Source: Stylophora pistillata (taxonomy: Eukaryota). From it: DNA of 64,000 nucleotides. Below, piece by piece: positions 1 to 64,000 of this stretch (position 1 is the first letter of the stretch; every line of letters begins with the position of its first letter). The position numbers were made by a program, and so were the translations under genes. The stretch lies in contig NW_019217793.1 in assembly GCF_002571385.2 (NCBI RefSeq), positions 1,229,054 through 1,293,053 of the forward strand, read 5' to 3'. Under the pieces are notes generated by a model. The model made no database searches. It was not told where the DNA came from and was given only the letters and a program-made list of their open reading frames with translations.

Positions 1-69
1 AAAGCGCTCGGAGAAAATAAAATTATCACAATTACTGTTATTGATAATTCCACAAGTGAAATGCACTCT

Positions 70-280
70 TAGCCTTCAGCACCCTAGGATCAGTATGCAT
101 ATTCTCTATACTGTTCTCTATACATTTCCTTAGGTGCTGACAAGGAGAATTTGCTTCACAATCAAGAGCTTCTTTAGTTGGTGATCATTTTCTTTATTCT
201 CATGACCTTACAGTGCGATTTAGGGGCGATATTGTGAGGAGAAATTAGATGCTGATCGCTGTTTGGGGTCAAGGGTTTAG
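70..280. mobile_element. MITE-like element (related partial copy at ~54307-54450)
   Basis: Degenerate terminal inverted repeats (ttagccttcagcacccta...ggggtcaagggtttag); internal sequence shared with ~54307-54450. Confidence 0.5.
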
Positions 281-1691
281 GTCATTTGCATGTTGTTTGA
301 ATTTCCACCCTTAACGGCTCTTGGTGAAAGAAATTGAGACGTATATTCTTGGAAATTTATAGTAGAAGTTACGTGTCTCTCGCTTTCAGTTTTATTCGCA
401 GACCGCAGGAGCCCATTGTACCCAAAGCTTTGAACTTCCATGGAAATAGAAATTAGAAAATTCTAAAGAAATGGTTATTACCTCGTGGTAATGATGAAGA
501 ACTTTCGTGGAGGATGTTAGAAGTTGCGGATTTAAAGAGCGGTTTTCTGTTCGCTTCTCAGTTTCCAGTTTGTTAGACTCTTTTACTTTTAAGCGAGCTT
601 TCAAGTAAAGTAGGTGTAGATCGCCCTCGCAGTTCCCATTTCAGCATGATAAAACGGTAGTCATAATCGTGAATAATTACAATTTTAATGATACTTAAAG
701 GAATGATTGCATAAACACGAGGTCCAACAGGAATTATGACCTGTCTTTTGGGAGTTAAGCCGGTATACTCTTAAGACTATTATTGAAGCCAAATAGAGAG
801 AGATTCATACACACAGTACCAGATTCGCGACTAATTTTAATATTTACAGAACAAGAGCAAGTAATAACTATGGTACTACTACGTTTGCTTATGTAGCTTC
901 AAAAATCTGAGAATCTATCCCCTTTGAATTAAAAAAACTCGTATAATTGTTTCTACAAGCAATACAAAATGTATCTTTAAAATACTCAATCTGTTTCCTG
1001 AGTGTAGTTTCCTTTGGTTTTTACTGTTGTGTAAATGCCTATAATGTACATGTTCAGGCCAATTAATTGTCTGCGGCAGTGGCCAACTACTTTGGTCACT
1101 GCGCACATTTTGCTTTTCAATACTTGTGTAATTTAATTTGCCTATGTCTCTCCTTTTTAATGTACTTTAATGTTGAAATAATTATTTGTAAATAGTGCAA
1201 AAATAAACAAAGACTAAAAGAACTAAATAATCGTACAAAAGTAAACTTCCAAAGCTTAATTCACACCAACAAAACATGTTTAACTTGAAACGGCTTTAAC
1301 AACATGAGAGTCAGCGACAAGAAAAAGGGAGAGACTAGATTTTAGTTTTGGGCCAGATTGCTAAGAAATACTAAAAATGGCGGTCCGCGAGTCAATTTAG
1401 TATAATTTTAAAGAGATGAGCCACTCTTTGGAATTTTAAGCTTAACATAAGTGTCATTACTTCATACATACTTGTTAATGGCGGAGATGAAATTTATACG
1501 GTTTCTATAACAACTCCTTCCTCAGTGATACGCTGTCAAAAGCGAACTAACTCGCGAAGGCCTGATGTTTGCGCGTATTCCTACCACTTTAAATTACAGT
1601 TCCCAAGTTCCGTTAACACGACCACCATATGTTTCAAGGAGTGGCCATTCCTTAGTTTCTGCCTTCTAAGAAATGAGAATCTTTGCTCAAA

Positions 1692-3520
1692 TTAATTAGC
1701 TGCGATTAAACTTGTGGTTTCCTGGTGTTCCTCCTTCGAAACGTCAACTTTGTCACTTTGGACTGTCAAATTCTGCATTTCGAAACGTGTGCTTCCGCTA
1801 TCTGATCGGTGGATCGGCAACTTGTTATTTCTATTGTTCCCTGAGCCCGCTTTTTTCGCAAATTGCACGGATAAATGTGTCGTGCTCCACCTTTTTCCAG
1901 GATTGCCAGAAGCAGCTCTGGGATAGAGTTTAACGAAATCGTCGTAAGCATCACGGTAATGCCAGTTTGGTTTTTCATCTTTCCAGCCTTTGAACATCTC
2001 TGTGACCATTTTTTCGGCACCTTTCTCCGGAATTCCGTCGGGATAGAGTGTAATCTTAACCTCTTCCTCTTTTTCTTTTCCTAACTGGTCGTCGCCTTTT
2101 CTTTTGCTTTTGTTGTCTGCAGTGCTATTTCCCTGTTTGTCGTGGTCTTCACTGGGGTCTTCTTCACAGCGCAAACCCCTAGTGAACTCAGTAAAAGTCT
2201 TAATAGCCCATTTCGCCTCCCGTTCTTCAAAGGTGCATATGTCTATGAAATAATCGTAAAAGTACAGTTAGATTACCTAAACAAATGTCACTAGCTTTCG
2301 CAGATTTTAAACCAACCGCTGACGATTACAAAAAAACATCAACAACATCAGCAATGAATCAAACTAAAAACAAAACAGACGGCAAAGTATATCTGAAAAG
2401 TCTTAAAAAGACGGCCCTCAAGCTTTCGATATATGCCAAAACATGCAGGCAGACCCAAACCATTCAGATGAAACAAATACTCTGATCATAAATACCCTCT
2501 GGCGGCTACATGTTACGTTCCGCACGACCCTATATTTGATGTCCTCAGCGCCCTAAGCAATGATGATTGTGTTTATTATGTTTGATACTTTTCGTCATTT
2601 CACATATATACTCATGCAGTTTTATCGAATAGTACAAGTACTTCGTCGCAAATCATATTCGGCCTGTTCCTGCCAGTAGCAGATCAGTGATATGTTTCAC
2701 GACTTTTGATGGAAACAGCCTCCTTCAATTCTAGGCGGATAAGTACGGGTTAGATAATACACAAAAGATATTTTGCGTTACCGTCTAGGATATCTTGGTC
2801 TTTGAGTATGCAATTCTTATTGATAATCACCACAGTAGCGAAAAAAGCCATGACAAGGAAAACTACCCAGGCGAAAATTTGTGATTGGGCCCCAGCGGTC
2901 TCTACTGCCAAGTCGTACTTTTTGAGCTCCTCTGGATCAGTTACGTTTCTCTTGCGGATATCCGGCCCTACCTCGCCGCAAATGTAGTAATCTTTTTGTA
3001 AAAATGCCACGCACAACCATACAGACGCCCCCACCAGTGCCTTGACTATGCTGGGAAAGGTGCGTCCACAGAAGAACCCAAAATGATAATAATCTGCCAC
3101 CAGACACCTGTCAGAGAGTTCCCAGACGTCTCCGATGAGTAGCATGTTGAGGAAGAAAATAATCGTGGCTGGACCGTACAACCAGAAGCGGCCATAAATC
3201 TGATGATTCTCCAAGGGACAGTCAAAGACTTCGGCATTCAGTAGAAATTGAAGGCCAAGCACTGCTAGTGAAATTACCAGGTTCGTCAAAGTAGTCTTGT
3301 TGTTGGTGATTAGGCCTAGAATGGTTGTTTCTTCGTCAGGCGAGAGCGTTTTCTTGATTTTGTCTTTAACGACCTTGAAATATCTAGATACACGGCTGGA
3401 ACCTTGAGCCCCATAATCTTGGGCCCCTGAATCTTGGGCCCCGGAATCTTGGGCCCCAGAATCTGGGGATGGTTCGATCACGTGTGTCTCATTACCAGGC
3501 TCTGTTCCCGCAGCGGACAT
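1692..3520 (-). CDS. CALHM/FAM26-like large-pore channel, paralog 1 (exons 3520-2782, 2242-1692; ~429 aa)
   Basis: Four hydrophobic segments with CALHM-like motifs FDCP..N..YG..WLYGPA, SVWLCVAFLQKDYYIC and SQIFAW. A phase-1 GT-AG intron (GACG|GTAACG...TTTCATAG|AC) joins ORFs 2750-3544 and 1692-2174 in frame. Confidence 0.85.
3404..3463 (-). repeat. 15-bp coding tandem repeat x4 (DSGAQ)
   Basis: Repeated gaatcttgggcccc units; protein DSGAQDSGAQDSGAQDYGAQ. Confidence 0.9.
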
Positions 3521-3769
3521 TTTAGATGAAAATGGAAACTGCAACTATGATGGCAGTCGAAGTAAGTGCTTCCCACTGCTTTATTTACTTAAATATTTGT
3601 TCCTTTGCGTTTGATGGGCGAGCAGAGGCGAATGCAAAGCAAACGCAGGCGAACCTGTAGACCGGCGAAGGAGATCTAGAGCGATGATGTGCGCGAGGCG
3701 AACGCGAGGCGAGCGGTGCGCTTTACTGATGCTTACCTCCTCTCCCCTGAAGAACGAAAACAGAAAAAA

Positions 3770-3835
3770 AATACATTTGAATAATTTTTAAAAATAACAT
3801 TTGAATAATTTTTAAAAATAATATTTGAATAATGA
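3770..3835. repeat. 24-bp AT-rich tandem repeat (~3 copies)
   Basis: aataacatttgaataattttttaa-like unit repeated. Confidence 0.75.
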
Positions 3836-5727
3836 AAAATTATAAACGAAAAAACCTTTGTTGTGGTATCCTTTAAAACAAGACCAACTCGGCATAAAGA
3901 AAAATGCATCAACTTTTGCGGCACTCCAGCTCCTCACCATTTCCACCGCTGTCAAATAGGAGGAGTCATTTTTTTCCTCGCTGTTGAACAAGTATCTATT
4001 TCTTCACAATACTCATATTCAGCGTATTTTCAGTTTCCTTGCGTGCGGGCCTACTGACTAGAATTTGACAGATTTTCACAGCACCGCTCGCTTTGATCAG
4101 AGGCATTCAGCGAATAGGAAGGCAACCAACACTTCAGAACCTTCGCGACAATTCATGCGAGCCAAATCTTTCCGCGCCGAAATGATTATGAAAGCTTTTG
4201 ATAAATAAGTTTCGTTTCAAAGATAATTTCATGCGAAGTCTTTGAGTGTGTGAGAAACAAAAGAACCTACCTACTTGAAACTCAACAAATTTTCAAGTTA
4301 TAAGCCGACTTCCAGGCAAGGTGAGTGAGCTAAAAGACCTGTTAGTTACAGCAAGTTTATTTGATGCTTGAGACATGATCAGTACTAACGAAAATATAAT
4401 TGATCGCATCCATGTGGTAGACACCGTTTCTATCAAAACATATGATCATCATTTAACTTCTGCAGCTACTATTTTGAAAATATCATTTTCTTTCAATCAA
4501 TGTAAGTAGGCTCTTATGATTCAAACGTGACTCGAGCGGTGTCTCCGACATAGTTAGCAGCACATTGCAAATTGTATTCAAGAAATAAGTTATGAACCAT
4601 TTGTCAAAAGGCTCAGAATAATAGCGAGCATGGATGATGTAAATTACGCCTTGAGAATACTCCCTGCGGTAACAATTTGATACTCCAGGGCTGTAGAGGG
4701 TCCCTCTCCGTCATCTGCTTTAAACTCAGAGCTTTGTCATTATCATCAGGAGTCAATAGAAAGATATTTTTGTTTGCTTGAAAATCGTGCAATCGTACGT
4801 GTAATAGCCTTCAAAATAGTCCACCAAAAGTCACGTAGTTAGTTTTTAGGTTCGAAAGCTGGATGACGGAAACGTTTTGATTTACATTGTACGTTTTAGT
4901 TAAACATGAAATTTAGATCGGGCTTTCGCTCAACGATCAAAAATGTCATGGACCAAAGTTAGAACCGATTCTTAACGAGGCACATTAAAATCGTTATCTA
5001 AGCTCTTAATTTCCTTCGTGAAAGCAATCTTGTGTGAACTGATCACTCACCGGAGATAGAGATTCGCCGATGCAGTGACTTTCTTCTGCACGAAACAATT
5101 ATCTGGTGGTTTGATTCATTCCAGAGTGGCAACTCGATCAGCTCCATTAAATTTGGTCCATATAAACATGCGTATGTAGCATACAAATCATGACAGGTCA
5201 AACGTTTCATTCTGTGGGAAGGTCAATGTCAATTCAATTGTTTCGTCACAAAAACTTAGGAAACGCACGTTCGCTATATTTTCTGTTTTGATTCCCTGTT
5301 CGAAAAACGTGTAGCAACTGATAATTAACTGAATTTTTTTGAAAGTAAAGTTCCCAATTTTTCAACTTCGTTTTTTGATCCTAAAGTCAACCCTTATGTA
5401 TATTGAACCAGTTTATGTTTGTATTGCTATGGTTTTATGACTCAAGCACGATTGTTAATTAACGTATAATCTACCTGAGGCGAACGCATTTACTGAGCAC
5501 TACTCTTTAGACGATAGTATTTTTTTCGTCTGTATCATTGTTCCTTGACTAACCTCGAGTCTCAAAACCCGCGCAAGATAACGGTCGTTTTCCGGAAGTG
5601 TTTTTTTGTCAGGGTCCGAGAGGTTTAACTCTTCCATTAGGGAAAACCCAAAAAGCACAAAACTGTTTAACATCGCGTCTCTAGTGAAAACAATAACCAA
5701 CGGTTTTACTAAAATATTGTCCACACA

Positions 5728-6335
5728 CCCGAGTAATAAACTTGCTCTTTTGACTATGGTGCTCTACTATCTTGTTCTGGAGGTGAAGCTCGGCTAGTCT
5801 ACTGTTTATTGATTTGAAATTTAGCATAGAAATGACAACGTAAACGTTTCGTGGTTAGGAGGTCAATTTAAGGTCAGTAGTTTCGTCACAAGGACTGATG
5901 TTCAGCACTCACGCTATCCTTCTTGTTAAGATTTCAGTCACGATTTTGAAAATATTTGACGAATTTTGTGGCTGGACTCTTAGTAAAAGAAAAATTCCCA
6001 ATTCATCAACTTCGTTTGTCGGACTTTCATTTAAATTTTATTTAATCAGTCCCGGTTTTTGTGCTATGCTAGTTCTGGGCCGGTTACTTTTGAACGTGAC
6101 CAAACTTGAAACGTAACCAAAACATTTCCGTGCGCGTGTGCATTTTCCTCATCGCTCCTTCCTGTGGCATAAGTCTTAAGACAGTGCAACCAAAAACTTC
6201 AGACAGCAGAACGATGATAGTAAATTATTTTATTACTTAATTTTCCGTTACATTTCAAAGTACTTATAACTCACGCAGTTGACTTATGTCACGTTCCCAA
6301 CCTTATTCTTGTTTAGTTGCATGATAATTGGCAAA
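5728..6335. repeat. Duplicated non-coding segment; paralogous copy at ~10117-10676 plus ~15723-15800, more diverged partial copy at ~5170-5550
   Basis: Colinear matches such as gagtaataaactt, gtttcgtcacaa, tcaacttcgtttgt, aatcagtcccggtttttgtg, ccaaacttgaaacgt and acgcagttgactt. Confidence 0.85.
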
Positions 6336-6850
6336 AACCCTGCAGTCATCGCTTGTAATTATTGGACCAGTTCATGTTTGTATTGGTTCTGTATCGTTAT
6401 AAGACTTGGGCATGTTGTGAATTAATATATAATTCACCTGCCAGAGACTAACCCTAACTGCTTCTAAGACGATAGTGTTTTTTTTTTTCCGTCTGTATTA
6501 TTGTTCCTTACTTCTAGTAAAAACTAGCCAGTGGGTTTACGTCCTCTAGCTTGAACATTTTGCGAAGAACAAGTCATTGGTTTCTCTTTTTCACGAGTAA
6601 AAAAGGGTCGGCAATCACATTTTCCTTGTTGTACGGTGTAGGTTTGTGGTAAACTCGAGGGAATTTATCAGCTGTCACCAGTCTTAATTGACTTATGCTG
6701 CTCATGAAAGACCTAGTTACATTCATTTGTAAGGAGGTGTGCAAAGGTATGTTAAAAAATGTTCTTTCTAACAAAAACCTCCGTTAATTTAGCTCAGATG
6801 AAGTGTTTCCGATGAGACTGTCCGTTTCGGCGGGTTCCTGTGTGATTTCA

Positions 6851-8398
6851 TCATTGGTTGTAAATGCCATCTTCTGCATTTCCCAAACTTGTGCTACCAT
6901 ATCTTGTTTGGTGGACCGGCAGCTTGGTGTTTTCATCAGTGTTCACGGCATAGGCTTTTTTCGCAAATTGCTTTGATAGATGTGTTGTGCTCCATCTATT
7001 TCCTGGATGGCCATTAGCAGCTCTAGGATAGAGCTTTTTGAACTGGTCGTAAGCATCACGATAATGCCATTTTGGATTTTTCTCCTTATAACCTTTGAAC
7101 ATTTCTGTCACCATTCTTTCGCCAAATTTTTCCGGAATTCCGTTGGGGTAGAGTGTAATCTTAACCTCGTCTTCTCTCTCCTTTTCCTGGCCACCAGTTT
7201 CGTTCTCATTTGTTATTTCTTCATCGTGCAAACCCCTAGCGAACTCAGTAAAAGTTTTCTTAGCCCATTTTGCCTCGCGTTCTTCAAAGATGCGCATGTC
7301 TAGGGAAAGATACATAAGTAAGCGTAGACCTAGATCACTTTAATAGATATTTGACAGTTACGGCCGAGGCTGCATATTAAAAACACAGTCAAGTCACAGA
7401 AAATACTTGAGTATATCGCGAAAATCACACACAGAGAGACTGTCTAAGTTTTGTAGATTAGCTAAAACGTTCAGGAACGCCACGCCACGTTAAAACAAAC
7501 GAGACTAGTCAAAAGTGCATGCTTCCAGCGTTAACCCTTTGCCTGATCCCCTCCACACCATAATGGCACAACGCAAGAAATATTCAGTCATGGTTCCGCG
7601 TAATTTTCAGTCGTGATGCACAATCGAATACTACACGTGCCTCGTCATCAATCAGATTGTACGATTCTAAGAGCGGGCCTCTTACGGTATCGCCGTTATA
7701 CAACACTATTCGTAAATTAAGAATAAAAAAAAGAAAGAAATTGCGTTACCGTCTAGGATGTCTTGGTCCTTCAGACAACAATTCTTGCTGATGACCATTA
7801 CAGAAGTTAAGAAAACCATGAGCAAAAATATTGCCCAGGCGAAAATTTGAGATTCGGCACCAGCGGTCTCTACTGCAATGTCGTATTCTTTAAGCTTCTC
7901 TGGATCAGTTTCGTTTATCTCTCGGATATCCGGTCCTACCTCTGCACAGACGTAATAATCCTTTCTGTAAAATGCCAAGATCAACCAGACAGATGCTCCT
8001 GCCATCGCTTTGACGATGCTGGGAACAGTGTGGCCACAAAAGTAGCCAAAATGATAATAGTCGCGTACTAGACACCGGTCGGAAAGTTTCCAAATGTCTC
8101 CAATGATAAGCAGGTTGACAAAGAAAATGATCGCTGGTGGGGCGCACAACCAGGAGAGAGCATAGATTTCATGATGCTTCACGGGGCAGTCAAAGACCTC
8201 GGAGTAAAGCAGAACCTCGAGCCCCAGCACTGCTAGGGAAATGACCATGTTCTTTAGAGTGATCTTGTTGTTGGTGATAATTCCTGGGATAGCTGGACGT
8301 CCACCAGCAGCTGAGAGTGTTTTCGTGATTTTGTCTTTAATCGTGCTGAAACATCTAGTTCGGGTAGTAGAGACTGCGTCTGACTCCACGTCGGTCAT
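6851..8398 (-). CDS. CALHM/FAM26-like large-pore channel, paralog 2 (exons 8398-7750, 7299-6851; ~365 aa as assembled, C-terminus frameshifted)
   Basis: Clearly similar to paralog 1 along its whole length, with the same intron position and phase (KDQDILD|D) and the same CALHM-like motifs. Confidence 0.85.
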
Positions 8399-10676
8399 GG
8401 TGGATTGACGATTGAATCCCTACCTATGATGAAAAGCTGAAGCTAAGTAGTTCTCGCAGTCTTTTTTACGCAGGATAGCATTTTAAATCGCAAGGGGTAA
8501 CTTTTGGGAGAGATAAAGGAAGTATTGCGCTTCACAGAGGCTTGCCTTTCCTTGCCTAAGAAACCTGAAATTAGAATGTACTGGTTGATTTTTTTTTGTT
8601 TTGTTTTTTAGATCATAATGCCCTTTCTCTCAAGTTGGACTTTGAACCACAACCTGCAGCTGTAAAATAATTCAAGTAGTTTGGTCGGTCGTTTTAAAAT
8701 AAGATAAACAAGGACCAGAGATGAAGTCATCCGCGTATCGGTTATGGCTTCCGCTCATCAAGAACCTTCAAATAAATCCCCTTTTCAATATTAATACAAT
8801 TCGAAGTTGAAGGCACATTCCGCTTTGATTTGAACGGATGACCAAGAAAACGCGGACACGGAGTGATGTCAAGTACAACTTTTGATGACATTTCTCCGAA
8901 CTAAGACAACGACAACAACAAGAAAGGAAAAAAGAAACTTAAGGATTATCTGACTAGATTTCTAAGACCAGAAGTGACGTTGTATGTAACTCGATATATG
9001 AAGTAATAGAGAGAACAAACGTGACACAAGTCGACATCGAATATGCCTGCCCCTGAATTTATACACGTAGCGAACTGGTTAACAGTTATCATGAAAACTG
9101 GATGACTGGAAAAAAATAATTTTGTCTTACGACTCTCTCGACTCTTTGTAAACAGTAAAAATCAATTGGTGTTACAACGAGATAACTGTGGAAAACGTTT
9201 TCTGTGACACCAAATTAACTCACACAAGGTCTCTGAAATTCCGGTTTTAATGCTACCAACTTAACTCGCTTCTTGCGACAACAACAACAACAACAAAAAA
9301 AAAAAAAAAAAAAAAAAAAAGAACGTCACCGAAACGTTCTGCACGTGGTAAAACTAATCTGAGCATAGCGAGGCCGCGAAGTCACACTCGTCATGAGCCG
9401 TCACGCAATGCAAACAAAACATTCTGAACATAACACCTTCCAACCAATGAGCAGTTCTCCATCTCATTACAACTTAACTTGATTATGTGATGGAATTGTC
9501 ATCAAAAGTTTTTCAATCACTTCAATAGAAAAACGGCTGGCTGATAAAGGGGAAACTAGCCTTACTCGATCTACAGTTTTTATTAGCATTAAGTTCTTAG
9601 CGAATTTCGCATAACTCTCTCAGAAAAGGCCCCCCTTTATAGATCTAATCCATGAATTTATTAATAAATGTTTCTGCCTCTGATCATCAAAGTCATTCGG
9701 TCAATTTTGAAGCTTGAAAATAAGTGTTTATACATAAGCATCAGCAAAGGAGACAGATTTGGAAGGAAGAAAAGGATATTTTATCCATTGATATTAAAGA
9801 AGTACTCATGTTTTTCGCTCGCAAAACTTTGAATACAGTTTGAGAAATCTACCTTTCTTATCAGCCACTCTAAACAATGATATTAATTAGGTTATTCTCC
9901 CAAAATGTGAAATATCAGGGCAAAATCGAGTTATGCGTTTCGTTTTAAACTTTACAGGTTCGAAATTCGGTTGAAACGATTTATTATGCCAGATACCCAT
10001 GATTTGGGTCAGGCTTGCGTTTCATGGTCCGAAAACTTCGTTAATTCTTGTGAGCAATTACTAACAACTTGAGCCGCGAAAGTAAACAGTAGTCTGTATG
10101 CCGAAACATTTACTTACCGGAGTAATAAACTTACTTTTACTTTCCTCTTTACGAATCTTGCTCTGGATGTATAGCACAGCCAGTCCACTTTTTTTTTTTA
10201 TTTGAACCTTGGCGTACAAATGACAGCTTAACGTTTCATGAGTAGAAGGTCAATTTCACGTCAGTTTTTTCGTCACAAAAACTGATGTCAAGCACACTCG
10301 CTTTCCTTCCTGTTCATATACCAGTCACGATTTGGGAAATATGCGACCTACTCTATGACTAGACTCTTAGCAAAAAAAAATTCCTAATTCCTCAACTTCG
10401 TTTGTTGGATATTTATTCAAAGTTTATTCAATCAGTCCCGGTTTTTGTGTTAAAGTACTGGGCTGGTGTTTGAACGTGAATTAACATAATTTGCGCGAGG
10501 TTAACCAAACTTGAAACGTGACCAAAACATTTCCGTGCGCGATGACATTTTTTTCCTCATCGCTCCAAGCTCCGGCATAAGTCAGAACGGTGCAACTAAA
10601 ACAACTTAAGGCCACAGAAAGATAATATTAAATTATTTTAATACTTGAAGTTCGGTTAAATGTCGAAGTAATTATA

Positions 10677-10698
10677 TCTTATTAGACGTTTTGTTGTA

Positions 10699-10746
<48 letters not shown>

Positions 10747-13700
10747 GTAGGGCGACTCAAAATACAAATAACGAGTAAAAATACTCAGCGATACTACACA
10801 ACAAAACGTCTAATAAGGTATTTATTATCCAACACGCCAAACTGTTATTTCAGTGCGGGCGAATTTCGCGGGAGTTACTATATCACGGGCGACGAGCGGG
10901 GCGAGAAATGTAGTCTGAGATATGAGTGGTCAGCGATGAAATAGCTTTAATACATCATGTAGAGACAAATCATTTGTAGTTGTTGCATTAAATAATCGTG
11001 GTATCAATCCCGAAATTTTAACAATAAATTTTGCTAAATAACAAATTAAGCAATTTTTCAAAAGCTTCGACTATAAATATATTTTTCACTGCTCTAATAA
11101 GCAACGAAGGTATCGGGAGAGGTATCAAAAAATTATATTTTTGTTTGGTAACTTGCTACGCGACGTAAAGAAAGTATCGTGACCGACTTCCGGTTGTCCA
11201 AGGCGTTAATCACAGCTGGCGCGCTTTTCACTTGATTTTTGCAATCTCTACTATTTTTCCGGGAAAAGAAAAGCTAGGGAACTCTACAAAAATTTAGTTC
11301 TCGATCTGAATAGTTTTTTAGTCTTTTTATAAGTTTGTATCTACAGGCTAAGATGGAAAACTTTCATAACAAAAATTCAAGTAGCTGAAGTTCTCTTACT
11401 TCATATTATATATAAACAATCGCCTCTATTCCATGTTAAAATATCCAAGGAGGAAAACTCAGAGCTTCAAGAAACAGCCAAATTAAGGCTAATGTGTTTA
11501 CCATCCCTCAAATGTTTCGATAAAGGTCGCTCGATTTAGGAGACCTTTTCTCAAAACAACCATATGATAAATAATTATGTTTTCCGTTCAAACTTTTTCT
11601 TTCTATTCACTTTAACAGAAGCACTCAGGATGAAAACTAAACGTCGAATCGAACAAAAATAAAACATCTTGAACTCTGAGATGTTCTTCATATTGTTGGC
11701 TCCATCACGTTACGATTTTGGATCCGTGACGTTCCTGAATATATATTTTAATCGATTACCAAGAACTGTATTCGCAATCCTGGTAGATTAAGGTCTAGAC
11801 ATGACATTAAAGTCCACTTGATCCGAAAAGAAGCCACCCTAACGGCAGGTGAAATGTTGTGTAAGCGTCTCTGCGAAAGGCACATTCAGACAACTTGCGT
11901 GGAAAAACTGGCCACAGCTATCACACCCAAGCCAATCCTCTCCATCGTCGTCTTTACAAATCTTACAGACTGCGGTGTTTCTCCTGTAATTGAACAAAAA
12001 GATACAGTTAGTTGATGAGAGTTTTGCGGCATTTGAGAAACAATACTGTTTGATACCATCAAAGCTTACTCATCAAGGTCATCGTAACAGGAGCCAAATA
12101 TGACAGACGTTATTCTCTCTCTTTCCATTTGCACGTTGTAACTTCCATTGACATCTAACCCCTCACACAAACACCGAGCAAACTGAGAACAAACAAACAA
12201 AACATTTTATTACATTCGAAACTAGGATGTAGAGTCATATCAAAGCAGGTTTTAGCAAGTGGTTATGCTACTCACAAGACATACAATCACACCACAGTTA
12301 TAACTATCAGTCTGTGTGTAATGTAGTGGCTCAACACACGGCCATGACTTGCAGTTCCATCCCGTTTTGAGATCAGCAACGGCACTGCAGAGTCAAACAA
12401 AGTACAANTCGAAATCAAGCGATCCAAATCTGATTTTCCTTTCAGGATTCAGTTTATCATTAAACATGCAGCTAACCTTTCTCTTAGCGTCACCATCATC
12501 AACATCGTCTTTGCTGTCTCCAACGAGAATCACATCAGCCTTCGGAGTCTTCTTTTTCCAGCGCCGTCTGGGGGGCAAATGCTTGTGAAATACTTGATGG
12601 TATATAGTTGACGTGATCTTTAATTTCTTCTTGACCGGGCTTATTCTGAGAGGAATACCATTTGTTGACGAGCAGCTCTTCTGCAGCATCAGCTGAATAT
12701 TTTCCAATTGCTTCAGAGCTGCTGACATTGTGCTCTCGTCATCTACTATGTACGCAGTATTCTTGACAGTATCGATCTCATCAAGAAATCGTTTCCTCAG
12801 TTTTTCAACTGTAGGAACCAGAGTGGTGCCACTGGGACTGTTGTTGGGTAGCTGGACATCTGACCTCTCCTCAGGATCTGCTTCTGCTCGTTTGCACTTC
12901 ATTGATTCATCGCCAGAGGTGTTGGCTAGCCTTACATGGTCGTCAGAGGATGATGATACTTTCGCTGTACCGTGGGGAATGCCAGACCTCTGTGCGCTAT
13001 TGTCGCGCTTATTTATAATAAAGTGATCCAGATCAAGAGAGATGAAGACACTGCTCCTGTATTGATGGGGTAGTGATTCAAATCCCCACTCAGAGTAGCA
13101 GGCAAACGCTGCAAAGAAATGTTTGCAGGGGTAATTACTTTTCAGCCACGAGGCACAAGTACAACTTGGATACGAAAAGTCAACTAGCTCCTTCTTGTTT
13201 ATATTAGCTGCGCTTTTCACGTTGAATTGGCCTTTCTGAAAATTTACGAATGAGACGTTGGCTTCGGTGAATTCCCCAGCAGCAAATCTACTATTCAAAC
13301 AGTGTTTAACGAACTGTGGTGGTCGGTTGTGTAGATACGACGGTATCCTAGAATTGTATCTTCCATAGGCATCGCTAAACTTCAAGTTCTTTTCCAAATA
13401 GCTTCTGTGCGAGTCAGGAACGAAAGACTCTACCAGCATCGTTGCAATGCCATAAACTGATTTGTCAATTGATCTCGGAAGGTAATCGTACTTGAACAAT
13501 TTGTTTTGCGCCTCAGTGCCATTATTGGTGTTAACTATGTTTGTCACCTGCTGCTTTCGAAAAGCTTGCGCCCAACGAGCTTTGCATGATAGCCATGTGT
13601 TGTTTAGATAGTTCTGAACATTAGGTTTGTCTTTGTAAAGTCGGGATTCTTTCAAAGCATTTAATCGCTTCTCTAATTTGTCTACCGTAGGAGCATAGGC

Positions 13701-15722
13701 GATGCTCTTCATGAGCTCTAAGAATATTTCCTGCTCAGCAGACGAAAGGCCATTCTTCTTTGACTTCGACCAGCGTTGCATTGCTTGCAATCTGTGGAAA
13801 TCACATATATACACCACACTTTTGGGAAATTGTTCTTCGAGAGCAGCGATTTCTGCATTGGAGTAATCCACCATGAAGTACGCCGGATTCCACGCTGGGT
13901 TCCATCCCTTAATTATAGCAAGTGCTTCACTTATAGAGGCTTGATCCTCTGATTGACACATAAATTCAGCCACGACCTTATATCCCACGTTAGTATGTAC
14001 ACAAACGAAAAAGAGAGGAATTGCGTACCTTGTAGTTTTGTATGTGGCGTCCATCAAGGCCAGTTCACTACCATATCTTTCAAGCATTCGTTGTTGCCAT
14101 GGCTCTTGATGAACAAAGAGGAAGGTCTCCCCAGCAGCTCTAGATCTTGGTTTATCTATGTCGTTAATGACGACGTCTCTGGTTCTGTAAAAGAAGTTGC
14201 TTTTGGGAGACTTGGTTTGCCATTCTTCAATTTTTCTAGCCAATGCTTCTTGGTCATCATCGCAATACTTCACTGCTGAAATCGCCTTGGCAATGTGGTT
14301 ACGCAAGTCCCGGCGACCAGGGTAGTATCGTCTGTTTGTCTTCTTCGGTCTTCGTTCCTCGGGTTGGTAAGAAAATAATTCTTCTGCCACATACTTGTCA
14401 AGGGACCTTTGCACCTCAGAAAGGTTGGTTATGTTTTCTTTTACAAGCTCGTAGATTTTGTCGACTACACGTTTATCGACGTATTGTCCTATCGTGGACG
14501 ACTCCCCGACAGGGTGGTTGACATGGGTGGAGCTCAAGGGGATCTTCACGTAGAACCGCGTCGAAGTACGGAAACTAAATCCCGGGTCTCTTTTCGATTT
14601 GTCATTGATTTCTTTTAGAATGGCCCTCTTAGCCATCACAAAGCCATTATCCGACAGGCACCTTGCCTTGTCAACGAAGTAATCGTTATACACCTCAATA
14701 CAACGGATCTGCATAACGGCTGAGCAATCCAATTTTCTCGAATTCTGCAAACGTATTCTGCTCTTGCTTGCATAGTCGTGTACGTTATTGTTGTCTTTCT
14801 TCAAGGTACAACCTCCGCGGGCATCCTAAGCGATACATAGGATTTAAATATAGATCACGGACGTGTTCTACGGGGGCAAAATTTATATTTCTCTCAGCAG
14901 CGATATCATTTGGGATTTTCACTGACCTCGCTGCTATTTGACCAAAGAAATATGAGGTCAACACCCTTCCCCTCACATTTCTTTGGGTAACTTGGTCATT
15001 AGCAGCTCAAATTCAACCTCTTGACCCTCAGTTTCCCTTCTATTTTTTTCATTACCTTATTTGTTTACTTTCGAATTGTCTGTCTGTTTATTCATTTATT
15101 GTAATTATAACCAACCTTTGTAGATCCATGTATACAATGTCGAGTTTCACTGCTACAGATTGAAAAGGGATGGCCAAAGAAATGTATGGGGACATTTCCG
15201 CGGTTATTTTCAAAGACAGGAGGTGCTGACAAATGAAAACAAAAAGAATTGTTGAGCAACATGTCTTATTTCCGGTTAAAGTGCAAAGGTTACAATTGGG
15301 ACTTTCACAAGGCGCTAAGAACCCGACAATGAAAACCTTTGACCCAAAGCCACAGTTAGCTGACCGTTAAAGTAGAGACAGATGAACAACAAAAGAATGA
15401 CAGCAACAACGAAAACAAACAAAGAAACTCAAATGAAATAAAAACAGGGAGTGCAGCCGTAGCGGTCGTCTTTCACAGTTTGCATAAGACTGCAATCCAC
15501 AAACTCTGAAAGAAAGAGGTGGTTCTTATCTATCTCAATTATCCCTGAATTACACAGAATAGAATAGGAAAATATTTTTTTTCGTAACTACAATCCAATT
15601 CTTCGCTTGCGCGATGCGAGAAAACCTGTTTAACCGGTACTTCAATAGACGAGTACAAATACCGCGTGATATTTGTACTCGTCTATGGCGTTATTTGTAC
15701 TCGTCTAGGTGTAGTTGGATAA
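10677..15722 (-). mobile_element. ~5 kb DNA-transposon-like insertion carrying a MULE-type transposase gene; hairpin termini; 8-bp flanking direct repeat TAATTATA
   Basis: Interrupts the segment paralogous to 6220-6335 exactly. TAATTATA at 10669-10676 and 15723-15730. ~145-bp hairpin at the left end. ttattatccaac (10822-10833) is inverted against gttggataataa (15714-15725). Confidence 0.85.
11839..15225 (-). CDS. Spliced CARF/ALS2CR8-like + MULE DDE transposase + SWIM + Ulp1/C48-like + PHD protein (exons 15225-15116, 14825-12477, [missing exon(s)], 12384-12276, 12182-12070, 11983-11839; 5' exon not found)
   Basis: MULE motifs LMDATYKT, FMVDYS, ICDFH, TNNGTEAQN. SWIM CTCASWLKSNYPCKH. CARF-like FFGHPF..CIHG, KLDCSA, RFYVKIP..H..H, RRYYP..DLRNHI. 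Ulp1-like QTDSYNCGVIVCLFARCL. PHD CKIC..WLGCDSCGQFFHASC..FTC. GT-AG sites are phase-consistent except across the N at 12408. Confidence 0.85.
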
Positions 15723-16014
15723 TAATTATAATTTACGCAGTTGACTTGTCAGTGTCACGTTCCTTACCTTATTCTTGTTCAGTAGCAGGAGAATTGGCAC
15801 TCATAGGCCCGTGGATGCCGCTGATTTTTCAAATATCTTTATTTGCGGCTTGAAATAGTTTCAATATATTTAAACACTAAATGCACCAACGAAATCGATT
15901 CAAAGATTCAGGATTCATCTTTCGGCAAAGTTTTAAAAAATTCTGTTCATATAGTTGAGACTGTATTTAATTTTCTTTTGTCCAAAGTCGACAACACAGT
16001 CAAGGTAATTTGGT

Positions 16015-16112
16015 AATATAAACTAAGTTGAAATTGTAAATTGGCCACTGTAAACAGTTAAAAAGCTGAAAAAGCCAAAAAGCTGACGTTTCGAGCTTTA
16101 GCCCATAGTCAG
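16015..16112 (-). mobile_element. Penelope-like 3' repeat fragment
   Basis: Reverse complement matches ctgac..gggctaa.gctcgaaacgtcagc...gtggccaatttacaatttcaact, seen next to the GIY-YIG ORF at 52822-53335. Confidence 0.7.
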
Positions 16113-18423
16113 AACACAGTTTAGAATTTCCTTGAATACATTTTCAGCCAGAAATCTTCATAAAGCAAAGCGCTGGTGCATCACTCGGCCATAAGAACGG
16201 CCATGAGAACAAATCATTTGGTACTGTCTTGTAGTTTTTCAGCAGTGGCTCTCTAAGAGTTCTCTGAAGAATTCTATGATTACTCGTTTAAATACTTCGT
16301 TATATCCTGACTAAACTCTAAAAGCGTGAGAGGGGTGGAAACAAGTCAGAGTGTGACACGTAACGACGCAAAGAAGGGACGACGGAAGGGCAGCTCCATC
16401 TCACCTCGCGTGCCTCCTGCTCACTTTTAAAAAAGACTGGGAACGAGTCGTGGACATGGTCGTATAAATCAAGGGTTTCATTTGGTTGCCCAGTTGCGTT
16501 CAAACATGAAACAGATACTTGACAGTGCATGGTCTATGTTGATCGGTGACAAGAAGTGTAATCCAGTGGTAGAATTATAGACTCTTTACCAAGGTTTCCC
16601 TGATTTTCAAAATTGTTTCTCCCCGGTCTATTAAAAGCGCTTATTATTTCTTCCACGGTGTCATTCAAATGGTCAGTCAATGAATTTTTCAATGAGTCTA
16701 CATGACGTCTCACATGAAGACAGGTTCGGACGATCAACTTACTTGCCCGTAACGGACTTATTGACTTGGAGAATTTCGATAACATTTTAAGTTTCAAATG
16801 TAATGTGCTCTAGTCAAATCAGTTTCAATTATCGCATGGAAATATTTGGATTTTAACTCCCCGTTTATCGTTATTTTTTAGTACATTTTACTTTGTTTTA
16901 TGTTTTTTTTTTTAAATTTTACTCGCCTTGCAAGCCATCAAAATTGAAACAAGGGCTTTTTTGTGGTTTTAGGGAATATCATGTTATTTCAGAGTGTAAT
17001 TTAAACGAATGAAGTAAATGGAATTTTTTTGGATTAGTCTACGAATCAAATTCACTCAACACAAGTAGCCATAAGCTACATAGTTTCGAGAAGGGTCGAG
17101 AGTATCCTTAGACACAGAGTATAGCTTTGTTCCCGCGCATGACTGTAACGGTCCTAAGAATTAGACTGTTACTTTAGGTTTCATTGTAAAAAATGCTGTT
17201 GTCGGCGTTTTTATCGCGTCAATGACTTATTCAGTTTCTGTAAACCTAAATAAACTGTTCAAAACAAAAAGTTGACGAAAAGACGATGTTTTTGCCATCC
17301 GTCGTTGAAAGCACCTGACTAGATGTTTTTTCAATTCAAACTACTTGACCTCCCGTTGACTTTGAAGTTACTATGATGTCAATGTGATTAGATAGAGCCG
17401 AGTGCAAACAAGACGGTATCAGTAGCAAGGCGCTTTATGACACCGTGTCATTAGATTGAGTCATCAATTTCAGGGGCATTACTTCATTGTTTAACTCGTT
17501 GCCAGCGCCTTCAAAGCACGCCTGGCAGTTAATTGTGACACATGCACACAGGGGGGACAGTACAACTTAACATAGCGTAGAAGCAATATGAATAGTCACT
17601 TAATTGGCTTTAGTGGCCAGCCTCAGACGATTTCCAAGAAACATTTCTAAATTATTTGGTAAATATTTGGATAAAATCATCTGATGTTACGGCGAACAGG
17701 AAAAATGAGTAAAATTGTGGAATGAAATGTCAGGACGGCGTAAAAGTGATGATTTAGGTCAATGAATGGTAAATTGGTGCATATTTTTTCATGCAGCGCA
17801 CTCGATGAGCTTAACTGAATATTCCACCTGTTATACTCTTCAAAAGTCATCCTTTTAAACGGTTCAGTGGCATCACATGTCTTTCAATGTCTTCCTTGTC
17901 AGGTTGATATCCATCTACGGGCTGAAATGTGACTTATCTGTCCCCGCCACAGATTTGAATCCGTTCCATTCTGTGAGTCGAGTTGCGACGCATCCGCTTT
18001 CAATTTGGTCCACTACCCATCTTGAATGTTGCTGTTAGAGCTAAAGGGTGTGAATGTTTTTCGTTTAAGCGCCGACAAGCCCGTGAATTTCACCACAATG
18101 ACGTAATTGTTTGAAACTGCCAGAATTCTCGTCGTGTGATGTCATGGTAATGCTTGTCAAGCAGGATCGTAGATGGGTTCCAGTTGTAGTTGGTACGCGG
18201 ATCCCTTAACAATCGGTTTTTTTTCCTATTTCTGCGGCGATTTTCAAACTTGGACCCTGATGCGAGATTTAACAGATTTGGAAGACTCGTACCATGATAG
18301 ATTAATTAATCTCAATTATGGCCACGATGATTTGTTAAAGTTTTGGTCGCGGGGAGCGAGAAGACATTGAATTGCATCCATGGTAATTTGGAGAGTACCG
18401 TCCTATCGTATGGTCGATTTTCA

Positions 18424-21400
18424 ATGTGCATAAGAGTGGGGAATTCTGGAGATGTCCGAAGCGTTAGAAATTTGCGTACCAAACGCATTTGGTTTGTCAT
18501 CTTGTCAGTCGGCCTGTTACAAGGTACTTCTGTTGAAATGTTTTGCTTGTGTTTCTATTGATCTTACTTCTGGTAGAAATCCTAGCACATATGGTAAAAT
18601 GATATGAATCGTTTGTTGAATTCGTCCCTCTAACAGTTCGGAGACCTCAGCGAGTTGTGTTCTCCAAGCTTTTTTCAAAGAGGGAGAATTTTGTTAAACG
18701 AAACTGTCGTGATAGTTCTCAACATTTTAGTTTGATTAACTTAATTAACATTTGTTTGGATGGCTTAAAATGAACACTGTTCTTGGCCTCTTGTGTCAAT
18801 AACTACACTCGCTGGTTAATTATTGTCATCTACACAATCCTTTCCTTAATCACTGTTTTAACGATAATCAACCACAACCTTCAATAATCATCAAAAAAGA
18901 ACCAAAAATTCCACGAATAAAGAACGGCAACTTTTTTGTAGTGATCATGAGTCTTAAGTTGACATTCATTTAACGCTCGTCCCACTTGCAATTGTGTACT
19001 TTACACTCTAAATCTTACTGATTCATAAATTCGATAGCGTCTTTCTGGGTCTAAGGAACAAAATTCAATCCATTTTATTGACGATCACATGCCAAAAGTT
19101 TGATTTTTGTAGAATGAAGGGAAATGGTTGGCTTGCAATCGCCGATGGAAATACCATTTTCGTTTGTCTCTGCTTAACGTTCGAAAAGCGTGAAGGCTCA
19201 CGGTTTACGCCTCGAAGACAGGTATTCCTAAATAATTTACTTCTTGGGTTCAAAACCGGTTTGGAAAGCCAAATAAAATGTAGCAACCTTGTGATCTAGG
19301 GCAACTGTTTTATTTGCTATTTGGATAATACCTTGTTGATTTAGAAAGCTGGTGTAAGGATGAAGCAACGTGTTCTCGTGAAATTGACCTTCGAGATGTG
19401 TTTGCATAAACAATAAGAAAAGCTACCTGCTAAGTCAAGTGTCGAACTATGCTCCGGATCACTTGCTCTCAAAGGCGAGAACTCCTGAAAGATTTTCACT
19501 TTCGTAGTAATTGCACTTTGGAAAGGACGCCCGGCCCCATATAAACCTGCGATGGCTTCGAGGACAAAAAAACAAGTGTTAAAAAAAAGAAAAAAATAGT
19601 GTCGCAGAATAGACTTGTGGCTCGCTAATTCGTGTTTTGTTTGTCGCGCATCAACACCTTTTTTCCGCTCTATTTCCACCAAAAATTTCCCTCCAAACTT
19701 TCCAAGAATGAAGAACCGATCATAAGAAATAGTGTAATCAAGCTGGAATCTAGCAATTGTGATGAAATAAAAGGATATCACTCTTGCGTATACAGAAAGA
19801 TCGTCCAACCATACTCTTCAAATTAACTGTGTCAAAGTCCGTTTGGTATGCGGTTAATACCTAATTGTCCGAAGATAACTTGTGATTGTTAAGTGTTGAA
19901 ATAGTTATCGAAGAGATGACTAGTGAAACATCAAGTAATTATTGTAGAGTTACACAAATATGTATAAAGGTGTGTGTTCTGACGTTTTTGTTTTTTTCTT
20001 TCGTACATAAAATATGTTGGAATTGATAAAATATTCGTGTGACTTTTATCCTTTTTGTTTTATTGCTCAAGTAATTTGGTGTAAGTGGATGTCATTCATG
20101 TATGAAAAATGCTTTTTCCTATCGAGGAAATTTCCTTTAATCATTTACATTCGAGATGAGAGGCAAGATCAAATAGTTTAACAAAGTTCTTTCGTCTAGA
20201 ATGAACCGGTAAACGGCATGAAAATTCCTATCTCTTCCTTAGGAGAAAAGAGGAGCTGATGAAGATTCATTAGAGGGCGAAATACGGATTTTATTCATGT
20301 TTCAGTCATGAGCCATTTAACGTGTCTTTTTTTTTTTTTTACTTTTAAAGCGCACCAATGGATCCCTTTAAGTACATATTTTAAATAGAAACCGTATTTT
20401 CTTCTATGAGTGTACGTTTTCCTCATTTGGACAAAAAAACAGTTTTCTGCGTTTGTTCTATTTTACTTTAATAAAATAACTTATGTGTTTTCATTTGATA
20501 ATTTTAAAAAAATTATCAGTAAAATAAAGGGTACGGGTTTTGTGGGTGACTGGAAATCTTCAGTGGTAATGATTTTGCATCCAGTTATGGCCTCACGAGC
20601 TTAGATAGCTTTATGTTATTAGTGATTTCTGAGATTTCACCTTTCTAAGAGGTGCGTACCTTGAGAACCTTGTAATCTCAAATGTTATCTTGTAAACTTA
20701 TTTCATTTTTAAATCAAGGTGTGGTTTTCATCTAATTCTTACGTGAAAAAATCATTAACCAACGGCAACCTACCTAGGGCGTTTTAACGTTTAAACACTG
20801 AAGTGACTGCTTAGAGGGGGGAAATCAGGGCTGGCCAAAGTCCATTCCACCAGTGTTAACTCTAGTCTTAGTCCGGAGAGGGAAAGTCCGTTTTAAAAAA
20901 CGCTCCCAAAGTGAATCCACGCTCACGAAATGATATTTCCCCTCTTTTTCAAAGGTCGTTTTTACCTTGAAACAAATTCCCCGCTGCCGTCAACATATTG
21001 CTTGTATCATATTAGGGTTAGCCTTGATGCAGACTGAGAGAGGATCGGGCGTTATTCCTCGTGCTGACTTAAATGAAAATAGACTGTCGTTCGAGAGACC
21101 GTTTAGTAAATTCAAGTGAACTCGACAGATCCCAACGCTTAGACCAGAAGCCGTTTCCTTTTGCTCCAAAAAAAACTCATGAAAACCTTTAGGCCAAGAT
21201 ATTTTGAGTTTTTGTTACATTTTACGTATGTTCTCACCCTTTTTCCGCAGGCTCTACTCAAGCACATTTTAACGATTCGTTCAAATCATCTTCAAATCTA
21301 CTTTCAACGAATCTGACTGATACCAGAAAAGATGGAATCCACCCTTTCCATGTACAATCATCTTCATTAAGACAAAACCTTAAAGATGAACGTCGTTTGG

Positions 21401-24400
21401 ATGTTTCCTTCGCAAAAGAAATCAGAAGGCGTTCGACGAAAGCCAAACACCATGTTGTGTCTGATAAAGTACCACTCGAAACAATAAATTCTAATGTCAC
21501 GTTCACTGTTAAAGCGCAGCGGATTCCTTCAGATAATGTCACCCATTTCTCTCATAGTGTCACACACTTTTTTAATTTAACACGCTCTTTAAATGATTTT
21601 AACAAAATTGGAAGTGCCTTACATACTTCTCGTGGTAATTCTAGTCCCGAAATACAAGCCTCTATTGGGGAAAGATCGAAGGAAGGTGGCAAAAGAAGAG
21701 CCAAGAGGGGCCTGAAACTATCGTTAAATAAACCAGATCGGTCAAAGCTTCCCTCACATTATGAACGAGAGAGAACAAGCGACAAAGCTAAAACACACTT
21801 TGATTCTAGGGAAAAGAAGAGGAGAAAATACTCGTCAACAGTCATCAGCGAGCGACATCATCGTACACGTTCAAAACATCACGAAAGAAGCCTGAGGAGA
21901 TTTAAGCGTAAAACTGCCGTTTCTGATGAGGATGAACTTAAGCAAGAACGTTCTGTGAAGAGGATACGATCTCTGTATCATCTTCCGCTTCGTCTTGGTG
22001 GTGAACGAGTTTTACTGAGATTCAAACGTAAGTCGATTCCGGGACAGGGCGATGAGGTGGCACCGTCCAGCGACATTAAAGAACATAAAGAGAAACAACG
22101 CCCTCAAACAACCCATAAGAAACATATAAAGCCTCGAAGTGTATTTAAAGGAAAATCATCTACAGTTTCCTTAAATGGGATCATAAAGGGAGATTTCCTG
22201 AAAGAAACAGAGTGGAGGGCACCAAGTGATACAACAAATTCTTACAGCAAGGCTCTTGTTGACAGAAATGTCATTCCTCATGCGACATATGATCCAGTAA
22301 TATACGGGGCAAAGAGCTCTTCTCGGTCATTGAATCCAGCTAGACTATCCTCGATTCCCAAGGAATACAGTGCAATTAGCAACCGGAGACAGAGCGTTTC
22401 TAGCATCAACAAAGCTCTTTATCCCCCTGCGTCGACACTGAGTAATCAAGCCATAGCTTTGAAATCAGAGCCAAGGACACCACAAATTGCCTCTCTCTGG
22501 AGCACAGATTTTCCGCAAAACGCACCAGTTCTCAAGCAATTAAATATTCCGCATCCAGTGAGATATGGATACGGTGCTGGACAGCAACAGAAAAACAGTT
22601 TACAAAACACCGAGGATCAGAATAAAAAGCAGTTTATTCCCGCTTCACAGCGTTCTCCGTACGGTTATGGACATCAATTCAATTACCAGCCCCGGTTTAT
22701 TAAATCGCAGATGGCGCTCGCAGGTGGCAACCCACGAATCATTTCCTTTCCTAAAATGGGATCAATCAAACCATTGCCTTTTTCTCGAGAGGGGGCAAGA
22801 ATGAATCCAGAATGGCCTGTAGCCTCGCCTACGGTGAACTTTCACAATCCATTAAACTTTGGAAACGGTTTTTTACAGCGATCACGTGTTCCTGAAGGGC
22901 TTGTCTTGTACTTGAATTTTGAGAATGTGCAAAATGGTAGAGCAGCGGTTGCATCTTTGAAGGGAGATGTGACAGGCACGGACAAGCGAACAGAGATCAC
23001 AAAGTTTTTCGGATCATGCGGTAAAGTTGCAAGGATAAACAACGGAAGCGAGATACTTCTGGACGGAAAAAAGTTGAAGGTAAATAAAATTAACGCATGT
23101 AGTGATGATGAATGGGTTTAATGAGATGGCTCTACAGTCTGCAAGTTTAGTTTTTTTAAGTTGAAGCTGAACGTGGATTAGATTATGACTAAATGGTCGT
23201 TAGTTGTGGTCATGATGGGTTGAACAGCTTCACAAACGCTGCGTTCATACTGGGCTTAAACTGGCGTCCACAACTGATTCTCGCTCGAAACGCCATTTAT
23301 AGTGAGCTATCTACATTGATTTCCAAGGTGTCTAGTTAATTAACATCAACGTTTCTCGCAGATGCCTCAAACCTGAAGACGACTAAAACCTGAGGTGATA
23401 AACATGATTGGTTTTGCTCCGTGTCTTCCGCATTACTTCGAGAGAAATCGTGCTAAATTTTGGATAGGGACAATAACGATAGCTTTCGTAACTGTAAAAC
23501 AGTTGTTTCAAGTTGTGACATACATACAAGTTTGTTGCTAAGCTTTTAGGAGAACTTAGACGCTGGCCTTTAGAGGCTTAAATCGTTCAACTGACCGGAT
23601 GAATTCACCAACCATTCACGCAAGGGGCGGGGTAGCGTATTCAAATTTGCATAATTCATCTCTCGCATAAAACGCCAGGTATTGTGGGAGATGATGTAAA
23701 CTCGTTTCCTTGGTGCGACTTGGGACGAAGATTGTAGTAGCTCTTTAGGGAAACAAATTCCTCGACATTTTTACTGGGTTAGATATCTTTGGAGATGCGA
23801 TATCATGTCTTCATTTTGAGTTTTGTTCTTGGAATCTCTCTTCAGATGAAGCCCCGTCAGGCCGTAAGTATTGCAGCGTGGATAAAACTCGACTCTAACA
23901 AAGGTTATCACTCGATATTCGACACAGTAGGTGGCCATTCAATGCATCAGAAAGGACAATATCATTTCGAAATTCAAGATGGCAGCCTTCGGTGGTTCCA
24001 CAGGAATGAAACTGGGGTTACAATCTTCAGCGTTGAAACAGGTATGGCGGCGAATGACAGTTCAAATGAGTCGTCAAGACCAGCTCTTTGTTACTTCTTC
24101 ACGCGGGATAATTTATTCTTTTGGCGAGAGAAGGTTATCGCGTAATTATGATGAGCTATGCTTGGTGTACTTCTGCAAAATATTACATCTGCTGTTAGAA
24201 ACCTTTAATTGAATTTCACCCTAATCTATCGGATATAATAAAAAATTAACGAGTCCATCTGAGAAGGGGTCTTTTCCGTCGTTCTTCATTATGGCGTATG
24301 AAGGGCATTGCTATTCCTTAACCATTATTCGAAGTGCAGCTCAAGCAACGTCGTCTGAATTGGGGGGTGGGGGACTTCAATTGTTGTAAGAGGAAAACAG

Positions 24401-27400
24401 TAGGTTAGCGTTTGTCTATGAGTTTGTTTCTCGAGTTAAAGAGCTGCAACAGTAGTAATTAAAAGAAACATTCTGAGTTAATGTGCCAATGGGAAGTCCA
24501 ATGCACACAAATAGCCAAAAATATCACAATCGTCACTGATAAGCCTTTTCTGGCTAGAAGTGTGAGCTGATTTTGTACAGACCGTGAAATATCCTTCGGC
24601 GTACATGATTACAGGTATTCACTCTCTTCAATTTTCTACAGATCCCATAATTCCTGCAAATGTTTGGAACCATGTGGTCGGCACGTATGACGCGCGCACA
24701 GGTATCGCCAAGATTTTTGTCAATGGACGACTAAAAGCTGAGGCAGCCGGGAAGGGTCTCTTGTCTCAAGACTGGGATGCACATGCTGGAATCGGAAAAC
24801 ACAAAAACCAAAGGTTTCTCCAGGGAGAAGTGGACGAGTTTAGGATTTACAACAAGGCTTTGCCGCAGAGCGAAATTGTGAAACTCATGAAAGTGTGCAG
24901 TTTTGAAAGAGGTAAGTGGGCGATGGTTGGGTGGTAACACAGTGTTTAAACGTCTGTGCATGTGCTATCGTAATATGAAAATCATCCATTGAGGTCTTTC
25001 GTTTTCAGTTCAAATATGTAATGTACGTCTACTTAAGATCTCTCATTTGCTTTTCCTCAGTTTGTGGCGGCCTTTTTAATAGTCCAAAAGGCATTTTGGA
25101 ATCACCGGAATGGCCCAAAAGCTATAAAGGGAAAACGTCCTGTACTTGGCATCTATCTGTTGATCCGAGTGAGAAAATCACGCTAAGTTTTAAACGCTTC
25201 AGTTTGGATGAAGATGGAACGTGCAAAAAGGCCAAACTTGTAGTTAGAGATGGAAGCAGAGAAAATTCGGAGGCACTCGGGGTTTACTGTGGAACCAAGT
25301 GGCCGTCAGGGATAACATCTAGTGGGAATCATTTGTTGGTACAGTTTACCAGTACTGCGGGAGGGAAAGGGAAAGGTTTTCTCATCTCTTACAACACAGG
25401 TAGGATGTAAATGAGATCATCAACCGTTCTGCCTTTTGCCTTGTTCTTACTGGGTTACTTTTGATTTTAGAGATCTATAGTAATTTGGGATTGTTTGTTT
25501 GTTATTATAGAGTTTTAGATCCACGTTAGGAGTCACGTGACCAGACTCCGGCGGTCACGTTCAAAACTGCTGACCTCAAACTGCTAACCGCGGTTTGACG
25601 TTTGCGGTTAACTCACCAAACGTAGATCTTAAACTCTCTATTGTTTTTTAAATTTCACTCCACCCTCACCTCCAATCAGATACTAAAATCCACTCGCGGC
25701 TTTGGAATTGATATTTTCCCAGCAGCCTTTACATGCTTTTACTGTAACCTCTGTGCGGCTCCTTGTGACATTTTCTTATTCTTTTCTTAATTCTAACGCC
25801 TTTTCTATTGAGAAGCGGAATTATTATAAAATCATTTAAGAAGAAGCTCTAAGATTATTTGAAAGGAGTGTTAAGGGCTGCTGCTTTAATTTCCAATACG
25901 AGTTTACCTATAATCAGTCAGGTCCACCAATGTGAAATTTATTTGTGAAATGGTCTGAAGAAGCAGATGAACATGGTCAGTACGATAAACACACTCAAAT
26001 CATAAGCTTAGTAGTTTCGACTGGGGTTTTTCATCAGACTTAACGTGTGTTAGATTGCTTACCTTGCTTGAATTAATTTAAATCAGGTTTTCGAGTTGTG
26101 TCGATCAATTTGAAGCTTCAACATCCCCCCCCCCCCCCCTGCGCGCGGCAATTAAACTTTTGAAGATTGGTTCGTTCAAATTGCCACCTCCCCTCCCGGC
26201 AAAAATTGCGTGCAAATGTCCCACTTGAGGAGAATTATATAATGAACGATTCTTTGTGTGATCAACGAATGTTGTAGCATTTAATCACTCACTAGTTTTT
26301 GGTGCCGTTGTTTGGCTTTTCGCTTGTAAGCATCATTCTACGATGTGAAATTTTCGTCTAAGTCATTAACTCACGAAAGCGGACTCTTTACTTTAAGATT
26401 AAGACGCTTGTATTCAGTTTGTTCAATTTCCCCACCCCTGTGGCATGCACGACAGTCAAATTCCCGTGGATTGTCTGAGGAAAAGAAGTTGAAGCTTCGA
26501 TTTGATCGACACATACAACATATACAGACTATAATAAGCAAAACATCAAATGATGGAATTATATTACTTTCATTTTGCTAGAAACCTTCCACCAGACCAA
26601 GAAAACTGAAAGACCACCGACACCCACACAAGCTGACGACTCGCAGAGATGCGCCGTTACCAGACCCGAATATAATGTTACACTAATCGGCGGCATCAAA
26701 TCTGGGATCTTCTCTGAGGCAAAGCACGTGCACGACATGGACTTGTGCACGAGACATTGTTGTTTACGAAAGTCGTGCGACCTAGCCTTCATGATCCGAG
26801 ACTCGTGCTATTTGGTGAAATGTACCAGTCAGAGTTTATGTAAGACCAAACCGGCGCGACCTTCAAGTATGAACCCCAGGATCACTTTCGTATCACACTT
26901 ACGGTCGATGACACCCGAACCAGGTAAATAAATTTGCAATAACTGTAACCGCGAGTTTACCCAAGAAATCGCATCAACAGAATTACGTTCAAACGCATGA
27001 AGTTTTACGCACGATGTTACCAGTTGAAAATGACTAACATTTTCAATGTTACTTTTCACAGTTTCTGCTGTCATAAAATAGAATAACTAAAACTTTATAA
27101 ACCGTGAGCTCCTTCTAATTTCGTGCAATTGATCAGTGGCTTTGAAGCTTAATATTCCTTCTTTTCCTCAGAACTGTCTGTGGATGGAAGCGCTTACAAC
27201 AAAGCCATCACCTCAAGTATATCCAAACCAACAACTCTGCCCGCAAAGGAACAACGTGTTTGTCACCACACGGCTGTAAGCTACAACGTTACTCTGGTCG
27301 GCGGTATCAACGCTGGAAAATTCAGCACGTATGGTGGAGCCCGCAATATCGATGAGTGCATAGGTCATTGTTGCCGTGAAGACAAGTGCGACGTCGCGTT

Positions 27401-29561
27401 TATGATCCAGGGAAATTGTTACGCGGTGGAATGTACGGATGCGGAGGGGTGTCAGGTGAAGCGAGCAAAACCTTCCGCTTACAACCCTACTGTGGCATAC
27501 GTATACCGTGGCAATGAAAGACCGATAGGGGGTGAGTTAGGAGAATAATTTTGGGCGAGGCATCTTCCGGAATGTCAGGTTTGAGGAATGTTTAGGTTGA
27601 AGAAGGTTTTCAGGGTTACGAAGGCTCGTAAACTCCATTTCCGTTTACTATCTTGGATGATTTTCCGCTGTAGCCTCCACTTTCTTCTCGTATTCTTTAG
27701 AGCAGAATGTTGTTTCAGTCTGGAAACTGGGATGCTTTCTCAACTTCAAAAACCTTGTTTCGTTAACTATTCCGCTATTTCCTCTGTTGAGTGGTTGTTC
27801 GCTTAACATCAGACATATCAACATAATCATTCTAAGCAACATATGGCAATCTGCGGTCTTTCCTTACACTAAGGTAGCACGGAAAGCCGTAAAAATCTTG
27901 AACAAAAGCTCATCTTTCAAACCGGCAGTCTAAATCCCACAGGGATCAACGAACGCTTTTCATTCCACTAATTTATTCTTATTTTTCTCGTTGCCATGTT
28001 CCCACCAATAACGCAGCTCCATTTTCTGCCTTTAAAAGCACACACAACCCACAATTCCTCTATTCGCTCCGACGAAGGGCTAACGCTCGAAACGTCAGCT
28101 TTTGTAATCGTTACGGTGGCCAATTTNNNNNNNNNNNNNNNNNNNNNNNNNNNNNNNNNNNNNNNNNNNNNNNNNNNNNNNNNNNNNNNNNNNNNNNNNN
28201 NNNNNNNNNNNNNNNNNNNNNNNNNNNNNNNNNNNNNNNNNNNNNNNNNNNNNNNNNNNNNNNNNNNNNNNNNNNNNNNNNNNNNNNNNNNNNNNNNNNN
28301 NNNNNNNNNNNNNNNNNNNNNNNNNNNNNNNNNNNNNNNNNNNNNNNNNNNNNNNNNNNNNNNNNNNNNNNNNNNNNNNNNNTTGTTGTTTGATTTATCA
28401 TCTACGGGTTTATGTCGAATTAATTTAATGGCCTGCTCCCAGTTGGCTTGTTAGCTCAATTGGTAGAGCGCTGCACTAGTATCGCAGAGGTCAGTGGTTC
28501 GAATCCCGTACAGGCCTGAATTTTTTTCAGGTCTGATTTTCACTATTGCTTAAATAGTGCTTTACTGCGAAGGATCGTGCACATATACGTTTCATAACCG
28601 CAGTTCATATATATGTATTTCATATGTTTGTTGTTTGATTTATCATCTACGGGTTTATGTCGAATTAATTTGATGGCCTGCTCCCAGTTGGCTTGTTAGC
28701 TCAATTGGTAGAGCGCTGCACTAGTATCGCAGAGGTCAGTGGTTCGAATCCCGTACAGGCCTGAATTTTTTTCAGGTCTGATTTTCACTATTGCTTAAAT
28801 AGTGCTTTACTGCGAAGGATCGTGCATATACATTTCAACTTTGTTGATATATCCAAATTATTTTTAACATCAGACACATTTGATATTTTCCGCCATCGCT
28901 AACGTATGTGCGAACTTCTCTAAATGCATGCCACAAGCCTGCGACAAGACGCTTACCTTTCCTCTCTCCACTCGAGGCTCCTATATCGATCAACGCAAAC
29001 TCAACTGGGACGAACGCAATCAGATACGAATGAAGTATTCGTCGTATTCTAGCCAACCAGTTCACCTTGCTGTAAGGAGTGAGAGTGCGAAACCTTGACT
29101 CTATCTTTAGAGAAAACGATCAGTACTAGAGGGTGAAAAATATGGTAAGCTTTTTTTCTATTTCACTACATGTTATTTCTTTGTCTTTATTCCTAGATCC
29201 TTTACCGGGTGCTGAAAAGCCAAGCCCAGACGCGTGCGATAAGTTGACCGTCAGTAACACCATATTTAACGCGACACTTCGCGGGGGAATCAAGTCAGGA
29301 AACTTTACTGACAAGGGCGTGGTCAAGCACATGAACGAATGTTCAGCTTATTGCTGCGCAGACGCACAATGCAACGTGGCTTTTCTAATCCGAGACAACT
29401 GTTTCTTAGTATCGTGTAAAGACTATGAGTCTTGCCAAATAAAACCAGCTCTTTCTGAGTATTATCACCCAAGACTGGCTTATGTGAACTGGAGTCCGCC
29501 CGACGACGAAATCCCAGGTATTACCTTTAGTTGTTAAATCCATCGAGTCACTTTTTTTTGT

Positions 29562-29593
<32 letters not shown>

Positions 29594-31678
29594 GGTCGTA
29601 GCAGTAGCAAGTATTAGAAATATTGTAAGAAATAGACAACTTTTTTGAGAGACATGTCTCGGCATGTTTATGCCATCTTCAATCAATGAGTAACAGTACG
29701 TGAGTAATTATATAACAGACAAGTAGATGAATAAAATATTTATAGTATGATGTAATACGAAAGCGGGTACTAATTACAACGTGACACCAAACATCAAAGG
29801 TGTGAACTAAAACGTTAGAAAAGTGTTATAATGCTGTAATTGTTTGTTAAGTTCAGGTTTGATCTTATTTATATAAAAAGCTTTGAGTTTTAAATCAATT
29901 GAGTTGTTAGTAGAATCCAGAATACTAAAGCAAGGAGATGTGTTGAAATGCTGAAAAATATGCGAGTTTTTGTCGCTTTTCGTGTGCTCCTTTATCCTGG
30001 TAGAGAAGTGGCGACTAGTTTCGCCAATATAACGGGAATTACATCCGGCACAAGAAAATTGATAAACTACCATGGATTTTAGAGCATCAGGAGTACGATC
30101 TTTGACACTGAACATGTTTTTAATTTTAAAAGAAGTGAAAACTAGTTTGACTAGGTCCGGTTTACAAATCGGACCTAAATTTGTAAATCGGACCTAAATG
30201 TCACGTTGTAATTAGTACCCGCTTTCGTATTACATCATACTGTAAATATTTTATTCATCTACTTGTCTGTTATATAATTATTCACGTTCTGTTACTCATT
30301 GATTGAAGATGGCATAAGTATGCCGAAACATGTCTCTCAAAAAAAGTTGTCTATTTCTTACAATATTTATTTATTTACTTATTTAATGCTTTTGCATGTT
30401 ATGCCTATTGTTAGTATCGAGGTGCATTTCGATCGATTAAGGTAAAAAATTAAAACCAAAGTAACTCCATCCGCGAAAATGTTTGAAGCACGAGAAACAA
30501 AAGTGACCGGATCGCGGTTACTTTAAGTGTCTTATTGGTTGAGAGGGAAGGGCCAGTTTTCTCAAGCAACTGCCGCGTGCAGAATGAAGCAAAACCAATG
30601 CAGAACTGAGTTTCTTTTGAGAACAGCTCTACTGAACTTCCAAATCCTATTTTGTGTTTTATAGCCCACAGGTGGTATGCGTCCTTAGGCTGCTGGAAAG
30701 ACACGGAAACGTTTGCAGTTACCCCTTTGGAAGGCGCAGATCCTCTACTAACAGAGCCCTATCTCACGCGAAAGAAGCCTATTGACACATGCGCACAAGT
30801 AGCAAGGAAGCATGACTTCAGAGGTAAGCTGTTACCGTTTAGCTCCACGGGATGGAGTAGAGGAGGACCAGGGTATTTAAAGGAGTGTAGGAATTATGTC
30901 AGTATTGTTACTACTTTATAGCATGCGCATATCATGTCAAGTATTGAGTAAACGTGACAGTAATTGCACAGGAGAGGAAATAACTTTCAATACGCGGGTG
31001 TGCTTTAAACCTACTTATAGCTCTCGGCGTCTGCAGAAATGCTCTGGATTTAATGCCCCTTAAGTTTGATACGATATCATACGATGCGATAACTTTATTT
31101 ATACACGGTATTTTCATAGGTCAGTTAAGGTACTCGACTATCTCCCTAACTACAACAACAACAAAAGAAAATGTTTCACAAATAAAAACTGCTTTTCATG
31201 GAGGAGGCCGTGTCTGAAAATTTACTTAAAATTTAAAACATTACTTAAAATTGATGTCGGTCACAATGCACCGTACACATCTTAATCAAATTCTCAGCGT
31301 CCTCTATAGGGGAATCCTTGTTTACAATATTTGCCTCATTAGCATAAGCAATTCAGTTTCTGATGGAGCTAAAAATAAATCAGTTCTGAATATCGAAAGG
31401 TCAAAGTACGATTAATTCGGCCAATGAATACGAGCCTGATGCATTGAATACTTTTTGTGCAACACGGGTTTAAAAACTCAAAATTTTACATAGAATGTAT
31501 GAGCTCATTAGCGCTTTTGCCACCCAAAAATTTTGCAGTATTTGATGGACTATTTCTCCTTGAATATTACACCCAAAGAGCTAAAAATTTCACCATGTAC
31601 TAAGGTTCTCTAGCTCTTTAGCTGCCTAAAGTCAATTTGTATCTAACATGCTTCCTTCTTTACGCAAAGCCGTATGCA

Positions 31679-31710
<32 letters not shown>

Positions 31711-34700
31711 TGAATCCGCCTTATCATCGGCCGGTAATCAAAGTCAGCAGCTTTCTTAAATTGGTTTGATTCTGTATGGAAATTAACTCGTATAATTGTA
31801 CACCAACTTATTTAATGTAAAGAAAGTTGTTTTAAGTTGTAACCAATAATTTTTTTTTGTGTGTCTCAGTTTTTGCCATCCAGAATGGCGGAGCCTGCCT
31901 GAGCGGACCGACAGCGGGGAGAATGTTTAACCAGTTTGGCGAGTCGTCATCTTGTAAGGCGGGAAAGGGAGGTTTGTTCGCCAATGACGTCTACCGACTG
32001 ACAGATTTTGGTGAGTATGTGAAATCAAAGAGATAGATTGCTGTAATGTACGCGCAGAGATTTGAAGTCAGTTAGACATGCTCCCTCGATTCGATTTAAA
32101 TTTTAGGATACATCTCACTTGGTTGCTGGAACGACTCTGGTGTTCATGCCATACCTGTAATGGAGCACTCAGATAAAAAATTAGACGATTTTTACAAATC
32201 ACGCTTGGATCCACTGCGCAAGTGTGGAGAGGTGGCGCGAAAGCGAGGCTACCCGGTGTTCGCCCTTCAGCGAGGAGGAATGTGCTTTGGTGGACCCCGT
32301 GCTGAAATTGACTATAAAACGTACGGAATATCAAGGAGATGCCGCGATGGACTGGGTGGAACTTACGCCAATAGCGTTTATAGACTAATAGGTGAGACAA
32401 ATCAGCTCAAACGTATTTCCCATAGGCGACTTTCTCGGGGCAACAAAACGACAACGGCTACTTTGTTAGCCATCTTAGTGACTTTCCACAGGGTTCAAAG
32501 TCTTGGCCTATCTTTTGTTTCATTATCATCTTCACACAGAATTTTGATCTGTTGACATTGAATTTCAGTTTGTCAACCAAGGAGTTTGTTCACTCACTAC
32601 GAAGAAACTTCTAACTCGAAGACCAGTTGCATGATCTAACTCATACCTACTTTCCAAGATGACAAAAAAAAATGGTTTTTGAGACCAGAATGCAAAAGCT
32701 TAAAAAAACAACTAACAGAATGATTGTTAACTTAATCAACAGTGAGAATTTTTTCACTTTTCCGATGAATACGATTAGCTTTCTTGTCCATACGAAGTTG
32801 TTATAATAAATCAAGTTACCTGTATTACAGATAACTTAGAAGTGGAGCCAACAGAAAGCACAAACAACTTCACATCCCCTTCTAGTGCCACGGGCAGCTC
32901 AACCTCCAGCACTGCGACCACAGGAATCTCGTCAAGCACGTCATCCAGCGACTTCACCCCAACCACGTTCAGTGGAACACAAAGATCACCCACCACTTGG
33001 CCGTCGCCAACACCTGAAATCCAAGAAAACTACCTTACTCTTCAAAACGGCTTGCCACACAAGAACACCTATACAGCGGGTGAAATTCTGTACAACGTAA
33101 CACTGAAGTATGGTATCAAAACAGGAAAGTTTAGCGACAAAGGGAAAGTCGGGAACATGTCCGAATGCGTGCGCGCTTGTGGAAGAATGGAAACTTGTAG
33201 TCTTGCGTTTATGCTAGGGAAACAATGCTTCGCCGTAGCGTGTTATAGTGATGCTCTGTGCCTTACAAAACCTGCGTTTTCGCCCTTTTACAAGCCACAG
33301 ATAGCGTTTGTGAAGCACACGAAGGAGATTGTCTCAGGTGAAAACAAAATCTTGTATTGCCACCGGATTGAGTTTTTGTAATTTGAAAATTTGCGAAAGA
33401 ACTGTCACACTTCAAATGCAAGCGATTGATACTGACCTTGTAAGTTATTATGTATGCGGTCAGTTGTAACCGAGCCCGGGAGTTTATCATGGGGGGGGGA
33501 GGGGAGGGAGGAGGTAGAATAAGGCCAAACTGTGGTTCAAAAAATACGAAATGTTTCTTCAAGGCAAATTACTGGGTCAATCCATACCCGTCTCGCAAAA
33601 CAAGAATCCTTTTATCAGACAAGTAGAAAAAATCCGTCAGGTCTGATAGGGATGGGGTCAAAACCCCCCTGTCCCTCCCAGTGGGTGATAGGGATGGGGT
33701 AAAAAAACCCCTGTCCCTCCCAGTGAGTTCGCCACAGCTATTAATTGAGAGTACATGTAACAATACTTCATGATACTTTTATCTGTCTAAAACCGGGAAG
33801 CAGTTCTGGCAACTGGACGAGTCAGTCTCAGATGGACCTCTTCTCTTTGTCTGTGTACGTGCTCAACCACGCATGCGTTGAATTTCCTTTTGTTTTTGTT
33901 TTGAAGCAAACAAATCCAAACCTTCAGAGGTTTCCCAATGCCGCGCAAGTGCAGCTCACAATGACGTCACACTGGTTGGTGGGATAAACGCGGGAAAGTT
34001 TACTGATCTCGGTAACGCTGACAATATGAGTATTTGCACACAGCGGTGCTGCATGAAAAACGCATGCGATGTGGCGTTCATGCTCGAAAACGAATGCTAC
34101 GGTGTGAGCTGCTTGAATGAATCACTGTGCGAGTCACGTCCCGCAAGAAATCCCGCAAGGTACAACCCGCGAATAGTTTATGTGTATCACGACAAAAAGA
34201 AAGATAACGGTAAGTTTGTGGATTGTTCCCGTTCGAGTTTGTATTTCGTAGTTACACCCACAAATTATTAACTTAAGAAAATAGAGATGTCACTCTTTGG
34301 GTTCTCAGCAGCACGTTAAGCGAGTTTCAGTCAAGAGCTCAGCTGACAGAGTTGAGTTTCGAGCGAAATACTTTACTCTCACTGAGACTTACTCCACCCA
34401 AGAGTATATGAATAAAAATAGGTTCTATGTTGTCTAAGGTCTGTTCGATGATGGTTGAGGTAATCTCGAGGGGGATTATGCCCCGTTTCAACATCCTAAA
34501 GATCACAATCCGGCACTGACCCTTCTTGTCGGAAAGTGTGATATAGACTGTATCAGTGCCGCTAAAGAAACACTGTCTTATTTGTTCACGTTAGCACCCT
34601 TGATACTGATACTCAGGTGATCAAGTCTTTCGGCGCCCACAATGCAAAAAAGTGGACCCTTGAGGCACAGCTGAGTGTGTCACTGATGTTTTTACCACAT

Positions 34701-35200
34701 TTTTGACGTCTTATGTGGTCTGTTACTGAACAGATCCACGTTGACATGAAATCCATTTGTTTTATATAATGAGGAAACAAAATGTTATAATAGTGACGTC
34801 TCTTTGTGTCTGTCCTGCAATAAATCATCAGTAAGAACCAATCAAAATGCATGTAACTAAGCTTACTATAATTTGGTTATATCAACTAAGTTGAAATTGT
34901 TAATCGACCACCGTAAAGAGTTAAAAAGCTGACGTTTCGAGAGTTATCCCTTCGTCAGAGCGAATGGAAGAACTGTGGGTCGTGTGTGTGTGTTTATATG
35001 CAGAAAGTAGAGCTACGCTATTGGTGGGAACATGGTGACGAGAAAAACACGAATAAATTAGTAGAATGAAAAGCGTTCGTTGAAGCGGCTCTATGCACCA
35101 ACCCTCCCTCCGTTTAGGTGTTTTAACGTTCGTCACCATGTTTCCACCAATAGCGTAGTTCCACTTTCTGCATATAAACCCAGACACGACCCACAACTCC

Positions 35201-35232
<32 letters not shown>

Positions 35233-38200
35233 AACGTCAGCTGTTTAACTTTTTACGGTGGCCAACTCACAATTTCAACTTGGTTGATGTAACCAAATTG
35301 CCTTGTTACCCCCACTGACGCAGCACCGCACTTTCTTCAGAAACTTTCACCCTTTAAGCTTACTATAATTTTTGTTTTTGCCAGCAATTTGTAGGAGAAC
35401 TTCATAAAACGCTGGGTGGGTTTTACACACCATCGTCAAATAAAATGGAAAACCGGGAAAGGTTCTGGCAGCAATAAGTCACTTAGCTAACGGACTAAAC
35501 TTAAAGTCGTTTTTGTTTTGTTCCAAACGTTCCTTAAAGTATCAGATAGCGTAGCTCAATACAGCCACCCCTCCCTCAGTTTATGTGTTTTAACACATAC
35601 TTTAAAACGTATATTTGCCTCGAACCTTATTCCACAGTGTTAAACCAGCCAAAACTTAAGGCTGTCCTGAAAATCATCAAGGGCCTCTTGTACGGAAAGA
35701 AGCCACAAAAACAGACTGCAGTAAACTTTATACCTGTGAGTAAGAAACACGTCGATGGCACTGACTTCTTTGTGGAAACAGACGTAAATACTGACATAAA
35801 CAATGACGTAAGCGATGACACTGGTGATAATCACTCGATGAGTAAAAAAATAGACGAAAATTTTTCCACCGATATGTTTACGCCAACGACGCCTCAAATG
35901 CGGTTTGAAACACTCGTAGCGAATATGAAAGGAGGACAAATGGGCATGTATGCTCTGCCAGTCTTTCATGTTGAAGATCAGTCCGAAAGGGGCTCATCTA
36001 CGACAACTGCTACTGCGACACCAGCTAAAGAAGTAGACTCTGTTAAAACAACTCAGATAACACCCCCGCGGAGTATTCTGGGTGTGTTCACGAAGGACAC
36101 GGATTCTTTTATTCACGAGCTTTCAAATACGCATCATACGACTGTTGACAAAGTTTTGAAGGTGCTTCTCCACAAGTTTCTTCATGAAATTGTCAATAGA
36201 AACAAACACAGTAGGAAGTGGAAAGATGAAGACAACAAAGGACGTCCAGATGACTATGAGAACGTTAACGACGCCCTTAAGTCACTTAGTAACGCAGACT
36301 TAGACAGATTTGCTGACTATGCAAGATTACATTTAACGCACAGACAGAACTCTCATACTTCACAAGGTATTTCCACCATGACTAACTGTCCACTGCTTTA
36401 TCTTCAAGAAAACCCCAGGGCAACCAATCACACGTAAACTAAACCGATTTTTTCTTTTTCTCTTCCACAGCGTCACCCCAACCGAAAAGCGTGTGCTGGG
36501 ACGGTGAAATTTTGTACAATTACACTTTGGTTGGGGGTATCAATGCTGGAACATTCAGTGATAATGGGAAAACCACAAACATGGACATATGCATGCAGTT
36601 CTGTTGCAAGCGAGACTCCTGTGATCTGGCATTTATGATTGAGGACGATTGTTACTCAGTGTCATGTAACAGCAATGGGGCTTGTGAGCCAAGAAAGGCA
36701 CGGCCTACCCATTATCTTCCTCGCATTGCCATAAGGAAGAAACCTCAGGGTAAGAAATGACATCGTTAAGGATTTGCACAAGCATAAGACAAAGAAAAAA
36801 TCTGAGTCCTCTGGAAGGAATAGAACTGTAGCAGGTGACGTTGCCCCCTTGCACGGTTGCCCCCAGAGTTTGGTTCGAGATATTTTGCCTGGTTACTAAG
36901 CAGTCGCAACATTGCAATCGCTGGTTCAAGATTTGGATACTCGGAACATCGAACCCCCAAGCTTTAAAACTTGTGTCGAAAGACGTTTCAAACCTTAATC
37001 GAATTTAGATCAAAAGTTGAGGGTGATGCAACGTCAAATTGTGGGCGATGCGACCGTACTTCGGAGCAACGGAACTTCAATTTGGGAAACGGAACTTGGG
37101 GCGACCGTGCAAGGGGTACGACGTCACCTACATTCAGACCTTCGCTTCTCTCACATCACCAGAGATACATGTAGTCACTGTCTTACTCCCGAGAGACTAG
37201 ATACCTTGAGCCATAAAATGGCCAAGAAGGTTTCCTAAGCATTAATGGGAGAACCAATGGCTAACAGGTTAGTGCGCTGGGTTCCGGGCCGAGAAAGACA
37301 CATGGCCTGGTCATCGTGTTTTTTTCTTGAAGAAAACACTTTACTTTCACAGTGTCTCTTTCCACCCAGGAGCAAAAATTAGTACCGATGAATTGTCCGG
37401 AGGCCTTGACGAAATACTGGGGGGGAGGAGGGGGGTAACCTTACTATGGACTTGCATCCCATTCAGGGGAGAAGTAGTGACGATATTTTTAGTCGCTTCA
37501 TGTTATGGAAACCGACGTGAGCTCCTGCTTGAAAGGCCTCTTGGCTCGAGTACAGTCGACTATTTTTCTCTTTTTCCTAAGCGGTGAAGTCTACTAATTA
37601 TGCTTACCTTTGGCAGGTCCTGAAAAACTGAGATTGATATCGATAAAACTACTTGCTTTTCACAGGAAATTACAACGTCAAAGGTATTTTTACTGACATG
37701 ACATCAACACCTCTCACTGCAACTCCGCTGACATCATCAGTGTCACAATCTTCGTCCCCAACGCCCGCCACTTCTCCTTCTCCCACTCTATCAACAATTT
37801 CAGAAGTTCACCAAGGTACTGATTATTAGTTGTAGTGGCTTTTCACTCTGACAACAAATTCAAGTTTAGGATTATTTCGGGTGTGAAACAGCTCTCCTCT
37901 ATGACCTTTCGTATTTTTTTTTTAACACATGCTCTTTTCTTAAAGGAAGAAATTTTAATTTAGCTTCCAGGACGATGTTTAAAGTTGTGTTTCGCAGCCA
38001 AGAAATGCACTTTAACGCAATAGCGGTGAACGTGGTCTTAACTTGCACAAAATGATAAAAAAAAAAAGCCAAAACCATCAGGTTGTTACTTACGGACAGC
38101 TGATTCTGCCTGATCTGGCCTCGTCACTATAACATTGTTTATATTGGAATATGGAAAGAGAAGCAAGTATGGCACTCTTATAAATGCGCATAATAACTGT

Positions 38201-41200
38201 GATAACAAAAATGACACTAGGGTGAGGAGGGAGAATCTCATGCTTTTCAGGGGGAACGGAGGGGGTTAAAAAGGGGGGACAATAGAAAATTTACTTCCGT
38301 CTGGTGACAACCAAAATCCTCCAATTCCCCTTCCCCCCCTCCTTCTAGGCGATGGATAACAAGCAATCCCTAATTTTCTCTCTTTCTTTTGTCCATAATT
38401 TCAGCTGATTCCACAGCTAACCCAATTGTTAAAGTGGCGCACTCGTGCGACGCCACACCAATCGAGTACAACGTCACCCTTAAAATGGGACTCCACTCTG
38501 GAGTCTTTCAAAAAGTTGGTCGGGTAGACTCCATGGATGACTGCATAGAGATGAGCTGTAAAGAGCCACGTAGCGACGTTGCTTTCATGTTAGGCAGCAT
38601 GTGTTATGCCGTGCACTGTTACAGCGCTGATCTTTGTAAGACTGTCCCTATCTTCGGTTCAAGTATTTCTCGACTTAACTTGAATCCTGCCATTTCGTTT
38701 CTCCAAAAGAACTCGCAGTTTGGTGTGAGCTCTCTTGGTAAGTTCCTTCGAATATTTCAAGTTCGTACAAGTTATTACGATTCAGCAATTTATGCAGAGA
38801 GCTAGCCGCCAAGATACTAGCTAATGGTTCGGCTTTTACCATTTGTTTTTTTTTTTTTTGTTAAAGATACACTTACCTGCAAATATGTGACACACACGAT
38901 AAGGCTTAGCTTGCCGTGTCATGACTCACGTGCCCGTGCGCTCACCTCAGCGCACGTTTTCCTGTAGAGGGTCACAATTTATCAAGAAGTTGGTGTTAAA
39001 TCTCAGTTATCTGTAGTAAATATTGTTGATAAGTGATGACTGTTCCTTTAAAATGTTGGTAGAATCGTTTTCAATAGAAATAGGTGCTATTTGAAAGCCT
39101 TCGATTGAGATACAATGTCTGTCATTCAATATTTCCTATTCTTTTGTTAGAAAACAATTAAATCATTGATTTCTTTCGACATCTGTAGCAACAACGAACG
39201 ACAACATAGCTCAAGACAAGTGCCGTGACAGCACTATCACGTACAACGTTACGTTACGCGGTGGGATTGACGCAGGTAATTCCTCATTGTTTTTAAGTTG
39301 TACTTTCTGAGAATGTTTTAACCACAGATAAATTGTTGGGATCGACTTGTCACACATTCGTCACTTTTATTTCAGGCAATTTCACCGAGAGGCCTGGAGT
39401 GCTGTCGATGCGAGAATGTATCGGCAAATGTTGTGACGACACGTCATGTGACCTCGCTTTCATGTTCGGGGATCACTGTTACTCTGTAGAGTGTCAAAGC
39501 GAAAAGCTCTGTCAAGCTGTGTTGGCTAAACCTTCTCATCTTGAACCAAAAGTGTCTTATGTTTCAAGGGGATTCTATGACGATAAAGACAAAGGTTTGT
39601 TTTACTCGTAGAACGTTTTAGAGCACCTTTCGACTGGCAAGAATCCCATGTGATGACGTGTGCTTCTGAAAACGACACACATATCATGTTTTTAACAAAT
39701 GGTAAACACCACAGCGTACACTATTGAGTTATGGATGCACGCGTGAGGTTGCTAAGCACGAAAGAAGCTTAAGAGTCGCTCGAGGCGATAGCCGAGAGCG
39801 ACTCTAGCTTCTTGAGTGCTTAGCAAACCTCCCAAGTGCATCCATAACTCAATAGTGTACGCTGTGGTGTTTACCATTTGTTTTATAACATAACATTGAT
39901 ACATTGTAGCTAAAGAGTTCCCTTTTATTTAACAAATCTTACGCGACCAGAAAAAACAAGCGCGCGCGGAAAAATAGTCTTTGCATTTGCTCACGTCAGC
40001 AGCGTACACCCATGGGCAAATGGGGGACGCTAAATTGACCAATCAGAGCGCGCGCTTTACTTTGGTTATGTTATAATGACCAATCAGAGCATGCGCTTTA
40101 CTTTGGTTATGTTATAATATGACTTCCTAAAACGAACACCCTTTCTCCTTTTAGGGACAATGTTCTCCGCTAACGACCAGACGCCGACATGTCGGGCAGA
40201 CCAAAAGTCGCAATCGGAGATATTCAGCAATAAGACTTTAGTTGGAGGGTTAGAGGCGGGAAAGTTCAGTTTTGAGGGAGTTGTCAGGTACAGTTTATTA
40301 AGAAGTTTTCTCACGACATTTCCAAATGGTGCGCTGAGTACGTGAATGAGAAACGTGGGTTTTTACTGACCGGTTACTCTCTCTAATGACAACTGTTTAG
40401 GCTCGAGGCGAAAGTAGACTAAGATCCTCGCCTAAGCAAAGCGCGAGATGCATCGAGCGTTACCCCTTCGTCAGAGCGAATCACAAAGGGTTAATGCTCG
40501 AAACTTCAGCTTAGAAACTCTTTGCGGTGGCTAATTTATATTCATAAACTCAGTTGGTTAAACCAAATTATCTTGTTATACTCCCCCACCGACACAGGGC
40601 CACAGGTTCTTTGGGAACTTACCTACTTTATTCATTTCTCTCTACTAAAAGGTTTCTTTGCACATATTTCTACTGACTGAGGTTTTTTCTTTTTGCAACT
40701 TAACTTTGCTATCAAGTGGAAAGATATTCTTAAATCTACGTACAAGACTACTCAACACTGCTGCCGATAAGCTTTTGATAAGTTCCAAAGGTTATCTCGG
40801 TTTCTTTAACATCAAGCGACAACGGGCATTGCTTCCCTTCCTTAATAGGCCATTTTACAGTTGTGTACTTAGTTGCCAAGCCTTTGATTCAGAGTGAGGC
40901 TAAAGCTGACCTTGTTGTGATAGAGACCTGTATCTAGTTAGCATGATAACAAAGTGATTTACATTTGAAAGGCAGCAAGGTTTGTGTCATAACAAGGTCA
41001 TCTCTAGCCTCACTCCCGTTCAAAGGCTTGGCAACCAAGCACACAACTGTAAAATGGACTATTAGATGTTTGTCTATAATCGGAGATGGACAAGCCACTT
41101 GATTTGAGTTTTCTTAAAATTTTCCGGCTCCCATTTATTTACTCCTGGCAGTAGAGAAGCACTGTGAGGTTAAGAAGCTCTAACTGTAAAATATAGCCGC

Positions 41201-44128
41201 GCTATGCTTTGCACTGGACCTTTAAGTTCGATTCGGTGTCAATTTGTCCTCTGCGTCTCTCTAACCTTCACTATTTGCCATAGCAAAAACCATTCACCAC
41301 TTTATCTTGGCTAGAATTTGCAGATTAGTTTGTCTGACTCTGAGTCAACGGATTTTGTTTTTTCTTGGGGAATTTATTCCACAGTACCTCACAGTACCTC
41401 ACTAAGATTTCAATATGGAGAAACGGGGCTCGAACTCTTGGGTGATTGAGAAGGAGAAAACGTTCGCGATTTGATATTCGACAGTTATACGAGACATGAC
41501 GAAGTGTGCTCAATTCAAGGCCCATTTGCTTTTTGGTGAAGACCTCCTCGCCCCCACCTCCCCCCAAACTTCCCCTCCATACAGTTATCTTTACTAGTTG
41601 TCTCTGTTATTTGCTTCAGTGATATGCATATGTGTATGGATCGCTGCTGTGCACAGCAAGGTTGTAATGTCGCTTACATGGTCGACAACAACTGCTTCTC
41701 TGTAGCCTGCTATTCACCATCCTTGTGTAAAATAAGTGATACGTCCTCGACGAATGGCGACGTTGAGATCTCCACCATATTGGAGAGCACTGCTGAAAGA
41801 CCAGCGGAGAAACGTGAGTAGAAATTTAAATTGCTATAGGAACAAAGACGTGCTTTACCAACAGCTTGGCCATCTTCCACCCAAGGATGCGACAGACGTG
41901 TTAGATTCGCCTTTAAGAGTATCAGAGGATGATTTGTAAAGTTTTTCACTGTTGTGTGCTTGGTTGCCAAGCCTTTGAACAGGAGTGAGGGTAATAGTGT
42001 CCTTGTTATGATACAAACGTTGCTGCTTTTCAAATGTAAATTACTTAGTTATCATGCTAACTAGATACTGGTCTCTGTCACGACAAGGTCACCTTCAGCC
42101 TCACTCCAAATCAAAGGCTTGGCGACTAAGTACACAACTATAAAATGGCCTATTCCAAAAACGTTGACACCGAAAAAGCATGATCCATGAACGATGAGAC
42201 CCAACGGCTTTATGGGAAATGCTCGTCGGATACATGATCAGATCATTATTCATAAAAAACTTTCGTTAGGATAATCCTTTTCTTCCAGGAAAGCGCGGAT
42301 AGCTTCCATCCTTCACCACCTGTTAATGATGGTTATCATGTAGATGTGTACCCAGAGAGCCATAGGGTCTCATCGGTCATGGTAAACGATTTTTTCGCAA
42401 TCAAGTGTATACTAAAACAATGGCTAGCTTTAAAGCTCCGCTCTGATTGGCTACTCAAACCGAATAACCTTTGCTATTGACCTGCGAGCAACTCGCGCTC
42501 GAAATTATTGTAATCTTTGTCGGAACAAATGAGATAAAATCATCTTTTTATACTATAATATCTCACTGTTTTAGGTGAATACTTACCTTGTCACTTCGTG
42601 GCTCAGTAAATATCTACCACTAGCCACCTCCACTTCGGCGAATAATTGTTAAATACTCCCCACCGACGCAACACCACAGTTTCTTTAAAAACTTGCCCCC
42701 TCTCTTCATTTGGCTATTTTTTGTATATTGCTTTGACTACTCAGTATATTTTTTGTGTCTATCTTTAGACTCCATGGTGCTTTATGTGATAATTGGTGTG
42801 GTCGGATTCGCAGCCGGTGCAGGAGGGATTTTATGGGCCGTCTGCATGTTTATTCGACGGTAGGTAAACCCAGATTTTTAGTGAGAGATAATCAGCTTTG
42901 GAGAATGGACCTTGAATACAGGTCTTATTCGTATGCTAATCCCTAATCCATCTTCAGCTACTATTAGAGGAAATGTTTAATTGAGTGTGAAAATCAATTC
43001 GTGATTGCATTGGTTTTTCTTTGCTGCGCTCTGTGATTGGTTTAGAAAATTCTATATAATCTCTCAGCCAATCAAAAGCAAAACTAACAAAAATCTCCAC
43101 TTGGTCATCCGTGTTTTATTGCGCTTTAGCCAGGTCACTTTTTCCTACATCGCGTTCTTATTGGCTCCTATAATATTTCTTCTCTTCTAATTGGCTTTTC
43201 TTTGCAACACAATGTGATTGGTTCAGATTATTCTTTAAAATCTCTCAATTAATTAAATGCAAAACAAATCTCGACTTGGTCACTCGTGTTTTCCCGCGCT
43301 TTTTTCTACACCGTGTTCTCATTGGCTCCTATGATATTTTACTTTCTTCTGATTGGCTTTCGAGATCACTTTAGTGTTGGTTCTATGGTACCCAGTTAAT
43401 AAGTGCTTGTAATGATCCCTGTTTCCGGGGATTAATGAAAATGAGAATCATAAGACAACCACTCCTGTCTACTATTCACGCAAACATATCGTGCAGGGCC
43501 AATTAATTCTACACCAAAGCATTCCGTAAGCCACATACGTCGCACATGTAACATTGCATACGACTTTAAAAATAATCTTTATAGATTTTGGCTTCAGAAT
43601 TGCACGTATGTTGGGGTTAGTCTCACAGCTCGGTCATCTTTCGGTTTTGGATAAAGTAGTGCAAAGGTGTGCCATGTGAGTTTAAATACTGGATATGAAA
43701 ACTGCTTAGGTTAATTAACATGTAAAATGCTTAAATATGTAAAAAAAATTAAAGTCTGTTTACGAGCCTAGTGGCCCATTAGGCCGGTGCTTAACTCCGG
43801 TTTCTGTAGTACGAAGCGACTAGGAGTATTTCTACTCCCCCCTGGATGGGATGCCAGTCCATCGCAGGGTTACCCCCAGCATTAAATTGCCGGTACCCAT
43901 TTATACACCTGGGTGAAGAGAGGCACTGTGAGAGTAAAGTGTCTTGCCTAAGAACACAACACAATGTCCCGGCCGGGGCTCAAACCCGGACCACTCGATC
44001 CGGAGTCGAGCGCACCAGCCATAAGGCCACCGCTTAAATATGAATCAGTAATTATTTCGTTTTAATGGAGATGAGTCACATATTTTAGGCATCGTTTACG
44101 ATCAAGGCACAGACAGGATACGAAGTAG
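18424..44128 (+). CDS. Giant type I membrane protein (~2468 aa, 23 exons): SP, basic furin-site region, LamG/pentraxin-like, CUB, 3x MANEC-like, 2x WSC-like, 6x MANEC-like with S/T linkers, TM, short basic tail
   Basis: Exons 18424-18523, 21251-23079, 23846-24041, 24642-24911, 25061-25399, 26582-26923, 27172-27531, 29197-29517, 30665-30823, 31870-32010, 32107-32391, 32831-33337, 33907-34209, 35638-36366, 36471-36749, 37666-37815, 38405-38737, 39189-39275, 39376-39594, 40155-40287, 41620-41813, 42769-42859, 44089-44128. All GT-AG and phase-consistent; total 7407 nt. SP IWFVILSVGLLQGSTQA; LamG WNHVVGTYD..IFVNG..GEVDEFRIYNKAL; CUB CGG..LESPEWP..CTWHL..YCG; WSC-like LGCWKD..CAQVA..VFAIQNGGAC..ANDVY; TM MVLYVIIGVVGFAAGAGGILWAVCMFI. 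First and last exons are the least certain. Confidence 0.85.
25506..25642. mobile_element. Short MITE-like element
   Basis: Inverted ends atagagttttagatccacgtt / aacgtagatcttaaactctctat. Confidence 0.6.
27826..28863 (+). mobile_element. Penelope-like 3' fragment (GIY-YIG C-terminus + terminal repeat) interrupted by a gap and a tRNA-derived array
   Basis: NHSKQHMAICGLSL..ESRKNLEQKLIFQ..GINERFSFH* matches 52945-53092; the terminal repeat resumes at ~28830 (acatttcaactttgttgatatatccaaatta). Confidence 0.8.
28383..28832 (+). repeat. Tandem 245-bp units each containing a tRNA-Thr(AGT)-like core (28445-28517, 28690-28762); tRNA-derived SINE-like repeat
   Basis: Acceptor stem ggcttgt/acaggcc, A box tagctcaattggtagagc, B box ggttcgaatcc, loop ctagtat, T-run downstream; mismatches in the anticodon and T stems. 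Confidence 0.8.
29591..30368 (-). mobile_element. Second-family Penelope-like 3' fragment (GIY-YIG ORF 29807-30115) with inverted terminal repeat arms, inside a (TTTA)n microsatellite
   Basis: VVYQFSCAGCNSRYIGETSRHFSTRIKEH. Arm ~29618-29785 is the reverse complement of ~30200-30368. TTTA runs on both sides. Confidence 0.85.
31305..31725. mobile_element. MITE-like element
   Basis: Inverted ends ataggggaatcc..ttgtttacaatatttgcctcattagcata / tatgcaaatgagcaaaaatgtaaacaa..gaatccgccttat. Confidence 0.6.
33644..33725. repeat. 42-bp tandem duplication with G/C-rich self-complementary unit
   Basis: tgatagggatggggt..aaacccc.ctgtccctcccagtg occurs twice. Confidence 0.8.
34875..35354. mobile_element. 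Foldback (inverted) Penelope-like terminal-repeat element with 17-bp target-site duplication
   Basis: Left arm is the reverse complement of the right arm; taagcttactataattt at 34858-34874 and 35355-35371. Confidence 0.85.
36835..37130. mobile_element. MITE-like element
   Basis: Inverted ends aggtgacgttgccccttgcacggttgcccc / ggggcgaccgtgcaaggggtacgacgtcacct. Confidence 0.7.
37255..37555 (+). mobile_element. tRNA-headed SINE (diverged copy)
   Basis: Same family as 43740-44031 in the opposite orientation (acactttactttcacagtg..tccacccagg..atggact.gcatcccat.caggg..tagtcgcttc). Confidence 0.7.
39694..40117. mobile_element. Non-autonomous element with ~190-bp left hairpin and 12-bp asymmetric inverted repeat
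   Basis: Hairpin 39694-39882; ttataacataac (39883-39894) against gttatgttataa (40065-40076, duplicated to 40117 by a 41-bp tandem copy). Confidence 0.75.
40455..40630 (+). mobile_element. Penelope-like terminal repeat fragment with short inverted head
   Basis: gctcgaaacttcagc..ggtggctaattta..accaaattatcttgtta..ccccaccgac. Confidence 0.65.
40844..41062 (+). mobile_element. MITE copy 1
   Basis: TIRs aataggccattttacagttgtgt / acacaactgtaaaatggactatt. Confidence 0.85.
41943..42154 (-). mobile_element. MITE copy 2 (same family, opposite orientation)
   Basis: Reverse-complement similarity to 40844-41062 throughout. Confidence 0.85.
43012..43365. repeat. Diverged tandem duplication of a ~170-180-bp interspersed repeat
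   Basis: tgtgattggtt..acttggtca..gcgcttt..attggctcctat..attggcttt occurs twice. Confidence 0.6.
43740..44031 (-). mobile_element. Full-length tRNA-headed SINE with 11-bp TSD
   Basis: Minus-strand head gtggccttatggctggtgcgctcgactccgg..gggtttgagccccgg; TSD gcttaaatatg at 43729-43739 and 44032-44042. Confidence 0.85.
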
Positions 44129-44204
44129 CTTTTGGGTAAGTTGTTTACGACGCTTAGGTTTAAATTTCGTTCTCATCTCCTAAGCAGTGTAAATTACTTT
44201 TTAA

Positions 44205-44362
44205 ATCGCTCCGAAGAAGGGCTGACGCTCGAAACGTCAGCTTTTGTAATCGTTACGGTGGCCAATTTACCGTTTCAACTTTGTTGATATATCCAAATTA
44301 TTTCGTTTCCCCCCCCCACCGACGCAGCCCCAACCAGTTTCTTTAGAAACTATCAGCCTTTA
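44205..44362 (+). mobile_element. Penelope-like terminal repeat fragment
   Basis: ctccgaagaagggctgacgctcgaaacgtcagc..ggtggccaattt..ccccaccgacgcagc. Confidence 0.75.
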
Positions 44363-44391
44363 TTAAAAACTAGATCATTGGATAATGCAAG

Positions 44392-44427
<36 letters not shown>

Positions 44428-47400
44428 CAGCCAATATACCATGATCTACAAATATGGCAAGCGTACGTGTGAGCTTAAAATGAAAAGGGAGCTAAAAATT
44501 TAATAAAATTTAATAACTTTATTTAACGTTTTTAATTAAAACAATTATTCATTTGAAAAACCTTTGCATTGGATGAAGGATTTTGGTTGTGTCGCAATGA
44601 AATTCACCTGATCACTTCCTAAAGCTCTGTAGTATTTTGATGACGCGCCCCCTCCCCCATTGGCGTCAATTTTCTATAGTTCTCCTTTTATACTTTGTCA
44701 GCGACTACTAAGCTTCCCTCCGTTTCCCATCAAAACCATGTGATTCCTCCCCCCCCAAAAAAAAATCGTCGAGAATCAAGAATCATTACTGTAGAATCAT
44801 TACTGTATCTTGTTTATAGATTCCTATTAGGAATTTCATATTCCTCTTTCACTCCTTATTTTCAGTGGGAAAGGAAAGACTTCACTTCGACGAGGCCTAG
44901 CAGCAAACAGGCTGAAAGATGTCTGCTTTTACAAACAATTGGAATTAGTAATTTTGCGTAGTTTCAGTTTGACTCCTTTTTATAAATTCAGCTTTCAATC
45001 GAATTCAGAACTTTCTTTAGGCGCGCCCATAGAACCGCGAGAATGCAGACAACAGAGGTGTTCCTCGTGACAAGAAGTGATCATTTCTAATCTAAACGAA
45101 TGAGGCCTTTCCTTTTTGAACCGGAAGAAATTAGTGGACTCGTTCGATTGCCGTCTTCTGGTCTACTTAGGCGATGCTAAGCCTATGAACGTCTCTCAGT
45201 TCGTTATTTTCAAGATAGTATACTGCATTAAAGCGCTTTTTTTTGTATTCATTCAGTTCAACATGCGCCTTGTAAAAGAACCACACTACAGCACTGAGCC
45301 CATCGTAAATCGCATTTAGAGATGATTAGTGTAGTTTTCGTGCTAAAGCAGACAATTTACTTCTAAGGTAATTTTAGGCACAGACGTTTGTGAGATGCGA
45401 GAGGCAAGTGGAAATTGAGACTTCCTTTTCCCAGCGCTTACTCCAGATTCTTTTTGTGTGCATTCTTTGATTTAAAATGCAATAACGACGACTTTCCAGT
45501 TTTTCAGTTGATGTCGAAGCACGCCAAGAGTAGTTGCATACTGTTTCCTGTTGCCACTTGCGTCTCAAGAGTGTCTCTGCTTTGTTATGGGAGTCAAATC
45601 AGCTCATTGTTTCTCACGAAGAGAAGCCACCATTTGCATCATGTTAGCTTATGTTGTAAATGGTTTGAAATTCGAATTTATTTCGTGGTTGTACAAGATT
45701 TAGAGCAAGGTGTCTTTTGACGTTTTTGATCTAGAAAAAGAAGTACAGAGTAATATTTAAAATTTTAGAGCTACAAGAGCAAAAGAAGTACGAGAGCCTC
45801 TTTATTGCAGTTTTTTTTTTCTTCCTTGGTGTTAGCCGTGTTATCAAAAAGCATTTCAAAGTCAGTGAAGTTGATCAGGAGATAGTAGAGGCCGCATGTT
45901 AGATAAAGTTTGGCACCAAATTTGATCGATGTCGTGAATTGAATATTTTTTTAATAAAATATATTTAAACTTAATCTTGTTTCTTGAAGATTTTTTCAGC
46001 GAAGTCCAGTAAGCCAAGCTGCATTAGTATTCAAACTCTAGTTTATTTTCAATGGGGTGGACCCATCTAAGATGTTAACGAACTGGCCGGTCCCAAGGAA
46101 TGGAAGCTGGTCCATCGTTGGTGGTTCCCTCCCCTCAACCCTCGTTTTAGTATTTCGGTAGATTTCTCCAGGAATTCCCCAGCAGTATAACTGCTCCGGT
46201 GATTATCAAGACGCAGGCGCTCTGATTGGCCGAAGATTGCGTCATATCTCGCTTTAATCACCTCAAGCGCGGAGATAGCACGAACGCTAAATTTCAAAAT
46301 GGCTGCCTCGCACTTTGTGGGTGTTACCGAGAAAGTGATGAACGCGACAAAGAAAATTCAATTCCGAAGGCCGCAAAAGATGCTATAAAGGTTGGAGTAA
46401 CACTTTTCAAAAGAAAGATATGACGTTTTTCGTTGATCGAATTGAATGAGCGCATCAAATTTTTAGTGGAAACTGGCTCTTTATCCCGATACTAGTAATC
46501 AAAGAACCTGAAACTGAACGGCTTCAACATGAAAACATGTTTATATATTTAAAAAATCGAAAGCACCTAGGCTATTAATTCGTCCAGGAGGCCCAGTTGA
46601 TTATTGACTATATTGACAATATATTGATTAAATTCACTTCGCCTTCGGTAAATAATTGTTATGTTAAACAATAAAAATAGAACTATATTTAATCTGAAAT
46701 ATTGTAAGGGTTGTCTTATATTGGTGTTGGGAAAAGGAATGGAAATATTGTATTACTTTAAGCCATTCGCCGCAAAAATTATAATGAGCAGTTGATTAAT
46801 TCTTATTCCTTTTGGTGGTCTCATCTAAGTACAATTTCTTTTACCTTTTTCTTATCGTGGTTGTGAATTTGGCATTCAGTTTCTATGGTGATTAGAACTT
46901 GTTAGAACTTGTAGTATATTTCGCGGTGGGCTATGTTTTTAAATTATGTCAATCTGCTTGTTAAGGAAGGGAGTAAGTCTGTCTGGTAAAAGTTAACCTC
47001 GCACAGAAATTCCTGGAATTTCCTGCTTCATATACTTTTGATTATTCTCAGACTCGTTTTTTGGAACAAATTCTATGTCAAATTCACGATCAAGGAATAT
47101 TTTTTAAATTTCAATTTAACACCTTCAACATCTCTTTCTTTAAGGTGACCCTGAGTGTAAACAGCTTTTGCCTTTTCATTTTCCGCACTGAATTTTGAAT
47201 TAGATAACCTACATAAGACCACGTGGCATCTCTGGGGGCGGTACTCGTGAACGCCCCTTCGTCTCTGAATTTTCTGTTTATTTTGTTGTTATGTAACAAT
47301 TTTCTAAAGCTACTTTTTTCTTAAGATGTCTTTTCAAGTATAATATAATTCTAATTCTGTCAATAGGCTAATTATAATTTTTATATTATCAATCTTGTCT

Positions 47401-50161
47401 CTGTTCTGGCCGATCTCAACCATAAAATATGAAATCTTAAGGTAGAACTGAAATGATTTTGTAACTTCGTAAACAACTCGAAGGCGCATACTTAGTGTGT
47501 AGGAACTGTCGTAGGTAACTTAATGTGATTCGCTGGTTGAAATAGGACGATGACGATGCAAGAAGATTGACAGCTTAGTAGTGTCACTTTCATCATTACA
47601 GCATTTTCCAATCAGAATAGAACATAGTTGAGTTGTACAGATTAGAAAGAAATCAAATTGTTTAGAGTTGTGTTAAAAAAAAAAAAAAAAACTGAGCTAG
47701 TCCCAAGAAAAAGAAAAAGTGTATTAAGAGTCAAAACCAGGAAATAAAGGAGCTCATACGGGTGTTAGAAAATGCATCTAACAATTATAAGCAATTTATG
47801 ACACAATATCACGGATGAATAACAATTTAGTCAATTTAATGAGGAGAAAAATTTAGCATCAGCTCTTGTGCAAAGATGTGCTTCTTATCTCACTACCTCC
47901 CTAAATTTCCTAGCTCTTCGACATTCTCAGATTGGCCATTTTAACAATTTCGCTTTAATTACCTTCTTCAAATTGCCGTTTTTTTTCCTTTTCAAGATAT
48001 TGTTAATCGATCATAATTAAAGCATTTTCTCATAAATCTGATCTATTCTACGCCCTATTCTACGTCTTGAATTTTCTACGCCACTTAGCTTATCGTGTAT
48101 CGTGTATTTAAATCATTGAAATAATCCATGTTTACTCTTTTTCAACTGTGTCTAGGGTAATTAAAATTAATTTTTAGGGAGATTTTTAATTTGGTATCTT
48201 AAAAGAAAAAAAGGCTCTAATATACGTTGAATTCCGTGCAAAACCATGCCATACCAAAATAGTCAATTCTAAGTGTTTTGAACTCAGTCAGTTTGTTTTG
48301 GTAAACATGGTAAATAATTATCTTCCAAGCTGAATTGAATATAATATTTCTGTTGTTCACATACGCATGTTTCCTCTTCAGTGAGCGAAAATGTAACCTT
48401 AACAGATGTTCCAATAACAGGCGGCTTAGCAAATAAAGGATGAGAAACTATTCACAAATCTGATATTTACATCCGTGCGAAACTCGCAGCCCGTACAGTA
48501 TACACTGTTCTTTTGCGGTTTCCATTGGTCAGTTCTAGACGTTCGGTGTAAAATCGCGATCATTTCATAGATCTTGATCAGTCTCAAATTAAAAAGAGGG
48601 TCTTAAATTAAAAAGAGGTTCTGATTTGGAAATATTTTCAATTACAAAGAACCTCTTAATGTGTTGTTCGACTCACACTCAAACCAGTAAGTTGTAATTA
48701 GAATGCCAAGAGTCGTTCTTTTACTAACCGGAAAACCGGATAATAAGCTGGAGCCTGAAAAAACCTGCTGAAAGAGTTTCCAAAAGATGAGATGCCAAAA
48801 TTACTGGAAAAACAACTGGCGATTCTTTTTCTCATTAACTGACTTGTGCAGCTCCGCAAGTGATCCCGAGACCAAAAATGATCCCTCAAATAAACTGCAT
48901 GCAAATGATCTCGGACCGTAATAAATGATCTCGTTAATTACAAATAGAGTGGATGGCTAAGATTTTTTTTCAAATTGCTACTTCATTAAAAATCTTATGC
49001 TGTGTGACAAACTAAAGAATGAAGAAACAGAGGAAAAATAAGATAATATTTAACTGAAAATAAACGTGTATGTAATATCACGATATCACTTTGGATCAAA
49101 TAAACGCCTGACCTGAGAAAAGATCAGCTTAAGCGGAAAGTTTTTTAATTGAAAGCTTTAATAAGTGTTGAGTTTAACGGGATCATTTGCAGTTTGGTAA
49201 TAAGAAACTTCCACAGCTGACCCAGCTTTGCCGCATTTAAGTAAATCTTTAAGAGGGTTGCTCTGATATTTTCAGGGCGTTGTCACTAATAGATTATCAC
49301 GCAAAGATACAACAAACATAAAAGCAAACTAGTGCGCGCCCAAGCTGATGGATACCACAGAGAACACACCGTCAAAATCTGATTTCCGTTGAATTCCGTG
49401 CAAAACCTCGCGCCGTAAAATGCCTGTATTGTTCTTTCGTGGTTCGCAAAAGTACATTGTGCGTTATTATTTCATGGTAAATAACTATTAACTTCATTGT
49501 CGGTGACTAGCGGTAGATATTTACTTCGCCGCTTCGCAGCTCGGTAAGAACCTACCACCAGCCTCCTCCACTTCGGTGAATAGTTGTTAACTATCGACAT
49601 AAGTTCACTGTCTAGCTATTTTTATCAACTGAAAGCACCAAACTTAAAAATGGCCATGTTTAGGACAAGTAATCACTAAATTTCACATATATATCTTCCG
49701 TTTAAGAAAAATAGACGATCGAAGACTGCATGTGGCTCCTGGTAAAGCGCAATTTTTGTATCATGAAAAGAACTTGAGGTTGTACAAAGACGCTAGAAGG
49801 TAGTGTTGCAGACTATTTGTCTCAGATGCTAAACAAAAAACCTATCCGGCTCTCATCCGTGTGAGAAAAATCATTCTTCGCTGATGAGGCGATAACAGGC
49901 AGCTTATAGAAACATGTTCAGGTGAACAATAATAGGATGGAAACCACACACACTGTAAGTACCTCCCGAAATACTTATCTAAGAATCTATGAGGTTCAAC
50001 GGAGTTACTTAATTAAGGTGCGCGCGCTGTTTCCGTTCTGTCATGAAAGATTACTGTATTTATGACATTCTTCACAAGGCTTGCCGCGAATTCTCGACAA
50101 CTTGTCACCGATCGATCATCAAAGACACGATAAGCGTAAAAGTCATCAAACAAACCTTTAA

Positions 50162-51459
50162 ATGGAACCGAACGATGGAGCAAATACAAACTATGATTTC
50201 TCCACTAACAGGTCAGTGTTCTTTTGCCCGAAATATAAAATGTTCACTTGGGACTTAGATGATAATACCTTGGCTTGGACCATAGTTGCAAGCCTAATGT
50301 TTCTCTCTTCCGTTACAATTCTATTGAATCTGCTGGTAATCGTAACAGTTGTAAAACGGAGAGACCTGCAGAAATTGTCGAATATTCTGCTCAGGAGCCT
50401 CGCTGTTTCAGATCTTCATGTTGGTGTTGTATCGATGCCGTTATCTGCAACGGTGGACGTATTAGTTCTCCACCAAATGTCCGTTGAACATATTTGTGAT
50501 TTAGACTTGGCGAATCTCAGCGTAATTTATTTCCTATCCGTATTGTCTCTGTATCACTTGACTATCATTGCATGGGAGAGAAACGTAGCGATACGGAAAG
50601 GCCTTCAATATCAGTTTCTCGTCACAGAAAGCCTTCTCATAAAACTCGCGATATTTGCTTGGCTGTTATCCTTGTTTACAGACCTTCCCGCCTTCATTCT
50701 GACAGCAATCGAGTTAGATATTGAGATAGTGAGAAACTGGGTCATCTTTAATTATGCTCTCATGACAGTTTGTTTGATAACTATTGCCTATTTCAACATC
50801 CTAAAAAGGAAGAAAAACAACATTGCACCTCTCACCGCAAACCGGAAAATGGAATCAAAGACTGCCAAGATATGTGATCCTACTGTTTACAGAAACGTTT
50901 CAGTCGAATTCAGCTTTCCGTCTAACGGTAACGCTAGTGCAATTGAATTCCTTTGTTATCCCTATACTTTACTTTTATCGAGACCGCCGTTCTTAAAAAT
51001 GCTGTTTTAGAGATACTGCGACTCAAGAAACCTCAGCCCATCCAACCACCAGTTGCTGCGATAATTGCCCGACGATGTAATCCAGTTGGATCGGTAGCTG
51101 AGCAGCATTGCATCATTGAAGAACCTTCTCTCCACGTGGCCAGATCAGGAACCATTGTCCTCGCCGCTGGTGAGTTAGACAGAGGTCATCTCTTTAGCGC
51201 CGGCTCCATGGGCTCCTCTGATGACCCTCGGGGACGGTGTGAAACTCTGAAAACAACTGCAGTCGTCCATCCTGAAAGAGCGTTGAAAAGCAAACCGGCT
51301 GTGATCCATGAAGAAAACGGCCCGGTCAACCTGAAATTATCCAGATCAAAATCTGTGGATACCGGAGTCTCTATGATGATCTATGATGATCTTAACCGAG
51401 ACCTGTACCTTAAACATGACAAAAATCCTCCTCGAATACATAGCTCGAAGTCAGAATGA
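50162..51459 (+). pseudogene. Decayed intronless rhodopsin-class (class A) GPCR
   Basis: TM1-5 with LNLLVI, NILLRSLAVSDL..G..SMP, IAWERN (DRY-like). TM6 is largely deleted near 50870. TM7 QLNSFVIPILYFYRDRR lies in a third frame, followed by a 1-nt shift near 50991 into KNAVLEILRL. Confidence 0.85.
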
Positions 51460-51496
51460 TTTAGCCTTACGAATGAGCCACCACCCAAAATTGAGA

Positions 51497-53288
51497 GGCT
51501 CTTTACACTGTCAATCCTAATGACGAACGTCTTCTGGCCCTCAAAGATTTTTTTGATCAACGCACTGTTAAGGAACTTAAATCTGAAACCCTAGCTACTT
51601 TTCTTAGCTGAACTAGGGCTCATACTCAATTGTTATTCATTCGGGGACAACTTTTTCAAACAAACCAACGGCGTAGCCATTGGTACCAAAATGGGACCCA
51701 GCTATGCCAATCTTTTTGTAGGTTTTGTTGAACACCAATGTTTTAGCCAATACTTTGGCCCCAAACCTGAACTCTACGGTCGCTATATCGACGACTGTAT
51801 CGGCGCTACCTCCTCTACCAGAGAGGAGCTAACTCAATTCATAGCCGCAGTCAATTCTTTTCATCCGGCTGNNNNNNNNNNNNNNNNNNNNNNNNNNNNN
51901 NNNNNNNNNNNNNNNNNNNNNNNNNNNNNNNNNNNNNNNNNNNNNNNNNNNNNNNNNNNNNNNNNNNNNNNNNNNNNNNNNNNNNNNNNNNNNNNNNNNN
52001 NNNNNNNNNNNNNNNNNNNNNNNNNNNNNNNNNNNNNNNNNNNNNNNNNNNNNNNNNNNNNNNNNNNNNNNNNNNNNNNNNNNNNNNNNNNNNNNNNNNN
52101 NNNNNNNNNNNNNNNNNNNNNNNNNNNNNNNNNNNNNNNNNNNNNNNNNNNNNNNNNNNNNNNNNNNNNNNNNNNNNNNNNNNNNNNNNNNNNNNNNNNN
52201 NNNNNNNNNNNNNNNNNNNNNNNNNNNNNNNNNNNNNNNNNNNNNNNNNNNNNNNNNNNNNNNNNNNNNNNNNNNNNNNNNNNNNNNNNNNNNNNNNNNN
52301 NNNNNNNNNNNNNNNNNNNNNNNNNNNNNNNNNNNNNNNNNNNNNNNNNNNNNNNNNNNNNNNNNNNNNNNNNNNNNNNNNNNNNNNNNNNNNNNNNNNN
52401 NNNNNNNNNNNNNNNNNNNNNNNNNNNNNNNNNNNNNNNNNNNNNNNNNNNNNNNNNNNNNNNNNNNNNNNNNNNNNNNNNNNNNNNNNNNNNNNNNNNN
52501 NNNNNNNNNNNNNNNNNNNNNNNNNNNNNNNNNNNNNNNNNNNNNNNNNNNNNNNNNNNNNNNNNNNNNNNNNNNNNNNNNNNNNNNNNNNNNNNNNNNN
52601 NNNNNNNNNNNNNNNNNNNNNNNNNNNNNNNNNNNNNNNNNNNNNNNNNNNNNNNNNNNNNNNNNNNNNNNNNNNNNNNNNNNNNNNNNNNNNNNNNNNN
52701 NNNNNNNNNNNNNNNNNNNNNNNNNNNNNNNNNNNNNNNNNNNNNNNNNNNNNNNNNNNNNNNNNNNNNNNNNNNNNNNNNNNNNNNNNNNNNNNNNNNN
52801 NNNNNNNNNNNNNNNNNNNNNCAAAAAGTTATACATCGGCGAAACAGGAAGACGACTAGGTGACCGATTCCGAGAACACCTTCGCGACGTAGAAAGGAAT
52901 GACAAGGACGCATCCAAACCAGTCGCTAGACACTTTAATTTACCTAATCATTCTAAACAACATATGGAAATCTGCGGTCTTTCCTTACATTTAGGCAACA
53001 CGGAAAGCCGCAAAACTCTTGAACAAAAGTTAATCTTTCAAATCGGCACTCTTAATCTCACAGGTATCAACGAACGCTTTTCATTCCACTAATTTATTCG
53101 TGTTTTTCTCGTTGCCATGTTCCCACCAATGGCGTACCTCCGCTTCTACATTTAAACCCACATAGAGCCCACAATTCCTCCATTCGCTCTAATGAAGGGC
53201 TAACGCTCGAACGTCAGCTTTTTTATTCCATCACGGTGGCCAGTTTACAATTTCAACTGAGTTGATATAACCAAATTACCTTGTTACC

Positions 53289-53323
<35 letters not shown>

Positions 53324-53335
53324 TTTAGCCTTTGA
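51497..53335 (+). mobile_element. Penelope-like retroelement (5'-truncated, degenerate RT + gap + GIY-YIG + terminal repeat)
   Basis: KQTNGVAIGTKMGPSYANLFVG..YGRYIDD (RT). After the gap: YIGETGRRLGDRFREHLRDV..VARHFN..GINERFSFH*. Confidence 0.9.
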
Positions 53336-53496
53336 TCTAACAGGCTGTGTGTTGAAAGCTTTATTGATAAATTGATCGTACTGATTCGATATGGTGTCTT
53401 CAAATCATGACTTGATAATGAAGTGTTCACCTGCTGAAAGACAGGCTTGCTCAGTTAAGGCTACTAATGTAAAATATTCATTTTTATGCATAAGAG

Positions 53497-54232
53497 TTGA
53501 CAAGTGTTGTTACTACTGAACGCGAGTGCGCATGTGCCAGTTTGGCCAACATTGTGTTTGACCATGCAGCTATACCAGCCCTTCAACAGCAGGATATTGT
53601 GCAAAGGCTTGGCTCCCTGCTGACTGGTGATAATAGAGGTATCCAGGAAGGTGCTGCTGGTACATTGAGGTACAGTATACCTGTCATATCATCTGCTAGA
53701 CGTGCACTCTTGTTAAAATGTTATTTTTGAGATCAAAGATTTTGCTCAGTCCATTCAAATCTTATCCTGAAGCACAGATCTTTTTTATTCTATTTATTAG
53801 AAAATTGTCTTCTGTCTTGATGTAGGAATCTGAAAATTTCCTGGTGATCCTTAGGTGTGAGTTAAAATGGTACATTTAGAACAAGATGCCATGATTCCAC
53901 TTACCACACTTGCATAGCAGGTGTGTGTTACAAATTAAATCATGCAATCAATTATTTTTTTAACTTGAAAAGCATTTATTGTTTTCATCATCTCAACCAG
54001 TCCCCACAAATGTACCATGCTTATTTATTCCAAGTGCCTTTCTGTGCATTTTACTTGGATGTACTCACTCTCAATGTTTCTTGCTGAAATGGAAAGAAAA
54101 CTGAATCGCATCTTTTTCTTTCAGTCTCTTGATTCCATGGGTGGTATTGATAAGACTCTGAGGAGTGGGTTTAAAAGACAGTCTACAAGCTTGGCCATTC
54201 ATGCAGGCTGTAAGCTCACAAAGGAATATCTG
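53497..54232 (+). pseudogene. HEATR3: HEATR3/Syo1-like N-terminal ARM fragment (three exon remnants 53497-53669, 53826-53920, 54125-54232)
   Basis: ERECACASLANIV..IPALQQQDIVQRLGSLL..IQEGAAGTLR|NL and EQDAMIPLTTL resemble HEATR3 (RECACAGLA..VRRLGPLL..ETAAGALRNL..DIMTPL) as I recall it. The second remnant has stops and a frameshift; no start exon or downstream exons found. Confidence 0.7.
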
Positions 54233-55603
54233 GTGAGTAAAAATTCTACACAAAAATCAGTGTAGCTTTAGTCACTTGAATTGACAGAAAGAAGAATCAA
54301 AATCCCTTAACCCCTTTAGCATCTAATTTCTCTATACATTATCACTACTGAATCAAACATAAAGATTATGAGAAAATAGGATATGATCACCCAACCAAGA
54401 AGCTCTCGATTGTTAATAAATTCTCCTCGTCAGTATCATAGGAAATATATTCTTGCAAAGTTTTTTGTTGAGATTTACGAAAGATATTCCCTTTTCCTCC
54501 TTAACAATTCTATCGGAATTATGTGTAAACTAAGATGTTGAATGCGCCTCGGCGGAGAAAGGGACAATTAAAAATGTTCGAATCCTATGTAAGGAATTGA
54601 GCTGCAGTCAGCTATGATTTCGCACTCAAATACTCCAACAACTCAGCCATAGAGAACTCGTCGACGAGTGGAATTAGGAGACATCTGACCTGCTATGATC
54701 AGCAATGTTGAAAACATTCAGCATTCTTTTTGCTTGACCTGTAGAGACTGGTCTCCTCTTATTAAGACTCAAGTTCAGTTGAAGGTCATGATAATCTCTT
54801 CAGACGTGTATATATTTAAAATATTAATGGTTTGCTTTATTACATTTTAGTTCACGACTAATATAGCCTTTGTAAAATTATAACTAAATAGGGTGATTCG
54901 TCGAGTAGAAGATTGATGATTGAGATACAACATCCGTTGGCAGCAAAGGTCTATGGTTTTGGCTTTCCCCGATCTTTGCAGTAAAAAACGAGTGTATTGT
55001 CATATATTCAAAGCCTTTAACTTATACTCTGAGTCCTTTGAATATCTTCCAAAAGAACTTTTATCTCCTACTAGCCTGCGAAGTGATTGTACTTTTTTTC
55101 TAAAGAAATTTACGAGGGCTTATTTATTTTCAAATGGCATTCAAAATCTGTGATCGATTGCATCAAGATTTACAATCAATTAAACCGGTTTTAAACTCCT
55201 GCCTCCAATTTCAACTTTGTGCCCTCCATTTCTACTCCCTATATTGTTTGCATTAAATTCTTAAAACTAAATTGCAAGGCGAGAATGTAAGAAACGAGAA
55301 TTACCCGAAAGCTCTTGAGAGCTACATGTATACCACGGGTTAACATCTCATTCATCTAAAACTAATTCCAGATTTCAATTTGGCTTTAAATTTTTGAAAA
55401 ATTCTCAGCAATTACTTTTCATTTTGACTGGTCAAAGAGACCTCGTATCATATCCAAACATCAAATCTTAATAATGTTGTTGCTGCCACGAATTGCAACA
55501 AGAGTGTCGGCTCTCAGTTTGGGAAGCCTTGTCTTTTTTACTAAATGGCGTCCAATCAGTCCTCTGGATTCGAAGCTTTTCTTCAGTGTCTTCTATGTAT
55601 AAA

Positions 55604-58600
55604 TCAGTAAACCTGTTGAAAAGAATACGGAAAAAATTCGCATAAGAGACGACCAATCCTATCCCTAAAGCCAACAGCAATGATCACTTGGTAGAGCGAT
55701 CAATTGGTTGAGCGCTGCACTAGTATCGCAGAGGTCAGTGGTTCGAATACCGTACAGGCCTGATTTTTTTCAGGTCTGATTAGCGCTATATATATTGCAT
55801 GAAAATAGCGCTCTCTACTGCGAGGATCGAGCATCAGACGTAACAATGATCACGTAGCTTATCAAAAAAAGCGAGCAAGTTCCCTTGGAAACTTTGTTGC
55901 TGTGTCAGTGGAAAGTATAATAGGATAGTTTGATTTTATTAACTGAATTGACAACTGATATTATTACAGGGCTACACCAGAATAAAATACGGTAATTTTT
56001 TCTGAAGAACGATCTCTGGCTAAAACAATTATAAATTTACGAACTTTCGACTGCCTAAAATGCAGTCCTTGACGGGTAATTTTTTTTGTAATTTCACATT
56101 TTACCCGTTCTATTATTACTCGTTCTTAAAAAAAGCATTTTTTCAACATGAATTGATATAATGTCAGCTGGCCGCTGTAGTTAATAAAAGAACACTCACT
56201 TTAGGCTCGGCATTCATGTCTCCATCTTCACCCTCATCTTCCTTTGATTTTGTTCCACCGGTCTCTCGATATCTGATGTCAGACCGAAATGAATCAGAGT
56301 AAAATCTTGACAATTTTAAAAATTTGCGCACATGCAGGTGCAGTAAGGACGAAAAGCTATTGGACGCGAACTATTTTGTCTTCATCCTTATTTTTCCTCG
56401 CTCTTTTCTCATAACATGGACCTTTTCCATGTTGCTTCGACCTTTTTTTTAACAAACTTTTCATTTTCCGACCTCTAAAGCATGTGTACCTCCATCAGAA
56501 ATGCAAAAGATTACTTAATAGCCTCATTACCTTCTGACAAAAATAAAGACTGCCCAAACTGTGCCGGAAACTGCAGCTCCAAACGCTACAACTACCACAA
56601 CAATGTATGCTGTGACGTAAGCTGTAGAGCAAAACAATATTACCATAAGGTCGTTGTTGTGGCAAGTAGGATAAATATCGTAAGAAATATACAACATTTT
56701 TTTAGAGACATGTTTCGGCATGCTTATGCCATCTTCAATCAATGAATAACTGAACGTGAGTAATTATATAACAGACAAGTAGATGAATAAGATATTTACA
56801 GTATGATGTAATACAAAAGCGTGTACTAATTACAGCGTGAAAACAAACATGAAATTAAAGGTGTGAACTAAAATGCTAGAAAAGTGTTATAATGCTGTAA
56901 TTGTTTGTTAAGTTCAGGTTTGATCTTATATATATAAAAAGCTTCTTTAAAACAATATTAATAGAAATTAATTAAAAGATGAAGGAGAGATTGCTTCTTG
57001 GGCACTCGTGCGCAGAACATGGCCGTACAAATGCGCTGCACACCTGCAGGTTGGCTAACCCTCCTATCTTAATCATTTTTGTTGTTCAAATGGATTTTTT
57101 TTTCTCGATGCTCATAAGTTAAGCATACTCATTGAGATCCTAACCAAATCTCTAAAGTTTTTAAACTGTTTCCATCAACCAACTCTCGTGCGTGGATCAT
57201 GACCTTACAAATAGACCACAACTCTGAAGTTTTGTTAACCCTCTATAATTTAAAACTTCTTCTTTAATTAGTTTTGTTATAATTCACACATATTTTTTTT
57301 TTTTTTTGCAATGCTCGAAAGTTGTACACGCACAGAAAATTCCAGTCATTACTTGTGGGTCTCAATAAGGTTCACCGATAGCTGTAGAACGGCTCCAAAA
57401 TTTAGCCGTTAGGCGTAAAAATGAAAAATTTCAACCAATAGTCGTAAAAAAAAGTTAACCATTAAAAAAAAAATTCTGCTGACAACAATGGAATGATGCT
57501 TACCTCTAGCCGTAGAATGGCCAAAATTTTAACAGTGAGCCTTAAAAGTCATCATCCCATTGAGACCCTTTTATTTATCGCTTGGGATGGTCGGTGGATT
57601 TTTTTTGGGAGGGGGGGATCACAGGGTTTTCAGGGGGAACAGAGGGGGCCAAAAGTCGTCACCAACACAGTATATAGGGGGATTTTAAATCTGACTGCCA
57701 ATGAGCTGCTAATGAAGGGGGAGGGGGGAAGGGGGTCATAAGAATTTTACCGAAACTAATGGGGGGATTAGTAAATTTTGTCGTCACAGGACCAAAATTT
57801 TCCGACCCCCACCCCTGAGGCGATAGATAATTACTAGTGCCCAACAATTTTTCTCTTTTTTTTTTAATAATCACGACAAATGAAATTCTTACCTTTTCTA
57901 TTTATATCGTTTCTGACCATAAGAGATATCTTGACGTCATTCGTTGAGATACCAGTTGTTATTTTGCACAGTTCTTCACTGAAGCACTTGACGCCATAAC
58001 ATTTAGCATTGTCCATATATGCCAGCTGGCAACGTTTACTGGCGCAACATAACGACATGCATTCCTCCATGTCTTTAACAGCACCGAGGAATGTAAAATT
58101 CCCAGCATGCAGCTGACCTTCCAGAGTAGCATTCTGTACCACGTCGCTGTGCAGTAGCTGGGCTTTTCTACATACGGGGTTTTGATTTATGGCGAGAGGA
58201 GGACCAGAACGCGTGGCTTACATGAAGAAATAAATGAACCATTGAATTGATGAGTATCGTCCTTTATATTAAACACTTCTTGTAATCTCATAGACTTACC
58301 TCTATAAAGTCCAAAGAATGAATCATTTCCTGTTGGTGCGAGCAAAAGACATATTTAAGTTCCACTGTCATTAAACTTTCACACAAAGACCTTTATCTAA
58401 AATATAACGTAAGCAAAGCAACCTTTCTCCGATGCCTTTTATATTGGGGCCTATCATTATATTTAGAGAGATGACGGCCTCGAAATCGTGACCTGCAGCG
58501 AAAATTGATCGGAATTTTTGTGCAGTTAATAGCTTTGCCATTAAATTGTACCAGACGTTAAAACCGTCAAACCAACACTGAAAAATCAGTAAATAAAGTT

Positions 58601-58847
58601 ACATTTGCTTGGATATAAGTGCTTCAGGGTATTCTCGGCAAATTCCCGCGGTTTGCAACGAAAACCATAGTCCTTTACATTTAACGGCTGGGGTAAAAAA
58701 ATCTTTTCATAGGAAAATTACGAACCCCATATAGATTATAAGGTTATGAATATAACTGCGTCTCCATGGCCTACCTCTTGCTGGTGTCGTTACCAAGAAG
58801 GCGAACGCTAAAACTATGGTGGTCACGAAAAATGAAAGATTGTCCAT
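55604..58847 (-). CDS. Small type I membrane protein with one MANEC-like 8-Cys domain (~199 aa; exons 58847-58775, 58329-58300, 58216-57893, 56621-56531, 56272-56200, 55612-55604)
   Basis: SP MDNLSFFVTTIVLAFAFLVTTPARG; domain C..QNATLEG..AGNF..CMSLCC..C.LAYM..CYGVKC..LC; TM YIVVVVVAFGAAVSGTVWAVFIFV; acidic tail. All junctions GT-AG and in phase; last exon tentative. Confidence 0.8.
55690..55820 (+). repeat. Isolated copy of the tRNA-Thr-like repeat
   Basis: gagcgctgcactagtatcgcagaggtcagtggttcgaat..gtacaggcctga matches the 28445 unit. Confidence 0.8.
56643..56948 (-). mobile_element. Second-family Penelope-like 3' end with 12-bp TSD
   Basis: Near-identical to 29591-29880; TSD aaaacaatatta at 56631-56642 and 56949-56960. 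Confidence 0.85.
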
Positions 58848-60525
58848 ATTTTCCTAATTGGTTTGCCTGTTTTACGCCAATCCAAGCTAAAAGATAATCG
58901 ACGATCGCAGAGTATTGACGAAGTATAACACCACAATGGTTTAGACTTCTCTGTCTCATTCAAGAATCGCCATTCTCTTGGTAATCCCCTTGCACTCCTT
59001 ACTCTTGCCAAGTCACTTCCGTAAATCTACGCTTCCAAGAAAGAAGCTCTGGATAGTTTCAGATGTAGCGAAATAATCTTTTTACAATTTTTCTGACAAG
59101 TTTTTCCTCTTTTCTCTTGGTAAACAATACATTAAAATTAAATGGAAGAAAAACAATACCAATGACGTAGGTTAAATGGATGAACCACCAAATTCCATTT
59201 AGATAATACAATCCTTTCATTGTAAACCACCCTGGAAAAACGAGCTACAAAATTCAGTTTTGAACTCCATTACTCTAAAAGAAGGCTATTAACTGAGGTC
59301 TTGAGTTGTTCTAAAAATAAGGAGTGTATGAACATCGTGAATTTTAGTTTTTTTTTTTTAATTCGAATGTATGAGAATTTACTTGTGAGCAATCGTACCG
59401 TGACGATAAACCAGTCTTAAAAGCAACGGGTGACCTGCCGAAAGTCAACAATCGAAGCCAACAACCCGAACATTAGCCGATTGTTCGACAAGTTAGTCGG
59501 AATTGTCTTCGGGCGATCCTCGTTTCCGAAGCAAAGTCTCCTATGTAATAGGTCCGTGTTTTGATTGGCTTGCCTAGGTCGGAAAACGATATTGCATACT
59601 GTACATCGATAGCGAGCGAAACAAAAAAAAAAAAAAAAACTTCCAAGTGTCTGCGAAATTGATCATTTTAGATGTAACAATCCTTGCAGTTCGCGTGCTC
59701 GTTTTGCTTTCTTTCTTTTTCCACGTCCCTAAAAACTCAGTCATTGTTAAGTCCTGGCTTAACCATTAAATGTTTTCGATCAACATCGAGTTTGTGGCTC
59801 ACAATATAGGGTTGGCTGGGCGCGTAAACATTCGCTCGTGAGGCAGAAGTTTGGGGAAAAGGGTGTGATCTGTAGATCAAATATGGTTCACTATTTAAAT
59901 GCAATGTTGAGAGAGGGCGCCTAAACCGTCAAACATGATGTTGGACGAAAATGTTTGATCATTTAGCTGGGACTTCATCATTTGAAATAATAATTACATG
60001 AAACAACAACAGTATTAACCTCCCTAAATAGCCGCAAAGGGCGATAAAAACAACGGAGCCATGCTTCTAGTAGGATAACAGTAATGTATTAGTTTAGGGG
60101 CCATCTGCTTACAGCCTTGCAGGCGTCAAAAATAGTCGTAACTAGTGTAATTTCAAGTGCAATTGTAATATTTAAAAAAAGCTTTCGAAATCTGATTCTA
60201 TCTATACAGTTTAATTTGTTGGTAACATTTTAAGTGCTGATATTCTTTGTCTGTTGATCAGAACAACCTTGGGGCACAAAAAAATTCAGCTTTAATTGCA
60301 TTGGGATTATGACTTCAATTAATTATTTTCGCCTGGAGTTGTAATTTCAACACACTTTTACCTTAGTTTTCTTTATATATATATATATAAAACTTAACCG
60401 CGAGCTGTTGAATAAAATATTAACGAATTTGCGGCAGTTTCACGCGCTTCGCATGGACAAATTAAAAATAGGATTAGGCTGCCAACATAAGTGATACCTT
60501 GCTTTCGTTTTAGTAAACAAGACTG

Positions 60526-60969
60526 ATGGCGTCTTTGAAATTATTTCTAGCTGCAATGTTTTTGTTGTTAACAGCTCCAAATGAAGCTTGGAGTGAAGAA
60601 GACAATAATAGTGAAGAAAAAGTTGCCGATGCCAAGGGAAGAGAACGAGCAACTTCGCTTGGGAAAGATAGGGGAGAAATCGGTGGGATAGGTGGTACGA
60701 AGGTGGAGATATATGAAACCAAAAGAAGCGGCACGACAAGGGACGAAAAAGACTCTGAAAACGAACAAGTCGATCCTAACCTAGATGGCCTGATTCTCTT
60801 AGCCTGTTTCGTTGGCTTAATTGCATTCATTGTATTTCTACGATTCCTGTGCTGTACAATCGAGCAATGTGAAGAAAAAGCCAAGAAGTCCTATGCTACG
60901 AAAGAAAAAGTGGAGCACACAGAAAAGGAAATAATTTTACAGGGGATGAAATACAAGGTCTTGGTTTGA
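60526..60969 (+). CDS. Small single-exon type I membrane protein (147 aa), family unknown
   Basis: SP MASLKLFLAAMFLLLTAPNEA, charged ectodomain, TM GLILLACFVGLIAFIVFL, juxtamembrane CC. TA-repeat/TATA-like run at ~60374-60391; AATAAA at ~61155. Confidence 0.75.
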   Translation: MASLKLFLAAMFLLLTAPNEAWSEEDNNSEEKVADAKGRERATSLGKDRGEIGGIGGTKVEIYETKRSGTTRDEKDSENEQVDPNLDGLILLACFVGLIAFIVFLRFLCCTIEQCEEKAKKSYATKEKVEHTEKEIILQGMKYKVLV

Positions 60970-62745
60970 ACCTCAGTGGTTTTCCCAATTAAGAGGGATT
61001 CCTAAGACTCAAGAGAGAGAAGAACTTTTTCACCAGAATATCAAATTCGCTGTGGAGGAATGAAATTTACCCCCATGGTTTGAATTTTATAGGACTTATT
61101 TATAACCTATCAACGAGAAAAGACCTATTCAATCAGGAAATGAAGGGCCATTTTAATAAAGCCTATTGACTAAGCACTGACAATTTGTCGTGGATATCTT
61201 CGATGTGGAATCTTGGACTTAAAGTACTTTTGTTTAGGCGCGTTGGCCCAATACAGCTGTCTGTATTGTGGTCAGGAGTCTCTGAATCGCCAAAGTACAG
61301 ATATCGATTGGACTGTCTATAGAATCTTCTTTTGGACTAGAAAATCTTCATTTGTGCCGAAAACTTCTGTTATTTTTAAGTAAAATAAGAGTTATGAATT
61401 AAGAAATAGCACCAAGAACTGCAAACTTCGCCACAGTGTTTTTTTTAACATTTTCAGCTGCCACAACAATCAGATATGCCGGCAAAATAGTTTTAATTTG
61501 ATGATTCATAATTTTGATACCTATATCGTTCCGAACATTCTTTTTATCGCAAACCAAGACTTGAAATACGCCCGAGTTTAAGGCTGTCACTGCGATGGTG
61601 TTGCGACAGATAAAATGAAACACTATTTAATGATCATTAATATTTAAGGTGAACTTATTCACATCCGTTAGAAAAAACTAGAGCATGTAACTGAGAAAAA
61701 CTTCGACAATGGATTGATCTCAATAAATTGAGCATCACTTTTCAGCCGCGAAGATCTTGGCCGATTGCTTGAAAACCTCTGAGAGTTGTTTTTTTTTTTT
61801 TTGTTTTTTTTTGTTTTTTTTTTGTTTTTTGTTTTTTTACTTTTTGCAGTGCTTTGCTCTTCTGCTTAGGATAGAATTTTCCAATAAATCAAGAGATTCC
61901 CAAGATCGCTCTTCCGAGCTCCGAAGTTGTGCTAGAAAAAATTGATCAACACCAAAGAGCCTAAGAGGTCTGAGAGCTGCGCCTGCAAGCGCTACCTGCG
62001 AAACACGGACAGCTTCATAGGCTGTTGAACGCGGAGCGGGGTAACTCATGTCCCTGCGTGGCTTGCGACACGAGCAGGTTTGCGTTGATCGTGTTACCTG
62101 ACGGGAAGCATGCGGGTTTCGAGCCGAAAGGAAATTCGAGCGAGCGAAAATGAGATTTCGCGACAGTTCCATCACACACCTCTCGCACGCTCCCCCCTCG
62201 AATTTCGTGGTTTTTTTTTTGCAGCCTACAGCCTACAGGCAAGTCCTGCAAGTTGAGTGAAGAGTATGCACGCAACACCCCATTTGGAGATCAGAGCATA
62301 ATCGTTAATCTAACGTGTCTTCCGTACTCTTAGCAATTAAAGACAAACACAGAGATCGCCAAATTACTTTTATTATTGGTCAAGAAAAATATTTTAGTTC
62401 TTTTCTTTGTTCAGCCGTAGAGTGATTTAAAATTTTTTCAAACAACTCGATGCCGACTAATACCTGAAATATATCGAAAAGCCTACGATAAGTGTTATCA
62501 AAATTTCTTTCTAGATTAGAGCTAAAGCGTTTTGAAAATTACCACAAACAAAACAATTTCAATAAGACCACCATAGGCAACAGCCACAAAAATATCAAAA
62601 AACCGATAAAAATAAATATCCATCGTTGCCATCATCACCCTTACATGTTTTTTCAATCAATCATTTGCATCATTACCTAAAGTAATTAAATTATTTCCGC
62701 ACGATATTGAAAAAGTTCTCGAAAGCGTTCGATTACAATATAATA

Positions 62746-63986
62746 TCAAGAAATTCCATTCCCTCTAAGCACTTCCCATATATTTCTCTCACAACTGAGA
62801 GTCGCTGCCTTCGCTGTACGTACTTCTTTGTTACAATTTTGAAGTTCCCCATTTATTGAGTTCAAATTCTGAACCTTAGTGTCTCTTTTATCCTGCTTCT
62901 TTGTTTTTGCACCACTGGCTGATGACGTGAGAGAGGTTTTCAGCAAAGGCATCGTCTCCTCAAGAGAGGTCAGGCATCTACACGTAAAGTCCTTGTTGTC
63001 GTTACTATTCTTTGTCACGCAATCATCTTCAGTTTGGAAATCTTGTGGCGACTTCTCTTCACCATGGCTGAATTCTAATAATTGAGACTTCGTGTTCTTC
63101 TCTGCTGTGCAAGTTTGGACGTATTCAGCGCCTCCAACATTCAAGCCTCCCTTTGCACGCAATCTCTTTAAGTTGCTAGAAGGATTTGTTTCTTGAGAAA
63201 ATTCGTTTGTCACGCAGTCTTCGTTTTTCGGACTGGGATCCTCAGAATTACAGTGGTAGCCAGACACTGCGGCTTTCTCTTCTTTCTTGTTATCTTTCGA
63301 TGGAAAAATTCCCTCTTGCTTGTGTTGTTGGTCTAGTAAAGCTTCCACTCGCACATCGCCGGACTCTTTTCTTTCTTCTGCTTCTGGAAAGTTTTCCAAA
63401 GCGTCACTCTCTGGGGATTTGTTGGCCTCATCCTCATCCGTCACGCTATCTATCTGGGTCCTTCGTTTTTCCAAGCTTTGGCTCTTTCGTTTCCTCTTTT
63501 CCGTTGAAACTCGCGCTGGAGCCTCCTCCTCCTCTCGCAACTCCTCCGTCTCTGTTTTCTCTCCCGTTTCTTTCTCGACCCGTCTTAACTTCCGAATCAA
63601 TTGCTTCTCCACTTTACACAGTAACTTCTTCTTCCACTCAATAGTCTCGGTTTTAATCCTCTCTCGAGTCTCGATGATTTTTGCACTGATCTCTGGTAAA
63701 GTTTTAGTGAGCCTTGGTGAATTGGGATTGCTGTTTCGACGCTCTCCTGACACAGGTGGCGGTCTCTTCTGTTTCTCCAGTTTGTCTAGCTCTGGACTGT
63801 CAAGAAATGCTGGGTATGGAGGAGGACCACAATGGTAAATCTCTGAATCAGAACATATTCCATGTATCCGGCTATTGTATCCATCAAAATTTCCTGAGAG
63901 GTTACCGTAACTTGAAGCAAGAGTAGGTTTTGCGATATACGGTTTTTCAACGCATGCTCCCATAAGAAAATGCTTCATTCCTTCAC
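62746..63986 (-). CDS. Terminal exon of an unidentified gene (PPPY motif, coiled coil, disordered C-terminus); the gene continues beyond the window
   Basis: 410-aa ORF preceded by acceptor gtattcag| at 63987-63988 (phase 1); CGPPPYP; helix IIETRERIKTETIEWKKKLLCKVEKQLIRKLRRVEKE. Confidence 0.7.
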
Positions 63987-64000
63987 CTGAATACTTAATG

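What the first reader, a model, noticed from the sequence alone, without database searches (positions are those of the whole stretch)
10669..15730. MULE-transposase cargo inside an element whose ends are not MULE-like (long hairpin plus short asymmetric inverted repeat)
Seen: the boundaries are fixed by an empty paralogous site in this window (6255-6285, aaagtacttataactcacgcagttgac). The insert is flanked by TAATTATA twice and has no long symmetric TIRs. The left end is a ~145-bp hairpin (10674-10821, apex gccc-gta-gggc) followed by ttattatccaac, which is inverted only at the extreme right end. The right end carries a 17-bp palindrome pair and a third tatttgtactcgtcta copy (15645-15707), similar to motifs in the left hairpin. 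Known: MULEs usually have long TIRs and 8-11-bp TSDs, although non-TIR MULEs exist. Inference: either a non-TIR MULE lineage using hairpin ends, or a hairpin-ended element (reminiscent of tyrosine-recombinase Crypton-type elements) that carries the MULE gene as a passenger.
Basis: partly seen in the sequence, partly recalled or inferred. Interest (0 to 1): 0.8.

Follow-up and report, generated by a model that had tools for sequence, protein, structure and literature searches.

The report
MULE transposon nested in hairpin-ended repeat
This is two coral transposons, one inside the other: an ordinary long-TIR MULE landed in a copy of a very abundant 570-bp hairpin-ended repeat and later lost its right end, so the hairpin ends are not the MULE's ends.

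Summary
The "MULE with non-MULE ends" reading does not hold.

**Outer ends.** The outer ends (10672-10869 and 15575-15725) belong to a ~570-bp non-coding repeat that I call HP. HP has thousands of copies, which normally carry about 219 bp of unrelated middle sequence and no MULE.

**Inner element.** The inner 10870-15571 is an independent MULE.
- Its terminus GGGAGTTACTA... starts exactly at 10870.
- The same terminus sits in different flanks at five other loci.
- Complete relatives have ~250-bp TIRs and 8-10-bp TSDs.
- In the window the last ~0.7 kb, including the right TIR, is missing, together with the HP middle.

A single N at 12408 is an assembly gap. It makes the ORF's C-terminus an artefact.

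**What HP is.**
- It makes no TSD in 18 of 21 copies.
- It has a 12-nt site pair, a 140-nt hairpin and a second small palindrome.
- I verified the same layout in a 2.3-kb element of this genome that encodes a DUF3504 (Crypton-type) tyrosine recombinase.
- HP is therefore probably a non-autonomous Crypton-type element. Helitron2-type is the rival.
- No autonomous partner was found.

The scan had already reported such hairpin-ended families on other DNA of this genome.

The parts
10672..10677 (+). HP left-terminal 6-mer, TTATAT here and ATATAT in the family; behaves as the element-borne spacer next to the hairpin
   Evidence: Conserved in front of CTTATTAG in 22-28 of 30 left flanks. In the reads, 10672 T>A is the majority letter (table 3).
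10678..10817 (+). HP long terminal hairpin (140 nt). Tip is TTTTGAC-GA-GCCC-GTA-GGGC-GA-(G)TCAAAA at 10734-10762.
   Evidence: Inverted repeat I1. DNA fold -54.8 kcal/mol, z -14.1. Present in every complete family copy.
10822..10833 (+). HP inner site TTATTATCCAAC, 4 nt inside the hairpin
   Evidence: Inverted copy only at 15714-15725 (I18). Conserved in all copies.
10834..10869 (+). HP internal sequence up to the point where the MULE entered (HP position about 197)
   Evidence: Family matches stop at 10871. The alignment to short copies diverges there.
10870..11117 (+). Left terminal inverted repeat of the MULE, terminus GGGAGTTACTATATCACGGG
   Evidence: The same terminus lies next to unrelated flanks in L021, L022, L023, L027 and L028. 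It is inverted at the other end of complete relatives.
10870..15571 (-). MULE body, truncated on the right: about 696 bp including the right TIR are missing
   Evidence: L022 and L023 match up to 15571, then continue about 430 bp plus an inverted TIR. No right TIR exists anywhere in the window.
12408..12408 (.). Single-N assembly gap inside the MULE; the ORF end beyond it (12393-12407) is not trustworthy
   Evidence: N located. Contigs of three runs stop matching at 12407 / 12409 and run on for about 420-1300 letters (table 8). Not filled.
12411..14825 (-). Main coding exon of the MULE transposase (ALS2CR8, ZSWIM1-3 RNaseH-like/MULE and SWIM domains)
   Evidence: Pfam. 97 homologues, the best at 54-57% identity over 91-95% of the query. 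A single unbroken tblastn match 14825-12528.
15116..15229 (-). Probable upstream exon of the transposase gene
   Evidence: Residues 20-57 of P0025 match at 68% identity. AG acceptor and GT donor at its borders. Exons were not joined.
15575..15725 (+). HP right part (HP positions about 418-570): poly-T, CCAAT (15595-15599), palindrome 15645-15686, third repeat 15692-15707, far-end site GTTGGATAATAA 15714-15725
   Evidence: 97.4% identical to a family copy. More than 1780 candidate copies. Repeats. All copies end at GGATAATAA.
15726..15730 (+). TTATA: target DNA, present once in the paralogous empty site (6264-6268)
   Evidence: Alignment of filled and empty sites.

Best explanation
**Three events built this stretch.**

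1. A copy of a ~570-bp non-coding, hairpin-ended repeat (HP) inserted into one of two old paralogous segments. It made no real target duplication.
2. A conventional MULE then transposed into that HP copy at HP position about 197. This MULE has ~250-bp TIRs, makes 9-bp TSDs and carries a multi-exon transposase gene with ALS2CR8, MULE and SWIM domains.
3. A single deletion of about 0.9 kb removed three things: the MULE's last ~0.7 kb including the right TIR, the downstream TSD copy, and HP positions about 198-417.

**What is left.** HP-left, then a MULE lacking its right end, then HP-right. This looks like one element with foreign ends.

**What is shown and what is inferred.**
- Shown: the two elements are independent of each other, and the MULE junction lies exactly at its terminus.
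- Inferred: the order of events and the deletion.

**What HP is, by layout.** I infer that HP is a non-autonomous Crypton-type (tyrosine-recombinase) element.
- A 12-nt site sits next to a long hairpin, and its inverted copy forms the far end.
- The joined ends would therefore mirror the internal site-hairpin junction.
- It integrates without a TSD at AT-rich pseudo-sites (AATA-N8-TATT).
- My confidence in this Crypton sub-claim is about 0.55.
For: **The HP ends are a family of their own.**
- The left end has 2428 first-look candidates and the right end 1785.
- Twenty fetched copies are about 570 bp long. Their ~219-bp middle is absent from the window, and none contains a MULE.

**The inner element is independent.**
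- L021, L022 and L023 match 10869/70-12407 and 15136/15376-15571 at 97-99.6% identity, but they lack the HP ends.
- The terminus GGGAG... abuts six different flanks.
- TSDs: AATCAAGAA in L022, ATACGAAGA in L028/L089, and 8-10 bp in L085 and L086.
- In L022 the TIR pairs 248 with 267 bp at 80% identity.
- The window has no right TIR.

**The transposase is typical of its family**.

**The locus itself is supported.**
- Flank-to-HP junctions on both sides are seen in contigs of two separate studies (records 1, 8, 9 and 16).
- The empty paralogous site aligns across the insertion point.

**The Crypton layout is verified in this genome.**
- L095 carries a DUF3504 ORF (91 bits, over the cut-off) between an inverted site pair at 660-695 / 2785-2820.
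- It also has a 153-nt hairpin with a GA-GGCC-GTA-GGCC-GA tip.
- The repeat unit of that family runs from position 661 to about 2977 in many copies, with abundant deletion derivatives.

**HP insertion behaviour.**
- No TSD at any register in 21 flank pairs, tested against shuffled pairings.
- Flank logos are AATA at -11..-8 and TATT at +8..+11.
Against: - The two inner junctions (10869|10870 and 15571|15575) occur only once in the assembly. No displayed read or contig piece bridges them, so they rest on the assembly contigs alone.
- The assembly is rich in gaps around these repeats, and there is an N at 12408.
- The deletion is inferred. No intermediate state was seen, such as an intact HP or an HP holding a complete MULE.
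- For HP, no recombinase-encoding partner with the same ends was found. Six DUF3504 loci show no similarity to HP.
- Published animal Cryptons are described as lacking terminal repeats (PMC3212892).
- Three of the 21 HP copies do have flanking duplications: 5, 8 and 42 bp.
Confidence: 0.85

Rival explanations
1. Passenger model: the hairpin-ended element acquired the MULE segment and the 5-kb composite was mobilised as one unit to this site by the HP recombinase.
For: - Both HP ends needed for mobility are intact.
- The empty paralogous site cannot tell whether HP arrived alone or already loaded.
- A Crypton-Mariner composite, MarCry-1_FO, is on record (PMC3212892).
Against: - Both composite junctions are unique in the assembly. 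Every other left-end match stops at 10871 and every other right-end match starts at 15575.
- The left junction sits exactly at the MULE terminus, which is the mark of MULE integration and not of capture.
Confidence: 0.07
2. The outer HP family is a Helitron2/Helentron-type (HLE2) non-autonomous rolling-circle element, not a Crypton-type one.
For: - The published HLE2 layout is short 12-16-nt terminal inverted repeats with a stem-loop after the right repeat, and no TSD (PMC11417382, PMC4067079). HP fits this.
- HLE2-type Rep/helicase genes exist in this genome.
Against: - The flanks show no T|T insertion site.
- No HP ends and no 12-mer with up to 1 mismatch lie within roughly 5-10 kb of six Rep/helicase matches.
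- No long hairpins lie near three intact Rep/helicase genes.
- The same layout does enclose a tyrosine-recombinase gene in this genome.
- The flank pattern looks like hybrid recombination sites.
Confidence: 0.25
3. Assembly chimera: the HP/MULE junctions, or the join across the N at 12408, are artefacts of short-read assembly in repeats.
For: - There is an N at 12408.
- Most "truncated" HP copies and all "palindromic dimer" HP copies abut N runs.
- No bridging piece was displayed for the inner junctions.
Against: - Both outer flanks belong to one paralogous locus in the right order and orientation.
- HP and the MULE share no long word at either junction that could mislead a graph assembler.
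- The flank-to-HP joins are seen in two studies.
Confidence: 0.05
4. One reading: a non-TIR MULE lineage whose true ends are the hairpin and the 12-nt asymmetric repeat.
For: In this one copy the only transposase gene between the ends is the MULE gene.
Against: - Thousands of HP copies lack any MULE sequence.
- MULE relatives lack HP ends and have their own TIRs and 9-bp TSDs.
Confidence: 0.01

Closest known systems
MULE / Mutator-superfamily DNA transposons of animals with an ALS2CR8 + MULE + SWIM transposase (relatives of ZSWIM1/3 and CARF)
   Same: Domain set, long TIRs, 8-10-bp TSDs, abundant internal-deletion derivatives, and homologues in sea anemones, soft corals, priapulids and ticks.
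   Different: Nothing unusual about the family. This particular copy lacks its right TIR.
Crypton DNA transposons (tyrosine recombinase; DUF3504-type CryptonA) and their non-autonomous derivatives such as CryptonI-1N1_RPro
   Same: - No TSD.
- Many short derivatives.
- An element of this genome with HP's layout encodes a DUF3504 recombinase.
- The flanks resemble hybrid recombination sites.
   Different: - Animal Cryptons are described as having no terminal repeats of any kind (PMC3212892). HP and the coral recombinase element have a site pair and a long terminal hairpin.
- HP itself has no identified recombinase partner.
Helitron2/Helentron elements and their non-autonomous HINEs (DINE-1)
   Same: Short asymmetric inverted repeats, palindromes at both ends, a stem-loop outside one repeat, no TSD, and very high copy number (PMC4067079, PMC11417382).
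   Different: - No T|T target.
- The hairpin stem is about 70 bp, much longer than a short stem-loop.
- No Rep/helicase partner was found.
MarCry-1_FO of Fusarium oxysporum (Crypton fused with a Mariner-type transposon)
   Same: A tyrosine-recombinase-type element and a DDE transposon lie in one composite.
   Different: MarCry has several copies and moves as a unit (PMC3212892). The composite here is a single copy, explained by nesting plus deletion.

Membership tests
MULE / Mutator superfamily (inner element 10870-15571) | DDE transposase with a MULE domain | tested here: met
   PF10551 at 43.5 bits (cut-off 27.6), PF21056 at 50.2 bits and PF15299 at 87.9 bits. Homologues carry the same domains.
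MULE / Mutator superfamily (inner element 10870-15571) | Long terminal inverted repeats | tested here: met
   In L022, 248 bp pair with 267 bp at 80% identity. The termini are identical at both ends of L022, L023 and L028. The window keeps only the left TIR.
MULE / Mutator superfamily (inner element 10870-15571) | 8-11-bp target site duplication | tested here: met
   9 of 9 bases in L022 and in L028/L089, and 8-10 bp in L085 and L086. L023 has none. It cannot be read in the window because the right end is deleted.
Crypton (tyrosine-recombinase DNA transposon), outer HP element | Encodes a tyrosine recombinase, or is a deletion derivative of an element that does and shares its ends | tested here: not met
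   HP is non-coding apart from a 68-aa frame. All long frames found were N runs. Six DUF3504 loci show no similarity to HP. No listed HP copy lies within 5 kb of any of the 91 listed DUF3504 matches. Only a subset of HP copies could be checked.
Crypton (tyrosine-recombinase DNA transposon), outer HP element | Integration without a true TSD (at most short microhomology repeats) | tested here: met
   No shared 4-6-mer at any register beyond shuffled pairings in 21 copies. The window copy has a 5-nt TTATA repeat.
Crypton (tyrosine-recombinase DNA transposon), outer HP element | Same end design as a recombinase-encoding element of the same genome: terminal hairpin with a GA/GNA tip, a site next to the hairpin with its inverted copy at the far end, and a second small hairpin | tested here: met
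   L095 unit 661-2977 with a DUF3504 ORF at 1357-2196(-).
Helitron2/Helentron (HLE2) non-autonomous element, outer HP element | 12-16-nt terminal inverted repeats with a stem-loop outside the right repeat | tested here: met
   A 12-nt pair at 10822-10833 / 15714-15725 and a hairpin at 10678-10817. The definition comes from PMC11417382.
Helitron2/Helentron (HLE2) non-autonomous element, outer HP element | Insertion between T and T | tested here: not met
   The first base beyond the GGATAATAA end is A in 19, T in 22, C in 3 and G in 4 of 48 flanks. The base beyond the ATATAT end is mixed.
Helitron2/Helentron (HLE2) non-autonomous element, outer HP element | A Rep/helicase-encoding partner with the same ends | tested here: not met
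   No HP similarity and no 12-mer within roughly 5-10 kb of six Rep/helicase matches. No long hairpins near three intact ones.
SINE/LINE-type retroposon, outer HP element | Variable TSDs at most copies and a 3' tail | tested here: not met
   Only 3 of 21 copies have any duplication. Apparent truncations are assembly gaps.

The most novel reading that the evidence does not exclude
The HP shell still has both of its recombination ends, so the composite could be moved in trans by the HP recombinase. It would then be a Crypton-type vehicle carrying a complete MULE transposase gene, like MarCry. Separately, the HP flanks read as hybrid sites: target arm AATA + element spacer ATATAT on one side, and element arm + variable target spacer + target arm TATT on the other. 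The spacer is never swapped between the two sides. That is what exchange of a single strand of a folded hairpin site would give, as at integron attC sites, and I found no such mechanism described for a eukaryotic transposon.
Probability: 0.1. Interest if true: 0.6.

Novelty: new member of a known kind. Interest (0 to 1): 0.3.

Why it matters
For the finding as written, it matters little. It is a nested transposon insertion trimmed by a deletion, and it shows how such a pile-up can imitate a new element type.

Three side results may be useful:
- This copy holds the only assembled, near-complete transposase gene of a young MULE family. Read depth suggests about six copies exist in the animal.
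- HP is one more sequence-unrelated family with the hairpin-plus-site-pair design that this scan keeps finding in this coral. Here I tied that design independently to a tyrosine-recombinase gene.
- The HP flank logos give a concrete candidate target site, AATA-N8-TATT, for testing how these elements integrate.

Tried and rejected
- **Helitron partner.** I searched the genome for Helitron_like_N and DUF6570 and fetched roughly 5-10 kb on either side of six matches. None has HP ends or long hairpins.
- **HP's 68-aa frame as the start of a longer gene.** All "long open frames" turned out to be N runs. The peptide has no meaningful match in the Rep/helicase or recombinase loci.
- **Palindromic HP "dimers" (L006-L014).** All of them abut assembly gaps, so they are probably assembler fold-backs. 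I did not use them.
- **"5'-truncated" HP copies as evidence for retroposition.** Almost all are cut by N runs.
- **TSD hunt.** The longest-common-substring scan and the register scan against shuffled pairs were both negative, apart from L005 (8 bp), L020 (42 bp) and the window (5 bp).
- **Rfam.** Only a sub-threshold hit to a miRNA-precursor hairpin model, and no ribozyme.
- **Reads.** They support the flank-to-HP joins and show the gap at 12408, but they displayed no piece bridging the HP/MULE junctions.
- I did not fill the N. In one search I saw that other copies carry extra sequence at that point, and I made no use of those letters.
Full report
**1. The observation**

The window is part of a 398-Mb coral genome.
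- The 803-codon frame at 12393-14804(-) matches ALS2CR8, ZSWIM1-3 RNaseH-like and MULE above their cut-offs, and SWIM just below its cut-off.
- The left end folds into a long hairpin: arms 10674-10725 / 10770-10821, DNA fold -54.8 kcal/mol, z = -14.1.
- The 12-mer ttattatccaac at 10822-10833 has its only inverted copy at the extreme right end, 15714-15725.
- The right end carries a perfect 17-nt palindrome and a third copy of its arm.
- A diverged paralogue of the flanks is uninterrupted at 6260-6270. It is 74-82% identical to the flanks.

**2. The outer ends are a repeat family of their own**

- The left 200 bp has 2428 first-look candidates in the genome and the right 150 bp has 1785.
- All other matches stop at 10871 and start at 15575.
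- Twenty fetched copies are about 570 bp long. They consist of the left part, about 219 bp of conserved middle that the window lacks, and the right part. None contains MULE sequence.
- I call this family HP.
- Read depth over the HP parts is thousands of times that of the flanks.

**3. The inner part is an independent MULE**

*Copies elsewhere.*
- Window 10872-12392 has near-identical copies at other loci.
- When fetched, L021, L022 and L023 match 10869/70-12407 and 15136/15376-15571 at 97-99.6% identity, but they do not contain the HP ends.

*Termini, TIRs and TSDs.*
- The terminus GGGAGTTACTATATCACGGG begins exactly at 10870 in the window. At six places in five other loci it abuts unrelated flanks.
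- In L022, L023 and L028 the same terminus recurs inverted at the far end. In L022 the TIRs pair 248 with 267 bp at 80% identity.
- TSDs are 9 bp in L022 (AATCAAGAA) and in L028/L089 (ATACGAAGA). These last two are one duplicated locus. TSDs are 8-10 bp in L085 and L086. L023 has none.

*The truncation in the window.*
- Relatives continue after the equivalent of 15571 for about 430 bp and then the right TIR.
- The window has neither. After three letters it resumes in HP at the poly-T of HP position about 418.
- The simplest history is MULE integration into HP after ...GAATTTCGC, followed by one deletion of about 0.9 kb. That deletion took about 696 bp of MULE, the second TSD copy and about 219 bp of HP.

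**4. The gene and the gap**

- The frame is a typical member of a widespread animal MULE transposase family. It has 97 homologues, and the best cover 91-95% of the query at 54-57% identity, in sea anemones, soft corals, a priapulid and ticks.
- One unbroken match runs from 14825 to 12528. A further exon at 15116-15229 matches residues 20-57 of P0025 and has splice-site borders.
- I searched the exons separately and did not join them.
- The single N at 12408 is an assembly gap. Contigs from three runs stop matching at 12407 or 12409 and run on for 420-1300 letters. The last five codons and the stop of the listed ORF are therefore not real.
- Contig depth over the ORF is 113.9 against 19.6-20.5 in the flanks in run X1, with a similar ratio in X15. 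This suggests about six copies in the animal, although the assembly holds only one full ORF.

**5. What HP is**

*Layout, in window orientation.*
- A 6-mer (ATATAT in the family).
- A 140-nt hairpin. Its tip on this strand is stem, GA, GCCC, GTA, GGGC, GA, stem.
- Four letters, then the site TTATTATCCAAC.
- Non-coding DNA with a CCAAT motif.
- A 17-nt palindrome.
- The inverted site GTTGGATAATAA as the far end.

If the ends were joined they would mirror the internal junction between hairpin and site. One tandem pair, L065, shows that junction as GGATAATA-G-ATATAT-CTTATTAG.

*Insertion behaviour.*
- HP makes no TSD. In 21 flank pairs no 4-6-mer is shared at any register beyond shuffled pairings.
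- Three copies have duplications of 5, 8 and 42 bp. I cannot explain these.
- The flanks are not random. AATA stands at -11 to -8 in 18-28 of 30 left flanks. After six variable letters, TATT stands at +8 to +11 in 25-36 of 48 right flanks.
- Put back together, the target reads AATA-N8-TATT, two inverted arms around a spacer.
- The integrated copy reads as two hybrid sites. The element's spacer is always on the hairpin side and the target's spacer is always on the far side.
- That is the pattern of site-specific recombination. The one-sidedness is an inference that needs a test.

**6. Crypton-type or Helitron2-type**

*For Helitron2.* The published Helitron2/Helentron layout (short inverted repeats, a stem-loop outside one of them, no TSD) fits HP.

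*Against Helitron2.*
- The T|T target is not seen.
- Six Rep/helicase loci have no HP ends.
- Three intact Rep/helicase loci have no long hairpins nearby.

*Leads from earlier notes.* Earlier notes of this scan on other DNA of this genome describe the same hairpin design. Most assign it to Cryptons and two assign it to Helitrons. I treated these as leads and tested one case myself.

*The test case, L095.*
- Among 91 DUF3504 matches, L095 has a recombinase ORF at 1357-2196(-).
- The ORF lies between a site at 2785-2820 and its inverted copy at 660-695.
- The site at 2785-2820 abuts a 153-nt hairpin with a GA-GGCC-GTA-GGCC-GA tip.
- A second, smaller hairpin sits just inside the far end.
- The genome-wide repeat unit of that family runs from position 661 to about 2977. 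There are several gene-bearing copies and many deletion derivatives.

*Conclusion.* In this genome, the design that HP has encloses a tyrosine-recombinase gene. HP shares the design, not the sequence, and I found no recombinase element with HP's ends. I therefore rate Crypton-type at about 0.55 and Helitron2-type at about 0.25. Published animal Cryptons are said to lack terminal repeats, so the design itself appears undescribed. It is not new to this scan.

**7. Caveats**

- The two inner junctions are unique in the assembly, and the displayed reads did not bridge them.
- The flank-to-HP joins are seen in two studies.
- The assembly breaks often at these repeats. Palindromic HP "dimers" and most truncated copies end in N runs.

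**8. Verdict**

This is an ordinary nested insertion that mimics a chimeric element. The MULE is a normal member of a known superfamily. The shell is one more family of the coral's hairpin-ended, probably recombinase-driven, mini-elements.

Noticed in passing
window 12408: A single N hides an assembly gap of at least several hundred bases inside the MULE. Any gene model that crosses it, including the listed 803-aa ORF end, is unreliable.
   Followed up: partly
window 12409-15158: Contig depth over the transposase ORF is about 5.8 times that of the unique flanks in two studies, yet the assembly holds only one full copy. Several young MULE copies are probably collapsed or lost in gaps.
   Followed up: partly
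L006-L014 and L039-L046: HP copies that look like long palindromic dimers centred on the hairpin all end in N runs on the extra arm. They are likely assembler fold-backs at the hairpin, not real structures.
   Followed up: partly
L013 410-613(-), and about 1660 candidate copies genome-wide: HP carries a 68-aa acidic open frame (MADNLN...) behind a poly-A/Kozak-like start. It is free of stops in most of the 150 copies scored. It runs towards the hairpin, opposite to the recombinase gene in L095. Its meaning is unknown.
   Followed up: partly
L005, L020: Two HP copies are flanked by exact duplications of 8 bp and 42 bp that abut the element ends, unlike the rest of the family. Unexplained.
   Followed up: no
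L001, L003, L078; L063, L069, L070: HP sits at the same position next to two other short repeats in several loci. One of them is a palindromic MITE-like unit ending ...cgtggaata. This means either repeated targeting of one site or larger composite repeats.
   Followed up: no
window 10734-10762: The hairpin tip has tandem G-A mismatches and a GTA loop on the + strand only. The complement would give TC/TC and TAC. In this copy 10756 is C where most copies have G.
   Followed up: partly
L095 660-2977 (G000:C1371): A 2.3-kb element with a DUF3504 tyrosine-recombinase ORF, a terminal 153-nt hairpin and an inverted site pair. There are about 112 candidate copies, mostly derivatives of about 900 bp that keep roughly 245 bp of one end and roughly 640 bp of the other.
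   Followed up: partly
window 28127-28382 and 51872-52821: Two further N runs lie in the window.
   Followed up: no
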